Below are positions 1-59,296 of a stretch of DNA of 59,296 nucleotides, in pieces. This stretch comes from a virus (lineage: Duplodnaviria > Caudoviricetes), in the IMG/VR virus record IMGVR_UViG_3300039171_000065, positions 1 to 59,296 of that record. One strand, written 5' to 3'. How positions within the stretch are numbered: position 1 is the stretch's first letter; every line of letters starts with the position of its first letter. The notes below the pieces were generated by a model. The model was not told where the DNA came from. It saw only the letters and a program-made list of their open reading frames with translations, and searched no databases. The position numbers and the translations under genes are program-made.

Positions 1-1
1 A

Positions 2-73
2 AATCAGGATTTGAATGAAAAAGATGAGACTCATGAGAGTGCTTGGCTGAAAAGTTTTGTTGGTCAGCTTTAA
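2..73 (+). CDS. 3' end of upstream gene, probably prohead core/scaffold gp22 (partial)
   Basis: Open frame NQDLNEKDETHESAWLKSFVGQL* from the window edge; identity inferred only from position upstream of gp23. Confidence 0.4.
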   Translation, partial: NQDLNEKDETHESAWLKSFVGQL

Positions 74-89
74 TTAGAACATAGACTTA

Positions 90-97
90 TATAAATA
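90..97 (+). promoter_or_regulatory. T4-type late promoter TATAAATA
   Basis: Exact gp55 consensus 38 nt upstream of the gp23 ATG. Confidence 0.85.
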
Positions 98-134
98 CAA
101 TTAATAACTTTACAAAGAAAGGTAGGAATAAACA

Positions 135-1412
135 ATGAGTAAGCTACTTAAAGAAGCTGTAGACAAAGTAATGAATGACGAGAAAGCGCCGGTCATCAAT
201 GATGATTATCGTCGTCAGGTTACAGAATCTGTTATCGAAAACCAAATCAGATACAATCAGGGTATGAACGAATCTGAAACCCCGACTAACCAAACAGGTG
301 GCGTTGCTAACTTTGATCCTATTCTGATCAAAATGGTTCGTCGCTCCATGCCTAAGCTGATGGCTTTTGACTTGACCGGTGTACAATCAATGACTGGACC
401 TACTGGTTCGATCTTTGCAATGCGCGCACGTTACAACAATCAGACTGGCACAGAAGCTTTGTTTGATGAAGCTAATACCGCATTCTCTGGTGCAGGCGCA
501 CAAGCTGGTGATACCTCTGGTTTCGCTGCTGATGCATTTGGTGTTGGTGATCCTGTTACTGGCACTGGTACTGGTACTGGTATGAGCACCGCCAATGCTC
601 AGCTTCTGGGTACAGATACTGGTGATGCTTGGAATGAAATGGCATTCAGCATCGAACGTACTGACGTTTCTGTAAAAAGTCGTAAATTGAAAGCTCAATT
701 CTCTCGTGAATTGGCTTACGATTTGAAAAACACCCACAACATGGATGCCGAAACTGAACTTGCAAACATTTTGTCAACAGAAATCACTGCCGAAATTGAC
801 CGTGAAATCCTGCGTACAATCAACGTTGCTGCTGTTCTTGGCGCTCAAAGTACTGCTGTACCGGGTCTGTTCGATCTGGCTGCTGACAGTGACGGTCGTT
901 GGTTGGTTGAGAAGTTCAAAGGTCTGTTGTTCCAAATCGAACTGGAAGCAAACCGTGTAGCTATCGAAACCCGCCGTGGTCGTGCTAACCGTGTTATCTG
1001 TAGCTCTAACGTAGCATCTGCTTTGAACATGGCTGGTGTACTTGACTACAATCCTGCTTTGGCATCAAACATGAACGTTGATCCGACTGCTGGCACATAC
1101 GCTGGTATTCTGATGGGCAAGTATCAGGTTTATATTGATCCTTATGCTGGTCGTGATTACGTGACTGTAGGTTATAAAGGCGATAACTCATGGGATGCTG
1201 GTATCTTTTACTGCCCATACTTGCCGCTTGAAATGTACCGCGCAGTTGGTGAAGACAGCTTTGCACCTAAGATCGGTTTTGCGAGTCGCTACGGCATCAT
1301 TGCGAATCCATATGAGCATAATGACGCTTCTGGCGCTCGTGCTGGTAAAGGTCTTGGACAAGGGGAAAATAGATATTACAGAAAATTTGCCGTGGCTTCG
1401 TTGACAGGCTAA
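135..1412 (+). CDS. gp23: Major capsid protein
   Basis: FDPILIKMVRR, GVQSMTGPTG, EMAFSIE, KSRKLKA, DAETELANIL, DAGIFYCPY, PKIGFASRYG are T4 gp23 family motifs. Confidence 0.98.
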   Translation: MSKLLKEAVDKVMNDEKAPVINDDYRRQVTESVIENQIRYNQGMNESETPTNQTGGVANFDPILIKMVRRSMPKLMAFDLTGVQSMTGPTGSIFAMRARYNNQTGTEALFDEANTAFSGAGAQAGDTSGFAADAFGVGDPVTGTGTGTGMSTANAQLLGTDTGDAWNEMAFSIERTDVSVKSRKLKAQFSRELAYDLKNTHNMDAETELANILSTEITAEIDREILRTINVAAVLGAQSTAVPGLFDLAADSDGRWLVEKFKGLLFQIELEANRVAIETRRGRANRVICSSNVASALNMAGVLDYNPALASNMNVDPTAGTYAGILMGKYQVYIDPYAGRDYVTVGYKGDNSWDAGIFYCPYLPLEMYRAVGEDSFAPKIGFASRYGIIANPYEHNDASGARAGKGLGQGENRYYRKFAVASLTG

Positions 1413-1428
1413 TATCTATATGATAGAA

Positions 1429-1465
1429 TCGGGCTACTGATGAAAATTGGTAGCCCAATTTTTTG
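1429..1465 (+). terminator. Rho-independent terminator after gp23
   Basis: GGGCTACTGAT/ATTGGTAGCCC stem followed by a T-run. Confidence 0.75.
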
Positions 1466-1499
1466 TTTATAGAGAATAATTACTTTAGGAAGATGGTAT

Positions 1500-2495
1500 A
1501 TGAGTATTGTTTATGCTTTGCTAGACACAAGTAAACGCGGAAAATTTATAACCCCCTACGTTTCATTCCTGTACAAGCCATATTATATAGGAAAAGGAAC
1601 AGAAAAAAGACCTTTAGCTCACCTTTATGAAGCTGAGTATGCTAAAGGGAAGAATAGTTACAAGACAAATAAAATTTTGTCTTTGATAAAAAATGGCCAA
1701 GATTTTTCTTATGTATATTTTCATTGTGATTCGGAACGCGAAGCATACGATAAAGAAGAAGAATTGATAAATTTGTTTGGTAGGTATTTTGATGGTGGTA
1801 TATTGTGTAATATTACATTAGGAGGGGAAATTAATGTGAAAACTGGATATATTCATTGTCTTGACAATTCAACAGGTTATAATGTTTATGTTTCTGTTGA
1901 TGACAAACGAATAGGAAAAACTTTATCTCCATTGTGTCGTAGAGGTCATGTTCCTTGTGTTGATGAAAATGGAGACGTGTACTTTTCAACACAAGATGAA
2001 TATAAAATGGGAATGCATACTCACATGCACACTGGAAGAAAGCGCACTGATGAAACCAGATCAAAAATATCTAAAGGAAAACTAGCTTATACCTTTACAG
2101 ATGAACATATAGAAAATATAATTATAGCAAATCAAATTAATGATAAGCTGAACCAGCTTGGTGTCAAAAGAAAAGATTCCACAAAAGAAGCTATTTCTAA
2201 ATCAAGAACTGGTGAAAAATCTAAGGTAGCTAAGACTTGGAAGTTTGTTGATCCAAACGGGAATGAGTACATATTTAAAGGTGGATTTTCTAAATTCTGT
2301 TCTATGATGAACCTTTCCCCACAGCGTATGAGAACCAACAAGGGTAAAATAATATCCAAGGCCACCAACAAGGGACACTTAAATGAAAGTGTTTTAAATA
2401 CTGAGGGGTGGTGGTGTGATCATACAGAAGATGAACCAAACCTTTGTTTTTTCTTTATAAAGAAGTCTGTAGAATCTAGAATGAAATGTTTATGA
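1500..2495 (+). CDS. Free-standing GIY-YIG (LEM-3/Seg-like) homing endonuclease
   Basis: IVYAL...YYIGKG..KR...H, EREAYDKEEELI, LCNITLGG; NUMOD3-like repeats (GRKRTDETRSKIS, KRKDSTKEAISKSRTGEK). Confidence 0.8.
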   Translation: MSIVYALLDTSKRGKFITPYVSFLYKPYYIGKGTEKRPLAHLYEAEYAKGKNSYKTNKILSLIKNGQDFSYVYFHCDSEREAYDKEEELINLFGRYFDGGILCNITLGGEINVKTGYIHCLDNSTGYNVYVSVDDKRIGKTLSPLCRRGHVPCVDENGDVYFSTQDEYKMGMHTHMHTGRKRTDETRSKISKGKLAYTFTDEHIENIIIANQINDKLNQLGVKRKDSTKEAISKSRTGEKSKVAKTWKFVDPNGNEYIFKGGFSKFCSMMNLSPQRMRTNKGKIISKATNKGHLNESVLNTEGWWCDHTEDEPNLCFFFIKKSVESRMKCL

Positions 2496-2505
2496 AACAA
2501 AAAAC

Positions 2506-2536
2506 AAAAAAAGGGAACCAATTTGGTTCCCTTTTT
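2506..2536. terminator. Bidirectional terminator, identical copy at 57756-57786
   Basis: AAAAAAAGGGAACCAATTTGGTTCCCTTTTT between convergent genes. Confidence 0.85.
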
Positions 2537-4342
2537 TCATGCCTCGATTTTATATTTTATAGAACCCGCATCGTACATAATTGTGTATCCATGCATGTTC
2601 ATATTCTCTTTTTCTGTTAGTTGTTCATCAAACCTTTCTAATACATTTTCTAGTTTATGCTTCATGAAAGCCTTTCTTGAATATCTTTCCAGTCCCTTAA
2701 AGTAATGATAATTCGGTTCTGTAACTCCAAACATTTCAAATCCATACTTTTCATAAACATTTCCGTGTGAGTAGTCCAAACTTGCGAAGGTTTCTATGAC
2801 ACTCCATACATTGTTCCTTTGAAAGTGTGTGAGAAGCTTAGAGAAGCCCCCTACTACGTTCTTTGATGTTGCATAGCGTACTAGGTCATACTGGTCAGAA
2901 GTCTTTCCTGTGAGCTTCTTAAAGCTGATACAAGCCACAAATTCACCATTGAATACCAACCCATAATTAACTTTTGAATCATTGTACCCTTGTACGTGTG
3001 TTTCTGTGTAAAATTCCCTAGCCTCACTTGCCGTTACAGAAACTACCTCACACTTCCGAGCATAAACTTTTTCTTTGGTTGATTTGTTGCACTTTTGAAT
3101 GATCTTTTCTTTTATGATTTCTTTGGTTACTGGATTTGCCCACTGATCTTCATATACATGAATCAATAGAATCCCTGCTTCTTTACAAGCCAGTGCCTTT
3201 TGTTGATGATAAGCCTTATCCTTATAAACATCCGAATGCCAGTACACCCCGTTGTACTCAATAGCCACATTATGTTCTGGTATATAGATATCGAGTTCTT
3301 TTGGTGCTAACACACTTCTGTTACTTGTTTCGTAATTGATTCCAGCTTCATCAAGAATGTTACAAATTTCCTTTTCTGCATTAGAAACCGTTCTTAAAAT
3401 ATTGTCATTAACATATATATCGTGTTCTTTTAAAGCTTGCAGGACTGTTCTGTGTGAACCAATTCCTAATCGCTTTGCAATGATATGCGAGTTACCAACT
3501 TCTTTGTACATTTCTGACAGTGATTCTTTATCATACAAAACAGAACTAGCCAGTGCGCTATAATGTGATCTAGCAGAAAAAACATGTCCATACTTTTTTA
3601 AATTGACTTCTTTTACTTTTTCTTTTACTTCATCACACATCATCGGGCTATGGACACCATATCTTTCTGTGTTTGTGGCTTGTGTTCTTGCTAGAATATC
3701 AGGGTTTTGTAGTGGTGATATCACACCCCATTTAGCAACCATTCCAGCTTGAACCTTATCCTTTGCAAACTCAAAAGGATTTGCTGATCCATACTTTTCT
3801 ATGTTGGATGATTCTCTGGCCGCGATTACCTCTGGATTAGATAAATGGTGTGTATGTCCAGTTCGCTCAAAATATTCTTCTTTGTAAGATTCTTGAAACT
3901 CGTTTGATGAAATATAACAAGCTGACCCGTACCTTTCCATGTTGGTTTTTCTTATCTTTTCTTTTACAGCATCACTTCCCATATGGTGCTTTGATCCATA
4001 CTTTTTAAGATTCGTTTCTTCTCTTTTTTTCAGTGTTCCTTTGCTTGTACAAACCTTGCTACAAAAAGCCCTGAAACCATTCTTGTAATAGTGATCAACC
4101 TTAACCCTGTTTGCACCAATAGGAGCAACACACCCACACTGGCCACAGTATTGAATCTCTGTTATGTCGTTTATCACAACAAAGCATCGTGTTGGTGCTT
4201 TTACCGTGTCATAAGAATCATCAAGAAACGTAGTCGCTTCTTTTAGAGCAGAAACAAATTTCAGGTATTTTTCTGTTCTGAGTTCTCGCCCTGTCGGGTA
4301 TTCGTTGTCAATAATAAAATTTTTTAGTTCTTGGTAAGGCAT
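2537..4342 (-). CDS. Hef-like / Vsr-type PD-(D/E)xK putative homing endonuclease with KYG repeats
   Basis: Zn motifs (CGQCG, FCSKVC), tandem TN.(E/K)(K/R)YG repeats, ELDIYIPEHNVAIEYNGVYWH nuclease motif, GGFSKLL, YDAG; late promoter on the minus strand at 4363-4370; start placed at MPYQE. Confidence 0.8.
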   Translation of the reverse strand: MPYQELKNFIIDNEYPTGRELRTEKYLKFVSALKEATTFLDDSYDTVKAPTRCFVVINDITEIQYCGQCGCVAPIGANRVKVDHYYKNGFRAFCSKVCTSKGTLKKREETNLKKYGSKHHMGSDAVKEKIRKTNMERYGSACYISSNEFQESYKEEYFERTGHTHHLSNPEVIAARESSNIEKYGSANPFEFAKDKVQAGMVAKWGVISPLQNPDILARTQATNTERYGVHSPMMCDEVKEKVKEVNLKKYGHVFSARSHYSALASSVLYDKESLSEMYKEVGNSHIIAKRLGIGSHRTVLQALKEHDIYVNDNILRTVSNAEKEICNILDEAGINYETSNRSVLAPKELDIYIPEHNVAIEYNGVYWHSDVYKDKAYHQQKALACKEAGILLIHVYEDQWANPVTKEIIKEKIIQKCNKSTKEKVYARKCEVVSVTASEAREFYTETHVQGYNDSKVNYGLVFNGEFVACISFKKLTGKTSDQYDLVRYATSKNVVGGFSKLLTHFQRNNVWSVIETFASLDYSHGNVYEKYGFEMFGVTEPNYHYFKGLERYSRKAFMKHKLENVLERFDEQLTEKENMNMHGYTIMYDAGSIKYKIEA

Positions 4343-4444
4343 AATTTTTCCTTTTGTCTGTCTATTTATAATCATACCATACCTAGTAGCAAAGTTGATA
4401 GTTATTTAAGACAAAAAAAAGAGACTTTCGCCTCGATTTTATAT

Positions 4445-4639
4445 TCAAATCCACACCCTAACTAGAATATACGCCAACCACAGGAATGTAGTCGAAGCTA
4501 ACAATAAGCCTTGAATAATATAAATTTTATTCTTTGTTCTTATTGTTAAATTAGTAGAAGAATCCATTACAATACCTATCAATTCGTTGATGACTACTGC
4601 AATAGCCATCGTTATACACACTTTTAAAAACACTTCCAT
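4445..4639 (-). CDS. Small membrane protein
   Basis: Two hydrophobic segments; start overlaps the upstream stop. Confidence 0.6.
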   Translation of the reverse strand: MEVFLKVCITMAIAVVINELIGIVMDSSTNLTIRTKNKIYIIQGLLLASTTFLWLAYILVRVWI

Positions 4640-5145
4640 TACGATCTCCAATAATTTTCAAACTGCTCTTGTTTGACATTTATCACATTTTGAATTCTTG
4701 CCAGTCTAGCCTCACGACTTTCAAATAACTTAGCAACTTTACCAATCTCGATTGGATCGGTTACACCAAGCAGCCTATCCATAAGCTTAGGCATATTTTC
4801 GCTTTTTGCTTTATTAACAATTGACCGCGCTTTATCAATCCACGCAGATAGTTCATTTTTTTCTAGCTCAATTGCCATTTTAGCATTGTACTCAGCCCAG
4901 AACGTGGTTTCATCCATACGCTCCCAGTAAACAGAACTATTTTTCTTTGTTTCTTTTTCGATGAGGGTGATACCTTCACTGTCAAAAGAAAAGAAAAACG
5001 TATAAGTATTTCCGTACACGTTATCACTTACAGCCAACAGGGTGTTGGGTGATGCAATGGACAGAATGTACTTAGCTTGTGAAACGGATTTGAATTTACC
5101 GTTGTTGTTCTTGGCAAGACTGAAAAGCGACTTTGAAATACTCAT
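4639..5145 (-). CDS. Hypothetical early protein
   Basis: 168 aa; preceded by a TTGACA promoter and CAGGAGATT RBS on the minus strand. Confidence 0.75.
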   Translation of the reverse strand: MSISKSLFSLAKNNNGKFKSVSQAKYILSIASPNTLLAVSDNVYGNTYTFFFSFDSEGITLIEKETKKNSSVYWERMDETTFWAEYNAKMAIELEKNELSAWIDKARSIVNKAKSENMPKLMDRLLGVTDPIEIGKVAKLFESREARLARIQNVINVKQEQFENYWRS

Positions 5146-5233
5146 AAGCTAATCTCCTGAAAAAGTGAGATGGTGAGAGGGTTTCCCCTCACCACAACTA
5201 TATCTTACCAAAGAACCGATTTGGTGTCAAGAA

Positions 5234-5437
5234 TTAAATTTCTCTAATTAAAAAACTCGCTGTTTCTGGAAAAAATCCAGCAAACAAAATCAGAGATACA
5301 CAAAATATGAAATCGAACTCACAAAGATGTTCAATCGCTTTTTTCCATTTTTCATAAAACTTCACATCAAACCAAGCAATCGCCAATGGGACGTTGATCA
5401 ATGTAAATGCAGTCAACAGTAAACCTATAATTGTCAT
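5234..5437 (-). CDS. Small membrane protein
   Basis: Hydrophobic ORF MTIIG...; TAATG coupling with the upstream ORF. Confidence 0.55.
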   Translation of the reverse strand: MTIIGLLLTAFTLINVPLAIAWFDVKFYEKWKKAIEHLCEFDFIFCVSLILFAGFFPETASFLIREI

Positions 5438-5625
5438 TACATAAACCCTTGCATGATTAAAACTTTTTCGATGAAAATGTACCAAGCCCACGGAGGGAAG
5501 ACAATACAAAAGAATGTACTCAAAACCCCTTTAGATAAAACTGTTCCAGCTACCCACATGAATATTAGGATTATTTCAGCTATATATTTCATAATTAGGA
5601 GGATTATTTCAGCTATATATTTCAT
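5437..5625 (-). CDS. Small membrane protein with a duplicated N-terminus
   Basis: MKYIAEIILLI-MKYIAEIILI; conserved-looking IVFPPWAWY. Confidence 0.6.
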   Translation of the reverse strand: MKYIAEIILLIMKYIAEIILIFMWVAGTVLSKGVLSTFFCIVFPPWAWYIFIEKVLIMQGFM

Positions 5626-5629
5626 AATT
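5564..5629. repeat. 33-bp tandem duplication
   Basis: AGGATTATTTCAGCTATATATTTCATAATT occurs twice, 33 bp apart. Confidence 0.9.
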
Positions 5630-5804
5630 TAATCAACTCTGGTGAAATTTCTGAATCGGTTACGACAGCTTCACCATAGGGATGAGAGTCTATAAATCAA
5701 TGTGCAACAAGGTAAGCCAGCCATTCATACCTATACGGGCCTTTTCTAACATAACTTGATCTTTGGTAGCCCTTTAAAGTATGTATATAGTATTTTTTCT
5801 TCAT
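5622..5804 (-). pseudogene. Small ORF interrupted by an in-frame TGA
   Basis: MKKKYYIHTLKGY...LVAH*FIDSHPYGEAVVTDSEISPELIKL*; exactly fills the gap between uvsY and the next gene; TGA at 5697-5699. Confidence 0.5.
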
Positions 5805-5808
5805 TATT

Positions 5809-6297
5809 TTATGCACCACTTTCGAACTTCCGATAGTCTATGACTGATTTAATGTGAAATCCTCGATTAGAAATGTCTTTCACAGTTCTTTCAAGGTAGT
5901 TCACAATTTGTTTTTGTACCTCTAGCAGTTCAGAAGCGTATCCTAATCTTTTGTCGGCTGCAAGATACTTGTCAATATCACCTTTGAGAACCTTTTCGTT
6001 AAAGACTCCAAACTTTGTGTAATATTGATCTGTCTGCTTCCCGTTGAAATATTTCCATCGTTCAAGATAGACACGTTTTTGAATCTGTTGGTATTTTATC
6101 AGGGACATAGACTCGTTGGCGAACATTACAGAATATTTCTGATGAAGCTTTGGTGTTCTAATAGCTTCACCGTCAATATCAAATTCATCAATCTCTACAT
6201 CTTTTCCTGCAAGCTGAACCAGTTCAACAAAACTATTTTCTGCTTTGTCGATGAGGTCTTCTAAATCACTATTATGATCCGTACTCAATTGTTTCAC
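5809..6297 (-). CDS. uvsY: Recombination mediator UvsY
   Basis: IRTPKLHQKY, ERWKYFNGK, VLKGDIDKYLAAD, RGFHIKSVIDYRKFESG. Confidence 0.92.
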   Translation of the reverse strand: MKQLSTDHNSDLEDLIDKAENSFVELVQLAGKDVEIDEFDIDGEAIRTPKLHQKYSVMFANESMSLIKYQQIQKRVYLERWKYFNGKQTDQYYTKFGVFNEKVLKGDIDKYLAADKRLGYASELLEVQKQIVNYLERTVKDISNRGFHIKSVIDYRKFESGA

Positions 6298-6772
6298 CTG
6301 TGATTACGTTGTTTATAGTGTAGTGAGTGTACACGAATGTCGCAGAAGATGCAAGTGTTGTTTCGTCACCAACAATATCATATTCAATGTCGCCAATATC
6401 TGTTACGTGAGCGTTGTTGTAACGGATTCTGATCGTTGGTGCGTTGCTTCTGTCTAGGACGGTCAGTTCTACATATGACGTTAGATCGTTGCCCTGTGAG
6501 TCTTTGACGCCGCGAGAGAGTGCAAACATCCATTTGTTCAGTGTAACCCATTGCGACAAGTTTTCATCCAGCAAAAATCGAAGGGTTAGATCACCAAACT
6601 CAACCTTGTCACCGGGAAAAGGAATATTTGAAAAACGTGCTGGCATTTCCGCTGGTGTTAAACTAGCACCTCCCATGTTTGTACCTTGAATGGTGTACGT
6701 GATATCTCTATCATACCCAAGTACAGCGATAAACGAGGTTGATTTTGCTGTGTTAATAGCCTTTGTAGTCAT
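6272..6772 (-). CDS. gp3: Tail completion / tube terminator gp3-like
   Basis: PGDKVEFGDLTLRFLLDENL..W motif; GATAAATA late-promoter-like site upstream; adjacent to uvsY. Confidence 0.8.
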   Translation of the reverse strand: MTTKAINTAKSTSFIAVLGYDRDITYTIQGTNMGGASLTPAEMPARFSNIPFPGDKVEFGDLTLRFLLDENLSQWVTLNKWMFALSRGVKDSQGNDLTSYVELTVLDRSNAPTIRIRYNNAHVTDIGDIEYDIVGDETTLASSATFVYTHYTINNVITGETIEYGS

Positions 6773-6822
6773 TTGTTTTACCCTGCATCATTGTTTCCTG
6801 TATACAGGTATTTATCTTATTA

Positions 6823-6990
6823 TTATTCTTCTTCGTCATCACCATCTCTAATAACGGTTATTCTAACTAAAAATTCTTCAACTTTTAAAGCATCAACTCT
6901 ACTAGAGCTTACGCCTTTATACTCTTCCATTTCTCTAAGTTCTTCCTCTACACAAGCGATTAACTTTTCTGTTTGGTGATCTGTCAACAT
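6823..6990 (-). CDS. Small acidic hypothetical protein (55 aa, not in ORF track)
   Basis: MLTDHQTEKLIACVEEELREMEEYKGVSSSRVDALKVEEFLVRITVIRDGDDEEE*. Confidence 0.6.
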   Translation of the reverse strand: MLTDHQTEKLIACVEEELREMEEYKGVSSSRVDALKVEEFLVRITVIRDGDDEEE

Positions 6991-7056
6991 TTGCAATACG
7001 CCTTATTTTATGAAACTACCATTAAAATTACCATAAATAGTCAACAGGAGCAACAC

Positions 7057-7470
7057 ATGAAACCATTTAAAAAATTTATCACAGAACAGTTTATGATAGC
7101 TAGAATTAATATGCCTCAGATTGATGACGTTTCTAAATTCACGGAATGGCTAACAGAGAGTATGGGTGTGGGTAGCTGGGCTTATATGGGATTGGTCGAT
7201 TATTTCAAACCGTTGCAAGCGGAAGGGTTTGACGAGGACAAGATAAGAAATATTTGTATGGGTATGAGAAAAGACCCTGATTCAATACCTACTATGAAAC
7301 CTATCATCGTAAGTGAGGATGGGTACGTTGTTGACGGACATCACAGGTATCTTGCCGCTATTAGAGAGCAAGTTAAAATACCCTATATACTAGTAGACAC
7401 AACCGCTAACAAACTATTAAAATTGGCTTATGAATATGTCGCAACCTCAGATTATAATCCAGAAGATTAA
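7057..7470 (+). CDS. ParB/Srx-domain protein with capsid-targeting-like N-terminus
   Basis: PIIVSEDGYVVDGHHRYLAA; MKPFKKFITE; CATAAATA at 7032-7039 and AGGAG RBS. Confidence 0.75.
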   Translation: MKPFKKFITEQFMIARINMPQIDDVSKFTEWLTESMGVGSWAYMGLVDYFKPLQAEGFDEDKIRNICMGMRKDPDSIPTMKPIIVSEDGYVVDGHHRYLAAIREQVKIPYILVDTTANKLLKLAYEYVATSDYNPED

Positions 7471-8998
7471 CGAATCCTATGTCAAGATTTCTTGTGTTGA
7501 AAAATACATGGAAATGGAGATTCAGGATAAGTTTAGTTTTGAGGTTCCTAACGCTAAACATGACCCGCGTGTGAAAGCTGGTAAATGGGATGGGTACAAA
7601 CGGCTCTACAACCGCCGTAACAAGACGTTTCCCGTAGGCTTGGTGTTGGCACTGCTAAGGTTTGTAAAGGGGCAGGGATACAGCTACAAGGTTGATCCTG
7701 AGCTTATTCCACAGACTGACCTCATTCGTGAAGATATTGAACACGTAATGACTACGGTGATTGATCCGCATAGCAAAGGTAAGCCAATTACACCACACGA
7801 ACACCAGTACGATGCTCTTATGCATATGTTTGGCATGGGACGCAGTTTATGTTTGTCATCTACAAGTAGTGGTAAGTCCCTTATCATTTACAGCGCCTTG
7901 CGTATGTTGCAACTACTTCCTGAGATGGAAGACAAAAAATTCTTTGTCGTAGTTCCCTCTGGAAACCTAGTTGAGCAGATGTACAATGATTTTGAAAATT
8001 ATGCTACGGGTTCCTCTGTTAAGTGGAATGTTGGAACTCATTGTCAGAAAATCAACAAAGACTATAAAAAATATATTGATAGACAGATTGTTATTACTAC
8101 ATGGCAGTCCATGGCAAAGCTTCCTAAATACGTTTTTGATGATATGAAAGCCGTATTTTGTGACGAAGTTCACGGTAGCTCTGCCCAAGTCCTTTCTGGT
8201 TTGATTGAAAATTCTATCAACTGCCCTATGAAGCATGGCTTAACCGGTTCGCTTGATGGGTTTGAATCAAACGAAATGTTTATTGAAGGTTTGTTTGGCC
8301 CGCGCAAGATCATCATGACAGCAAAAGAAAGCATTGATAAAGGTGTTGCATCCCCTATTGATGTGAAGATGCTTTTGTTGAAGTATAGCCAAGAATTCAA
8401 GGGTGATCTTGCGTCTACCGTATTCACAAAGGAAGATGGAAAAAAACGAAACCCTAAAGACTGGTATCGTGTTGAAAAAGAATTTATCTATTCACTCCCT
8501 GAAAGGAAAAAGTTTCTTGTCAATCTGATTCTGTCCCTGAAAGGAAATACGCTTGTTTTGTTTGACTCAATAGACATCTATCAAACTCCTGTATATGAGA
8601 TGTTGAAAGAAAAGCATGATAATGTGTTTGTTATTAATGGCGAGGTCAGTAACAAAGAACGTGACGTTATCAAGGCTAAGATCGAGGCTGGTGAGAGTGT
8701 GATAACCTGTGCCACTTTTGGAACTATGGCTGTTGGTATTTCTATCAATAAGCTTCACAACATGGTTCTTGCATCATCCACAAAATCCATGATCAGGATC
8801 ATTCAGTCTATTGGTCGATTGATGCGATTGCATGATACAAAAGAGGTTGCCACAATTTATGACGTGGTTGATGATCTTTCTATGCCCGACAAGCGGTATA
8901 GTGGGTATATGATACAGCATGGCAAGGCTCGTGTAAAAATCTATGCCAATGAGCAACATCCTGTCAAATTCTATCCTGTTGACATCAAAAAGGGGTAA
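7430..8998 (+). CDS. uvsW: UvsW DNA helicase
   Basis: KWDG, STSSGKS Walker A, DEVH, GLTGSL, IIQSIGRLMR, YDVVDD. Confidence 0.95.
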   Translation: MNMSQPQIIIQKINESYVKISCVEKYMEMEIQDKFSFEVPNAKHDPRVKAGKWDGYKRLYNRRNKTFPVGLVLALLRFVKGQGYSYKVDPELIPQTDLIREDIEHVMTTVIDPHSKGKPITPHEHQYDALMHMFGMGRSLCLSSTSSGKSLIIYSALRMLQLLPEMEDKKFFVVVPSGNLVEQMYNDFENYATGSSVKWNVGTHCQKINKDYKKYIDRQIVITTWQSMAKLPKYVFDDMKAVFCDEVHGSSAQVLSGLIENSINCPMKHGLTGSLDGFESNEMFIEGLFGPRKIIMTAKESIDKGVASPIDVKMLLLKYSQEFKGDLASTVFTKEDGKKRNPKDWYRVEKEFIYSLPERKKFLVNLILSLKGNTLVLFDSIDIYQTPVYEMLKEKHDNVFVINGEVSNKERDVIKAKIEAGESVITCATFGTMAVGISINKLHNMVLASSTKSMIRIIQSIGRLMRLHDTKEVATIYDVVDDLSMPDKRYSGYMIQHGKARVKIYANEQHPVKFYPVDIKKG

Positions 8999-9221
8999 AT
9001 TCTCTTTTTGATGTTCTTATTTCACATTTTTAACTCTGTACAAGCTCACTGAGCAGATTTTATCTTTCATTCTATACTACGCCCTACCCCTTAACAAAAA
9101 CCTCTCTATGGACACACCAAAGCCTCTAATGGGTTTAAAGCCCTCTTTATAGACACATGTGTGTCTGTTTTGTGTGTCAACACTCTTTTTAAACATTACA
9201 TAATGTTAACGAAAATAAGTC

Positions 9222-9250
9222 TTGACAGGATATTTTCGATCCGCTAAACT
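9222..9250 (+). promoter_or_regulatory. Sigma70-type promoter pointing into the repeat region
   Basis: TTGACA-17 nt-TAAACT. Confidence 0.6.
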
Positions 9251-9340
9251 CTGCCTAGTTTCACAAGCAAAAGAAGATAAAACCTTTTTTGGCATCGTAA
9301 AAAGACACTCGCCAAAAAATAAACTAATAAAAAACTTAAA

Positions 9341-9600
9341 CCTCATTCGCTGGCGCTCATTACTGTATATGGAAGGTTATAGAAAAAAAAAAAAGAAAAA
9401 ATATACCTCGCTCGCTTCGCTCACTACTGTATAAGAAAATATTTTAACAGGTTTATGAACGTCTTTAAAGGATTTTATTAGAATAAAAAAGAATATAAAA
9501 AAAACAAAAAAGTATATCCTCATTCGCTGGCGCTCATTACTGTATATGAAAAAAGAAAAAAGAAAAAATAGAAAACCGCATCCCCGTTCGCTGCGCTCTC
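9341..9600. repeat. Four GC-rich repeats among A-tracts; candidate replication origin
   Basis: Identical 31-mers at 9341-9371 and 9518-9548; variants at 9406-9433 and 9582-9600. Confidence 0.8.
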
Positions 9601-9626
9601 TTTAGTCAAAATAGTGTATAAAATGT

Positions 9627-9655
9627 TTGCAACATAACCAAAAGTGTATTATAAT
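9627..9655 (+). promoter_or_regulatory. Sigma70-type promoter for the rnh-gp55 unit
   Basis: TTGCAA-17 nt-TATAAT. Confidence 0.7.
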
Positions 9656-9710
9656 TATTCTTAGTGTATAAAAAGTCAAAAAACTGGTTTTTACTTAAAG
9701 GATTTTAAAA

Positions 9711-10181
9711 TTGAAAAGACAAATACAAATATGGAGTGATGGAGGGAAGCGTAAAGAAATAGCGTCATGGGCTTTCTGTTTGTATTCACCAGATATTGAA
9801 AAAGTTATATATGAAAAACGTGGTTGTATTACAGGAACATCACAACAAGGTGAATTGAGTGCAGGACTATATGCACTAGAGTTTATTTTTAATAGATTTA
9901 CAAGTAAACAACTTGCATCAATGGATATAACACTATATACTGATAGTCAATACTTATCCAAAGGCATGAATGATTGGCTATGGGGTTGGAAGAACAAAGG
10001 TTGGAAAGGTTCTTCAATGAAGATTATTAAGAATGTAGATTACTGGAAAAGACTTGATACACTTAAATCACAGATGCCTTCCGTTAAGTTTCAATGGATA
10101 AAAGGCCATGCTGGTATTGAGTTGAATGAGTACGTAGATAAGTTATGTACAAAAGCTTTAGAGGATTATCACGCAGTATGA
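9711..10181 (+). CDS. rnhA: Ribonuclease HI (type 1)
   Basis: IWSDGG, GELSA, YTDSQY, W..KGWK, KNVDYW, WIKGHAG..LNE.VD; TTG start. Confidence 0.93.
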   Translation: MKRQIQIWSDGGKRKEIASWAFCLYSPDIEKVIYEKRGCITGTSQQGELSAGLYALEFIFNRFTSKQLASMDITLYTDSQYLSKGMNDWLWGWKNKGWKGSSMKIIKNVDYWKRLDTLKSQMPSVKFQWIKGHAGIELNEYVDKLCTKALEDYHAV

Positions 10182-10921
10182 AAAAAATTAGCGAAATCAC
10201 AGTAAAGGATATTGACAATCTGGAATTCGAATTGAAGTTGGAAGCAGAAAAAGAAGACAAAAAATCACACTATGTAAACAACAAAGAATTGTTCAAAGAA
10301 TTTCAAAAGTATTATGCAGTCAAGCAAAAGCTTCTGGAAGAACACAAAGAGCAAATGCTTGATGACTTTGGTTTGCTTGATGAAGAAGAACTTGAGCAAC
10401 ACAGTGAAGAGATTCAAGAAGAATTTAAAAAAGCACTCAAGACGTTCACAGCACCACCATTAACCAATATTATTGGACAAGCCATTCTAGATATTTCATA
10501 CAGACGGTGCTACAGTCCTCGGTTTGTAAACTACACACCGAACTGGAAAGAAGAGATGATCAATGACGCAATCGAAACCTGTGTCAAGTATGCACACAAT
10601 TTTAACCCAGAGAAATACAACAATCCATTTGCATACTTGACACAATTGGTCAACAATGCAAACTTTCAAAGGATCAAGAAAGAACACAAGCAACAGTATA
10701 TAAAACTAAAGTTGTTTGATGACAGTCACGGATTTGTTGGTGATATTGATGAGAACAACATGAATGAAGAAGACATGGAAATTATTGATGAATCCAATGA
10801 AATGTACAGTGATCGTTTAAAGTATATCGACAACTATGAAGAGATTCAGGGGCTGAACAAAGAACGTCAGAAACGTAAGAAGAAAGGCGATGATAACGAC
10901 AGCATTCTGGATATGGAGTAA
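10178..10921 (+). CDS. gp55: Late-transcription sigma factor
   Basis: HYVNNKEL, PRFVNYT..WKEEMI.DAIE.C, NFNPEKY.NPFAYLTQ, RIKKEHKQ. Confidence 0.95.
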   Translation: MKKISEITVKDIDNLEFELKLEAEKEDKKSHYVNNKELFKEFQKYYAVKQKLLEEHKEQMLDDFGLLDEEELEQHSEEIQEEFKKALKTFTAPPLTNIIGQAILDISYRRCYSPRFVNYTPNWKEEMINDAIETCVKYAHNFNPEKYNNPFAYLTQLVNNANFQRIKKEHKQQYIKLKLFDDSHGFVGDIDENNMNEEDMEIIDESNEMYSDRLKYIDNYEEIQGLNKERQKRKKKGDDNDSILDME

Positions 10922-10927
10922 TTAATA

Positions 10928-11158
10928 ATGCAAGCGAGAAACGGGGATAAGGTAGTTGTTACCCACATCCCTAGTGGAATATCAGCATCATGTCTTTTAA
11001 ACTTGTATAGGTATCAACACCAGTGCCATGCCAGAGCCATGAGCCTCTTAAAATCGAGGCTCATGGCATCACAACAGATAGATGTTTCACTAGACGATGT
11101 TAATTGGAAATACACTTCATGCGATCAGAATCCAGAAACTCCGAATTTATTGAAATGA
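10928..11158 (+). CDS. Release-factor domain-3-like small protein lacking GGQ
   Basis: VVVTHIPSGISASC...RYQHQCHARAMSLLKSRL resembles class I RF VRITHLPTGI...RSQHKNKAKA..VL..R. Confidence 0.55.
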   Translation: MQARNGDKVVVTHIPSGISASCLLNLYRYQHQCHARAMSLLKSRLMASQQIDVSLDDVNWKYTSCDQNPETPNLLK

Positions 11159-11292
11159 TAAAACAGTTGCACAGAGATAATTCCTATGATACCGTCATGG
11201 GAATTCGTGAAGATTCTGAGTTCATTGCACTAAAGAAGATTCACGAGCGAAACAAAATAATCGACATGATCTTAAAAGAGGTGAAATTATGA
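11155..11292 (+). CDS. Small hypothetical protein
   Basis: ATGA-coupled to both neighbours. Confidence 0.5.
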   Translation: MIKQLHRDNSYDTVMGIREDSEFIALKKIHERNKIIDMILKEVKL

Positions 11293-11471
11293 GCAGGAAC
11301 GCATTTTTTAATGTTGACTTAGAAGACACAAGTGAATTGGCAACTATTGTTGAGGCTATGATTGAGGAAGCGGTTGATGGGTATAAAGAAGAAATTGCAG
11401 AATTAAAAGACAAAATAGCAGAGCTTGAAGGTGATCTTCATGAATCTGAAAAAAATCAATGCGAGTGTTGA
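11289..11471 (+). CDS. Small acidic coiled-coil protein
   Basis: GAGGTG RBS; heptad pattern. Confidence 0.6.
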   Translation: MSRNAFFNVDLEDTSELATIVEAMIEEAVDGYKEEIAELKDKIAELEGDLHESEKNQCEC

Positions 11472-11472
11472 T

Positions 11473-11811
11473 ATGGATAATCAACTTTACTTTGTGGGTT
11501 TAAAAAAAGTTCCAACCACGTTAGAGGTGGTTCTTAATCAAGTCCCAGACTCATGGAGAAGTATTGTAGAAAATCTGATTAATGATCTTTTTGAGTGTGG
11601 TTGGAATGGAGAGATTGAACAAATTAAAGAAAAATTCGGAGAACTTAGATTTTATATAAACCAAACTAAAAACCTTGAAGCCATATATTCTCTAATAACG
11701 GAGGCAGAATTACTTACAGAAAGTATTTGTATTATGTGTGGTGAACCAGCAACAACAATAAGCGGTGGTGGTTGGTATACACATCGTTGCGAAACCCATA
11801 AGGACGCATAG
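11473..11811 (+). CDS. Conserved phage hypothetical protein
   Basis: QIKEKFGELRFY motif and C-x2-C...W..-C..H tail. Confidence 0.7.
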   Translation: MDNQLYFVGLKKVPTTLEVVLNQVPDSWRSIVENLINDLFECGWNGEIEQIKEKFGELRFYINQTKNLEAIYSLITEAELLTESICIMCGEPATTISGGGWYTHRCETHKDA

Positions 11812-11813
11812 AA

Positions 11814-12908
11814 ATGAGCAAAGTAATGATATCAACAGATTGGCATATCGGGGCGCGAGGTGGCAGTACAATCTTTCGAGATTATTTTACGTGGTATTTT
11901 AAAGAAAAATTCTTTCCTTATATGAAAGAAAACAACATCACCACACTATTAATGCTTGGTGATTTTTTTGATAATCGAAACCACTTGTCACTCAGTGATA
12001 TTGCTTTTGTGAATGAGGTTTTTCTGCCTTTGCTAGAGTCACATAAGTGTACTATGTACACCATTGCTGGTAATCATGATCTGGCATTCAAAAATACAAA
12101 TGCAGTCACATCTTTGTCTATTATGCAACACAGCAAATATGTACACATTCTAAAAGACAAGGTAGAAGAATTCAATTTTGATGGTAGTCGGTTTGTATTT
12201 GTGCCATGGATCAACGGCAACAACTACGATGAGTTCATGACAGAACTAAACAACATCAAAGACAAAGAAAACACATTTGTACTTTGCCACGCCGAATTTA
12301 ATTCATTTCTCATGTACAAGAATTCATCTCGTTGTGAATCTGGAATCGAACCAAGCCTTTTCAAAGAATTTAAAGGTGTGTGGTCTGGTCACTTTCATCA
12401 CCCGTCAAAAATTGGTAATGTCGAATATCTGGGATCAATGTTTCATCTCAATTGGCAAGATCATAACGACAAGCGCGGGTTCTGGGTGTATGACACAGAC
12501 ACACAAGAAAAGGTTCATATTGAAAACGAGTATAGCTTGTTCACTGAAATTCTCTACGAAGACGATCATGGATTGACAGATGATCAGATCAATGAGTATT
12601 GCAACCACCAGTTTGTAAAAGTTGTGATCGACAAAGAATATGATAAAGTCAAGTTTATGGACTTTTTCTCTAAGGTTAACAGCGCCAAACCGATTGATGT
12701 ACAGGTTCAGAATAATTATGCTATACTGAGTGCCAAAGAAATTACCAAAACTGATGCTGCTGAACCAGACGTAAAAGATAAGTCTATTGATACTTACATA
12801 GACACATACGTTATGAAGACAGTTTCAGAAGACAAGCGGGCCTCGATTATGAGCAAGTTCAATGATGTAAAGGCTAAAGCATCTGACATGATAGTTAAGG
12901 GTGAATAA
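11814..12908 (+). CDS. gp47: Recombination nuclease subunit (Mre11/SbcD-like)
   Basis: DWHIG, LGDFFD, GNHD, SGHFH metallophosphoesterase motifs; precedes gp46. Confidence 0.95.
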   Translation: MSKVMISTDWHIGARGGSTIFRDYFTWYFKEKFFPYMKENNITTLLMLGDFFDNRNHLSLSDIAFVNEVFLPLLESHKCTMYTIAGNHDLAFKNTNAVTSLSIMQHSKYVHILKDKVEEFNFDGSRFVFVPWINGNNYDEFMTELNNIKDKENTFVLCHAEFNSFLMYKNSSRCESGIEPSLFKEFKGVWSGHFHHPSKIGNVEYLGSMFHLNWQDHNDKRGFWVYDTDTQEKVHIENEYSLFTEILYEDDHGLTDDQINEYCNHQFVKVVIDKEYDKVKFMDFFSKVNSAKPIDVQVQNNYAILSAKEITKTDAAEPDVKDKSIDTYIDTYVMKTVSEDKRASIMSKFNDVKAKASDMIVKGE

Positions 12909-12911
12909 TAC

Positions 12912-14627
12912 ATGATCAATTTTAAGTCTATCAGTTACAAAAATTTTCAGTCAGTAGGTAATGCTGGCATGAAAATTGATCTTGACCGTTCGCCAACTAC
13001 CCTAATCGGTGGGCCAAATGGTGCAGGTAAAAGCAATTTGCTTGAAGCTATCAGCTACGCACTATTCGGAAAGCCACTAAAAAAGGTTAAGCTTGCTGGA
13101 CTAATCAACAGCATCAATCGAAAGAACATGCAAACTGAATGTGTGTTCACAAAATACGGCGATGAGTACAAAGTATTTCGTGGTGAAAAGCCAAAGGTCT
13201 TTAAGATTTTCAAGAACGGAGAACTGCTAGATCAGAACGCCGCAAGCAAAGATTATCAGGCTACACTAGAAAACGTCATAGGAATGGATCACAAGCTCTT
13301 CACACAGGTTTGTTTGCTGAACCGTGAGCGTTACATACCCTTTATGGATATGGGTGTTGCTGATCGTCGTAAGGTGGTAGAGGACATTCTAGACATCAAC
13401 ATTTTTGGATACATGAACAAGATTGTTAAAGGCAATACAGATTCAATCAAGGCTCAAATTTCTGACCTAGACTATGAACGTGGTTTGTCAGTGACTAAAC
13501 GTGATGGTGTTGAACGGTTGATTGAGCAGGCCAAGAACAACGTATCTGATCAGGTTGATGGACTGAACCAGCAAATTACTGACAATACAGACAAGATCAA
13601 ATCCATTGAATCGAAAGATTCTGATCTTGAAGCCAGTCTTAAAAAGTATGAAGGGCTTGATGAGAAATACAGAAAGCTAAAAGATAAGAAGCAAAAGTTC
13701 AGTGAGTTCTCTTATAAGTTCACATCAAAGATGACAGAACTGAAAAAGGAGCGGGCTTTCTATGATGATAATGATCAATGCCCGACATGCACACAGCATA
13801 TTGATGAAGATTTTAAGCAGGCCATTATAACGGGTGTTGATTCTAAGCAGGGGGAAATTACAGAACAAACCACTAAATTGATGGATGAACTGAAAAAGGT
13901 TCTGGATAAGATAAAGGAAATATCTGATCAGCTAGAAGAGAAGTCACAGATTCAATCTTCTATCAATACCAATAAGTCAGAAATAAATTTTCTTGATCGT
14001 GAAAATACAAAGCTTTCTAATCAGATAAAGTCAATCAGTGAAAATAAAGTAGATGATGGGCTTGATGGTCAGTTTTTGGAACTGGATAAGAAAGTTAATG
14101 AGATGGATGTTACTCTGAACGAGTTAATGCTTGAATTGGAAGAGTATGAAGCCATGCGCTCTATGCTTAAAGATGACGGTATCAAGGCGTCTATCGTCGA
14201 TGACTATGTTGGTTTTATCAACAAGCGCGTAAACGAATATCTGAATCATATGGGATTTTTCATCAATATCACACTGGATGGTAATTTTGAAGAAACTATC
14301 AACAGCGTTAATAAGAAAGATTTTACCTATGATAATCTAAGCACTGGTCAGAAAACTCGTGTGAATTTGGCATTGATGATGGTTCTACTTGAAGTTTCGG
14401 CTATGAAAAACAGCGCAGCCACCAACTTAATTTTTATTGATGAGCTACTTGAAAACTTAGACTCAGATGGGGTATCATTGTTTATGAATCTGATCAAAGA
14501 GAAAATGAAACACAAAAATGTCTTTGTTGCAACACAAAGGTTTGGAGAGTTTCAGGATCATTTCAGGTCAGAACTTTTGTTTAAACTTGGTGAAGATGGT
14601 TTCACAGAATTGGTAAAAAACTCATGA
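12912..14627 (+). CDS. gp46: Recombination ATPase subunit (Rad50/SbcC-like)
   Basis: KNFQSVGN, GPNGAGKS, CPTC zinc hook, LSTGQK signature, IFIDE. Confidence 0.96.
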   Translation: MINFKSISYKNFQSVGNAGMKIDLDRSPTTLIGGPNGAGKSNLLEAISYALFGKPLKKVKLAGLINSINRKNMQTECVFTKYGDEYKVFRGEKPKVFKIFKNGELLDQNAASKDYQATLENVIGMDHKLFTQVCLLNRERYIPFMDMGVADRRKVVEDILDINIFGYMNKIVKGNTDSIKAQISDLDYERGLSVTKRDGVERLIEQAKNNVSDQVDGLNQQITDNTDKIKSIESKDSDLEASLKKYEGLDEKYRKLKDKKQKFSEFSYKFTSKMTELKKERAFYDDNDQCPTCTQHIDEDFKQAIITGVDSKQGEITEQTTKLMDELKKVLDKIKEISDQLEEKSQIQSSINTNKSEINFLDRENTKLSNQIKSISENKVDDGLDGQFLELDKKVNEMDVTLNELMLELEEYEAMRSMLKDDGIKASIVDDYVGFINKRVNEYLNHMGFFINITLDGNFEETINSVNKKDFTYDNLSTGQKTRVNLALMMVLLEVSAMKNSAATNLIFIDELLENLDSDGVSLFMNLIKEKMKHKNVFVATQRFGEFQDHFRSELLFKLGEDGFTELVKNS

Positions 14628-14780
14628 AGGTGATCATTTGCGGGTCAAGAAAATTATTTTTTAGAACCAAGTGAGGTTGAACAGGCTGTCATCCTCTCTG
14701 GCTTTAAAATCACTGAGTTGGGTGTGGTTTGGCGAAAGGAACAAAGGACTGCTATGATCGAGCTTGTAAAGCAAATCTGA
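14624..14780 (+). pseudogene. Degraded YspA/DUF2493 (SLOG)-like gene
   Basis: MKVIICGSR then +1 frameshift to NYFLEPSEVEQAVILSGFKITEL; much shorter than the family norm. Confidence 0.5.
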
Positions 14781-14817
14781 AAATGTACCTACACAACACA
14801 AATGGGTTAATGACACT

Positions 14818-15993
14818 ATGAAGATTACACAAGAATTGGTTGAAACATACGTTGATCGTGGGCTTGTGAAACGAAACGTATTGGGTGATTTCACACTCTA
14901 CTGTTATTCACAAGAAACATTTTTTGATAAGTCATGGGATGATGTGACAAAATCTTGTCGTGGTCTGGTATTTTATAAGGGCGAGATTGTCAATCATCCA
15001 TTTCCAAAAATTTTCAATCTGGATGAGGTTGAAGAAACATCACTTGATCAAGTCATGAGCTTGATTGCTGGTGGTCAAGAATACGTGCTTTGTCACAAAG
15101 TAAACGGCCATCTATGTATTGTTGATTATATTGCAGAATTGGACAAGTTTCTGGTTCATACAAAGGGTTCTCTTCAAGACAATGAAATGAATCAATCTGA
15201 TAAAGAAATGTTTTTTACTCAACACACTCATATGATAGAAAAGATTCGATCAAATGGTTCGAGTGTTACTTTCATGTTTGAGTCTATTCATGAAGACGAC
15301 CAACATACACTATACGAACAAGAAGTTTCCCGCTATGGTGGAAGAAACAACTTGGTTTTACTTGGTGGATATCATGAAAATCCACAGAGAAAAGGTCATT
15401 GGAAGTCATTACCGCCATGGTCACTACAAAAATGGGCAGAATATAGTGGAACTCCCTGTGTCGAACACGATGAAGAAAAAGCACTGGATCATGACACAAT
15501 CAAGCTTATGTTTGATGAGATTGACACAGAAGGCTACGTTATCTGGTTTACCAATCTCGATTTTCGAGTCAAGGTCAAAACCACAGACTACTGGAAAATG
15601 CGGTTTCGTAAAGAGTTAACACCAGATACCATTATTGATAAGTTTGTTTCTGGTGGGGACACACGAATCCAAAACCGATACCCAGAAGAGATTGCTGATA
15701 AGGCTGTTGATTTGATAGAAAGATATTTCGATAGGTTTATTGCTGATGCTGGTCTAAGTATCCCTGCAAAAGCTTTTGGATTAGAAAGAAAGAATATTGC
15801 TCAAAGTGATTTACTGACAAATATGCAAAAATCTTTGTTATTCAACATCTTAGACGGAAAGAAAATAGTTATTAAAAAATATATGAATAATAAGCAATTT
15901 CGACTTGACTTCAAAGCCTATATGAACGATAATGAGTCATACAAGAAAGACATTGCGGATTCACTCATTAAATACATTGAAGAACGAGGATAA
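14818..15993 (+). CDS. rnlA: RNA ligase 1 family
   Basis: CRGLVF, PFPKIFNL, motif I KVNG, FMFE, EGYVI, RVKVK. Confidence 0.88.
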   Translation: MKITQELVETYVDRGLVKRNVLGDFTLYCYSQETFFDKSWDDVTKSCRGLVFYKGEIVNHPFPKIFNLDEVEETSLDQVMSLIAGGQEYVLCHKVNGHLCIVDYIAELDKFLVHTKGSLQDNEMNQSDKEMFFTQHTHMIEKIRSNGSSVTFMFESIHEDDQHTLYEQEVSRYGGRNNLVLLGGYHENPQRKGHWKSLPPWSLQKWAEYSGTPCVEHDEEKALDHDTIKLMFDEIDTEGYVIWFTNLDFRVKVKTTDYWKMRFRKELTPDTIIDKFVSGGDTRIQNRYPEEIADKAVDLIERYFDRFIADAGLSIPAKAFGLERKNIAQSDLLTNMQKSLLFNILDGKKIVIKKYMNNKQFRLDFKAYMNDNESYKKDIADSLIKYIEERG

Positions 15994-15997
15994 TATT

Positions 15998-16192
15998 ATG
16001 AACGCTGGACTATTGATGGTTGTGATTTGTTTTGCTGCTCTGGCAGGTCTTGGATTTGCTATCTCATTTGGAGTATATATTGTTGTAGCAGTCTTTGGTG
16101 GAAACACCACCATTACAAAAAAAATGATGAAATTCTTTGGCATCGTTCTGGGAGCTAGTTTAGTCGGCTTCTTATTCGCTGCTGATAAGTAA
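15998..16192 (+). CDS. Small two-TM membrane protein
   Basis: Two hydrophobic helices; GAGGA RBS. Confidence 0.65.
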   Translation: MNAGLLMVVICFAALAGLGFAISFGVYIVVAVFGGNTTITKKMMKFFGIVLGASLVGFLFAADK

Positions 16193-16205
16193 ACGGGAAT
16201 ACGTT

Positions 16206-16730
16206 ATGATTATACTGATGAGAGGAACATCGTGTTCTGGAAAAGGAACTTTCATTGAAACATATTTTGGGCATGAAAGTTCCAACCACGTTTTGTCATC
16301 TGACAATTTTCGAGAGATGTTGTGTGGAACGGTAACAGAACAAACACAGAACAAAATTGTGTTTGATACAATTAGAATGGTTCTAGAGAACCGTTTGAGA
16401 AATCGCGTACCTTTGACCATTCTTGACGCCACACATATTCGATTCAAAGACTGTCAAGACGTGGTTGATCTGTCTAAAAAGTACCATACACCTATCATGG
16501 TAATTTCGATTCAGCCACCTTCTATCGAAGAGTTGAAGTCTAGAAACTTTGATCGTATGAAAGAAACAGGGTTCTTTGTACCAGAAGGGGTTCTTGAAAA
16601 GCATCATCATCGTTACACAGCTTCCATGGCCCCATTTATTAAAGAAGCAATGTACAACGAGTATCTCAAATTTACTGAAATTGACCAAGATTACAACGTG
16701 GTTCGTTTTGTTGAGGGGGTTGATAAGTGA
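16206..16730 (+). CDS. Polynucleotide 5'-kinase (AAA_33 / Pnkp kinase module)
   Basis: GTSCSGKGT P-loop, LSSDNFR, ILDATH, RN..R lid. Confidence 0.85.
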   Translation: MIILMRGTSCSGKGTFIETYFGHESSNHVLSSDNFREMLCGTVTEQTQNKIVFDTIRMVLENRLRNRVPLTILDATHIRFKDCQDVVDLSKKYHTPIMVISIQPPSIEELKSRNFDRMKETGFFVPEGVLEKHHHRYTASMAPFIKEAMYNEYLKFTEIDQDYNVVRFVEGVDK

Positions 16731-17530
16731 GTAAATTTGATCTTGATGAAATGATGATTGATCACGGCAACAGAGTCAAATCAGTACGTGTTGATGTCAA
16801 CAGATATAATGTGTACGCTATTGGTGACGTACATGGGTGTAATTCTGAGATGATAGAACTCATTGAAAAATGTCTTGTTCATTGTTACAAAGAGAAAAAA
16901 TTTGCAAAAATTTACTTGCTTGGTGACTTGATTGACAGAGGCCCAGATTTTTTTGAAGTTTTCTTGTCACTACAGCATACTTTTATCGAATGTATCATTG
17001 GAAATCATGAACTGAATTTCTACCTTGAACGAATGGGCAAAGAATGTCGTTCCCGTTCACGTAAAGTCTCTCATGACAAATTTGATGCATTGGAAGAACA
17101 GCATCAAGACTTTGTTATGAAGAGTATTGGTGATATGCCAAACGCAGCCATTGTAGAGCTTTTTGACGATACAGGTGATATGGATATGGTTCCTTTTCTT
17201 TTATCACATTCACCAATCAGGAATATTGAGTATATCGAAACAGATGGTGTTTACAGCACATTAAACGCACCACAATGCTGTATGCGATCAACACAAATCG
17301 ACATGAATGCCTTAGATAAAACAACGAATGGTTGTGTGTTGGTTCATGGGCACCAGTCATGGAACTTTAAACCAGTTCCTGAACAGTTAGAAGATCAAGA
17401 AAAATACAACAACAAAGTAATCAATATTGATTCCGGTTGTGTGTATGGAGAAAAGCTTACAGCACTTTGCTTAAATTCACTTGAAGTGATTGAGGTACAA
17501 GCTAAAAAGGCGTATAGTACACGCCACTGA
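16727..17530 (+). CDS. Calcineurin-like metallophosphoesterase (Pnkp phosphatase/ApaH-like)
   Basis: GDVHG, GDLIDRG, GNHE, HGH, IDSGCVYG.KLTAL. Confidence 0.9.
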   Translation: MSKFDLDEMMIDHGNRVKSVRVDVNRYNVYAIGDVHGCNSEMIELIEKCLVHCYKEKKFAKIYLLGDLIDRGPDFFEVFLSLQHTFIECIIGNHELNFYLERMGKECRSRSRKVSHDKFDALEEQHQDFVMKSIGDMPNAAIVELFDDTGDMDMVPFLLSHSPIRNIEYIETDGVYSTLNAPQCCMRSTQIDMNALDKTTNGCVLVHGHQSWNFKPVPEQLEDQEKYNNKVINIDSGCVYGEKLTALCLNSLEVIEVQAKKAYSTRH

Positions 17531-17559
17531 AACATTAACCAATGAGAGAAAGGTATATT

Positions 17560-18258
17560 ATGAGTGAAAATGAAATTAAGTTGTCAGACAAAACAATCAA
17601 GACTTTCAAGAAGCTATACAGCATCAACCAAAGCTTGAGAGTTCTTGACAGCAACACCACTGTGAAGTCTATCAATGAAACAAAAACTTTGGCAGCATAC
17701 GTAGAAATTGAAGAGAGTTTCCCTCGTGATTTCTGTGTGTATGATCTGGGTGAATTTATCAGTGTGTTGAGCATTGTTAATGAACCAGTGTTAGATTTCT
17801 CAAGTGATCGGTTTGTGATTGTAAAAAGCAGCGACAATTCCCAACGTTTGAAGTATATTGAAACAAGTCCTGATCTGATCACATCCTATTTTGAGAATGA
17901 AATCAGTCTCAAGTCAGAAGATATTGTTATTGACGTTGATGAAAAGAGCTTGAAAGCAGTCATGAAAAGTGCAGCTACCTTGCGACTTGAATACATTGGC
18001 TTTCGCGCTGACGGTGAGAACGTATATTTCACTACATTTAATCGCCGCGTAGATAGCGACAACCAAGAAATGAACGCCTTTACAATTGAGCTTGGCCCAT
18101 GTGAAGATACGTTTGATATCTTTTATCCAACAGAGATTATGACGGTTCTAGATGATGAGTGTGAATTCACATTCTCAAAAACACAGCGCATATCTCGTGT
18201 TCGTTGTGGTACTATGGAATACTGGATTGCCATGGACAAAGATTCTGAAATTCAATAA
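17560..18258 (+). CDS. gp45: Sliding clamp
   Basis: KLSDKT...L.SINQS, FPRDFCVYDLGEF, YWIA; precedes the clamp loader. Confidence 0.92.
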   Translation: MSENEIKLSDKTIKTFKKLYSINQSLRVLDSNTTVKSINETKTLAAYVEIEESFPRDFCVYDLGEFISVLSIVNEPVLDFSSDRFVIVKSSDNSQRLKYIETSPDLITSYFENEISLKSEDIVIDVDEKSLKAVMKSAATLRLEYIGFRADGENVYFTTFNRRVDSDNQEMNAFTIELGPCEDTFDIFYPTEIMTVLDDECEFTFSKTQRISRVRCGTMEYWIAMDKDSEIQ

Positions 18259-18276
18259 TCGAGAGGGTTGATATTA

Positions 18277-19227
18277 ATGAGACATAATGAACGCGAAACG
18301 ATCTGGGTTGAAAAATTCAGACCAGATCGTGTGGAAGACGTAATTCTTCCACAAAGAATTAAGACGCAGTTTGAAGATATTGTCAAGGGAAACGAAGTTC
18401 CTAATATGCTTTTGTACGGTGGTGCTGGTGTAGGAAAAACAACAACAGCAAAAGCATTGTGTAAGGAAGTTGATACTGATTGGTTGATTATCAATATCTC
18501 AGAGGAATCAGGTATTGATACACTGCGAACAAAGATCAGAGATTTTGCATCAACACTTTCACTGACTGGCAAAGACAAAAAGAAGTGTGTGATTCTTGAT
18601 GAGTTTGATCATGCTAGTAATGCCTTACAAGCTGGCTTGCGAGGGTTCATTGAATCGTTTTCAAAGACATGTTCATTCGTTATGACGTGCAACTTTCCTA
18701 ATCGAATCATTGATCCTGTTAAGTCTAGGCTTGTTTGTATAGACTTTGGTGTGACCAAAGAAGAATCAATGAAGATGCAAGCTCAGATGTTCAAACGTGT
18801 TTCTGCCATTTTAGATTTTGAGCAGATTCCTTTTGACAAGCGAGTTGTGGTTAAGCTGGTACAGAAGTTCTATCCAGACAACCGCCGTATTCTGAATCAG
18901 ATTCAGCAATACTCAAAAGCGGGTGAGATTGATGAAGGCATTCTTTTAAACATCGAAGAGATGAGTATTGAGAAGCTGGTTCTGGCTATGAAGGGTAAGA
19001 AGTTTAAAGATGTTCGACAATGGTGTGCAGAGAACGCCAAGAACGATCTTACCAATACCTATACAATGCTATACGCTGAGTTGAAAAACTTTGTAGAGCC
19101 TTCGTCAGTGCCACAGGCGGTGATTACCATTGGCGACTACCAACGCTATGATAGTGTGGTTCCAGACAAAGAGATTCATATCTGCGCTTTGGCAACACAG
19201 ATCATGATGGAAGTTGATTTCCTATGA
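18277..19227 (+). CDS. gp44: Clamp loader ATPase subunit
   Basis: WVEKFRP, GGAGVGKTT, ILDEFD, GIDTLR. Confidence 0.96.
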   Translation: MRHNERETIWVEKFRPDRVEDVILPQRIKTQFEDIVKGNEVPNMLLYGGAGVGKTTTAKALCKEVDTDWLIINISEESGIDTLRTKIRDFASTLSLTGKDKKKCVILDEFDHASNALQAGLRGFIESFSKTCSFVMTCNFPNRIIDPVKSRLVCIDFGVTKEESMKMQAQMFKRVSAILDFEQIPFDKRVVVKLVQKFYPDNRRILNQIQQYSKAGEIDEGILLNIEEMSIEKLVLAMKGKKFKDVRQWCAENAKNDLTNTYTMLYAELKNFVEPSSVPQAVITIGDYQRYDSVVPDKEIHICALATQIMMEVDFL

Positions 19228-19619
19228 GTGAGGTAAAGAGCGTTTTTGATTTTGTGAACGATATAGGCTTTACAAAAGAATACCTATATACAGAACAAAC
19301 AAAATCTAAGTATGAATCGTTCATTGTTAATCGTGCAATGAGTCAACACCCTGATTCAATCATGTATGCTAATGAGATGAATAAGTATCCTGAATTGAAT
19401 AAGCTGTTGCAACACGATTTCTACTTCTATGTACTGAGTCGAAAGAAGCGATACGGAAAATGGGCCAAGGCAGACAAAGAAGATGAGGCTGTTTTGAATC
19501 TCATTATAAAGCATTACAAGGTAAATCGAGTTCACGCAAAACAGTACCTTGAACTGATGACCGATGAAAACATCAAAGCACTAAAAAATACATATGAAGT
19601 TGGGGGATTGAAGAAATGA
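19224..19619 (+). CDS. gp62: Clamp loader small subunit
   Basis: FIVNRAMS.HPD...ANEMN, RKKRYGKW, terminal GG. Confidence 0.92.
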   Translation: MSEVKSVFDFVNDIGFTKEYLYTEQTKSKYESFIVNRAMSQHPDSIMYANEMNKYPELNKLLQHDFYFYVLSRKKRYGKWAKADKEDEAVLNLIIKHYKVNRVHAKQYLELMTDENIKALKNTYEVGGLKK

Positions 19620-20026
19620 GTCATATTGAATCAGTGATCAATAACATGGTAGAAATTGAAGTAGATGGTGATGACGGGTTTCGAAAAGTAAAAGAAACCT
19701 TGACACGAATGGGTGTCCCTGCTAAGAATGAAAAGAAGCTGTTTCAAAGTGTTCACATTCTACATAAGCAAGGTAAATACTATCTCTGTCATTTCAAAGA
19801 ACTTTTTGGCTTGGATGGTCGCGAATCCACAATTTCAGAGGGGGATATTGCAAGGCGTAATCGAATTGTACAAATGATGGTTGACTGGGAACTGGTTAAG
19901 ATGGTTAGTGAGTCTGAACTAACACCCATGGGCAAATCATCAATGGTCAAGGTTATTAAGCACAGCGAAAAAGATGAATGGACAACATCACAGAAATATG
20001 CAATCGGTGTTAAAAAGCGTAGTTGA
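19616..20026 (+). CDS. regA: Translational repressor RegA
   Basis: KVKETLTRMG, LFQSVHILHKQGKYY..HFKELF.LDG, RRNRI. Confidence 0.96.
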   Translation: MSHIESVINNMVEIEVDGDDGFRKVKETLTRMGVPAKNEKKLFQSVHILHKQGKYYLCHFKELFGLDGRESTISEGDIARRNRIVQMMVDWELVKMVSESELTPMGKSSMVKVIKHSEKDEWTTSQKYAIGVKKRS

Positions 20027-20056
20027 AATATAATCAATATTGAGAGGTAGTGAAAA

Positions 20057-20443
20057 ATGTCTAAAGGTAGCAAGAAAACTAAGAGTGATTCAGATAAGCG
20101 GTACTTTGCAGCATACAATGACACCAAACAGCGTCAGAAGCGCCTAGACCGTCATTTGCGTAAGCACCCCAACGATGGGCAGGCTAAGAAAGCAAAGCCG
20201 GTATATCGTCGCAAAAAGCCTATGAACAAGGGTGGTTGGTTGAATCGTGAAATGGCAAACTCTGTGTACATTGGAAAGATTGCTGGTAAGGATGATAGCG
20301 CGATTAACATCCTCAACAGCCTGACCAAACAAACTCAGTTTGCAATGGCTAGGTATTCTGCTATGATTCGTGCCACACATAATAGATTCAGGTTTGAGAA
20401 ACAGGAAAAGAAAATCAATCCACTAACTGGTTATTCTGGTTGA
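20057..20443 (+). CDS. Basic hypothetical protein
   Basis: GAGGT RBS, K/R-rich; followed by terminator at 20449-20478. Confidence 0.7.
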   Translation: MSKGSKKTKSDSDKRYFAAYNDTKQRQKRLDRHLRKHPNDGQAKKAKPVYRRKKPMNKGGWLNREMANSVYIGKIAGKDDSAINILNSLTKQTQFAMARYSAMIRATHNRFRFEKQEKKINPLTGYSG

Positions 20444-20499
20444 ATGCTAGAGGGGTTTAATCACCCCTCTTTTTTTACTTTTTACACGGAGAAGAATTG

Positions 20500-21807
20500 A
20501 TGTCTATAGAATTGTTTAATGAGAAACAAAGACTTGCGTATGATCTTGTTACATCTGGTAAGAACGTTCATTTGGGTGGTCTTGGTGGTACAGGAAAGTC
20601 TTATGTATTGAATGTTCTTAGAGAGAATCTTGGCGAAAGAGCAGTTTTCTTAGCACCAACAGGTATCGCGGCTCTTAATATCAAAGGCGCTACAATCCAC
20701 AGTACGTTTGGTATACCTATTGGTGTATGTACAGAATATCTACGTAATCAAGTGTCAAAGAAAACAAAAGAGCTTTTTGAAGATGACTTGATTAAGACAA
20801 TTGTGTGTGACGAGATTTCTATGGTTCGGGCTGATGTTTTTTCTGCTATGGATCAAAAGCTTAGATTGATTAAGAGGAAGAATATACCGTTCGGTGGTGT
20901 GCAGATCATAGCCGTTGGTGATTTTGGTCAGTTGTCACCAGTTGTTAATAATAGAGGTGGTGAAGCAGATGTATTTAATCAAGAATTTAGCTCCCCGTTT
21001 TGCTTTACCACAGATGCATGGTCTGCCGCAAACTTAACACATATCGAACTTACAGATATCATTCGACAAACGGATGCAGAGTTAATTGGTCATTTGCAAA
21101 ATATACACTCTAAATTTGATGGGTACAAAGCTAGTCTTAACTACTTCAATGATAACTGTTTGTTAGATTACAAAATGAAGAAGGGAGTTGACCCAGATGA
21201 TATTGAAGATGGTGCTACATTCTTAACAACCACCAACAAAGACGCACAGGCTATCAATGAACAGGCTTACTCGTCACTTGAGGGGGTAGAGCAGGTTTAT
21301 AAAGGAACCTTGTTTGGGGGCTTTAGAGAGCGTCCTGCACCAGATTACTTAGCACTGAAAGTTGGTACTAAGGTTATGATCACAGCCAATGATCAATCTT
21401 ATAGAAATGGTGAGATTGGTTATGTATCAGAAATGGGCAAAACGTTCATTGAAGTAATGATTGATGAAGATACCGTACACAGAGTTATTCCCTATCGTTG
21501 GGCTGAATTTGAGTATAAGCGCAATGCAGAGGGTAATTTATACATGGAAGAAAAAGCAAGTTATATTCAGTTCCCTATTAAGCATGGATATGCAATCACA
21601 ATACATAAGAGCCAAGGATGCACACTTGAGAAAGCTATCATCAACATTCCAAGGGCATTTGCTCACGGTATGACGTATGTTGCACTTTCTAGGGTTAAGA
21701 CTTTGGAAGGCATTACACTCACAACTAAGCTTGCTCCTAGTGATATCATTTTTGATAAACAAGTTGGTGAATTTTACGCTGGAAAGTTCAACAACCTACT
21801 TACATAA
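20500..21807 (+). CDS. SF1B Pif1/RecD-like DNA helicase
   Basis: GLGGTGKS, APTGIAA, DEISMV, GDFGQLSPV, TIHKSQG, YVALSR. Confidence 0.93.
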   Translation: MSIELFNEKQRLAYDLVTSGKNVHLGGLGGTGKSYVLNVLRENLGERAVFLAPTGIAALNIKGATIHSTFGIPIGVCTEYLRNQVSKKTKELFEDDLIKTIVCDEISMVRADVFSAMDQKLRLIKRKNIPFGGVQIIAVGDFGQLSPVVNNRGGEADVFNQEFSSPFCFTTDAWSAANLTHIELTDIIRQTDAELIGHLQNIHSKFDGYKASLNYFNDNCLLDYKMKKGVDPDDIEDGATFLTTTNKDAQAINEQAYSSLEGVEQVYKGTLFGGFRERPAPDYLALKVGTKVMITANDQSYRNGEIGYVSEMGKTFIEVMIDEDTVHRVIPYRWAEFEYKRNAEGNLYMEEKASYIQFPIKHGYAITIHKSQGCTLEKAIINIPRAFAHGMTYVALSRVKTLEGITLTTKLAPSDIIFDKQVGEFYAGKFNNLLT

Positions 21808-21843
21808 ATAGTCTATACACAAATACTAAAATGGGGTTTCGCA

Positions 21844-22368
21844 ATGTTAACACTAACTGAGTACGTAGAATCTGATCACTGGATCAATAAAGTTGATGAA
21901 CAAATAGTTGAGATGACTGAGGGATACAGTCTAAGTTTTGATCAAAAAACATGCAAGACAGTTGTTCAGTTGTTTGATTCCGCAGATAAAATGGTCGTAG
22001 AGTGTAGTTTCGATAATTCAGAAATGGCGATTGCTCTTTTGGAAGAGTATTTTGACCTTGATGAAGGCGATCAAAATTGGAATGATAGCTATGACTGGGT
22101 AACATGTTCCAGAACAGTAATAGATGAGGCTCTTGAGTCTGTTGAGAAGTACATCCAACGTAATGCTGATGAATATCAGGTTCGGATTGACCATATCGAC
22201 AACGATGCATTCTTTGATGACTTGATGGGGATTGAAATTTTCTTTAATTCATCAAACAACAAGAATGACCTAAGTGCATTCATCAAAGAACTTAGTTACG
22301 ATATGATGAAAACATACGGCGCTCAGTCTTATGACTTTGATGGAATGAGTTGGAAAATCGCTCTTTAA
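21844..22368 (+). CDS. Acidic late hypothetical protein
   Basis: CATAAATA at 21803-21810; MLTLTEYVE start. Confidence 0.7.
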   Translation: MLTLTEYVESDHWINKVDEQIVEMTEGYSLSFDQKTCKTVVQLFDSADKMVVECSFDNSEMAIALLEEYFDLDEGDQNWNDSYDWVTCSRTVIDEALESVEKYIQRNADEYQVRIDHIDNDAFFDDLMGIEIFFNSSNNKNDLSAFIKELSYDMMKTYGAQSYDFDGMSWKIAL

Positions 22369-22391
22369 ACATAAATACAAAAATTAAACCA

Positions 22392-22430
22392 AAGGGATGC
22401 TTGCGAGTATCCCTTTTTTTGTGGTAGAAT
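22392..22430 (+). promoter_or_regulatory. Terminator hairpin overlapping a sigma70 promoter upstream of gp43
   Basis: AAGGGAT...ATCCCTT stem plus T-run; TTGCGA-18-TAGAAT. Confidence 0.7.
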
Positions 22431-22464
22431 ATATAAGTTATTAAGTCTAACTAGAGGTAATATT

Positions 22465-25026
22465 TTGAGCGATAACATGTTTTACACATTTTACAAAAAG
22501 CGCGGTAGCAAGATTCTTCTTCGATACGTCAAAAATGGGAAGAAATACGTAACTACTATGGATGACTACAAACCAAGCTTATACTTCCCTAATCAACAAA
22601 CGGATACAGATGATGAGGATGTCACCAAATCCATCTATGGCGAACCACTAAAGAAGAAAACATTTGACTCTATCAAAGATGCTGCATATTTCGGTAAAGA
22701 TTACGCAGAGATGGGTGGTTCTGTTATCTATGGTAATCGCTTGTTTGAGAATCAGGCTATCATAGAGATGTTTGAGGGGCAAACGCCACAATTCAAACGT
22801 GACCAAATTGATATTGGTATTACTGACATTGAAACCGATTATGATACATTCCCAAATCCACAAGAATGTAAGTATCAGATTCAACAGATCAACATTAAGA
22901 ACACTCGGGAACAATTTCACTATTCGTTTGGCTTGAAATCCTTTGATCAATCTAAATACGCGAACATTACAAAAACGTGTAAAGTAGTTCATACTCAGTT
23001 TGATACAGAAGAGGCTATGGTAGAAGCCTATATTCGTCACGTAGAAGATAAGAAATACGACTTAACCACTGGCTGGAACAGCGAAGATTTTGATATGCCA
23101 TATATCATTGAGCGCGGGCGCAAGATTCTAGGAAAGGCTATGGTGAATAGGTTATCTCCGTTCGGTTTGATCTATGAACGGGAAACCATGAACCAATGGA
23201 ATAATCCTATTATCAAGTATGAGATTGTAGGGCTTCCACACCTCGACTACATGCTTGTTTATAAAAAGCATACCTACACCCCTAGAGAGAACTACAAGCT
23301 TGATACAATAGCTCAGGTAGAGGGTGTGGCGGGTAAAACAGACTTCTCACACGTTGCAGGTAGTTTGAAAGATTTGTGGCAAGTTGATCCTGATCTTTAC
23401 ATTGCCTACAACATTCAGGATTGCGAAATCATTGATGATCTGGATAAGAAGCTTGGTTTGTTTGATCTGGTGTTTACGTTGGCATATACAACATTGTCAA
23501 ATTATCAAGACACAATAACAACCACTAAAATGTGGGAACAGTTTATTGCCAAGCATTTGTATAACAAGAATGTTGCTCCCTTGTTCAATCAGGTAGATAC
23601 ACCGGTACGCGAGTTTGAAGGGGCGTTTGTACACCCTACACAAGCGGGAAAGCATGATTGGGTTGTGAGCTATGACTTACAAAGCCTGTATCCTCACATT
23701 ATACAACAGGTCAACATCGGGCCTGAAACTATCGTAAATTATCGTGATCTTCCAGACGAAGTTAAAGGAATTGTTCACCCATCCAATAATGTTGAAAAGT
23801 TGTTGAATCGCCAAATCAATACAAGTGTTCTGAAAAAGTACAATCTTTCAATGGCGGCTAATGGAATATTCTATACAAAAGAGAAGCAATCATTTTTATC
23901 AGAATTAATGGAAGAAATGTATAATAACAGGGTAATGTATAAGAAGAAAAAGAAAGAAGCGGAAAATCTTCTTAAAGGTGGTGATGAGTCATATAGAGAC
24001 TTAGTAAATTACTATGAAAATCAACAAATGGGAATAAAAATCCTCATCAACGCTTTGTACGGCAGTCTTGGCCAACAAAACTTCTTATACTTTATGGTTG
24101 ATACCGCTGAATCAATTACTACCACTGGACAAATTGTGAACAAGTGGTGTTCGTACCAAACAAACGAATTTCTGTGTGACCTGTTTAAGAAAAAGGAAAA
24201 TTATATAGTAAGTGGAGATACTGACTCGGCATATTTTTCATTATCATCACTTGGAAATAATCTTATGAAGAAATATGATGGTGACAAAGACAAAGTAGTA
24301 ACAAAAATTGACGAATTTAGTGCTATCATAGAAAAAAGACTAAAAGAACAATGTTTAGATTTAGCAGAATATTTGAACTCTTACAAACAGGCTATGCACT
24401 GGTCACGAGAAGTGATAGCTGAATCAGCCATTCTTGTTGCCAAAAAGCGTTACGTCATGAAAGTTCTTGACGATGAGGGCAACCGCGTGGTAGAAAATCC
24501 TAAGTATAAGATCATGGGAATGGAATCTGTGAAAGGCTCTACTCCGTCATGGGCCAAGTCTCTGTTGGTGGAATGTTACAAAATTGCTCTAAGTGGTAAT
24601 GAAACAGACCTACACAAGATGGTTGCTAAATTTGAAAAAGAGTTTTACACTTACAAAATCGAGGACATTGCAATCCCAACAGGTGTAAACAACATTCTCA
24701 AATACGCAGATAAAGACAAAATATTTGGTAAAGGATCACCACGACAAGTCAAGGCAGCACTAATCCATAACTGGGTTATTGAAAAGTACGGGCTAAAGGT
24801 AACACCTATTGTAAAAGATGGGTCACGTATTAGAATGGTTGCACTACGTAAACCGAATCCTATCAACCAAGCTGTGATAGGATTCGAGGGAACCATGCCA
24901 ACAGAATTTGGCCTTGATAAGTACGTAGACAAGCGAGAACTGTTTACAAAAGGGTTTCTTGATCCTCTGAATCTGTTTCTGGCAGTGACAGACTGGACAC
25001 ACGAAGAAACCAACACACTATTTTAA
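22465..25026 (+). CDS. gp43: Family B DNA polymerase
   Basis: DIET, GWNS..FD, YN..D exonuclease motifs; DLQSLYP, KILINALYG, GDTDS, KKRY. Confidence 0.98.
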   Translation: MSDNMFYTFYKKRGSKILLRYVKNGKKYVTTMDDYKPSLYFPNQQTDTDDEDVTKSIYGEPLKKKTFDSIKDAAYFGKDYAEMGGSVIYGNRLFENQAIIEMFEGQTPQFKRDQIDIGITDIETDYDTFPNPQECKYQIQQINIKNTREQFHYSFGLKSFDQSKYANITKTCKVVHTQFDTEEAMVEAYIRHVEDKKYDLTTGWNSEDFDMPYIIERGRKILGKAMVNRLSPFGLIYERETMNQWNNPIIKYEIVGLPHLDYMLVYKKHTYTPRENYKLDTIAQVEGVAGKTDFSHVAGSLKDLWQVDPDLYIAYNIQDCEIIDDLDKKLGLFDLVFTLAYTTLSNYQDTITTTKMWEQFIAKHLYNKNVAPLFNQVDTPVREFEGAFVHPTQAGKHDWVVSYDLQSLYPHIIQQVNIGPETIVNYRDLPDEVKGIVHPSNNVEKLLNRQINTSVLKKYNLSMAANGIFYTKEKQSFLSELMEEMYNNRVMYKKKKKEAENLLKGGDESYRDLVNYYENQQMGIKILINALYGSLGQQNFLYFMVDTAESITTTGQIVNKWCSYQTNEFLCDLFKKKENYIVSGDTDSAYFSLSSLGNNLMKKYDGDKDKVVTKIDEFSAIIEKRLKEQCLDLAEYLNSYKQAMHWSREVIAESAILVAKKRYVMKVLDDEGNRVVENPKYKIMGMESVKGSTPSWAKSLLVECYKIALSGNETDLHKMVAKFEKEFYTYKIEDIAIPTGVNNILKYADKDKIFGKGSPRQVKAALIHNWVIEKYGLKVTPIVKDGSRIRMVALRKPNPINQAVIGFEGTMPTEFGLDKYVDKRELFTKGFLDPLNLFLAVTDWTHEETNTLF

Positions 25027-25035
25027 GGGTATAAA

Positions 25036-25788
25036 ATGAATTTAATGTTAGGCGATTGCCTTGAGCGCATGAAAGAGATACAGGATGGGTCTGTTGATTT
25101 AACAGTTACCAGCCCGCCATACGACAATCTGCGAACCTACAACGGCAACAACGACCAGTGGGGTGAGCATGTATGGAAGGCTGTTATAGCCGAGCTTTAC
25201 CGTGTCACTAAAACGGGTGGTGTTGTTGTCTGGGTTGTTGGAGACGCAACCGTAAAAGGAAGCGAGACGGGGACAAGTTTTAAACAGGCGTTATGGGCTA
25301 TGGAGTGCGGTTTTAGGATGGAGACAATGATTTGGGAAAAAACGGGAAGCGGATGCCTTGGGAGTAATAGTTACTATTCTCAGAATTTCGAGTTCGTTTT
25401 TATTTTTTGCAAAGGAGCGCCTAAGCATGGCAGCTTAATTAAAGACCGAGAAAACAAAGTAAAGTCTGGAATGGTTAAGGTAAATTCAAAGATTAACAAA
25501 GAAGGCGGAAGCGTGTCTCGAATAGTTGAGAGAAAACCGTTCGGGAAACGCGGCAATATATGGCGGATTGACCCACAAAAGAACAGCGAACACCCCGCGC
25601 CATTTCCTGAATCCTTGGCGCATGATCACATCATATCTTGGAGCAACGAAGGCGACACTGTGCTAGACACATTTATGGGCAGCGGCACAACCGGCGTGGC
25701 AGCAAAGAACCTTGGCCGAAAGTTTATAGGCATTGAGTTAGACCAAGGTTATTTTGACATAGCAGTTAAGCGCATAGGAGAGGCATAG
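25036..25788 (+). CDS. Amino-DNA methyltransferase (beta class, probably N4-C), copy 1
   Basis: VTSPPY, HPAPFP, VLDTFMGSGTT, GIEL. Confidence 0.92.
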   Translation: MNLMLGDCLERMKEIQDGSVDLTVTSPPYDNLRTYNGNNDQWGEHVWKAVIAELYRVTKTGGVVVWVVGDATVKGSETGTSFKQALWAMECGFRMETMIWEKTGSGCLGSNSYYSQNFEFVFIFCKGAPKHGSLIKDRENKVKSGMVKVNSKINKEGGSVSRIVERKPFGKRGNIWRIDPQKNSEHPAPFPESLAHDHIISWSNEGDTVLDTFMGSGTTGVAAKNLGRKFIGIELDQGYFDIAVKRIGEA

Positions 25789-25789
25789 C

Positions 25790-26596
25790 ATGGCTGATCT
25801 TATGCATGGCGATTGCCTAGAGTGGATGAAAGAAATAGCGGATGGCAGCGTTGACCTAACAGTGACCAGCCCGCCGTATGACAACCTGAGAACTTACAAC
25901 GGCAATAACAACCAATGGGGTGAGCATGTATGGCAGGCAGTAATCGCTGACCTGTACCGAGTCACGAAGGATGGTGGCGTTGTCGTGTGGGTTGTCGGAG
26001 ATGCCACTGTGAAAGGAAGCGAAACTGGGAATAGCTTTAAACAAGCGTTGTGGGCTATGACGTGCGGTTTTAATTTGCATGACACGATGATTTGGAATAA
26101 AGGAAACTTTACAGCGGTTGGTTCCTTAAATACTAGATACGCGCCTGTATTTGAATATATGTTTGTTTTTACAAAAGGAAAGCCGAATACTTTTATTCCA
26201 ATAAAGGACAGGAAAAACAAACATTATGGACAAAAATATCATCAAACTGTTAGGCAAGCAGATGGAAATACAAAAGATGGGCACGGGAAAGGGAAAAAAC
26301 ACATTGCAGAATTTGGACAAAGACACAACGTATGGTTGCTTTTCCCAGAACAAAGCAACAACAAAAGATGTCACCCGGCGCAATTTCCAGAACATTTAGC
26401 ACACGACCACATTATCTCTTGGAGCAACGAAGGCGACACTGTGCTAGACCCATTTATGGGCAGCGGAACAACCGGCGTAGCCTGTGTTAATCTTGATAGG
26501 AAATTTATCGGCATTGAGCTAGACAAAGATTATTTTGAAATAGCAGAGAAACGAATTAAAGAAGCACAAGATAAACGTGAAAGTCAATTATTTTAA
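25790..26596 (+). CDS. Amino-DNA methyltransferase (beta class, probably N4-C), copy 2
   Basis: VTSPPY, HPAQFP, VLDPFMGSGTT, GIEL. Confidence 0.92.
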   Translation: MADLMHGDCLEWMKEIADGSVDLTVTSPPYDNLRTYNGNNNQWGEHVWQAVIADLYRVTKDGGVVVWVVGDATVKGSETGNSFKQALWAMTCGFNLHDTMIWNKGNFTAVGSLNTRYAPVFEYMFVFTKGKPNTFIPIKDRKNKHYGQKYHQTVRQADGNTKDGHGKGKKHIAEFGQRHNVWLLFPEQSNNKRCHPAQFPEHLAHDHIISWSNEGDTVLDPFMGSGTTGVACVNLDRKFIGIELDKDYFEIAEKRIKEAQDKRESQLF

Positions 26597-26608
26597 AGAG
26601 GAAATATT

Positions 26609-27487
26609 ATGGATAGGGGTAATATATATATACCAAAACCAAAGAAAAAAGAACCAAAAGCAGTCTATGGAATCATGGGAAAGGCAGGGGCTGGAAAAGA
26701 TACATCTGCACAGATTATTAGAGATTATCTTGGAGATAATGAAACATACATCTATAGCTTTGCTGATCCACTGAAAGAAATGGTGGCGTATGTGTTTGAT
26801 ATTCCTATTGTTTGGATGTATGATCAAGACTTGAAAAAATGCGCTGTTAATGTGACACCATCCAATGTAGGTGTTAAAGAAAGGATGGCTGAATGGGTTC
26901 AAAAAAACATTGCTCAATCTAATAGGTGGAAGTGGCATTTGGCTAGGCCAGAATTGAGTAGGGGTTCTTATACCAAAAATAAGAGATTTGAAGAGGTGGC
27001 AGAAACTCTACTTAGCAAAACAGCATCCGTATTGAGTGATCTTATAGAAAAAGGTATTTTTAAAAAATACTTAGTAGAGGGTTACGGTAAAACATACAGA
27101 GTTTCTATTAGGCATATTTTGCAGTACATGGGAACCGAAGTAATCCGTGGGTGTGTTGATGAGCTTTTCTGGTGTGAGGTTAAGCGCGATCCTATTTTGT
27201 ATCAGGGGAAAACTCTGATCATCCCAGATTGTCGTTTTCAGTCTGAGGTTGATTACATCCTGACACAGCCTAATTCGAGTCTTTTTGTGGTGAAGAATAT
27301 TGATCTTGAATTTTTAGAAGATGGGCATTCATCCGAACAATTTGTCGATTGTATAGAGCAGTATGTTGCTAGGGTTCATCCAACAAAAACAATAACGTAC
27401 TTGTACAATAGTTTTGAGGATGGTAGTATGGAAGACTTAAAAATTCAAATTGAGGATATATACAAAAATGGTAACAATAATTCTTAA
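26609..27487 (+). CDS. Deoxynucleoside monophosphate kinase (gp1-like)
   Basis: GKAGAGKDT, SFADPLK, R.ILQYMGTE, IIPDCRF.SE, H.SE. Confidence 0.88.
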   Translation: MDRGNIYIPKPKKKEPKAVYGIMGKAGAGKDTSAQIIRDYLGDNETYIYSFADPLKEMVAYVFDIPIVWMYDQDLKKCAVNVTPSNVGVKERMAEWVQKNIAQSNRWKWHLARPELSRGSYTKNKRFEEVAETLLSKTASVLSDLIEKGIFKKYLVEGYGKTYRVSIRHILQYMGTEVIRGCVDELFWCEVKRDPILYQGKTLIIPDCRFQSEVDYILTQPNSSLFVVKNIDLEFLEDGHSSEQFVDCIEQYVARVHPTKTITYLYNSFEDGSMEDLKIQIEDIYKNGNNNS

Positions 27488-28019
27488 ATACACAGACTAC
27501 GGCGATGACGACACCAAAGAGTTTCGAGAATACACACAGAACCTAGTAGGGTATCGTGATGCGAGTGAATACAAAATTCGATTTGGTCTTGAAACTGACC
27601 CGATGTTCGACACAAAAGTAGTGTGTGAAATCTCAATTGATGATGAAGACTATGCGTTTGATGTAGTAAAGCACTTTATGCTTGATCGTGAAGTGAATGG
27701 GGACAGTGTACCATTTTCGATTGACGTAACATCTGTTGCTTTGTATGTAACAGGTAGTGATCAAATTATGAACTATATAACAAGCCGTTCCTTTTCGCAT
27801 CTATACGAACGAATTGAAATTCTGGAAGACTCGTTGCGAAATTCCATTAAAAAGTGTAACGAGGTTTCTCACCTACAAGAACAATCCTCTGCTTTCATTA
27901 AGTTGATGGGCATTGACAAGTTCCCTGACATTGTGAAACAATTGATAGACTCAATGGAAGCAGAAGGACATAACTGTAAGCAAGAAATTAATCAAATTCT
28001 ACAAAGGAAGGTTCACTAA
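27468..28019 (+). CDS. Hypothetical protein
   Basis: GAGGA RBS; fills the operon between the dNMP kinase and uvsX. Confidence 0.7.
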   Translation: MVTIILKYTDYGDDDTKEFREYTQNLVGYRDASEYKIRFGLETDPMFDTKVVCEISIDDEDYAFDVVKHFMLDREVNGDSVPFSIDVTSVALYVTGSDQIMNYITSRSFSHLYERIEILEDSLRNSIKKCNEVSHLQEQSSAFIKLMGIDKFPDIVKQLIDSMEAEGHNCKQEINQILQRKVH

Positions 28020-29108
28020 ATGAGTTTAGCAGATAGACTATTAAAAGCTGGCGCAAAAGGTAACAGCGCCAGCATGTTAAAGAAATCAAGGTTTTTTAAT
28101 GATGACATTGGTATCCCTACCAGCGTATATTCTCTAAATATTGCTCTTAGCGGATCAATTCACGGTGGAATCTTGCCGGGGGTTGGGGTTATTGCAGGCC
28201 CATCAAAACACTTCAAATCTAACTTGAGCTTAGAAATTGTTAGTAGTTACATGAAAGAACACAAAGAATCTATTTGTATATTCTATGATTCTGAGTTTGG
28301 TACAAAAAAAGGTTACTTTGAAAAGTCTGGTGTTGACGAAGATCGAGTTATCCATGTACCAATCACTGATATCGAAGAATTGACATTTGACGTTGCTCAA
28401 AAGCTAAAAGAAATTGAAGAATCTGATAAGGTCATCATTCTGATTGACTCGGTTGGTAATCTGGCATCAAAGAAAGAAGTAGCAGATGCAGAGGGCGAAA
28501 ACTCTGCAATGGACATGACTCGCGCAAAGAAACTGAAAGGGTTCTTTCGTATTGTGACGCCAAAGCTTCATATGAAATTTATTCCTATGATTTGCATCGC
28601 CCACGTATACCAAACTCAGGAAATGTATAGTAAAACTATCATTAGTGGTGGTACTGGCATTCAGTATTCTTCTGATTGGGCTTTGATTGTTGGTCGCAGA
28701 CAAGTTAAAGACGAAAAAACCAAAGAAATGCTTGGGTATGATTTCATCCTGAATTCAGAAAAGTCTCGTTTCATCAAAGAAAAGTCTGCGCTGGTCTATG
28801 CAGCCACGTATGCAGACGGTGTAGACCCCTATGGCGGGCTTTTAGATGTCGCCTTGCTAACCGGTCACGTTACCAAACCAAAGAAAGGATTTTACTCTAG
28901 GCCCGCTGTAGAGGAAGACAAGAATTGGCGCAGGAAAGAATCATCATGTGATGAGTTCTGGAAACCTATCATTGATGATCCAAGTTTTGATAAAGCGGTA
29001 GGTGAATTGTATCTTCTGAGTGCTGGTGGGAGCAAAACCGTTGATTCTGCATTGTTGGAAGCAATTGGAGAAGGGGTTGACCCACACACAGGTGAGTTGG
29101 TAGAATAG
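28020..29108 (+). CDS. uvsX: RecA-like recombinase UvsX
   Basis: LNIALSG, AGPSKHFKS, FYDSEFG, DSVGNLAS.KE, DMTRAK, SGGTG. Confidence 0.96.
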   Translation: MSLADRLLKAGAKGNSASMLKKSRFFNDDIGIPTSVYSLNIALSGSIHGGILPGVGVIAGPSKHFKSNLSLEIVSSYMKEHKESICIFYDSEFGTKKGYFEKSGVDEDRVIHVPITDIEELTFDVAQKLKEIEESDKVIILIDSVGNLASKKEVADAEGENSAMDMTRAKKLKGFFRIVTPKLHMKFIPMICIAHVYQTQEMYSKTIISGGTGIQYSSDWALIVGRRQVKDEKTKEMLGYDFILNSEKSRFIKEKSALVYAATYADGVDPYGGLLDVALLTGHVTKPKKGFYSRPAVEEDKNWRRKESSCDEFWKPIIDDPSFDKAVGELYLLSAGGSKTVDSALLEAIGEGVDPHTGELVE

Positions 29109-29170
29109 TTCTCATTATCAGTGTGGCAGGAATCATCTTGCCACACAAAACCAACTACACAGAGGGTTAG

Positions 29171-30562
29171 ATGGAATCAATCGAAAATGTAATAATGCGT
29201 GGTCTTCTGTTTAACGATGACTACGCTTCAAAGGTCTATCCTTACCTAAAGGATGAATATTTTGATGGCACAATAAAGACTCTTTTTAACTCTTACGCAT
29301 ATCTCTTTGACAAGTACAACAAAAAACCTACCATGGAAGCCTTGCTACTATACTTGCAAAAGCTACCTTTAAACGAGGACGTGTTCAAAGACAGTGTTGG
29401 TGTTCTTGAAGAAATCTACAAAAACAGAAAAGAGGTTGTAGACTTTGATTGGTTGGTAGATGAAACAGAAGAGTATTGTTCTGATAAGGCTACCTACAAT
29501 GCCGTGTATGACAGTATTCAGATTCTTGAGGGCAATGATAAGAAGAGAGATAAACATTTTATTCCAGAGCTTCTAAGCGATGCTATATCAATTGGATTTG
29601 ATCAGGCATTGGGTTCTGATTACTTTGAGGATGCTGAATCAAGATATGCATATTATACGAATCCAGAATCTAAGTTGGCATTACCATTAGAGGCATTACA
29701 AATATTGACGAATGGTGGATTGCCGCCTAAGACGCTGAATGTGTTTTTGGCAGGCGTTAACATTGGTAAAAGTTCACTTATGTGTTTTCTTGCAGGGGAA
29801 TTAGTAAAGCAAGGAAAGAACGTTTTGTATGTTAGTGCGGAAATGAGTGAAGAAGCTCTATATGAACGTATTGATGCAAACCTTTTAGACGTAACAACAG
29901 ATCAATTAAAGAATCCAGAACTTGATAAAGAATGGTTCTTAGGCAGTCTAAAGAAGTTAAAGCAGCGTGGGGCTGGTCGATACTTTGCAAAAGAATACCC
30001 AACATCATCCGCTCATGCTGGACACATTAAACAATTACTAAAAGAGTTAAAGCAAAAGAAAAAGTTCAAACCTGATATTATATTTTTGGATTATATCAAT
30101 ATTTTCACAAGCTCAAGATACAAGACATTAAACGGGGTTAATTCTTATTCTTACATCAAAGCAATTTCAGAAGAAATGCGTGGGTTGGCAGTGGAAGAAT
30201 GTGTTCCTATTGTGTCAGCAACGCAGCTAAATCGTGATGGAATGTCAAGTTTACAACCAGACATGACAAACACATCAGAATCAATGGGGTTGCCAGCCTC
30301 TTGCGATTTTATGGCAGCTATTGTAACCAATGAAAACTTGATGGAATTGAATCAGCAGCTTATCATCCAATTGAAAACACGATACGGCGCAAAGACAAGC
30401 CAATCAAAATCTCAGTTAGTTGGTATTGACTTTTCAAAGATGCGGTATACTGATATTAATTCTATGGGGGGTTCTGAGCCTGAGTCTAAACCTATGCAAG
30501 ATGCAAAGAAAACCAAGGCAAAGTTTGAAAAGTCAAAAACAGAAGACTGGGTAATGGAATAA
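29171..30562 (+). CDS. gp41: Replicative DNA helicase
   Basis: AGVNIGKS, EMSEE, KEYPT, DYINI, SATQLNR, SESMGLP. Confidence 0.96.
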   Translation: MESIENVIMRGLLFNDDYASKVYPYLKDEYFDGTIKTLFNSYAYLFDKYNKKPTMEALLLYLQKLPLNEDVFKDSVGVLEEIYKNRKEVVDFDWLVDETEEYCSDKATYNAVYDSIQILEGNDKKRDKHFIPELLSDAISIGFDQALGSDYFEDAESRYAYYTNPESKLALPLEALQILTNGGLPPKTLNVFLAGVNIGKSSLMCFLAGELVKQGKNVLYVSAEMSEEALYERIDANLLDVTTDQLKNPELDKEWFLGSLKKLKQRGAGRYFAKEYPTSSAHAGHIKQLLKELKQKKKFKPDIIFLDYINIFTSSRYKTLNGVNSYSYIKAISEEMRGLAVEECVPIVSATQLNRDGMSSLQPDMTNTSESMGLPASCDFMAAIVTNENLMELNQQLIIQLKTRYGAKTSQSKSQLVGIDFSKMRYTDINSMGGSEPESKPMQDAKKTKAKFEKSKTEDWVME

Positions 30563-30603
30563 ATAGTGTTGACACAAAACAAACACACAGGATATAATTC
30601 ATA

Positions 30604-31650
30604 ATGCAGTCTTTCGATGACTTTTACAAACAAGAAACTCTAGATGAGGCGGATATCAAAGCCGCTATCACGGACAAAGCAAAAACAATGTCAGCAAACA
30701 TTGTGATGAAAGCAAAAAAAGTGTTTGCTGGCCTTGACTTTGAACGCAAAGAGACTATGTTCATGCTAGAGACTTTTTTCAAGAAATTGAAAGAGATGCT
30801 AAGCACAGAGAAGACGATTACTGACGAAGACGTGAAACGGGCGCTGAAACAGTTGGGGAATGTGGGCAAATTCTCTTTGATAGCACCCCTGTTCCTTTTA
30901 CCGGGAGGCGGAACCACTACAGCAGTATTGTACATGGCAGGCAAGAAGCTATTCAACATAAGCATTTTGCCACAGGGACTTGAACAGGTCTTTGAAACCA
31001 TGTCCAATCTGAAAGAATCACTAGCTCAAATGACACAAATAAACGAGGGAGTTATGAAAGAATTTTCAGAATGGGTTGACAACAAGCTAGAAGAGAGTTC
31101 ATTATCACGTATCTGGCGTCATGTCGAAGATCACCAAGCTGGCGCTATTTCTGGGTATCGTGATGAGAATGACAAATCACAGAATAAGCAAAACAATCGT
31201 GAGATTAAATCTTACTTGTCAAAACAGGGATATTCTATAACATCTGTACAAGGTAACTACATCGAAAACTTTGGCTCTAAGAACGCGAGAGAGGTCGGTG
31301 AACCATCTTTCTTTGTAGTTGATATGAATGATAGCGGTAAGCTAGAACGCGATCTGGTTGCTCTAGGAAAACGGTTTGATCAAGATTCTGTGCTGATTGT
31401 TCCACAAGGTGGTAAAGGCGCTTACTTGATCGGAACATCAAAACGAGATGATTCTTTTCCAGCACTAGGCAATCGTGAGGTTGTAGGAAATTCTAGATAT
31501 GGTAAGGTAGCAGGTCAATTTCTTTCAAGAATTGGTGGGCGTGAATTTGCCTTTGAATCCGAAGAAGTAAAGCTTCCTTCTACTGTAAATGGAAAACGCG
31601 GGTGGTCAATTCTGGCCGACAAAGTTGAAGATCAACTTTTTAATCTATAA
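30604..31650 (+). CDS. Two-module hypothetical protein, probable internal head protein
   Basis: MQSFDDFYKQE start; second start-like MKEFSEW at 31054 with its own RBS; ESSLSRI...QDSVL domain. Confidence 0.7.
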   Translation: MQSFDDFYKQETLDEADIKAAITDKAKTMSANIVMKAKKVFAGLDFERKETMFMLETFFKKLKEMLSTEKTITDEDVKRALKQLGNVGKFSLIAPLFLLPGGGTTTAVLYMAGKKLFNISILPQGLEQVFETMSNLKESLAQMTQINEGVMKEFSEWVDNKLEESSLSRIWRHVEDHQAGAISGYRDENDKSQNKQNNREIKSYLSKQGYSITSVQGNYIENFGSKNAREVGEPSFFVVDMNDSGKLERDLVALGKRFDQDSVLIVPQGGKGAYLIGTSKRDDSFPALGNREVVGNSRYGKVAGQFLSRIGGREFAFESEEVKLPSTVNGKRGWSILADKVEDQLFNL

Positions 31651-31661
31651 AGGAAATATGA

Positions 31662-31979
31662 ATGTCTGATCAAATTGAAATTAACATCCCTAGCTCAGAA
31701 GAGCATCGCAAAGACATTTTCAAAGCAATCGAACAAATGTCTGACGCAATGACTCGAATGAAAGCCGAAGGGGAATACATTAAAGAAACGAAGAAGTTTA
31801 TCAAAGAGACTTACGAAATTGACCCGAAGTGGATTTCAAAGACCTTGAAAGACTTTCATGATGACAAATTTGATAAGACTGTGAAAGAGTTTGAAGAGTA
31901 CGAAGCCTTCTATGAAACCATTGTTAACATGAAAAACAATGCTACAGGCGACGACGAAACACCAGCATTTGACGATTAA
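31662..31979 (+). CDS. DsbA-like dsDNA-binding protein
   Basis: Pattern SDAMTRM.AE..YIKE...L..FH...F...V.E.EE.EAFYE matches the T4 DsbA family. Confidence 0.75.
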   Translation: MSDQIEINIPSSEEHRKDIFKAIEQMSDAMTRMKAEGEYIKETKKFIKETYEIDPKWISKTLKDFHDDKFDKTVKEFEEYEAFYETIVNMKNNATGDDETPAFDD

Positions 31980-31986
31980 AAACAAA

Positions 31987-32014
31987 AAAGGGGGCTTGCA
32001 AGAGTCCCTTTTTT
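31987..32014 (+). terminator. Terminator of the GGGGCTTGCAA family
   Basis: GGGGCTTGCAAGAGTCCC + T-run; same family at 35492, 36574, 37241, 49459. Confidence 0.8.
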
Positions 32015-32046
32015 CTTGTTTATAAAGCAGAGAGATTTCCGATAAG

Positions 32047-33192
32047 ATGATCAATAACACAATACAACAGATATTAGCAAAAGAGCAGTTCAGACAAACA
32101 AACACTATAGAATTGATAGCAAGCGAAAACTTTGTTAGTGACGCAGTAATGCAACTAAATGGAAGCGTATTCACTAACAAGTATGCGGAGGGATATTCTG
32201 GAAAAAGATACTATAATGGCTGCGAATATGTTGACGAAATTGAAGACTTGGCAATCGACAAATTAAAAATACTATTCGGTTGTAGTTACGCCAATGTTCA
32301 ACCACATTGTGGAGCCAACGCAAATACAGCAGTCTTTCAGGCATTTTTAAAACCCAATGATGTCATATTAGGAATGGATTTAGCAAGCGGTGGTCATCTG
32401 TCACATGGATCACCACCTAACATATCTGGTAAAATTTACAATGCATTCAGTTATGGAGTAGACAAAAATGGATGGATTGACTATGGCGAAGTTGAACGTC
32501 TTGCCAATAAACATCTTCCAAAAATGATAATATGTGGAGCTAGTGCCTACCCAAGACAAATAGACTTTATGCGCTTTAGAGCTATAGCGGATTCTGTAGG
32601 GGCTTTTTTGTTAGCTGATATATCTCACTACTCTGGACTAATTGTAGGTGGTGTTTATGGAAGTCCGGTGGGTATTGCTGATGTGATTACATCAACCACA
32701 CACAAAACTCTAAGAGGGCCGCGTGGTGGTATTATTATGTGGAACGATGAAAGATACACTCGAAAGATCAACAGCGCGATTTTTCCGGGGACACAAGGCG
32801 GGCCAATGATGAACACAATATCAGCCAAAGCACAGTGTTTTATTGAAGCAGACACAGAATCGTTTAGAAAGTATGCGCGTAAAGTGGTTGATAACGCAAA
32901 AGCGATGTGTGGGGTCTTTGAAAATCTTGGTCTAAAAACCTTGACGAATGGTACAGATTCGCACATAATACTCTTAGACCTAAGCGATAGCAGATATTCT
33001 GGAAAGGAAGCTGCTAACCTTTTAGAAGAACATGGAATAACAGTTAATAAAAATGGAATACCCAATGATTCAAGGTCTTTTGTCGAAACATCGGGTATCA
33101 GGTTAGGGACAGCAGCAGAAACAACACGAGGACATGATACACAATGGTTTGAAAAGCTTTCTGAAAGGATTGTTAAAATTTTAGAAAATTAA
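32047..33192 (+). CDS. glyA: Serine hydroxymethyltransferase
   Basis: IELIASEN, NKYAEGY..KRYY.GC, NVQPH.G, GGHLSHG, TSTTHKTLRGPRGG (PLP Lys), FPG.QGGP, SGIRLGT. Confidence 0.97.
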   Translation: MINNTIQQILAKEQFRQTNTIELIASENFVSDAVMQLNGSVFTNKYAEGYSGKRYYNGCEYVDEIEDLAIDKLKILFGCSYANVQPHCGANANTAVFQAFLKPNDVILGMDLASGGHLSHGSPPNISGKIYNAFSYGVDKNGWIDYGEVERLANKHLPKMIICGASAYPRQIDFMRFRAIADSVGAFLLADISHYSGLIVGGVYGSPVGIADVITSTTHKTLRGPRGGIIMWNDERYTRKINSAIFPGTQGGPMMNTISAKAQCFIEADTESFRKYARKVVDNAKAMCGVFENLGLKTLTNGTDSHIILLDLSDSRYSGKEAANLLEEHGITVNKNGIPNDSRSFVETSGIRLGTAAETTRGHDTQWFEKLSERIVKILEN

Positions 33193-33195
33193 ATC

Positions 33196-33263
33196 TTGAC
33201 GCACAACCCTCAGTATGAGATAATGCATTTGTACTGAGGGAATAACCAATTAGGAGATTGAAT
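33196..33263 (+). promoter_or_regulatory. Early promoter/RBS cassette with palindromic arms
   Basis: TTGACG-17-GATAAT; CCCTCAGTA-16-TACTGAGGG; TAGGAGATT. Confidence 0.8.
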
Positions 33264-33458
33264 ATGAACATTACCAAAAGTCAGAAAAAGACGATTGATG
33301 ATCTAGTAAAATATCAAAAAGTTACCATCAAAAGAGTCAAAAATTGCGAGTTTAGTAGTAGAGTAAAAGTTTATGTTGTAGCTACTGAATTTTTAGCTTA
33401 TAATCTTTACATAGGGAAGCGTGGAAAGATATTTGAAACAGAAAGTGGTGAATATTGA
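33264..33458 (+). CDS. Small early hypothetical protein
   Basis: Directly follows the cassette RBS. Confidence 0.7.
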   Translation: MNITKSQKKTIDDLVKYQKVTIKRVKNCEFSSRVKVYVVATEFLAYNLYIGKRGKIFETESGEY

Positions 33459-33495
33459 TTTTAGAAATTTAGAAAACACTAGGAGATTAAGAATT

Positions 33496-33699
33496 ATGAA
33501 ACCCGTTATGTTCTTTACCGATGACATTACCATTAACACACACTCTGCAACAAACAAATCACATTTGGGATTAATGAGTATAGGTGATTTTATTGAGTCA
33601 ATTGATATTCCGTTGATTAGAGTTTTTGAATTAGAAAGCGGCGAACTTCACATTGAAGCTGTTGCTACTAACGATTTCATGACTGGATATGTAATATGA
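33496..33699 (+). CDS. Small hypothetical protein
   Basis: TAGGAGATT RBS. Confidence 0.65.
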   Translation: MKPVMFFTDDITINTHSATNKSHLGLMSIGDFIESIDIPLIRVFELESGELHIEAVATNDFMTGYVI

Positions 33700-33962
33700 A
33701 AAATTTTGATAGGCTGATTAATGACGAATCATTCAAGTTCGAAACTAAAACTATTAACAAAGTAACATTCCTCGATTTCTTGTATGAAAAAGAAGCCGAA
33801 CGATTCCTTAAATATCTCGGAGTAAAAGCAAGGTTACTTATGACAGATGATGAAAGTAGCCTTATTGAACTAAGTGATGTTGTTTCATCTGAAAAGTTTA
33901 AAGATGATTGGGAGAATAAAATTTCAGAATTTACTAGACACACTAACTCAGTTATGAAATAA
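33696..33962 (+). CDS. Small hypothetical protein
   Basis: ATGA-coupled. Confidence 0.65.
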   Translation: MKNFDRLINDESFKFETKTINKVTFLDFLYEKEAERFLKYLGVKARLLMTDDESSLIELSDVVSSEKFKDDWENKISEFTRHTNSVMK

Positions 33963-34016
33963 TACTTGTGTTGAGTAAAGGGGGACTTCCCCAAAATTGA
34001 AACTAGGAGTTATATT

Positions 34017-34367
34017 ATGACTTACACAGATATTGATTCAGGCATTGCCGCTTACATTGATTTCATGGTTGCTGATTATGCGGCATGGACAAACCGTTCA
34101 CCCGCTGATCGCCCTGATTTTGCAAAAGAGCGTATTGAAGAGTTTAAAAATTCTTTCTCGGTTCGTGTTGGTAAGAAGTACATCAAGATCATTGGCAACA
34201 GTTCAGTTAAAGCGTTTGTTGTGAATTCAGATGACGACAAAATGTTCAAGAAAGGGGACATACTGAAAGCCGCTGGTTGGGCTGCTCCTGCTAGAAACAG
34301 TGCTAGGGGAAACGTGTTGGAAGGTAAGTTCAGCGGAGGATGGACAGGGCCATCAAGTTTAAAATAA
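34017..34367 (+). CDS. Conserved phage hypothetical protein
   Basis: GKKYIKI...GDILKAAGW.APARNSARGN...WTGP; TAGGAG RBS. Confidence 0.8.
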   Translation: MTYTDIDSGIAAYIDFMVADYAAWTNRSPADRPDFAKERIEEFKNSFSVRVGKKYIKIIGNSSVKAFVVNSDDDKMFKKGDILKAAGWAAPARNSARGNVLEGKFSGGWTGPSSLK

Positions 34368-34391
34368 AATCTAAGTAAGAATAAGGGAAAA

Positions 34392-35135
34392 TTAAACTTC
34401 CTTATTCTTCATTTTACAATTATGATTATGCCATTTTTCATAAGCATTAATAGAAATCATCTGATTGCAATGTTCGCATAACTTCTTGGGTCTTTTCTTA
34501 TGAATATCTGATTGTTTCTTAATCGTTTCTTTACTATGCTTTCTTCCTTTTGATGTTATTTTAGATTTTTCTGATAATATTTTTTTTGTTTCTTCTGTAT
34601 GAGTCCTCCCATAAAACCCGTTATTTTTTCCAGAAGAAGCAGAGCTTATCTTATCCTTACTCTCTTTTGTGTGAGTCTTACCATAAAATGGATTATTTTC
34701 TCCAATCCTAATTAATCTTAATTTTTCTTTATGTTCATCCGACAACAATTTACCAGAAAAGTTAAAAGCAAATCCGTTGTACCCGATGTTTAAATAATCA
34801 TCACTCTTTATAGAATTGTTGTCTATAAGAATAATTCCTTCTAAGTAAATAGCATCTATATTTCTATAGCAAGGAATTATCTCTAAAATTGTGAATGAGT
34901 TTTTATCATTCTTCCATTTGTCTTTTATGTTTTTTGATGAAGTGAAATATATATTGCCAAGATCACTTTCTAAACACTTTTTTCCTCTATACATTACTCT
35001 ATAACCAACATATTTCTTTTTTGTAGTATTTTCCAAAATTATATAAACAAATGGTTCGTATATCCCATCTTCTCTGTGATAAATTTTATCAGATACTTTT
35101 TCATCAATATTAATTTTAAATATTTTATCATTCAT
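34392..35135 (-). CDS. GIY-YIG homing endonuclease with NUMOD3 repeats
   Basis: FVYI...KKYVG.R, YFTSS, YLN; NPFYGKTHT.E, NGFYGRTHTEE, GRKHSKET; C-terminal CEHC; TATAAATA on the minus strand at 35168-35175. Confidence 0.88.
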   Translation of the reverse strand: MNDKIFKINIDEKVSDKIYHREDGIYEPFVYIILENTTKKKYVGYRVMYRGKKCLESDLGNIYFTSSKNIKDKWKNDKNSFTILEIIPCYRNIDAIYLEGIILIDNNSIKSDDYLNIGYNGFAFNFSGKLLSDEHKEKLRLIRIGENNPFYGKTHTKESKDKISSASSGKNNGFYGRTHTEETKKILSEKSKITSKGRKHSKETIKKQSDIHKKRPKKLCEHCNQMISINAYEKWHNHNCKMKNKEV

Positions 35136-35220
35136 TTGATTGACACCCCGAAGATTATGCTTTACTATATTTATAAGGATTAAGTTTCTATGGACAGGCC
35201 CAGAGTATCTTCGATAATAA

Positions 35221-35481
35221 ATGAAGAATTTGGGAGTTATGACACTCCCAAATTCAAACATAGAGAAATTACATAGTATGAAAAAATCATCAAGTAAAAA
35301 AGAGTTGCAAAGGCTTATTGAAACTGATATGGTTGATACGTACAACGGGGAAAACGCAGTAAGCTTTACCGTTGGGGTGCCAGTTGGTGAACGTGCTTTC
35401 TTTAGCGCCTCAATAGCCGCAGACAGCGGTTCATATGGCGAAAGCGGTGGTGTGGGTCTAACTTTCCAACTACCAAAATAA
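35221..35481 (+). CDS. Small ORF with a YadA-anchor-like C-terminus (possible remnant)
   Basis: YNGENAVSFTVG...FFSASIAADSG...GGVGLTFQL. Confidence 0.35.
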   Translation: MKNLGVMTLPNSNIEKLHSMKKSSSKKELQRLIETDMVDTYNGENAVSFTVGVPVGERAFFSASIAADSGSYGESGGVGLTFQLPK

Positions 35482-35491
35482 GAAAAACGAA

Positions 35492-35567
35492 AGGGGCTTG
35501 CAAGAGTCCCTTTTTTCGTTTATACTGGTTTCAGAAATTGAGAAAACAACCAATTAGGAGATTGAAA
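35492..35567 (+). promoter_or_regulatory. Terminator-promoter-RBS cassette
   Basis: Hairpin containing TTGCAA, 17-nt spacer including the T-run, TATACT, TAGGAGATT. Confidence 0.8.
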
Positions 35568-35840
35568 ATGAAAAACTTTGAAATTGTTGCACTTGTTCTG
35601 ATCGAAGATCATCTTGAAAAGATCGTTTCTGGTGATATCAAAATGAATGTGTCGAACCAGTTTGATGAATCTGTGTGTGAAAGCGCCATAGAGGTACTTA
35701 ACAGCGGTGATCGTGTTGTACTTGATAAACTGATAGAGATGTATAAAGACGCCGGTACAGAGTACCTGACAGCGATGAGTCTAGCACACAATATTTCAGC
35801 ATTCGAAGCACCTGAAATTTCAAGTGCATGGACAGACTAG
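35568..35840 (+). CDS. Hypothetical early protein
   Basis: Follows the cassette RBS. Confidence 0.75.
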   Translation: MKNFEIVALVLIEDHLEKIVSGDIKMNVSNQFDESVCESAIEVLNSGDRVVLDKLIEMYKDAGTEYLTAMSLAHNISAFEAPEISSAWTD

Positions 35841-35850
35841 GAGAAAAATT

Positions 35851-36159
35851 ATGACTGATGAAGAAAGAGCTTTGATTCAAGAAGAAACCCGTAGGGTAGT
35901 TTGTGCCGCCAATAAAACAAAAAACGGCACAGTCCTTTTGGGAGCTAGACACTGGGATACGTGGATGGTTAAACAAGCCGACTTACAAGGAATTCGAGGC
36001 GGTAATGAAGAACAGGGTTTCATTGATCAGTATGGAAACTTTTTGACAAGAAAAGAAGCTTGGGCAATTGCTAAACGACAAAATCAGATTATGCGATACG
36101 TCGGTAATCAATCAAGCGAAAGCGTAGATGACATTCTTTGGTCGGAGAACTTATACTAA
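35851..36159 (+). CDS. Conserved phage hypothetical protein
   Basis: VVCAAN...GARH.D...QGFIDQYGNFLTR.EAW...L.SENLY. Confidence 0.8.
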   Translation: MTDEERALIQEETRRVVCAANKTKNGTVLLGARHWDTWMVKQADLQGIRGGNEEQGFIDQYGNFLTRKEAWAIAKRQNQIMRYVGNQSSESVDDILWSENLY

Positions 36160-36331
36160 TGAAATGGGATTTAACAGGTAAGTGAATTATATCAAATCGT
36201 CTTGGAAAAGCTACATTCAAAGTTCAGGTTAGAAAAACATCTGAGTTTGGCATCGGTAATTGGGATTACAAATGGCGACGGGTAAAATAGAGGACATTCA
36301 AGAATTGCACTTGATGTACAACGGATCATAA
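36159..36331 (+). pseudogene. Degraded small gene
   Basis: MKWDLTGK*IISNRLGK...KWRR with in-frame TGA at 36183 and an apparent frameshift near 36280. Confidence 0.4.
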
Positions 36332-36367
36332 ATAGATTACATAGTAATCAACTACAGGAAAGCTACT

Positions 36368-36565
36368 ATGAAACCGTTTAAGCAATTTTTAAGTGAAGCA
36401 GAAGACAAAAACACCAAAGGTGATGATAAAGCATACCAAGCATTCTTTAATAAGATGCTAAAAAAGTATGACGCAAAATCACCAGAAGACCTATCAGACG
36501 AAGATAAAAAATCATTTTACGATGAAGTGGATAAAAAATGGAAAGCTGACAACGAATCAGATTAA
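36368..36565 (+). CDS. Small late protein with capsid-targeting-like N-terminus
   Basis: CATAAATA at 36327-36334; MKPFKQFLSE. Confidence 0.8.
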   Translation: MKPFKQFLSEAEDKNTKGDDKAYQAFFNKMLKKYDAKSPEDLSDEDKKSFYDEVDKKWKADNESD

Positions 36566-36635
36566 TTTCAACAGGGGGCTTGCAAAAGCCCTTTTTTATG
36601 TTTAGGATATAGGTAAATCAATTGAGGAACACTTT

Positions 36636-36905
36636 ATGACATTACTGAATGAGCTACCTACCATTATTGATGAAGCTGGAACCTACCTCACTCGCTCGGG
36701 TGATACAGTTCGGATTCATGAAGTAAAACAGAACAGCAATCCAGAAAAAACCTCATTCGATGCAAACGGAACAGTTCGATATCTGAAAGAGGGTAATTTT
36801 CGATATACTCAAAAATTTAATATCTGGCATGTTAGTGGTCGATTGTCTCTCTTTTCTATTAGTGAACATGACATTGTTAGTAAGAAAATGATTGCTCTCC
36901 AATAG
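36636..36905 (+). CDS. Hypothetical early protein
   Basis: After terminator-promoter cassette 36574-36608; GAGGA RBS. Confidence 0.7.
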   Translation: MTLLNELPTIIDEAGTYLTRSGDTVRIHEVKQNSNPEKTSFDANGTVRYLKEGNFRYTQKFNIWHVSGRLSLFSISEHDIVSKKMIALQ

Positions 36906-36958
36906 AAATACTGATACAATACACTGTACTGAGAAATTAACTAGGAGATACAAGAGTT

Positions 36959-37231
36959 ATGGACTACACAAGCAAATTTTTCAAAAACAACTCAGTTTTC
37001 AAGTCAATGGCTGAAACCGAATACTTTAAGTGGTTGATGTCCAATAAATTTGATAACATCAATGCAATCACCACAAAATCAAAGTTCCTGAGTGAAGTCT
37101 ACGGATTTGTGAAAGGCGTAGATCGAATCAGTTCTGATGCTTTAAAAGCAATGAAAGCTATTGAAGGATTCTACTTTGACTTTTACGTGTTGAAGAAAGG
37201 CAAATACGCAACTACTCGGGATGTATATTAA
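36959..37231 (+). CDS. Hypothetical protein
   Basis: TAGGAGA RBS after a partial cassette. Confidence 0.7.
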   Translation: MDYTSKFFKNNSVFKSMAETEYFKWLMSNKFDNINAITTKSKFLSEVYGFVKGVDRISSDALKAMKAIEGFYFDFYVLKKGKYATTRDVY

Positions 37232-37313
37232 TTTCACACAGGGGCTTGCAAAAGCCCTTTTTTTATTGCTACAATGGTTGTGTTGAATAAGGAAACACAC
37301 AGGAGATTGAGAT

Positions 37314-37601
37314 ATGAACGACACACTTTTTTCAGACATTCTACGCACGTACCTAATCCGCGACAACGGTTTCACCGAGATCGAAGCCAACAACGAAATC
37401 TACTACATCATGTACATGATCGGAACAGAAGAACTCTCTGTTAGCACTGATTTGCGATTTGGTAATACAGCCTACGTTTTTCCAACTATCGCTCGTTATA
37501 AAATGAATTTCTCAATTGCTATGAAAAAGATGAACCGTGGCGAGAAAATGAAAGTTGCCCAGTCTATCAACAACGCACTAAATCACTCAGCAGGTTATTA
37601 A
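37314..37601 (+). CDS. Hypothetical early protein
   Basis: After terminator-promoter cassette 37241-37275; CAGGAGATT RBS. Confidence 0.75.
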   Translation: MNDTLFSDILRTYLIRDNGFTEIEANNEIYYIMYMIGTEELSVSTDLRFGNTAYVFPTIARYKMNFSIAMKKMNRGEKMKVAQSINNALNHSAGY

Positions 37602-37603
37602 AA

Positions 37604-38116
37604 ATGAAAAAGTCTATGATCTTTGCAAGTATGTTACTCGCAGCAAACGTGAATGCTTATGAGTATAAGAATATAAAATCAACAAGCCAAACAGAAGGGA
37701 ATGCTCAATTTCTCGCAACCGTTATTAAATTTGAAAGCACAGACCTAAGCTCTATCCAGATGATCAAAGCCAAACAAAACTTTGCTAGGTGTAGTATTGA
37801 TGAGGCGGCAAAGGATGTTATTGAGGCTGGATTGGGATTCGAAGTTCTTTCTTCTATATCTCAGATGATATATAAGTATCATGTGTATGGTGACATCAAC
37901 CGTGATTTTAAAATGCAGCGATCCGATGTTGTTTATGTAGAGGAACTTAATTTCCGATGCATTGATGAAACACCAGACAAAGAAAGCACCATATTCTCAT
38001 ATGTCATGTCATCGTCAATGTTCAAAGCCGAGTGTTCGGATAATCCAAAATGTTTCATGCCAAAAAAGTTAAAATATTTTGAAACATTGAAAACCAAATA
38101 TAATATAGGAAATTGA
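37604..38116 (+). CDS. Putative exported protein
   Basis: Signal peptide MKKSMIFASMLLAANVNA; four Cys. Confidence 0.7.
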   Translation: MKKSMIFASMLLAANVNAYEYKNIKSTSQTEGNAQFLATVIKFESTDLSSIQMIKAKQNFARCSIDEAAKDVIEAGLGFEVLSSISQMIYKYHVYGDINRDFKMQRSDVVYVEELNFRCIDETPDKESTIFSYVMSSSMFKAECSDNPKCFMPKKLKYFETLKTKYNIGN

Positions 38117-38117
38117 T

Positions 38118-38366
38118 ATGAGCATAAAAGCAATGAGCATTAATGAAAATGAAAAAAGAGAGAAAAGTTATCCGTATGTTGGAATCTCAAAAGGGCCGGG
38201 TGGGTACGTTTGTGTTCTTTTTGTTTGTAGCAACACAGGATGTGTAGTTCTAACCAATTTTCTTGGTGATGATATAAGCACTACAAAATACGTTGGAGAT
38301 TTTGGCACAGATTGGGTAGAGAGTGAGTTCACGCCTGTAGAAGCAAACATTCAATTTGGAATTTAA
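38118..38366 (+). CDS. Hypothetical protein
   Basis: In-operon ORF with RBS. Confidence 0.65.
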   Translation: MSIKAMSINENEKREKSYPYVGISKGPGGYVCVLFVCSNTGCVVLTNFLGDDISTTKYVGDFGTDWVESEFTPVEANIQFGI

Positions 38367-38367
38367 C

Positions 38368-38688
38368 ATGATAGATAATATTACACCAGTTGTTGTAGAG
38401 CCTTGTGATTTTAACTGTGGACACAAGCTGATTGAATTGAGTATTGTTGTGGATGTTTTTGAATCAGATGTTGAAAACATCGAATACATTCTAGGTCAAA
38501 AGATTCAAAGCATTCAGTTTGCTGATGAGGTGGTGGCTTATGAAATGATTCTGCATTTACTAACAGATGCAGACTCAGAAAAACTTGATCTTTCTATGGT
38601 TAAGGTGTTGTGCAACTTTTTGATTGATGATCAAATTAATCGACTCAACAAAGTGATTGAACCATTGTATGGGATTACGTATGAGTGA
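38368..38688 (+). CDS. Hypothetical acidic protein
   Basis: In-operon ORF. Confidence 0.6.
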   Translation: MIDNITPVVVEPCDFNCGHKLIELSIVVDVFESDVENIEYILGQKIQSIQFADEVVAYEMILHLLTDADSEKLDLSMVKVLCNFLIDDQINRLNKVIEPLYGITYE

Positions 38689-39184
38689 AAAAACATCAAG
38701 TGATACTTGGCGTGATCGGTTTTTGTGCTTCGCATTATTCTATGCCACATTCTCAAAAGACCCTTCAACCAAAGTTGGTTGTGTTATCACAGACTCACTC
38801 AACAGACCCATAGGGTTTGGTACGAATGGCTTTGCTAGGACTTACCAGCATGATGAGGCGACTTTTGGGGATAGGGTGGAGAAGTACAAGCGTGTTCTTC
38901 ACGCCGAAGAAAACGCTATCTACAACGCTACAAAAGAGGTTCGTGATGGTACGGCTTATATTTCTCACCCACCATGTTTACACTGCTCACATGTACTGGC
39001 ACAAAACGGTATAAGTAAGGTAGTCAGTATTAAACCAACGGGAGAATTTGCTGATCGTTGGTGTATAAAAGAAACAACATTCGAACTAGACGCGCTTGGT
39101 GTTGAATTTGAAGTTGTTGAAAGACCAAGTAGTGATTCAATTGTGAAATCTCTTGACCAATGGCAAAAAACTGTAATAGGATAA
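38681..39184 (+). CDS. dCMP deaminase
   Basis: SKDPSTKVGC, G.NG, HAEENAI, PPCLHC. Confidence 0.93.
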   Translation: MSEKTSSDTWRDRFLCFALFYATFSKDPSTKVGCVITDSLNRPIGFGTNGFARTYQHDEATFGDRVEKYKRVLHAEENAIYNATKEVRDGTAYISHPPCLHCSHVLAQNGISKVVSIKPTGEFADRWCIKETTFELDALGVEFEVVERPSSDSIVKSLDQWQKTVIG

Positions 39185-39194
39185 GGAATGAATT

Positions 39195-39419
39195 ATGAAT
39201 AGTGTAGATATGTTTTTTCAAGTTGTTTTGTTGTTTTGTTTATTGCTTTCTAGTATCATGGTTATTGTTGGTGTGATTTCTACGATTTCAACATTCAAGG
39301 CAGCAAAGCGAGATAGTGTTGATCTAGATTTCAATCCAAATTCGTTTTTTGTAGCTGTAGTTATGCCAATTTTGTATATGATTTCATTTGCAATCGTGTA
39401 TAGTGGTGTGGTAGTATAA
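39195..39419 (+). CDS. Small two-TM membrane protein
   Basis: Two hydrophobic helices. Confidence 0.65.
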   Translation: MNSVDMFFQVVLLFCLLLSSIMVIVGVISTISTFKAAKRDSVDLDFNPNSFFVAVVMPILYMISFAIVYSGVVV

Positions 39420-39428
39420 GATATAAAT

Positions 39429-39513
39429 GCCGCGATTCCCTACACCAGCCTTCTAAGCTGGTACTTAAACAGTAGGATGGAAGTGAGGTGTTCGATTCAC
39501 CATCGTGGCTCCA
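39429..39513 (+). ncRNA. Atypical tRNA-like RNA: UCU anticodon loop, no D-arm, encoded CCA
   Basis: GCCGCGAT/ATCGTGGC acceptor stem + T + CCA; GGTG-TTCGATT-CACC T-arm; ACCAGC-CTTCTAA-GCTGGT anticodon arm only 7 nt after the acceptor stem. Confidence 0.85.
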
Positions 39514-39544
39514 TTTTTATGTGCCAACTAAGGATATATTTAAA

Positions 39545-39874
39545 ATGTGTATCATCGTTGAAACCGTAACAGAAGTTGAGAATGTTGAAGATATTGCATT
39601 TGGTCGGTACAAACTCTATTGGGAACCAGTGAACATTAACTTTGATGGAAAGTGGTCAATTGTAGAAATTTTTAAGGATAAGTGGGATGTAGAAATTTTT
39701 AAGGATAATTGGGATGATGAAATTGTCTTTAGGGCAGAAGATCATGTATTGAAGCACAGCCTTACAGAGAATGCAGACAGAATCAAAAAACTTGTAAAAA
39801 TCGGAGATTTAAAAAATGACACCACTAGAATACAAATCACACATAATGCGAACTGTCGTCTATCCAACAAATGA
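39545..39874 (+). CDS. Hypothetical protein with an internal 9-aa duplication
   Basis: AAGGA RBS; 27-bp tandem repeat 39661-39714. Confidence 0.6.
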   Translation: MCIIVETVTEVENVEDIAFGRYKLYWEPVNINFDGKWSIVEIFKDKWDVEIFKDNWDDEIVFRAEDHVLKHSLTENADRIKKLVKIGDLKNDTTRIQITHNANCRLSNK

Positions 39875-40217
39875 ACAGTTCTTTGATTCAACGCGAAAGC
39901 GCAACATCCGATACTTCACAAAGTACAAGCCGCACCTGTTTGGTCGTGTTCTGGAACGTGGAATTGATCAGGCAACTTTCAAAGAAATCTTTGAACTTCT
40001 GTTTGAGCGTCATTACGATTATCTTCTGAACATCTTTGAAAACAACAAAGAGAAAATGAACTCTGATGATTCCATTGCTATCTTTGTTCGCAGAAGTGAT
40101 GTTAGTATCTGCTTCATCGTTTTTGATGATGAGAAAGATGGGTTTTTCAGTATGATGCCTCTGACTGTTCTGGGTAAATACGAATACAAAAAATGTGACT
40201 ACGAGATTGAACTATGA
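39816..40217 (+). CDS. Hypothetical protein
   Basis: GGAG RBS; H..GR..ERGI motif. Confidence 0.7.
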   Translation: MTPLEYKSHIMRTVVYPTNEQFFDSTRKRNIRYFTKYKPHLFGRVLERGIDQATFKEIFELLFERHYDYLLNIFENNKEKMNSDDSIAIFVRRSDVSICFIVFDDEKDGFFSMMPLTVLGKYEYKKCDYEIEL

Positions 40218-40402
40218 TTATGTTTCTGGATTATCTTTTGTATTGGGTATTGTGTCTTTTTGTATACTGTGCGATTGAAAAGATATTTAATAAAGAACCT
40301 TTAAAATTAATTATAAATGAAAACTTAATTAAAACGGGTTTCTTTTCTCTTTTAATATATCTTACAATTTTTTATTTTAGCAGGGAATTGATGTACCTAT
40401 GA
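40214..40402 (+). CDS. Small membrane protein
   Basis: Hydrophobic; coupled at both ends. Confidence 0.55.
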   Translation: MIMFLDYLLYWVLCLFVYCAIEKIFNKEPLKLIINENLIKTGFFSLLIYLTIFYFSRELMYL

Positions 40403-41130
40403 AGAATGATCCATTCACATGGAAAAGGTTTGACTGGGAACCACTTGACTTTGAAGAAATGGAGTCAGTGACAAACGAGGAAACGGGGAAGAGATTCTAC
40501 AAGACGCCTGTAGGGAATCTTCCATCCATGACCACCATTCTAGGAATTTTGGATGATGGTGGTATTGATGCATGGATCAAGCGGGTTGGTGTTGACGAAG
40601 CAGAGAAAATCAAGAACGAAGCATCGGCTCGTGGAAACTCGCTTCATGATCTAAGTGAGGGATATTTGCGGAATGAGATAGAACGCTCTCAGCTACACGG
40701 TAAGGGCAAGGTGTTGTTCAACCGTGTTAAGCCACTACTAGACACCATAAACCCCGTTCTAGCCACTGAGATTCCCTTGTACAGCAAGAAATACGGGTTT
40801 GCTGGTCGTGTTGACTGTATCGCTTACATTGATGGTGTTCTCTACATAATAGACCACAAGAACAGCCGTAGAGCATTTAACTTTAAAAAACAATACGCTA
40901 GAAGAAAATATTTTTGCTACGTATTGCAGGTTACAGGTTACGCCATTTGTGTTGAAGAAATGTTTGGACTCAAGGCAACAAAAGGGTGTATCATTGTAGG
41001 CAATCACGAACTGTCTAATTCAGATATGTTCAAATTCTCTATCGACAAATACAGGGGTGAGTTTGAAAAGCTGATTGAGATTTTCAAAGGAACTCGTGAC
41101 GAAAAAGATTCTCTCTACTACAAACTATAG
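40399..41130 (+). CDS. PD-(D/E)xK exonuclease
   Basis: R.Y.TP, PSMTTIL, RGN.LH, E..L.S, AGRVDCI, IDHK, Q..GY. Confidence 0.85.
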   Translation: MKNDPFTWKRFDWEPLDFEEMESVTNEETGKRFYKTPVGNLPSMTTILGILDDGGIDAWIKRVGVDEAEKIKNEASARGNSLHDLSEGYLRNEIERSQLHGKGKVLFNRVKPLLDTINPVLATEIPLYSKKYGFAGRVDCIAYIDGVLYIIDHKNSRRAFNFKKQYARRKYFCYVLQVTGYAICVEEMFGLKATKGCIIVGNHELSNSDMFKFSIDKYRGEFEKLIEIFKGTRDEKDSLYYKL

Positions 41131-41140
41131 GAATATTCTA

Positions 41141-41329
41141 ATGAAAGGTTTTGATAACTTTATGTCTGAAAATTTTGAAAGCATTGATGCTGAAAAAGAA
41201 TCAGAATTATACAATGCTTTTTACAGGACGTATCTTCGTGGTTATAGTGACGCTACTTCTGATTCAGTCGATCAACTAAAACTAAGAATGCAAGAATTTG
41301 GGGAATTTTCTTATGTTAATAAAGGATAA
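41141..41329 (+). CDS. Small hypothetical protein
   Basis: TAGGA RBS; MKGFDNFMSE. Confidence 0.6.
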   Translation: MKGFDNFMSENFESIDAEKESELYNAFYRTYLRGYSDATSDSVDQLKLRMQEFGEFSYVNKG

Positions 41330-41840
41330 AATTCTAATTGGCGCAAGTGTTGTAGTTCTTATGGGGCATTTGTTTCTAACAAACACGGCGAATGCATCAA
41401 CGTGCGAACCACAAGAAAAAATGACCAATCAACAATGGTACAATGTATCAAAAGGTTATTACGCGGCTCTTGATCATGGATATGGACTCACGTTAGCAGC
41501 TATTATTATTAAGGAGAGTCAAGGTGGGTTGTATCGAGTCAATCCAGAGTCAAAAGATTTTGGATTGACTCAGATTAACATCAAGACAGCAATTTCTAGA
41601 CTAGGATATAAAGACACACCTTTCATGCGCTCTGTAGCAGCGTCTAAGATCGTTTTTGATGATGACCTAGCCATTGCCCTTGCTATTGAAGAACTGTTGT
41701 ACTGGGACAGCCGTAGGGGTGGGCAATGGAGTCATGTTGTGGCATCCTATAACTCAGGAAACAACATGAGCAAAGGACTAAAAAATTACTATCCGCGAGT
41801 AGCAAAACTTGTGGAACAACTCAAGGGGTGTTTTAAATAA
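41313..41840 (+). CDS. Lytic transglycosylase (SLT/lysozyme-like) with N-terminal signal
   Basis: AIIIKES (catalytic Glu), DFGLTQIN, ASYNSG; hydrophobic N-terminus ending ANA. Confidence 0.85.
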   Translation: MLIKDKILIGASVVVLMGHLFLTNTANASTCEPQEKMTNQQWYNVSKGYYAALDHGYGLTLAAIIIKESQGGLYRVNPESKDFGLTQINIKTAISRLGYKDTPFMRSVAASKIVFDDDLAIALAIEELLYWDSRRGGQWSHVVASYNSGNNMSKGLKNYYPRVAKLVEQLKGCFK

Positions 41841-42068
41841 ATGATGTTTAGATCAAAAAACGATTTCTGTCTATATATTGAACAAATGAAAAAAGACCTA
41901 GATTTTGATAGCTATATTGAAACCATTCTTCATTTCTATGAAAATGAAACTGATCAGGAAATAGAAGACATAGCTAAACTCTTAAACAAAAAATTGATTG
42001 ACTCTATTGAACGTGAGGGTGTAGACTTAAAAGTTATCAAGGGTCATTCTATGGAGAGCTTATTCTGA
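41841..42068 (+). CDS. gp33: Late-transcription coactivator
   Basis: F...IE......SYIE.I.....E.EDIAKLL...L...IE.E pattern; in the gp33-gp59-gp32 cluster. Confidence 0.8.
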   Translation: MMFRSKNDFCLYIEQMKKDLDFDSYIETILHFYENETDQEIEDIAKLLNKKLIDSIEREGVDLKVIKGHSMESLF

Positions 42069-42523
42069 TGAAAATATTTCTTGACACAGAGTTTAACGGA
42101 TTTAAAGGTGATCTGATCAGTATCGGTATGGTCGCAGAAGATGGGTGTATATTCTATGGTGTTCGAAACGAAACAAAAGCTATGAATATTGACCCATGGG
42201 TTAGTGAAAATGTAATGCCTTTTCTTGACAAACACCCACTGGATAACATTATCCTATGGGAAGGCGACGATACTATTCAGAGTAGATTGCAATGGTATCT
42301 TTTGCAATACACAAATATCGAAATCGTTGCAGATTGGCCAGAAGACATTCAACATCTATGTAAGCTTATGATCACTGGTGCAGGGACAATGATAAACACA
42401 CCAAACGTGATGACGTTTACCATAGGTCGCAGGCTTAACGGGTTATCAGAGGTTCCACACAATGCATTATATGATGCTATTGGTAATCTTCAACATTATA
42501 TAAGTATGGATGAGAGACTATAA
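42068..42523 (+). CDS. DEDD 3'-5' exoribonuclease-like protein
   Basis: FLDTEF, LISIG, WV.ENV.P, HNALYDA. Confidence 0.8.
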   Translation: MKIFLDTEFNGFKGDLISIGMVAEDGCIFYGVRNETKAMNIDPWVSENVMPFLDKHPLDNIILWEGDDTIQSRLQWYLLQYTNIEIVADWPEDIQHLCKLMITGAGTMINTPNVMTFTIGRRLNGLSEVPHNALYDAIGNLQHYISMDERL

Positions 42524-42822
42524 TGGCATTTAATCAACTCAGTGACGCACAATTAGAACGGTTGTATATTTTATCCGAGGAATTGGGCGAAGCACAACAA
42601 GCTGTAGGAAAAATTCTTAGACATGGGTATGATAGCAAACACCCAGAAACGGGAATAACAAATAAAGAATCTTTTGAACACGAGCTTGGGGATGTAAAAG
42701 CTGCTATATTTCTACTAACACAAAAATATGAAGTTAGTCCCTCAAAAATAGTAACAAAAATGTTTTTAAAGCTTGAGAAATTTAGACTTGGTACTTATCT
42801 GCACCATCAACACGAGGACTAA
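42523..42822 (+). CDS. MazG-like NTP pyrophosphohydrolase
   Basis: EELGE..QA..KILRHG, E.ELGD. Confidence 0.75.
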   Translation: MAFNQLSDAQLERLYILSEELGEAQQAVGKILRHGYDSKHPETGITNKESFEHELGDVKAAIFLLTQKYEVSPSKIVTKMFLKLEKFRLGTYLHHQHED

Positions 42823-42826
42823 TCAG

Positions 42827-43453
42827 ATGATCGGATTCACAGCTTATCAAAAATACCTTGCCATCTTGATGCACTTTAATGATAAGATCAATTATGATTA
42901 TTTCAAGTACAATGGTAAGACCAGTGTAAAGCTTGAAACTTTCAAAAAGAACAAGTCAAACGTGTATAAACACGCAGGTATAGAAAAGCGTGTGGGTTTT
43001 GATGAGCTTGAAACTTTCTTTTTTGTTAATATGGAAGATGGGTATAAGAAATTTATTCCTCAGATGTGGTACAAACATTATAAGAAATGTCTTGACAGAA
43101 TAAATATGTTTGATGTAGAATTCGATGACGATCTCTACAGCATCAATGAGATGATAGAATCCACTGGTTGTGGTTACAAAGACCTATTCAATGGTGGAGA
43201 ATTTCACTTGCATCCTTTGTTGTACGTATGGTATGATAAGGGAATGGTTTCAAAAAACACAGTGATGTTTATTGATGCGTATATATCTAGCATCTTTGAA
43301 GAATCACACAGTTCTGATCCGCTTCTATGGAAAGAAGTGGTTGACAAGCATCGGCAAGTTACAGGATTTTATCGCCGTTGCTACTTCTCTCGTTTACATG
43401 ACATGGATGAAATGAAAAAATTTGGACAAAATAAATTATTAAAACACTTTTAG
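42827..43453 (+). CDS. gp59: Helicase loader
   Basis: GF.AY..YLA...HF....YDYFKYNGK; HP.L; precedes gp32. Confidence 0.88.
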   Translation: MIGFTAYQKYLAILMHFNDKINYDYFKYNGKTSVKLETFKKNKSNVYKHAGIEKRVGFDELETFFFVNMEDGYKKFIPQMWYKHYKKCLDRINMFDVEFDDDLYSINEMIESTGCGYKDLFNGGEFHLHPLLYVWYDKGMVSKNTVMFIDAYISSIFEESHSSDPLLWKEVVDKHRQVTGFYRRCYFSRLHDMDEMKKFGQNKLLKHF

Positions 43454-43462
43454 GAATAATTA

Positions 43463-44458
43463 ATGACTAATTTCAATGCACTAAAGAAAAAGAAAGGCAG
43501 TAACCTCAAGGCAATGGCAGAGAAGCTTGAGACTATGAACAAAGGTAGTGGCGGCAAAAAAGATGAACGTATCTATAAGCCGGGATTTGACAAGAAAGAA
43601 GGTATTGGTAATGCAGTTATTCGTTTGCTTCCTGCACAGGAAGGGGATAACTTTGTTCGCCAGTTCAGCCATTCTTTCAATGTTGGTAGTAATTTCTACT
43701 GGGAAAACTCTCGATCAACTCTTGACGAAAAAGACCCTGTAGGTATCTCGAACGGCCTGTACTGGCGTTTGGGTGATGAATCTGAAAGCACAGAAGACAA
43801 AACCAAATACCAGAACATTGCGAAAAATCGAAAGCGCAAGACAAAGTATTTCTTTAACGTCTATGTGGAAAAAGACAAGAACAATCCTGATTGCGAAGGT
43901 CAAGTAATGATCATGGAATGTGGGCCACAAATCTTCGCAATTATCGAAAAGGCTATCAATCCAAAGTTCGAAGACGACGAAGCAATTGATCCGTTTGATC
44001 TATGGGGTGGCGCACCACTGAAAATTCGTGCATTGGGACGTGAAATTCCTGATGGTCGTACTGGTAATAAAGTGATTGTACCAAACTACGAAGAATCATT
44101 CTTTGGTAATGTCGCTGAATTCATGGATGGTGATGAAGAAAAGATGAAAGAAGTCTTTGAAAAGACCTATGATCTTTCTAGTTTCGCCGTTGTGAAGCCG
44201 TTTGACGAGCTTGCAGCGCGGTTTAAGCAAGTGACCGGTGAAGACTACGACAAGCTTGATAAAACCTCTGAGGATCACGCTAAGGAAGCAGAAGAGGACT
44301 TCCGAGAGCAGTACAAAGAGTCAAGTGGTAAAGATGATGAAAAATCTGAACCAGTAGAAGAGAAAAAAGAACCAGCTAAGAAAGAAGTGGTTGCTGATGC
44401 TGACGACGATGACGATGATCTGTTGGGTGAGTTTGCAAGACTAGCAAACGGCGATTAA
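43463..44458 (+). CDS. gp32: Single-stranded DNA-binding protein
   Basis: DERI.KP, AVIRLLP, EN..STL...DPV, DPFDLWGGA, NY..S.F; acidic tail; terminator 44460-44483. Confidence 0.95.
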   Translation: MTNFNALKKKKGSNLKAMAEKLETMNKGSGGKKDERIYKPGFDKKEGIGNAVIRLLPAQEGDNFVRQFSHSFNVGSNFYWENSRSTLDEKDPVGISNGLYWRLGDESESTEDKTKYQNIAKNRKRKTKYFFNVYVEKDKNNPDCEGQVMIMECGPQIFAIIEKAINPKFEDDEAIDPFDLWGGAPLKIRALGREIPDGRTGNKVIVPNYEESFFGNVAEFMDGDEEKMKEVFEKTYDLSSFAVVKPFDELAARFKQVTGEDYDKLDKTSEDHAKEAEEDFREQYKESSGKDDEKSEPVEEKKEPAKKEVVADADDDDDDLLGEFARLANGD

Positions 44459-44504
44459 CAAGAGGGGCTACGGCCCCTTTTTTCCTTTACATATAGAGGT
44501 TAAT

Positions 44505-44939
44505 ATGAAATTAGTAGAAACAGTTACAACATATAACACGTTAGAACTATTGAAAGGTATGGTTGATATTTCGGCTGATCATTTCAATAAGTATGATCAT
44601 GTAAGTCCATTTGAGAAAGCAACTATTTTTAGTTTTGGTCGCCAGTGTGGACACACAGAAGCAATCAAAGAATACGTTAGTCAATCAGAAGATGAAATTT
44701 TGGTAGTATGTCGTAATCAATATGCAGCTACAGAATTCAATAGAATTTTGGGCTTTAATGCAGCGGTTTCAATTAGTGATTTTAAAAGATTTGAAAAGTT
44801 TAGAGGGTGTAATGCAGAACCAGTTAAAATGATTTTTGATAGCTGCACAACGGATCAAATCCTACCTTTTATTTTGGAATCATTGGAATATATGGTTTAC
44901 GATATAAAAGCCATTGTAATTGTACAACCAGTCTTTTAA
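44505..44939 (+). CDS. Hypothetical protein with a degenerate P-loop-like motif
   Basis: GRQCGHT; FRG...MIFD. Confidence 0.65.
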   Translation: MKLVETVTTYNTLELLKGMVDISADHFNKYDHVSPFEKATIFSFGRQCGHTEAIKEYVSQSEDEILVVCRNQYAATEFNRILGFNAAVSISDFKRFEKFRGCNAEPVKMIFDSCTTDQILPFILESLEYMVYDIKAIVIVQPVF

Positions 44940-44960
44940 AAATTCTCTGATTTAATACAA

Positions 44961-45014
44961 CATAAATCCTTTGTAGAAATCAATCTAAACAATTTTCTAC
45001 AAGGGATTTTTATG
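44961..45014 (+). promoter_or_regulatory. RBS-sequestering hairpin with a late-promoter-like site
   Basis: CATAAATCCTTTGTAGAAA pairs with TTTCTACAAGGGATTTTTATG. Confidence 0.65.
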
Positions 45015-45164
45015 TTAAAACAAGAAGTTATTTGTCCAAACTGTGATCAACAATACATTATAGTGAGTGTGAATTCGGAAATTAGTTATTGCCCGTTCTG
45101 TGGTGATGACATTGGTGGAGAAGATCAGCGCGGCGAACTTGATATGAGTTCTGACGATGAGTAA
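45012..45164 (+). CDS. Small zinc-ribbon protein (50 aa, not in ORF track)
   Basis: MLKQEVICPNC...YCPFCG...DDE*. Confidence 0.75.
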   Translation: MLKQEVICPNCDQQYIIVSVNSEISYCPFCGDDIGGEDQRGELDMSSDDE

Positions 45165-45723
45165 GGTTGCTATGGTCGCTGGCATAGATTTTTCAATGCG
45201 ATGTCCAGCAATTGCAATTCATCCTATGAAGCCTATAGTTAATTTCAATGATGTAAAGGTATTTTTCTATACTTCTGAGACTAAATATAAGTCTGTCTTC
45301 AACAAAAACATCTATGGAATGTCACATATTCCTTATGAATCTGAGATGGAAAGATTTGACAATATTAGTGAATGGGCGCTTGTTATTTTGCAAAAGTTCA
45401 ACGTAAAACAAGTTGCCTTAGAAGGTTATAGCCTTGGCTCAAAAGGGAAAATTTTCGAAATAGCTGAAAATACAGGCATTCTTAAACAGAAGTTATGGCA
45501 AGCTGGAATTGAGTTCACCACACCTGCACCAACCACCATCAAAAAACACTTTTGTGGTAAAGGCAATTCTAAGAAAGAAGCCATGCTAGAAGCGTTTGAT
45601 GATCGGTTTGACACAGACTTAAAAACCATCATGAATTATACACGAAAAAATGTTGAGTCGCCTATCGGTGACGTGATAGACTCAACCGCTATTGTAGACT
45701 ATTTAATCTGCAATAACATTTAA
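45157..45723 (+). CDS. RuvC-like Holliday junction resolvase
   Basis: GIDFS, ALEGYS, IAENTG.LK, PTTIKK...GKGN..K, D..DS. Confidence 0.85.
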   Translation: MSKVAMVAGIDFSMRCPAIAIHPMKPIVNFNDVKVFFYTSETKYKSVFNKNIYGMSHIPYESEMERFDNISEWALVILQKFNVKQVALEGYSLGSKGKIFEIAENTGILKQKLWQAGIEFTTPAPTTIKKHFCGKGNSKKEAMLEAFDDRFDTDLKTIMNYTRKNVESPIGDVIDSTAIVDYLICNNI

Positions 45724-45739
45724 AATCAAGAGGAAAGTA

Positions 45740-47992
45740 ATGATAGAAACAATTATTAAGCGAGATGGTTCCAAACAACCATTTTCACCAACAAAAGTAA
45801 ATCAATGGGGTGAGTGGGCTGCAAGAACTTTAGGAACGAGAGTCGATTGGTCAAGTGTCGTTTTGTATACTGTCAATACTCTACCAAAAGAATGCAATTC
45901 TCAGACATTACAACAAAGACTTATTAAAACATGCCTTGAACATAATTCTTGGTCATATAATCGTATGGCTGGTCGTTTGTATGGTGCGTTAATCTATAAA
46001 ACCGTATTCGATGATAATATTCCATCTGTATTAAGTCTTCATAGAAAACTACAAGAAATTGGTATAATGGAACATTTGGGCTACAGTGATGAAGAATATG
46101 CACAAGTCGAAAAGTTGATTGATCACAGCAAAGATTTGAAGGCTACACACTTTGAACTAAAACAGATTCGTGAAAAGTATTCTTTGATGAACCGAGTTAC
46201 CGGTGAAGAATATGAATCACAACAGTTTGTGTATATGCGTATGGCTATGGCTCTGTCAGAAGATCAGCCAAAAGATAGACGCATGGCTGACGTAGAAGCA
46301 TTTTATGAGCTTTTATCCAACAAGGTGATCAATGCCCCTACCCCCAACTATGTCAACCTTGGAACACCTCTGAGGGGCTTTGCCAGTTGTTGTTTATATA
46401 CTGTTAATGATAGTGCTAAGTCTATTGGTGTTGGTGATCATATCGCATATACCATGACGTATATGAGTGCTGGTATTGGCGCACACCACCAAATTCGATC
46501 TGTCGGTGATCCCGTTCGAGGCGGTGCCATTGAACATCAAGGAAAGCTCCCGTATTATCGTTCATTAGTTGGTGCTATCAAAGCCAACCTACAAAATGGT
46601 AGGGGTGGCGCTGCTACAACATACTATTCTATGTTTGATCCAGAAGTGGCTGTTATTTCACAGCTAAAGAATCCAATGTCAACAGAAGACAAAAAGATTC
46701 GAGGTATGGATTACAATGCAGGAACAAACAAATTCTATGCTAGAAAAGTAGCTAAGAAAGAAGATGTCTTTTTGTTCAATAGCTTTACAGCACCAGACTT
46801 GTACAAAGCATTTTATAGCGATAACGAAGAACTGTTTGCTACCCTATATGCAAAGTATGAAGCTGATGATAGTTTTAAAAAGACGTATATCAATGCTAGG
46901 AAAGCTTTGATAGTATCATTAAATGAAGCTTATGAAACGGGTAGATCGTATTTGCATTGGCCTGATGAAATGAACAGACATACTCCATTTCATGATAGAA
47001 TTTTTAGTTCAAACTTGTGTGCGGAAATATCCTTACCAACACAGGGTTATGAAAACATGGCTGATTTGTATTCTACAGAAGATCATGGCCGAGGGGAAAT
47101 TGCTCTGTGTAGTTTGGCTGGTGTTGTAGTTGGTCATATTAAAGATGACGAACACTATGAAAAAGCCTGTTACTATTCTTTGCTTATGATTGACAAATGC
47201 ATTCATAGAACGCATTATGAGCTACCTCACTTGTCTGTAACCGCTAAGAGTAGGTTGAATGCTGGGGTTGGTATTATTGGTTTAGCGCATCACATGGCTA
47301 AGAAAGGATTGCTTTATAGCACGACTGAGGGCAAGAAAGAGATTCATGAAATCTCAGAAAAGCATATGTACTACATGATCAAAGCAAGTTTGCAATTGGC
47401 TAAAGAGCTTGGTAACGCGCCATGGATACACAAAACGAAATGGCCTGTAGGTTGGTTGCCTATCGACACATACAACAAAAATGTTGATGGAATTGTAGGG
47501 ACTGAATTAAAATATGACTGGGAAGAATTGAGGCGCGAAGTCATTACCAATGGTGGTATTCGTAACTCAGTGTTGGTTGCACATATGCCTAGTGAGTCCA
47601 GTTCTAAAGCTTCTGGAACAACGAACGGGTTGTATCCTGTGCGCGACATTTCTATGCTTAAATCAGATAATAACATTATTATTAATTGGTGTGCGCCAGA
47701 CGGTGAAAAACTTGCAAAGAAATATGAAATTGTATGGGATATACCAACAAAAGATTTGATTGATTGTTATGCGATTGTACAAAAATTTACTGATCAAGGA
47801 ATTAGTGCGGATTTGTATAGAAAGCTAATTGGTGATGAAGTGATTGGTTCAAAAGAAATGTTGACTGATTACTTTTACATGACTAAAATGGGTATGAAGA
47901 CTCGATATTACGTAAACAGCAAAACCAGTGACGGTTTTGAATTAGACACAGGCGAACCAGCTTGTGGCCCTGATGGTGGTTGTACAATATAA
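45740..47992 (+). CDS. nrdA: Class Ia ribonucleotide reductase alpha subunit
   Basis: ATP cone IIKRDG, PTP, ASCC, SNLCAEI, MPSESSS, KTRYY, C-terminal C...GGC. Confidence 0.96.
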   Translation: MIETIIKRDGSKQPFSPTKVNQWGEWAARTLGTRVDWSSVVLYTVNTLPKECNSQTLQQRLIKTCLEHNSWSYNRMAGRLYGALIYKTVFDDNIPSVLSLHRKLQEIGIMEHLGYSDEEYAQVEKLIDHSKDLKATHFELKQIREKYSLMNRVTGEEYESQQFVYMRMAMALSEDQPKDRRMADVEAFYELLSNKVINAPTPNYVNLGTPLRGFASCCLYTVNDSAKSIGVGDHIAYTMTYMSAGIGAHHQIRSVGDPVRGGAIEHQGKLPYYRSLVGAIKANLQNGRGGAATTYYSMFDPEVAVISQLKNPMSTEDKKIRGMDYNAGTNKFYARKVAKKEDVFLFNSFTAPDLYKAFYSDNEELFATLYAKYEADDSFKKTYINARKALIVSLNEAYETGRSYLHWPDEMNRHTPFHDRIFSSNLCAEISLPTQGYENMADLYSTEDHGRGEIALCSLAGVVVGHIKDDEHYEKACYYSLLMIDKCIHRTHYELPHLSVTAKSRLNAGVGIIGLAHHMAKKGLLYSTTEGKKEIHEISEKHMYYMIKASLQLAKELGNAPWIHKTKWPVGWLPIDTYNKNVDGIVGTELKYDWEELRREVITNGGIRNSVLVAHMPSESSSKASGTTNGLYPVRDISMLKSDNNIIINWCAPDGEKLAKKYEIVWDIPTKDLIDCYAIVQKFTDQGISADLYRKLIGDEVIGSKEMLTDYFYMTKMGMKTRYYVNSKTSDGFELDTGEPACGPDGGCTI

Positions 47993-48018
47993 ACAAATTT
48001 ACACAAAGAGAGAAATAA

Positions 48019-49122
48019 ATGCCGATTGATAAAAACGTTTTTAACACAGAAAAAACAGATTACGAAAAACCCAAGCTTTTGCTTGGGGGTCAGGAATCAG
48101 GGTTGTTTGATACAATCAACAAACACTACCCTGATATTTGGAAAATGTACAAAACTCAAAAATCTCTTGACTGGGATGAAAATGAGTTTGATTATAGTTC
48201 ATGCAACGTAGAGTTTAAGACTTGTAGCGAAAGCGTCTATGAAATAATGATCAAAACATTGGCTTGGCAATGGGAAGCAGATAGTGTGGCTTCTCGAAGC
48301 ATTGCTCCTGTGATGGCTCCGTTTATTACATCATCCGAACTGTGGGCTGCAATTCAACGCATCTCAGACAACGAGGTGCTACACTCTGCAACGTATTCTG
48401 AAATTGTGCGTAGTAGTTTTGATGATCCATCTGTGATCATTTCTGAGGTTCTAAAAGTTGAAGAAGCTATGTCGCGTATGGTCAGCGTGTCTAGGGTGTT
48501 TAGCGAAGCTCACAAAGCCTCACATATGTATGCACTGGGTATGATTGAGAACAATCAAGATACCTATAATAAGGCTTTCATGGTGTTTGTGGCACTGTTA
48601 TGTCTTGAGCGCATCCAGTTTATGTCCAGCTTTGCCGTGACGTTTGCTATTTGTGATACAGGTATGTTTGGGCCTATTGGAAAAGCCGTTCAAAAGATTG
48701 CACAAGATGAGTTAGAAGTTCATGCTGAATTTGACAAGAGAGTTATTACAGCAGAACTAAAAACCGAGCGTGGACAAATTGCCATGGAGCAATGTGCTGA
48801 TCAGATCAAAGCTTTAGTTGATGAGGTTGTGAACGGTGAACTGACATGGAACAAATATCTATTCTCAGAAGGTCGTGAACTGGTAGGCTTGAACGAATCA
48901 GTTTTGTCTCAATGGGCGCTATTTTGTTCTAAGGATGTGTATAAGTTTTTGAAAGTTAAAAGTGAACACACTATGCCAAAAGCAAACCCATTAAAGTATA
49001 TGGAAAATTGGCTTGACATTTCAAAAACACAGGCATCACCACAAGAACAGGATAATGGCCAGTATAAAGTGGGTGTTATGCGCCGTGACGATGAAAACGA
49101 AGATTTTGATATAGGATTTTAA
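48019..49122 (+). CDS. nrdB: Ribonucleotide reductase beta subunit
   Basis: W...E, ADS, EVLH..TY, LERIQF..SF, DELEVH, PQE....Y. Confidence 0.95.
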   Translation: MPIDKNVFNTEKTDYEKPKLLLGGQESGLFDTINKHYPDIWKMYKTQKSLDWDENEFDYSSCNVEFKTCSESVYEIMIKTLAWQWEADSVASRSIAPVMAPFITSSELWAAIQRISDNEVLHSATYSEIVRSSFDDPSVIISEVLKVEEAMSRMVSVSRVFSEAHKASHMYALGMIENNQDTYNKAFMVFVALLCLERIQFMSSFAVTFAICDTGMFGPIGKAVQKIAQDELEVHAEFDKRVITAELKTERGQIAMEQCADQIKALVDEVVNGELTWNKYLFSEGRELVGLNESVLSQWALFCSKDVYKFLKVKSEHTMPKANPLKYMENWLDISKTQASPQEQDNGQYKVGVMRRDDENEDFDIGF

Positions 49123-49137
49123 ACTAAGGAATTAAAA

Positions 49138-49440
49138 ATGAAACCAACAATGAATAGTGTAAAGAATAAAATCGAATATGTTTATTATGCATATTGTGAA
49201 AAATCAACCGTATGCTTCATGAAATTAAAAAGTGGTCATATGTTTGTCGGTGAATCACATTGCTACAGTTTCATAGATTATGATGTTAAAGTGGGTAGAG
49301 AATGCGCGTATGATGATGCTGTTAACAAATTGTTTGAAGCTGAGTGTTATCTTGCAAAGAACTTTGAAAAATTCATCGAAGGGCTTGGGGCTAACACGAA
49401 TATTCCAGAACCGATTTCTGGTGGGGTGAAGTGGAAATAG
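49138..49440 (+). CDS. Gp49/Sf6-gp66-family small protein
   Basis: TVC...LKSG....GES.C.....YD..VG...AY.DA..KL...E.YL pattern. Confidence 0.7.
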   Translation: MKPTMNSVKNKIEYVYYAYCEKSTVCFMKLKSGHMFVGESHCYSFIDYDVKVGRECAYDDAVNKLFEAECYLAKNFEKFIEGLGANTNIPEPISGGVKWK

Positions 49441-49458
49441 ATAAAGAATAGAAAAAAA

Positions 49459-49492
49459 GGGGCTTGCGAGTCCCTTTTTTTATTGTTATAAT
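49459..49492 (+). promoter_or_regulatory. Terminator-promoter cassette
   Basis: GGGGCTTGCGAGTCCC + T-run; TTGCGA-17-TATAAT. Confidence 0.8.
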
Positions 49493-49565
49493 GGTTGTGT
49501 TGATGAGGTCAGAATGACCTACAAAGAAGCAATTGAAAGAATCACTGAATTGATGTACTGAATCC

Positions 49566-49637
49566 TTGCAATCCTACCTCACTATGATATAATGGTTGTG
49601 TAGTGAGAGAGAAGTTAAACGAATCAGGAGATTGAAG
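49566..49637 (+). promoter_or_regulatory. Early promoter/RBS cassette with palindromic arms
   Basis: TTGCAA-16-TATAAT; CTCACTA-16-TAGTGAG; CAGGAGATT. Confidence 0.8.
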
Positions 49638-49853
49638 ATGACTACATTTTACTACTACATTAACCTTGATGAACGTGGTGAATTCTTTGCTGATGTCCGT
49701 GATGAAAACGAAACCACCATTTTTGAAATTCATGGATTTGATCTATTCGAAGATGGATTTGTTGATAATTTACATAACCCATCTGATATTGAAACCCACT
49801 TGATTTATCTAGGTGTGATTAATTCAGAAGACGAAGTTCTTAAAGGTGAATGA
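49638..49853 (+). CDS. Small acidic early protein
   Basis: YYINLDERGEF.ADVR; follows the cassette. Confidence 0.75.
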   Translation: MTTFYYYINLDERGEFFADVRDENETTIFEIHGFDLFEDGFVDNLHNPSDIETHLIYLGVINSEDEVLKGE

Positions 49854-50088
49854 TATGAAAATTATTGAGATGTATCAAACTGCTGATGGCAAAACATTCG
49901 ATTCCGAGCAACAAGCAAAGCGTCACGAAACTGATATCCTTTGTAACAAGGTCGAAAACTTCATTGAAGGTTATTTTGTTGGTAGTCATCATCGACCTAG
50001 TGTAATCAGAAGTGTTAATGTAATGATTGAAGATAAAGAACTGTTAAAATCCCAATTGAAAGAACTTCTTTATATTTTGGAAAATTAA
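49846..50088 (+). CDS. Small hypothetical protein
   Basis: Y.T.DGK.F.S...A.RHE motif. Confidence 0.7.
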   Translation: MNDMKIIEMYQTADGKTFDSEQQAKRHETDILCNKVENFIEGYFVGSHHRPSVIRSVNVMIEDKELLKSQLKELLYILEN

Positions 50089-50121
50089 TACTTGACGCAT
50101 GGACGCGACTACTTCATACTC

Positions 50122-50222
50122 ATTACAGCTACGGCGGTGACTTGATTGCAGAAATCAAATATGATCGTGCTGGAATTCCAAAGATTTTTGTTGAAAAGAA
50201 AGCATAACCCATTGCAATCCAC
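50122..50222 (+). repeat. 101-bp near-identical copy of 52010-52110
   Basis: 3' end of the 51850-52095 gene plus the start of the next cassette; 2 mismatches. Confidence 0.92.
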
Positions 50223-50227
50223 CTCTT

Positions 50228-50389
50228 GATGACATAGACGAATTTAGGGAATTTGAGGCTTATAGGAAGGCTATAAAACAATTTGAAATTTCAGAAGCTT
50301 ACCTTATAAAGAATCTATCGTCTTTTTGTGACACGTTTGGAGCGAACACAGAGATTCCAGACCCAATCTCTGGTGGTTTTATTGTGTGA
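50228..50389 (+). pseudogene. Start-less 3' remnant of a paralog of the 49138-49440 gene
   Basis: ...EAYLIKN...GANTEIPDPISGGFIV* vs ...ECYLAKN...GANTNIPEPISGGVKWK*. Confidence 0.75.
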
Positions 50390-50436
50390 TAAATAGTTTT
50401 ATACTATTGGCATACCAAAAGAAAAGTGAAAGAATT

Positions 50437-51015
50437 ATGAAGACTTACAAAGAGTTTTTGGAGGAATCATTCTTACTTGAAGGTAAGCAGATTACGATAT
50501 ACCATGGCGATAACTTTGGAACCACTAAACTGTCGCCTAAGTTAATGAACAATGGAAACAATCAGGAAGGTATCGGTATCTACTTTTCTGATAAAATTGA
50601 AACAGCAAATGCATATGGTAAGGATGTTGTGTCACTTGACATTGATATGAGTAAATTTGTCAATGCTCGTGAACCAACACACAAGTATATTAATAGTCGC
50701 AAATTAACCCAGATGTTAAAAGAACTACACGGCACCGATGATGAAGCATTTTTTTATTTTGCGTCAGACTACATTGAATTGGTTGAAGTGGAAGATGTTG
50801 TAGAGGGACATTTTAGTGAAATGGCTTCCAATATAAAAAACGAGCAAGTACGCAATCTACAAGTTGCACTCGCACAAGCATTCGGTGTTGAATCATTTGT
50901 TAAAGTGTGGAATAATGTACTTGGTAATGATATTCACGGCACTTACAGCAAAAACAACAGCCGTGAAAATTGGTTTTCAGTAATCAACGATAAATTGAAA
51001 GTACAGAAAGTGTAA
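50437..51015 (+). CDS. Putative internal head protein with ADP-ribosyltransferase-like motifs
   Basis: GATAAATA at 50388; MKTYKEFLEE; IYHG...GIGIYFS....A..YG. Confidence 0.7.
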   Translation: MKTYKEFLEESFLLEGKQITIYHGDNFGTTKLSPKLMNNGNNQEGIGIYFSDKIETANAYGKDVVSLDIDMSKFVNAREPTHKYINSRKLTQMLKELHGTDDEAFFYFASDYIELVEVEDVVEGHFSEMASNIKNEQVRNLQVALAQAFGVESFVKVWNNVLGNDIHGTYSKNNSRENWFSVINDKLKVQKV

Positions 51016-51083
51016 ATGGCTGGTGTTATTAAATTATAAATAGTTTTACACTATTGGCATACCAAACGAAAAGGGAAAGAATT

Positions 51084-51434
51084 ATGAAAACTTACACAGA
51101 ATTTTTAAAGGAATCAAAACATATTAATGAATCAAAGGATGTTGATGGGGCATTGATGCAGATGGAAAAGTTAGTAACTAAAGGGGTGGTAAAAATTAGC
51201 ACAATGAAAACACACCCCTCTGGTGGTATTGATTCTTACATCGCTACTTGGGATTCATCCAACAGCAAAATTTTTCTCAGGGGAAGAACTGATAAAGAAG
51301 AACATAAAGATTGGAAAGAAGGCTTTAAATCCAGATTTGGTGAGCGGCGTGGTTCTACAATCACTGTTATGAGTAATATGCCTGCTGGTCTTGTTGATGT
51401 GGTGAATATGGCTCAAGGTACAAACTTTTCATAA
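51084..51434 (+). CDS. Putative internal head protein
   Basis: TATAAATA at 51035; MKTYTEFLKE; terminator 51459-51484. Confidence 0.75.
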   Translation: MKTYTEFLKESKHINESKDVDGALMQMEKLVTKGVVKISTMKTHPSGGIDSYIATWDSSNSKIFLRGRTDKEEHKDWKEGFKSRFGERRGSTITVMSNMPAGLVDVVNMAQGTNFS

Positions 51435-51570
51435 TGGATAATTAGTATAAAATAAAAAAAAAGGGTCTTTTGAGGCCCTTTTTTATTGCTTTACGTTTGC
51501 AACCGCCCTCATTTGTTGCTATAATGTTTGTGTAGTGAGAGAGAAGACAAACAAATCAGGAGATTGAATT

Positions 51571-51765
51571 ATGAAGTACCTATCTTTAGAAACCATAGAA
51601 TTAATTGAAAAATATAACAAGACTCGCGCCAAGGCAAAGAAAATGCCTAAGATGATCAGGTATAACGCAATGCCAAAAGTAACCACAGAATTACAATTAA
51701 TGCTGGACGAAATTCAACGTAGGGCTACATCTGGTGATAATCTACTACATACACTTGACCACTAA
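51571..51765 (+). CDS. Small early protein
   Basis: Cassette TTGCAA(51497)-17-TATAAT...CAGGAGATT. Confidence 0.7.
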   Translation: MKYLSLETIELIEKYNKTRAKAKKMPKMIRYNAMPKVTTELQLMLDEIQRRATSGDNLLHTLDH

Positions 51766-51849
51766 TATCAGATAATCCTTGCAATCCTCCCTCACTATGA
51801 CATAATATCCTTGTAGTGATGGGGTTTTTACTTTCTAGGAGATTGAATT

Positions 51850-52095
51850 ATGTCATACGTTGCTGTTGTCGTTGTAAAGAAAGATAACACCATTGAAGTC
51901 CATGTCGATTCTTCCATTGAAACTAGTTTCATTACCATGGAAGCATTAGCCGACAAACCCACCACAAAAAACGTCTTCCGTAAAGTTATTAGCACAGAGC
52001 TTTTTGTTAATTATAGCTACGGCGGTGACTTGATTGCAGAAATCAACTATGATCGTGCTGGAATTCCAAAGATTTTTGTTGAAAAGAAAGCATAA
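51850..52095 (+). CDS. Small early protein
   Basis: Cassette starting at 51779. Confidence 0.75.
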   Translation: MSYVAVVVVKKDNTIEVHVDSSIETSFITMEALADKPTTKNVFRKVISTELFVNYSYGGDLIAEINYDRAGIPKIFVEKKA

Positions 52096-52171
52096 CCCAT
52101 TGCAATCCACATCTCGTTATGAGATAATGGTTTTGTACTGAGGGAATGATCAATTACTAGGAGATTAAATT

Positions 52172-52435
52172 ATGTTAATTGCAGATACTATTGAAGTTGT
52201 TAAATCTTCTGACAAAGGCCGTCACGTCTACATCACCTACGTAAATGGATTTGGTGTTCGCAAAAAAGAAATGTTTCGTTTTGTACCAAGTTATTCCAAA
52301 GCTGGTGTAAAAATCATTGTAAAACACATCGAATCAATTGACTCAGATTCTTATGTCGTTCGGGGGGAAAGAATTGATGAAGTTCGAATGAGCTACAGAG
52401 AAATTATTAAGCGAATTGGAGAATTGGTGTACTAA
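52172..52435 (+). CDS. Small early protein
   Basis: Cassette starting at 52100. Confidence 0.75.
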   Translation: MLIADTIEVVKSSDKGRHVYITYVNGFGVRKKEMFRFVPSYSKAGVKIIVKHIESIDSDSYVVRGERIDEVRMSYREIIKRIGELVY

Positions 52436-52453
52436 ACCCTTTGCAATATAAAG

Positions 52454-52509
52454 CTCAGTATGAAATAATACCTTTGTACTGAGGAAATGACGAAACAAAC
52501 TAGGAGATT
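52454..52509 (+). repeat. 56-bp cassette core identical to 53413-53468
   Basis: CTCAGTATGAAATAATACCTTTGTACTGAGGAAATGACGAAACAAACTAGGAGATT. Confidence 0.92.
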
Positions 52510-52513
52510 GAAA

Positions 52514-52726
52514 ATGAAAGAATCAAAAATTAAAATCGCTGACCTAAAATCTTGTGTTGATTGCTTTGACGCAATTGATTCGATTAAAGATGACCCAATA
52601 AACTATCTTGGTGGAATCAAAGCTTGGAATTCTGGCGAAAGAACCTACCTCAAATTTGCCTCTAAAAATAAAATTGCAGCAATCAATCGCAAACTTGATA
52701 AATTTCTTGACGAGGATGATGCATGA
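52514..52726 (+). CDS. Small early protein
   Basis: Cassette starting at 52441. Confidence 0.75.
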   Translation: MKESKIKIADLKSCVDCFDAIDSIKDDPINYLGGIKAWNSGERTYLKFASKNKIAAINRKLDKFLDEDDA

Positions 52727-52980
52727 AAGCTTCACAGAAACTAATCATCTGTTTCGAGCAATTAAAAACCATTCAAAAATTTGCAGACGTTGATTCGAAA
52801 CTCTTGCCTCTTATCGCTAAGTTGGAAGCAGATGGTGACTTGTTTGGGCCTGCATGTCTTGTGATATACGCTCCTGATCCTATTTTCGTGAGTGCATCCT
52901 ATTTTGGTAAGGCAAAAGGCCCAAGCAAACCAAAACTGTTTGGATATGACGAAAACGAATTCATGAAAAAGCAATATTAG
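52723..52980 (+). CDS. Small hypothetical protein
   Basis: ATGA-coupled. Confidence 0.65.
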   Translation: MKASQKLIICFEQLKTIQKFADVDSKLLPLIAKLEADGDLFGPACLVIYAPDPIFVSASYFGKAKGPSKPKLFGYDENEFMKKQY

Positions 52981-53050
52981 TTTGTTGACGCAGGGACGCG
53001 CTTGCTTTATACTGATTGTAGAAGTTGAGAAAAACTTAGGAGATCAGATC

Positions 53051-53371
53051 ATGACCAAACCAAATTCAAAAGAAATCGCTCTCGAAATCAAATCAACCTG
53101 TAATCGCCTTGGCTGGACATATGAAGCTCGCGCAACCATCCTCGTTATTCGCAAAAGCTTTGACAGCACCAAAGAAGCCTTTGTAGTAGCCGACAGTGAA
53201 TACTACGGCATTTTAAGCTTGATCCCTAGCACAAGTGCTGGTAGTATTTGGGGCACTGACGGAGGTGGTTGTGGGGCGCTTGCAGCCATTAAGTCCGGTG
53301 TTTTTGAAATGAAGAAATCTGGATGTAGTAAGCGTGTGTTGAATGCTTTAAATAAGCTAGACACAATCTAA
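53051..53371 (+). CDS. Small early protein
   Basis: TTGACG(52985)-17-TATACT, TAGGAGA RBS; GSIWGTDGGG.G motif. Confidence 0.75.
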   Translation: MTKPNSKEIALEIKSTCNRLGWTYEARATILVIRKSFDSTKEAFVVADSEYYGILSLIPSTSAGSIWGTDGGGCGALAAIKSGVFEMKKSGCSKRVLNALNKLDTI

Positions 53372-53472
53372 AAATCCAAAACCAATTTCTTTAAAGTTCT
53401 TGCAATATCCACCTCAGTATGAAATAATACCTTTGTACTGAGGAAATGACGAAACAAACTAGGAGATTAGAT

Positions 53473-53751
53473 ATGAAAATTACAGTTGAAAAGACTACCA
53501 AGCATAATTTTGTAGATACCGCTCGTGTTAAAGTTGTTTTTGTTGAGCGTGAAGCCGCGTTTGGTGGAAGTCCCATCAAAGAAAAATACAGAATCGTTAG
53601 TGAGTACGGTATTAAACGTATATACCTACACTCTTTTAGTAATGACATTAACACTTTCGAAATTAGTGGTAATCTTGTTGATAAAGCTAAAAGTTCTGCA
53701 TTGACCTATGATGATGCTGTCGAGAATATCAGAAATGGTCGTTACTCTTGA
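53473..53751 (+). CDS. Small early protein
   Basis: Cassette starting at 53400. Confidence 0.75.
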   Translation: MKITVEKTTKHNFVDTARVKVVFVEREAAFGGSPIKEKYRIVSEYGIKRIYLHSFSNDINTFEISGNLVDKAKSSALTYDDAVENIRNGRYS

Positions 53752-53839
53752 GATAATAGAATTATTTGTTATTTAATTCGCTAATTATGTTATACTATTT
53801 GTGTTGACTGATTTCCAATTGAACGAAAGGAACTATATT

Positions 53840-54334
53840 ATGAACGTTGAAACCAATCACGCCGTTGTCTTTGTTAATTCTGCTCACGGCTACAACCACA
53901 TCAATACCCGAATTGATATGTCTTCAAAAGATGATCTTGAAAGTGTTTCAGCGGGCAATCTCCCTTATACCAGTAGCTTTGACTCTATTTCTGGTTCTGT
54001 TGTCTTTAACGCTCAATACAACGCCACTGGGGATGACTACAGAAAGGGTTACGGCTTTGAACCAGTCCTGAGTGATGTACACAACTTTGATCTACGCAAA
54101 GCCGAAAGAGCTTTGAAACTGCTTCGCAAAGTCTCTAAGAAATATGACGCATTGCGAAACGAATCACGCAATTACGATTTCATTCCCTCGCTTGTTGCCT
54201 TTCTAAAATCTGCTGGTATCAAGCGTGTGTTCATCCGGTATCAAAATGCGAACGGTTTTGTGAATCTGGGTCTTGAAGAGGCTATCTACGAACTAACCAA
54301 GATTGATCAGAAATTTCAAAACGGGAGTGTGTGA
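53840..54334 (+). CDS. Hypothetical early protein
   Basis: AAGGA RBS; TG-TATACT extended -10 upstream. Confidence 0.75.
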   Translation: MNVETNHAVVFVNSAHGYNHINTRIDMSSKDDLESVSAGNLPYTSSFDSISGSVVFNAQYNATGDDYRKGYGFEPVLSDVHNFDLRKAERALKLLRKVSKKYDALRNESRNYDFIPSLVAFLKSAGIKRVFIRYQNANGFVNLGLEEAIYELTKIDQKFQNGSV

Positions 54335-54423
54335 ATTACGAAAAATCAGTCTTTAGAACAATGTAAGTTTGATAGGCTTAATCTAGAAGAACTTTTAAAC
54401 AAACTAAAATAGGAAAGATTAGA

Positions 54424-54990
54424 ATGGACATGAAAACGTACCTAGAAGAATCAGAACGCACAGCACCAAAATTCGAGAACGGTCTTGAAATCAACGACTC
54501 TGTTCTTGAAGCTTTGCGTTATACAATTTCAGAAATGGTGAAAGTTGGTAATCCTCTTGATGACTTGAAAAAGAACATCTATTACAAAAAGCCGTTTGCA
54601 TGGATTGATCCTGTGAATGAAATCGCAAAAGAGAGAGTTGTATTACCACAATACGAAGCTGATATCGTCCATGCTGTGGTAGGAATTGCAACCGAGTCTG
54701 TGGAGCTACTGGAAGCTCTGTATGACCGTTTATCAGGGAAAGAGGTAGATGTGGTCAACCTAGTCGAAGAGCTTGGAGATGGCATGTGGTACGCTGCGCT
54801 GTTGCTACGCACACTCAACACAGACTTCGAACAAACCGCTGCAATTAACATTGATAAATTGTACAAACGATTCCCGCACAAGTTTGACGATAACAAGGCT
54901 ATCTTTCGTGATGTAAAAGCGGAGCGAAACCTTCTAGAAAAAAGGATTAACCGAAATGGCGAGAAAATGAAATCTAGCATCATTTCCTGA
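54424..54990 (+). CDS. MazG-like NTP pyrophosphohydrolase
   Basis: HA..GIATE..EL, EELGD.MWY, NIDKL..RFP..F. Confidence 0.85.
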   Translation: MDMKTYLEESERTAPKFENGLEINDSVLEALRYTISEMVKVGNPLDDLKKNIYYKKPFAWIDPVNEIAKERVVLPQYEADIVHAVVGIATESVELLEALYDRLSGKEVDVVNLVEELGDGMWYAALLLRTLNTDFEQTAAINIDKLYKRFPHKFDDNKAIFRDVKAERNLLEKRINRNGEKMKSSIIS

Positions 54991-55190
54991 TAAGATACTT
55001 GTTAACAATACATTTTATCTGTCACCAAAAGAAAAGATGGATTCTGACAAGTTTCAGAAGAAGCATTCAAAATGCAAGTCATTCTTTGAATTTGCATTCG
55101 CTTACGGCAGTGGAATATGTGCAAGTTGTTTTGGTTAAATGCGCTCGTTGTGGTGATAGTAAAGATATAACGGATATTAACTACTGGTAA
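54968..55190 (+). pseudogene. Frameshifted small Cys-rich gene
   Basis: FYLSPKE...KKH.KC...FAF..GSGI in one frame continues as VLVKC.RCG..KDITD..YW* in the next. Confidence 0.5.
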
Positions 55191-55201
55191 GGAAAATATA
55201 A

Positions 55202-55447
55202 ATGGTAATTATTTACGGAACTCCGAACTGTTCATTCTGTGCAAAAGCAAAAAAACTTTGTGAAGATAAAGGATTGCCTTACAGCTACAAAACAGTTAAT
55301 GTAGAGGTTACAGTAGAACAACTTACCGAAATGGTGGGTTCTCCTGTAAAGACTGTACCACAAATTTTTATGTCTAATGACGGATTTACTGAGTACGTTG
55401 GTGGATTTGAACAGTTAAAGACAAAAATTAAAAACATGACTATGTGA
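55202..55447 (+). CDS. Glutaredoxin
   Basis: CSFC, TVPQIF, YVGGF. Confidence 0.93.
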   Translation: MVIIYGTPNCSFCAKAKKLCEDKGLPYSYKTVNVEVTVEQLTEMVGSPVKTVPQIFMSNDGFTEYVGGFEQLKTKIKNMTM

Positions 55448-55536
55448 GAAAATCATGAAACCGCAAATGTGTTAGAATTTGATCTTCTCGATTTGATGGA
55501 TATGGTACAACGAAAAAAATTTGAGGAAAATAAAGT

Positions 55537-56424
55537 ATGAGTCTAGTAGACGAAAAATTAAAAGATATGTATCTTCACATCATTGAAGAGGGTGAAAGCA
55601 AAAGCACTAGAACGGGTAACGTAATTAGTGTGTGGGATAAGAGGCTGGAATTTGATCTTTCAAAAGAATTTCCAGCAGTCACCAATAAAAAATTTGCTAT
55701 GAATTCTTGTTTTGGTGAGCTTCTTTACTTTTTATCGGGTTCGACATCTCTTGAAGTTCTAAAACATTATACGTTCAACGATCAAGATTCAGACAAGTGG
55801 ACTATTTGGACAAATGACGCCGAGCGATGGGGTGGTAAAGGAAATATTGTTTTGGGAAATCTATATCCTCATCAATGGAGAAGCTACGGTTCCGATTACA
55901 ATATAGACACACCGACAAAACCAGTTGATCAAATTAAAAACTTGATTGATAGATTAAAAAGCGAACCTGATCGACGCGATCATATTGTTATGGCATGGAA
56001 TCCATACGAAATTGAAAACGATTTGATGGCTTTAAAACCTTGTCATCTTGGCTTTCAGTGTTATATCAATCAAGAAACGGGAAAGCTTAATTTAAAATTC
56101 TGGCAACGATCTGTTGATTCGTTTCTAGGTCTACCCTTTAATATTGCGTCATACGCTTTATTAACTCACCTTCTGGCAAAGTGGACAGGGTATGAAGTTG
56201 GAACTCTGTCATGTGACTTAGGTGATGTGCATGTTTATGAAAATCACATGGATGCAATCTTTGAATTTATTAACAATGAAACTCATGTAGGGCCAACCAT
56301 TCAACTACCAAAAGGAACTGACACACTAGAGAGTACATTGGAATTGACATCATTAGATTTTAAAGGGTGTCTAAAAAATTACACACATAGTGGAGTTATT
56401 AAAGCACCTCTAAGTGTTGGCTAA
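55537..56424 (+). CDS. thyA: Thymidylate synthase
   Basis: RTG, FPAVT.K, ELLYFL.G, Y..QWR, MALKPCH, QRSVD.FLGLPFNIASY, GDVHVY.NH. Confidence 0.96.
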   Translation: MSLVDEKLKDMYLHIIEEGESKSTRTGNVISVWDKRLEFDLSKEFPAVTNKKFAMNSCFGELLYFLSGSTSLEVLKHYTFNDQDSDKWTIWTNDAERWGGKGNIVLGNLYPHQWRSYGSDYNIDTPTKPVDQIKNLIDRLKSEPDRRDHIVMAWNPYEIENDLMALKPCHLGFQCYINQETGKLNLKFWQRSVDSFLGLPFNIASYALLTHLLAKWTGYEVGTLSCDLGDVHVYENHMDAIFEFINNETHVGPTIQLPKGTDTLESTLELTSLDFKGCLKNYTHSGVIKAPLSVG

Positions 56425-56537
56425 CTTTGAAATTATCTATTGACTCTCATCACCCAATATGAAAAGATAATTGAAATAAAAATACAGATAACAAATTTTG
56501 AAAATTATTTTTATGTGTAAATTGCGGGGAAATAAAT

Positions 56538-56702
56538 GTGAAAAAATTCTATGTTGAAATAGAACAAAATGGTGGTGAATATTATGCATGGGTTACTTTC
56601 TTCGCCGAAAAAGTGGAGAAAACACAAGACGAAAACGTGCTTTTAGTTGATGGACGCAAAATGACCTTTGAGGAAAAGGTTATGGTGATTGGGAATGATT
56701 AA
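56538..56702 (+). CDS. Small hypothetical protein (54 aa, not in ORF track)
   Basis: GTG start after GGGGA; KKFYVEIEQNGGEYYAW... Confidence 0.5.
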   Translation: MKKFYVEIEQNGGEYYAWVTFFAEKVEKTQDENVLLVDGRKMTFEEKVMVIGND

Positions 56703-56705
56703 CCA

Positions 56706-56787
56706 TTGACTCAAACCCCCTCACTATGACATAATATCCTTGTAGTGAGGAATGGCCCTCGAAAGAAAGCCTTTAGGAGATTACACT
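56706..56787 (+). promoter_or_regulatory. Early promoter/RBS cassette with palindromic arms
   Basis: TTGACT...CATAAT; CCTCACTA-16-TAGTGAGG; TAGGAGATT. Confidence 0.8.
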
Positions 56788-57234
56788 ATGAACTTTCTAT
56801 ATACAAATCTGACGTATGAAGAAATGGTTTGTGAAGCTGAATACAACAATAACACATTAGCCATTGCCATTTCAGAATCCGCTGTTGCTGTTGCAAGAGA
56901 AGAAATTGAAAGCGAAGAAGAAAAGATTGATAATGGTGAGGTGATTTCAAAGGCTGGTGTTGCATCCGTTTGTCGGTTCTTGTACACACAAGCGTCATGG
57001 GAAAAGGAAGAGTCTCGATCTGAATGGTATGTTGATGAATTCCACGGTGATTTCAATCCTGCAAAAAACCACATCGGTGTTGTGAAATCAAATGGTGGGT
57101 ACAAAGCTTTTGTTAAATATGGCCCATACGGTGAAGAAGACCTAGACCAATACGTGGACACACTCAAGCGAGCAAAGGTCTTGGCCATTGAACTTGCTGT
57201 TACAGCCGCTGGCGAAGGTTTGCTTCTGAAATAG
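56788..57234 (+). CDS. Hypothetical early protein
   Basis: Follows the cassette RBS. Confidence 0.75.
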   Translation: MNFLYTNLTYEEMVCEAEYNNNTLAIAISESAVAVAREEIESEEEKIDNGEVISKAGVASVCRFLYTQASWEKEESRSEWYVDEFHGDFNPAKNHIGVVKSNGGYKAFVKYGPYGEEDLDQYVDTLKRAKVLAIELAVTAAGEGLLLK

Positions 57235-57245
57235 AAAGGAATAAT

Positions 57246-57755
57246 ATGAAAGTAGTTTCTGTAGTAGACACAAAGAACACAAAACAATGCTCTTATAGAG
57301 AGGTTGGTGTAGTCATGGTAATCAAACGCTATGGCTACACATTTTGCATAACAAAATCATACAACTCTTTAATGAACTGTTATCTTTTGTGTGAATACAA
57401 AACTGGAAAAGAGTTTAGTGCATTTGGGCTTCCGTTAAAAATGGAAGATTCTGACGTTGATCGTGTTGTTGAAAGATCAAATGCATATCTTGATAAAATA
57501 GACAAAGAATTTGTTAAAGATTACTTGTCTAGATTTCCTGTAGTGAATGAGGATGTTCCCGATAATAGTGATTCGCCCGATTACAGTGATGTTAAGTTAA
57601 AGCAAAGACTAAAAGAACAAAACGAAAAAGCTATCATGGAGAAGATGGCTAATCCAAAAAAGAAAAAGGTGGTAGAGAAAGAGAAAGTGTCTGCTATTAA
57701 GAAAAAGAGAGGCAGGCCAAAGAAATTGGTAGAAAAAGATAATACGTTGTTTTGA
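57246..57755 (+). CDS. Hypothetical protein with a basic AT-hook-like tail
   Basis: KKKRGRPKK near the C-terminus. Confidence 0.7.
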   Translation: MKVVSVVDTKNTKQCSYREVGVVMVIKRYGYTFCITKSYNSLMNCYLLCEYKTGKEFSAFGLPLKMEDSDVDRVVERSNAYLDKIDKEFVKDYLSRFPVVNEDVPDNSDSPDYSDVKLKQRLKEQNEKAIMEKMANPKKKKVVEKEKVSAIKKKRGRPKKLVEKDNTLF

Positions 57756-57786
57756 AAAAAAAGGGAACCAATTTGGTTCCCTTTTT
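57756..57786. terminator. Bidirectional terminator
   Basis: Identical to 2506-2536. Confidence 0.85.
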
Positions 57787-57791
57787 CGTTT

Positions 57792-58670
57792 CTATCTAAG
57801 CTGAATAAATTTCCAACCGACTGTGTTTCTTCCTGTTGGAACATTTTGTTGTCGATTATTAATAAAAACTTCGCCTTTTCCCATGAAAGAATTAGCCATA
57901 GATGCGCTTATCTTTTTGTCTTTGCAAAAATACTCTATACTTCCAGTTAAAAACTCACTGCCGTTCGGAGAAATTGCCTTAAACATAGCCTTATCTTCAT
58001 TAATCATAAAACAGTTGTTGTCATGAAATCTTAATAATCCTCTACCACCAGATTTCCCACAATGAGGACATGTATAAATTTTTCCTTTATGAGATTCACT
58101 CATTTTGTTTTTTGTTTCTTCTGATCTTAATAATCCTGTATGAGTCTTTCTAACCATATCACCAAACCCTTCTGCCTTTTTTACTCCCTTTAATCTTATT
58201 GATGATGGGTGTACTTCATACCGGAGATGGGATTTACTTATGTTCTTTTTTTGTGATTCTGACATCACTCTTCCTTTTCTGGTTTTGCTCATCTTCTTTC
58301 TTGTTTCTTCTGTATGAGTAGTTCCATGACGAGGATGAAGTTTACCTTCTCTAAATGATCCACCTCTGATTAAATTATAACAATCTCTATCTTTAACCAT
58401 TTCGTTTGTAACAAATTCATATTCATGATTTATGAGTTCTTCTCTGTTATCAAAAAAATTTAAAATTACCTTAATAAAATTATCACTACCATGAACACCA
58501 ATTTCGTTTAAAAGTCTTTCACCACTTCCCATGTAACCGTCATTCATGTTTTTTGTTGAATGAATTCCGTAGTAGTATCCAATCGAATCTGTTCTAATTA
58601 TCTTATAAAAATAATGATATATATCATCTGATTTCTTTGATACTTTACTATAAATAGGTTTGCTGTCCAT
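57792..58670 (-). CDS. Seg-like GIY-YIG homing endonuclease with NUMOD3 repeats
   Basis: YFYKI...YYYGIHST...DGYMGSG, CYNL..GG, HTEETRKKMS, RSEETKNKMS, CPHCG. Confidence 0.9.
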   Translation of the reverse strand: MDSKPIYSKVSKKSDDIYHYFYKIIRTDSIGYYYGIHSTKNMNDGYMGSGERLLNEIGVHGSDNFIKVILNFFDNREELINHEYEFVTNEMVKDRDCYNLIRGGSFREGKLHPRHGTTHTEETRKKMSKTRKGRVMSESQKKNISKSHLRYEVHPSSIRLKGVKKAEGFGDMVRKTHTGLLRSEETKNKMSESHKGKIYTCPHCGKSGGRGLLRFHDNNCFMINEDKAMFKAISPNGSEFLTGSIEYFCKDKKISASMANSFMGKGEVFINNRQQNVPTGRNTVGWKFIQLR

Positions 58671-58732
58671 ATCACTTTCCTGTTAGTGGATAGAGTGAGT
58701 GGGTGTTAACGCACCGCGACTCACTCACTCTT

Positions 58733-59296
58733 TCATTGTTGCATCTTCCACGCTTCTGATTTTGAACCTTTCTGAAAACGTGCAAGAGGTAAAAATAAAC
58801 AAAGTTCCCATGATTGGGACGGAATCTCTACGAATTTTGATCTAACTTGATCCATTCTATATTCTTTAACAGCATGTTCAAAGTATTTGCTTTGTGCAAG
58901 TGTTGATATAACTTTCCATGAAATGTCAAGCTTTGTTGACTTAACAAACCTATCCCTACTTTTAAAACGCAAAAGCGCACGAAAAGCTGCCATTCTTAAA
59001 ACAGGACTGAGGTAGTGAAAATTAATTCCAACAAAATTCTCAGAACCACTTTTTGTTCTATACGCTCTGAATGGAATTATAAGCGGGTATCTATCCCACA
59101 CTGGCAATGTGTCTTTATTTAAAGCTGAATATTCAAAAAACGCCATTTTTCCTAACGTTAGACCATCACTAAACAATTCTTGATCACGAAACATCCTAGC
59201 AGTTCTTACGCTACTAAAGTTCTTTGTAACACGTTTTCTAAACCAGTCCATACTCTTTTTAATGTTACGTCTTGACTTTGGGCCTTGGCTTTCAAA
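58733..59296 (-). CDS. gp2: DNA end protector protein (5'-partial)
   Basis: F.Y....KDTLP.WDRYPL, GINFHYL.P..R, F...VK.Y, W...LFLP..RF; frame stays open to the window edge. Confidence 0.9.
   Translation of the reverse strand, partial: FESQGPKSRRNIKKSMDWFRKRVTKNFSSVRTARMFRDQELFSDGLTLGKMAFFEYSALNKDTLPVWDRYPLIIPFRAYRTKSGSENFVGINFHYLSPVLRMAAFRALLRFKSRDRFVKSTKLDISWKVISTLAQSKYFEHAVKEYRMDQVRSKFVEIPSQSWELCLFLPLARFQKGSKSEAWKMQQ

Follow-up and report, generated by a model that had tools for sequence, protein, structure and literature searches.

A widespread family of phage genes predicted to encode D-arm-less tRNA-Arg(UCU) with a pseudoknotted core

Can a tRNA gene without a D arm serve translation in a bacterial host, or does such an element only imitate a tRNA? 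This question is raised by an 85-nt element at positions 39429-39513 on the plus strand of a 59,296-nt stretch of DNA from a Caudoviricetes virus (IMG/VR record IMGVR_UViG_3300039171_000065; hereafter, the window). Canonical tRNA traits are present, namely a 12-bp acceptor/T branch, an anticodon loop with U33, a UUCGAUU-type T loop and a 3′ CCA, yet no D-arm hairpin separates the acceptor stem from the anticodon stem. A first-pass annotation of the locus had offered three functions: a decoy or substitute for anticodon-nuclease defences, a non-canonically charged AGA decoder, or a partner of RNA-repair genes. The evidence presented here favours the AGA decoder, although canonical charging by ArgRS is probably the route, rather than the non-canonical one suggested at first. 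We therefore predict, as the likely answer, that the element is a translationally active tRNA-Arg(UCU), charged by the host ArgRS, that decodes AGA and probably also AGG.

Anatomy of the element

The acceptor stem, discriminator, CCA, T arm, anticodon loop and 7-nt linker proposed in the first-pass annotation were all found in place, and the full set of features is listed in Table 1.

Table 1. Features of the D-arm-less element in window coordinates
Feature	Position	Strand	Partner, variation or evidence
Acceptor stem, 5′ strand, 8 nt	39429-39436	+	pairs with 39502-39509; one G·U in 8 bp
Linker UC, 2 nt	39437-39438	+	length kept, sequence variable
Helix H1, 5′ strand CCUAC	39439-39443	+	surrogate D-stem strand, continuous with anticodon stem
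Anticodon arm, 19 nt	39444-39462	+	26.44-like A-U pair, 5-bp stem, loop CUUCUAA; stem strands 39444-39449/39457-39462
Anticodon UCU	39452-39454	+	7-nt loop with U33, C35, U36 and A37
Helix H2, 5′ strand ACUU	39463-39466	+	stem of variable-arm hairpin; partner 39481-39484
A-rich loop AAACA	39467-39471	+	joins H2 5′ strand to H1 3′ strand
Helix H1, 3′ strand GUAGG	39472-39476	+	contributed by variable-hairpin loop
Joiner AUGG	39477-39480	+	GG is candidate equivalent of G18-G19
Helix H2, 3′ strand AAGU	39481-39484	+	covariation, mutual information
Joiner GA to T arm, 2 nt	39485-39486	+	lies between H2 3′ strand and T stem
T arm, 4-bp stem, loop UUCGAUU	39487-39501	+	stem strands 39487-39490/39498-39501
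Acceptor stem, 3′ strand	39502-39509	+	pairs with 39429-39436
Discriminator U and encoded CCA	39510-39513	+	T at 39510, CCA at 39511-39513

Only seven nucleotides (39437-39443) occupy the position of the D arm, a span of 7-9 nt across the family, and the linker within it is 2 nt long in 48/54 members; the five members with a 9/3 branch have 3 nt there, and a single member has 4 nt. Within the 24-nt variable segment a hairpin forms, and bases of its loop pair with the 5′ linker; the segment also carries an A-rich run of 5-6 nt that is conserved in the family. The acceptor/T branch always amounts to 12 bp, divided 8/4 in 49/54 members and 9/3 in 5/54; the sum remains constant because the 3-bp T stem is accompanied by a 9-bp acceptor stem in those five. 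CCA is encoded in 37/54 members, and the discriminator varies across the 54 (T 23, G 21, A 9, C 1).

A widespread and mostly unannotated family

We collected 58 distinct relatives of 83-90 nt from phage and metagenome contigs, and a BLAST search pointed to homologs in 340 GenBank phage records. From those records 60 matches were listed, and not one of the 60 carried a tRNA annotation. Spurious ORFs overlie the gene in GenBank phage records. Three of 57 pattern matches were left out, two as spurious (L116, L120) and one as cut at a contig end (L067). Carriers include phages of Acinetobacter, Vibrio, Escherichia and others, lytic T4-like and T5-like phages among them. The family is thus widespread in phages and mostly unannotated, and the earlier suggestion that the element is selected rather than decayed is borne out by these relatives.

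General tRNA detection tools mostly pass over the family: ARAGORN called no gene in the window and only 3/58 members, and an Rfam scan of the window at the gathering threshold returned no matches, RF00005 included. At E <= 10, the interval 39300-39650 yielded only a 12.5-bit chance match to an S15 leader, so that a match to a described Rfam family, which would have removed the novelty claimed at first, did not appear at either threshold. A covariance model of the family, by comparison, assigned 101 bits to the window copy, with ordinary tRNAs scoring at most 25 bits. Megablast of window positions 38000-41000 against GenBank phages gave no match. Anticodon-agnostic scans of viral contigs recovered UCU in 20/20 loci and in 31/31 loci, and one tandem copy picked up by the covariance model has a GCA (Cys) loop. 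We also considered a host gene or an integration-site remnant as the origin of the element and rejected both: across 185,579 species genomes, a tight anticodon-agnostic pattern matched only one stretch, with which a Vibrio injensis contig begins, and blastn detected no match to the element in 5,426 complete E. coli genomes or in 72,556 plasmids.

Covariation supports a pseudoknotted core

The minimum-free-energy fold of the single sequence reproduced the described structure at -29.1 kcal/mol (z = -2.26), with 5/200 shuffles equal or better, a fold only weakly better than chance. Alignments were more informative. When 15 distinct 85-nt members were aligned without gaps, 99.3% of the 405 cells were paired and 18/27 pairs had changed on both sides; in a gapless alignment of 29 distinct 88-nt members, 93.1% of 812 cells were paired and 21/28 pairs had changed on both sides. 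In neither set did any of 500 shuffles match the observed pairing, a statistic that is inflated by kinship among the aligned sequences. All eight acceptor pairs were variable, with both sides changed in seven of them in the 85-nt set and in 8/8 in the 88-nt set. Moreover, in an assumption-free mutual-information scan the 10 best-ranked pairs of the 85-nt set and the 12 best-ranked pairs of the 88-nt set all belonged to the model, and covariation was present in all five helices.

The first-pass annotation had proposed that a helix between linker and variable region (CCUAC/GUAGG) replaces the D arm. This helix, H1 (element positions 11-15/44-48), was 100% paired in both length classes; its pairs 13-46 and 14-45 covary, and 20 distinct complementary combinations occur in 54 members. 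Conversely, the alternative TTCC/GGAA pairing that had been offered beside it was abandoned, because it pairs in 65.0% of cases and shuffles average 65.5%. A second helix, H2 (element positions 35-38/53-56), was 100% paired and covarying in the 85-nt set, where pair 37-54 (GC 7, UA 5 and CG 3 of 15 members) was the top mutual-information pair. In the 88-nt set, pairing of the outer three H2 pairs was likewise 100% and included one swap from G-C to C-G, and pair 36-55 shows a G-C swap in the Vibrio Demerecviridae copies. Because H1 and H2 both covary and cross each other, the core, as read from the alignments, is an H-type pseudoknot composed of two interleaved, independently supported helices, which would coexist in one molecule. 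Most members were gathered with patterns that fix the UCU loop, GGANGG, NNGT and the T loop, so their invariance is partly by construction, and conservation of ANGG in pattern-derived members carries no weight.

A perfect 6-bp anticodon stem had also been described. Five of these pairs stood; the sixth, 39444/39462, is A-U in 15/15 85-nt members and a standard pair in only 14/29 88-nt members, and appears to behave like the canonical 26.44 position. The crossing helix H2 and the restriction to arginine described below are additions beyond the first-pass annotation.

Genomic context points to a tRNA-Arg role

The element is single-copy in the window and intergenic, with an ORF at 39195-39419 on one side and an ORF with a likely start ATG at 39545 on the other. 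No tRNA array was seen around it in the window, and a scan of 39100-39700 gave three promoter-like sites against 2.2 expected and no terminators. A look-up of public RNA runs for 39150-39950 listed none that contains the region. Elsewhere, family members sit in phage tRNA arrays: another same-strand tRNA lies within 20 nt in 20/58 members and within 1 kb in 37/58, and in one contig a tRNA-Arg(CCU) begins 2 nt downstream of the element. In five complete or near-complete carrier genomes, Rfam tRNA matches numbered 7 (fHyAci03), 18 (YMC13/03/R2096), 4 (ME3), 25 (SCTP-2) and 13 (E. coli phage Av-05). ARAGORN found no tRNA-Arg in any of the five, and no Rfam tRNA match, RF00005 included, overlapped the element; the anticodon regions of four Rfam tRNA matches, located in ME3 and SCTP-2, are too irregular to be assigned, and these two genomes may therefore contain a hidden tRNA-Arg.

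Consistent with replacement of an ordinary tRNA, the slot flanked by the dCMP deaminase gene and the conserved gene that follows it, which the element occupies in the window, holds a canonical 77-nt tRNA-Arg(UCU) in the close relatives L006 and L008. An early concern was that homologs might have a normal D arm and that this copy might be a simple deletion. The first half holds, in that the slot does contain a normal tRNA-Arg(UCU) in close relatives; the second does not, the element belonging to a separate conserved family rather than being a deletion derivative. One contig (L105) carries the element together with an ARAGORN-called tRNA-Arg(UCU), and the two are therefore not strictly exclusive. 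AGA, the codon that the element would read, accounts for 118/496 arginine codons (23.8%) in 45 long ORFs of the window.

A second D-arm-less architecture and arginine identity

A second D-arm-less architecture, which we call type B (for example, L007:3046-3125), comprises genes of 78-81 nt with a 7/5 branch and scores about 31-39 bits against the model of the window's family. Its carriers are phages of Streptomyces, of Microbacterium and of Vibrio as well as a crAss-like phage, and in a close relative of the window it fills the slot next to the dCMP deaminase gene. One type B member was labelled tRNA-Phe. As in the element, a D hairpin is lacking, a C-rich strand after the acceptor pairs with the strand that follows an A-rich run, GG-A comes next, and the genes have mainly arginine anticodons and lie in phage tRNA arrays. 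Unlike the element, type B has a 3-bp surrogate helix and no second crossing helix, so that it is nested rather than knotted, and its anticodons cover all the main arginine types plus a few Ile/Met-type ones.

Arginine anticodons were found in 53/59 parsed type B members, plus one GCG read by eye. With the base after GG left free in the search pattern, GGA was present in all 53 parsed arginine members (ACG 23, UCU 20, UCG 6, CCU 4) and in the mis-parsed GCG member, whereas the Ile/Met-type members (GAU, UAU, CAU) had GGU in 5/5. These counts exclude 9/68 sequences that the parser left unplaced, which by eye comprise five UCU/GGA, one UAU/GGU and three ordinary or unrelated sequences. Bacterial identity sets list A20, C35 and U/G36 for arginine and U20 for isoleucine (PMC9976931), and the GGA/GGU split would match the A20 and U20 rules. 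The D-arm-less architecture thus appears to be tied almost wholly to arginine anticodons, and the single Cys-anticodon relative of the window's family is without GGA.

The window element satisfies C35 and U36 of the arginine set. GG-A occurs in it at 39479-39481 and 39475-39477, in both cases outside any D loop; by analogy with the GG-A/GG-U rule in type B and the published identity rules, the GG of 39477-39480 is the candidate equivalent of G18-G19 and A 39481 that of A20. Three 88-nt members (L027, L082, L110) have U instead of A after the second GG, and in Vibrio phage Gary G replaces A after the first. Since there is no canonical D loop, the presentation of A20 is something we infer only. 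The discriminator of the window copy is U73, not the usual A/G73; U73 is also listed for bacteria in the identity table (PMC9976931).

Alternative explanations

The strongest rival, which we nonetheless consider unlikely, is a tRNA mimic inactive in translation, acting as a decoy for an anticodon nuclease or another defence directed at tRNA-Arg, or as a titrator of ArgRS or a modification enzyme. The 19-nt anticodon arm has the same sequence as in ordinary phage tRNA-Arg(UCU) genes, so that an enzyme reading only the anticodon stem-loop would be fooled, and near-confinement to arginine anticodons (31/31 UCU loci; 53/59 in type B) could likewise be expected of a mimic. Furthermore, the genes at 14818-17530 encode, as first annotated, RNA-repair functions, namely an Rnl1-type RNA ligase, a P-loop kinase and a metallophosphoesterase, which fit life under tRNA attack. 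A direct partnership between these genes and the element, also proposed at first, was not upheld: 22 kb separate them from it, and only 2/5 complete carrier genomes have an Rnl1-type ligase. A decoy, moreover, needs no 12-bp branch that compensates between 8/4 and 9/3, no canonical T loop and no encoded CCA. The element also stands in for canonical tRNA-Arg(UCU) in the syntenic slot and has no arginine-type gene found beside it in phage tRNA sets that are broad in other respects, and Cys-anticodon and Ile/Met-type versions exist in which the identity base changes accordingly. Among the papers listed by a literature search on tRNA-Arg-specific defence, none dealt with such a system.

A recoding tRNA, charged by another synthetase such as SerRS and reading AGA as a non-arginine residue, appears much less probable still. 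The 8/4 and 9/3 branches and the long variable segment resemble allo-tRNAs, which insert serine in E. coli and whose 9/3 forms include anticodons for AGA/AGG (PMC5389517). Against this, comparison of 21 AGA codons in three window genes with their orthologs gave arginine at 16 (nine as CGN), lysine at four and serine at one, and the loop of the variable hairpin is consumed in H1. The discriminator is free to vary, and such variation is ill-suited to N73-dependent synthetases. The GGA/GGU rule, in addition, follows arginine versus isoleucine anticodons.

Least probable of all, and in our view negligible, is a decaying tRNA-Arg(UCU) pseudogene with a deleted D arm, or an integration-site leftover: a normal gene does occupy the same slot in close relatives, and the element goes unrecognised by ARAGORN and Rfam, but the recurrence of the architecture in 58 distinct sequences, each helix showing compensatory changes, homologs in 340 GenBank phage records, the 101-bit score against at most 25 for ordinary tRNAs, the presence of both acceptor strands and the lytic T4-like and T5-like carriers all speak against it.

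Proposed mechanism

For the preferred reading, an active tRNA-Arg(UCU), we infer a path from transcription to EF-Tu. The element would be transcribed together with its neighbours, in the window probably by read-through from the upstream gene and elsewhere within polycistronic tRNA arrays. Excision by RNase P and 3′ trimming would both act on the acceptor/T minihelix with its canonical 12 bp. The D hairpin would be replaced by H1, in which the 5-nt strand after the acceptor pairs with five bases of the variable-hairpin loop, stacking on the anticodon stem as a D stem would; H2 would cross H1, and the first loop of the resulting H-type pseudoknot would contain the anticodon arm. The GG after H1 could then dock on the T loop and create the elbow, the host ArgRS would charge the molecule via C35, U36 and the A20-like A behind the GG, and EF-Tu would take the 12-bp branch. 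An engineered D-arm-less tRNA has been accepted by E. coli HisRS, EF-Tu and ribosomes without adaptation (PMC11551756).

A broader proposal, whose chances we regard as evenly balanced, is that phages of many bacterial groups routinely use two related D-arm-less elongator tRNA architectures in which the D stem and the G18-G19-N20 elbow and identity module are rebuilt from the variable region, and which are charged by unmodified host ArgRS and serve on host ribosomes. The two forms are the knotted 8/4 type of the window and the nested 7/5 type in phages of Gammaproteobacteria and Actinobacteria and in a crAss-like phage. It may be speculated that their near-restriction to arginine reflects an arms race, with escape from host or phage factors that recognise the D arm of canonical tRNA-Arg.

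Comparison with known systems and implications

The element shares with the canonical tRNA-Arg(UCU) of L006 and L008 the type of anticodon arm, the T loop, the 12-bp branch, the encoded CCA, a place in phage tRNA arrays and the syntenic slot; the canonical gene, however, has a 7/5 branch and a D hairpin, whereas the element has an 8/4 branch (also 9/3 in the family), a pseudoknot and no D hairpin. Allo-tRNAs resemble it in their 8/4 or 9/3 split, long variable arm and occurrence in phages (PMC5389517). They keep a D arm with a long stem and a tetraloop and have mostly serine identity (PMC5389517), whereas the element leaves no room for a D arm. In the passages of Mukai et al. 2016 (PMC5389517) that deal with the topic no D-arm-less form appears, and 'UCU' is absent from its main text. 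Mammalian mt-tRNA-Ser(AGY) similarly combines the lack of a D hairpin with a short linker between acceptor and anticodon stems and an extended helix on the anticodon side. Mitochondrial D-arm-less tRNAs are organellar and Y-shaped, have no D/T-loop contact and work with co-evolved partners (PMC11551756); the element, in contrast, is phage-encoded, retains a canonical T loop and GG, takes its D-stem surrogate from the variable region, and would form a D/T-loop type of contact and rely on unadapted bacterial machinery.

According to a 2024 paper, all known bacterial tRNAs are cloverleaves and natural arm-less tRNAs occur only in mitochondria (PMC11551756). If the family is active, this statement would be wrong for the phage world, and its members would be the first natural non-cloverleaf tRNAs in cytosolic (non-organellar) translation; our sequence comparisons make it probable that tRNAs of non-cloverleaf form take part in ordinary bacterial translation. 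Activity would also mean that the L shape can be built by other wiring, with a D stem donated by the variable loop and held by a pseudoknot. Because annotation is missing or wrong, phage tRNA-Arg repertoires and the codon-usage arguments built on them are probably incomplete. The family further represents a natural experiment in how ArgRS finds A20 without a D loop and offers compact, structurally distinct scaffolds for orthogonal tRNA design, and its occurrence in cultured phages of E. coli, Acinetobacter and Vibrio makes it testable.

Our literature search, whose coverage leaves out most subscription journals, found no clear account of a D-arm-less phage or bacterial tRNA. One of the structured RNA candidates listed by Fremin et al. 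2023, DNAVirus_2961, overlaps ARAGORN calls of tRNA-Arg in some cases (PMC10690425) and could be the family of the element.

The element within a T4-like window

The window's gene content was T4-like, and the completeness of its virus record was estimated at 33%. The element, which is intergenic and present there in one copy, had the anatomy described in the first-pass annotation: an 8-bp acceptor stem with one G.U pair precedes U73 and an encoded CCA, a 4-bp T stem carries the loop UUCGAUU, the anticodon helix carries the loop CUUCUAA, and only 7 nt stand at the D-arm position. ARAGORN called no tRNA genes in the whole window and no Rfam match reached gathering there; around the element, a local Rfam search at E ≤ 10 returned only an S15-leader chance match of 12.5 bits. 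In the minimum-free-energy fold (−29.1 kcal/mol, z −2.26), CCUAC pairs with GUAGG and stacks on the anticodon stem; 5 of 200 shuffles folded equally well or better, and this single-sequence prediction, taken alone, lends weak support. A separate ORF of the window weakly matched T4 endoribonuclease RegB (E = 5e-4; 20.6 bits, Pfam cut-off 27).

Table. Coordinates of features in the window and collected loci
Feature	Sequence	Coordinates	Strand
tRNA-like element, 85 nt	window	39429-39513	+
CCUAC / GUAGG	window	39439-39443 / 39472-39476	
gp46-type ATPase	window		
Rnl1-type RNA ligase	window	14818-15993	
P-loop kinase	window	16206-16730	
Metallophosphoesterase	window	16727-17530	
gp45-type clamp	window		
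dCMP deaminase	window	38657-39184	
ORF, weak RegB match	window	39816-40217	
Second architecture, syntenic slot in close relative	L007	3046-3125	+
Second architecture	L137	601-680	
Second architecture	L138	601-682	
Second architecture	L139	595-680	
Second architecture	L140	594-680	
Second architecture, ~60 viral-contig loci	within L141-L252		
Canonical tRNA-Arg(UCU)	L006	2442-2518	
Canonical tRNA-Arg(UCU)	L008	2430-2506	
Knotted member, loop UUUCUAC	L130	4271-4358	
Knotted UCU copy	L104	1753-1835	
Knotted Cys-type copy	L104	1836-1918	+
Knotted member, 90 nt	L105	12091-12180	
ARAGORN tRNA-Arg(UCU), 75 nt	L105	12331-12405	
ORF over element copy, phage Kimel	L047	2497-2586	−
Annotated tRNA-Phe(gaa), phage Mildred21	L137	601-676	
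'tRNA-Und', phage 424E50-1	L139	877-964	
CUA-anticodon tRNA	L046	455-529	
CUA-anticodon tRNA	L047	436-510	
CUA-anticodon tRNA	L125	6549-6622	
Irregular Rfam hits	SCTP-2 (L126, L127)	298729-298847, 307176-307256, 320118-320245	
Irregular Rfam hit	ME3 (L125)	163454-163532	

Relatives of the element are essentially phage-borne by their distribution

The element's 19-nt anticodon arm is identical in ordinary phage tRNA-Arg(UCU) genes, and a search with it also reached Acinetobacter phage ME3, which holds a single divergent relative of full length. By blastn against GenBank phages, homologs were found in 36 Acinetobacter phage records, either without annotation or covered by spurious ORFs. The copy of E. 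coli phage Av-05, used as a query, matched 340 records (Vibrio 301, Acinetobacter 32, Aeromonas 3, Escherichia 2, Salmonella 1, Salicola 1), 328 of them with query coverage of at least 80%; among the 60 matches listed of the 340, none bore a tRNA annotation. Short 'hypothetical protein' ORFs overlie element copies, some on the opposite strand, as in Acinetobacter phage Kimel, and are probably spurious.

Scans with sequence patterns contributed a further 20 and 29 viral-contig loci, and metagenome contigs gave 66 more. Removal of three of the 57 distinct pattern hits (two spurious, one truncated) left 54 distinct members of this knotted family, 83-90 nt long, and four more via BLAST and a covariance model brought those examined to 58. 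The model, derived from 15 gapless 85-nt members, scored family members at 43-109 bits (101 for the window's copy) and ordinary tRNAs of the same loci at ≤ 25 bits. A tight pattern hit one stretch in 185,579 species of one-genome-per-species collections, and searches of 5,426 E. coli genomes and 72,556 plasmids gave no match; the family is essentially phage-borne. Because the patterns behind most members fixed the UCU loop, GGANGG, NNGT and the T loop, part of the invariance of these motifs is built in; departures were seen among members recovered through BLAST or the model (GGGUGG in Gary, AGCU in Vibrio T5-like copies).

Two covarying helices interleave in a core that lacks the D-arm

Across the 85-nt class (n = 15), 99.3% of 405 cells were paired and both sides had changed in 18 of 27 pairs; none of 500 shuffles matched the observed pairing, and sliding the partner reduced it to 36-43%. 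Helix H1 (11-15/44-48, counted from the element's first nucleotide) was 100% paired, with AU 8, CG 5 and UA 2 at pair 13-46 and AU 9 and GC 6 at pair 14-45. H2 (35-38/53-56; ACUU/AAGU in the window) was likewise 100% paired, with GC 7, UA 5 and CG 3 at pair 37-54. The strands of H1 and H2 alternate along the sequence, which makes the core an H-type pseudoknot whose first loop contains the anticodon arm. We infer that both helices coexist in one molecule; H1 would stack on the anticodon stem in the manner of a D-stem, and the GG following H1 may dock on the T loop.

In the 88-nt class (n = 29), 93.1% of 812 cells were paired. H1 was again 100% paired, with covariation in three pairs, and in H2 the outer three pairs were formed in every sequence and included a single swap from G-C to C-G; the fourth H2 pair was non-standard in 20 of 29. 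Pair 36-55 was swapped to G-C in Vibrio T5-like copies. In a model-blind mutual-information scan, every pair in the top 10 (85-nt set) and the top 12 (88-nt set) belonged to the model. The linker/variable-segment helix CCUAC/GUAGG proposed at first pass was borne out, being fully paired and covarying in both length classes; its alternative, TTCC/GGAA, was unsupported, and in the proposed 6-bp anticodon stem the sixth pair behaves like position 26.44.

Acceptor and T stems summed to 12 bp throughout the 54 members (8/4 in 49, 9/3 in 5); CCA was encoded in 37 of 54, and the discriminator varied. The 8/4 and 9/3 tRNAs described by Mukai et al. 2016 (PMC5389517) keep a D-arm, whereas the knotted family has the same branch splits without one. 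According to Edelmann et al. 2024 (PMC11551756), all known bacterial tRNAs are cloverleaf and natural arm-less ones are mitochondrial only, and an engineered D-arm-less tRNA was accepted by E. coli. Fremin et al. 2023 (PMC10690425) list a structured-RNA candidate, at times coinciding with tRNA-Arg calls by ARAGORN, that may be the knotted family. Our literature search found no paper describing such a D-arm-less tRNA; there is some risk of an earlier mention outside the literature searched.

A second D-arm-less architecture carries an apparent arginine signature

On one side the element's syntenic slot is bounded by the dCMP deaminase gene, on the other by the next conserved gene. In close relatives L006 and L008, whose neighbour genes share 66-84% protein identity with the window's, the slot holds a canonical 77-nt tRNA-Arg(UCU); the window has the knotted form, and a further relative, L007, a third form of 80 nt with a 7/5 branch and without a D hairpin. 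The canonical genes have an unusual anticodon loop, UUUCUAC, also seen in one knotted member.

Relatives of the L007 form occurred in phages of Streptomyces, Microbacterium and Vibrio and in a crAss-like phage. In this architecture the linker and the variable region form a 3-bp helix, after which come UAA and a GG-N motif. A scan that left both the anticodon and the base following GG free yielded 112 loci; of 68 distinct sequences of 78-81 nt, 59 were parsed. Arg anticodons all had GGA (ACG 23, UCU 20, UCG 6, CCU 4, and one GCG assigned by eye after a script mis-parse), and Ile/Met-type anticodons all had GGU (GAU 1, UAU 1, CAU 3). In 34 gapless 80-nt members, the helix between the post-acceptor strand and the variable region was 100% paired and all three pairs covaried. 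Published bacterial identity sets (PMC9976931) comprise A20, C35 and U/G36 for Arg and include U20 for Ile. From this agreement of the GGA/GGU split with the A20/U20 sets, we read GG-N as a putative relocated G18-G19-N20, which would imply ordinary synthetase recognition. The knotted family's one non-Arg member has a Cys anticodon, stands in tandem with a UCU copy and lacks GGA.

That Cys-type copy, the sole non-UCU knotted member found, directly follows its UCU partner in L104, with the same pair in L118; it has the loop CUGCAAA (GCA) and a 6-bp H1. In Streptomyces phage Mildred21, a gene annotated tRNA-Phe(gaa) has the loop CUUCGAA, which reads UCG (Arg) in the usual register; the gene finder seems to have made a register error. 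Vibrio phage 424E50-1 carries an 88-nt 'tRNA-Und' ~200 nt downstream of a second-architecture member, separated from it by tRNA-Gly and tRNA-Ile genes; it folds with a 7-bp acceptor, a T arm of 5 bp and, internally, two irregular hairpins.

The element as a candidate working tRNA-Arg(UCU)

Comparative evidence points to the element being a working tRNA-Arg(UCU). Another same-strand tRNA lay within 20 nt in 20 of 58 members. In three Acinetobacter phages the distance between the element and a tRNA-Thr or tRNA-Met gene was 1-16 nt, and in one contig tRNA-Arg(CCU) began 2 nt downstream. Among Arg codons of the window's 45 long ORFs, AGA accounted for 23.8%. Five complete or near-complete carriers (fHyAci03, YMC13/03/R2096, ME3, SCTP-2 and Av-05) had 7, 18, 4, 25 and 13 Rfam tRNA hits, none overlapping the element, and no Arg among their ARAGORN calls. 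A comparison covering YMC13/03/R2096, ME3, SCTP-2 and Av-05 gave eight Rfam hits with no ARAGORN call; four were Phe, Ile, Ile and Ile by eye, and the others (one in ME3, three in SCTP-2) had anticodon regions too irregular to assign. As a counter-point, in one metagenome contig (L105) a knotted member lacking an encoded CCA shares an array with tRNA-Arg(CCU) and with a tRNA-Arg(UCU) called by ARAGORN.

A non-translational decoy is compatible with the bias to arginine and with an anticodon arm of canonical sequence, but we consider it unlikely, as it leaves unexplained the constant 12-bp branch, the CCA, the syntenic exchange and the identity-base switch. A recoding tRNA is considerably harder to credit, being contradicted by codon alignments: across three genes with 21 AGA codons, 16 of these aligned with ortholog Arg (9 of them CGN). 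Least plausible is a decay product, which the covariation contradicts.

The element had also been proposed as a possible partner of the window's RNA-repair genes; this was not supported, an Rnl1-type ligase being present in only two of the five carriers. The gene set at 14818-17530, which adjoins gp46-like and gp45-like genes, resembles T4 Pnkp/Rnl1 tRNA repair, although its kinase and phosphoesterase are separate genes.

The irregular SCTP-2 and ME3 hits had insertions of ~45-55 nt or anticodon loops of 8-10 nt. ARAGORN also called CUA-anticodon tRNAs, labelled tRNA-Pyl and amber-suppressor-like, in Acinetobacter Lazarusvirus phages and ME3.
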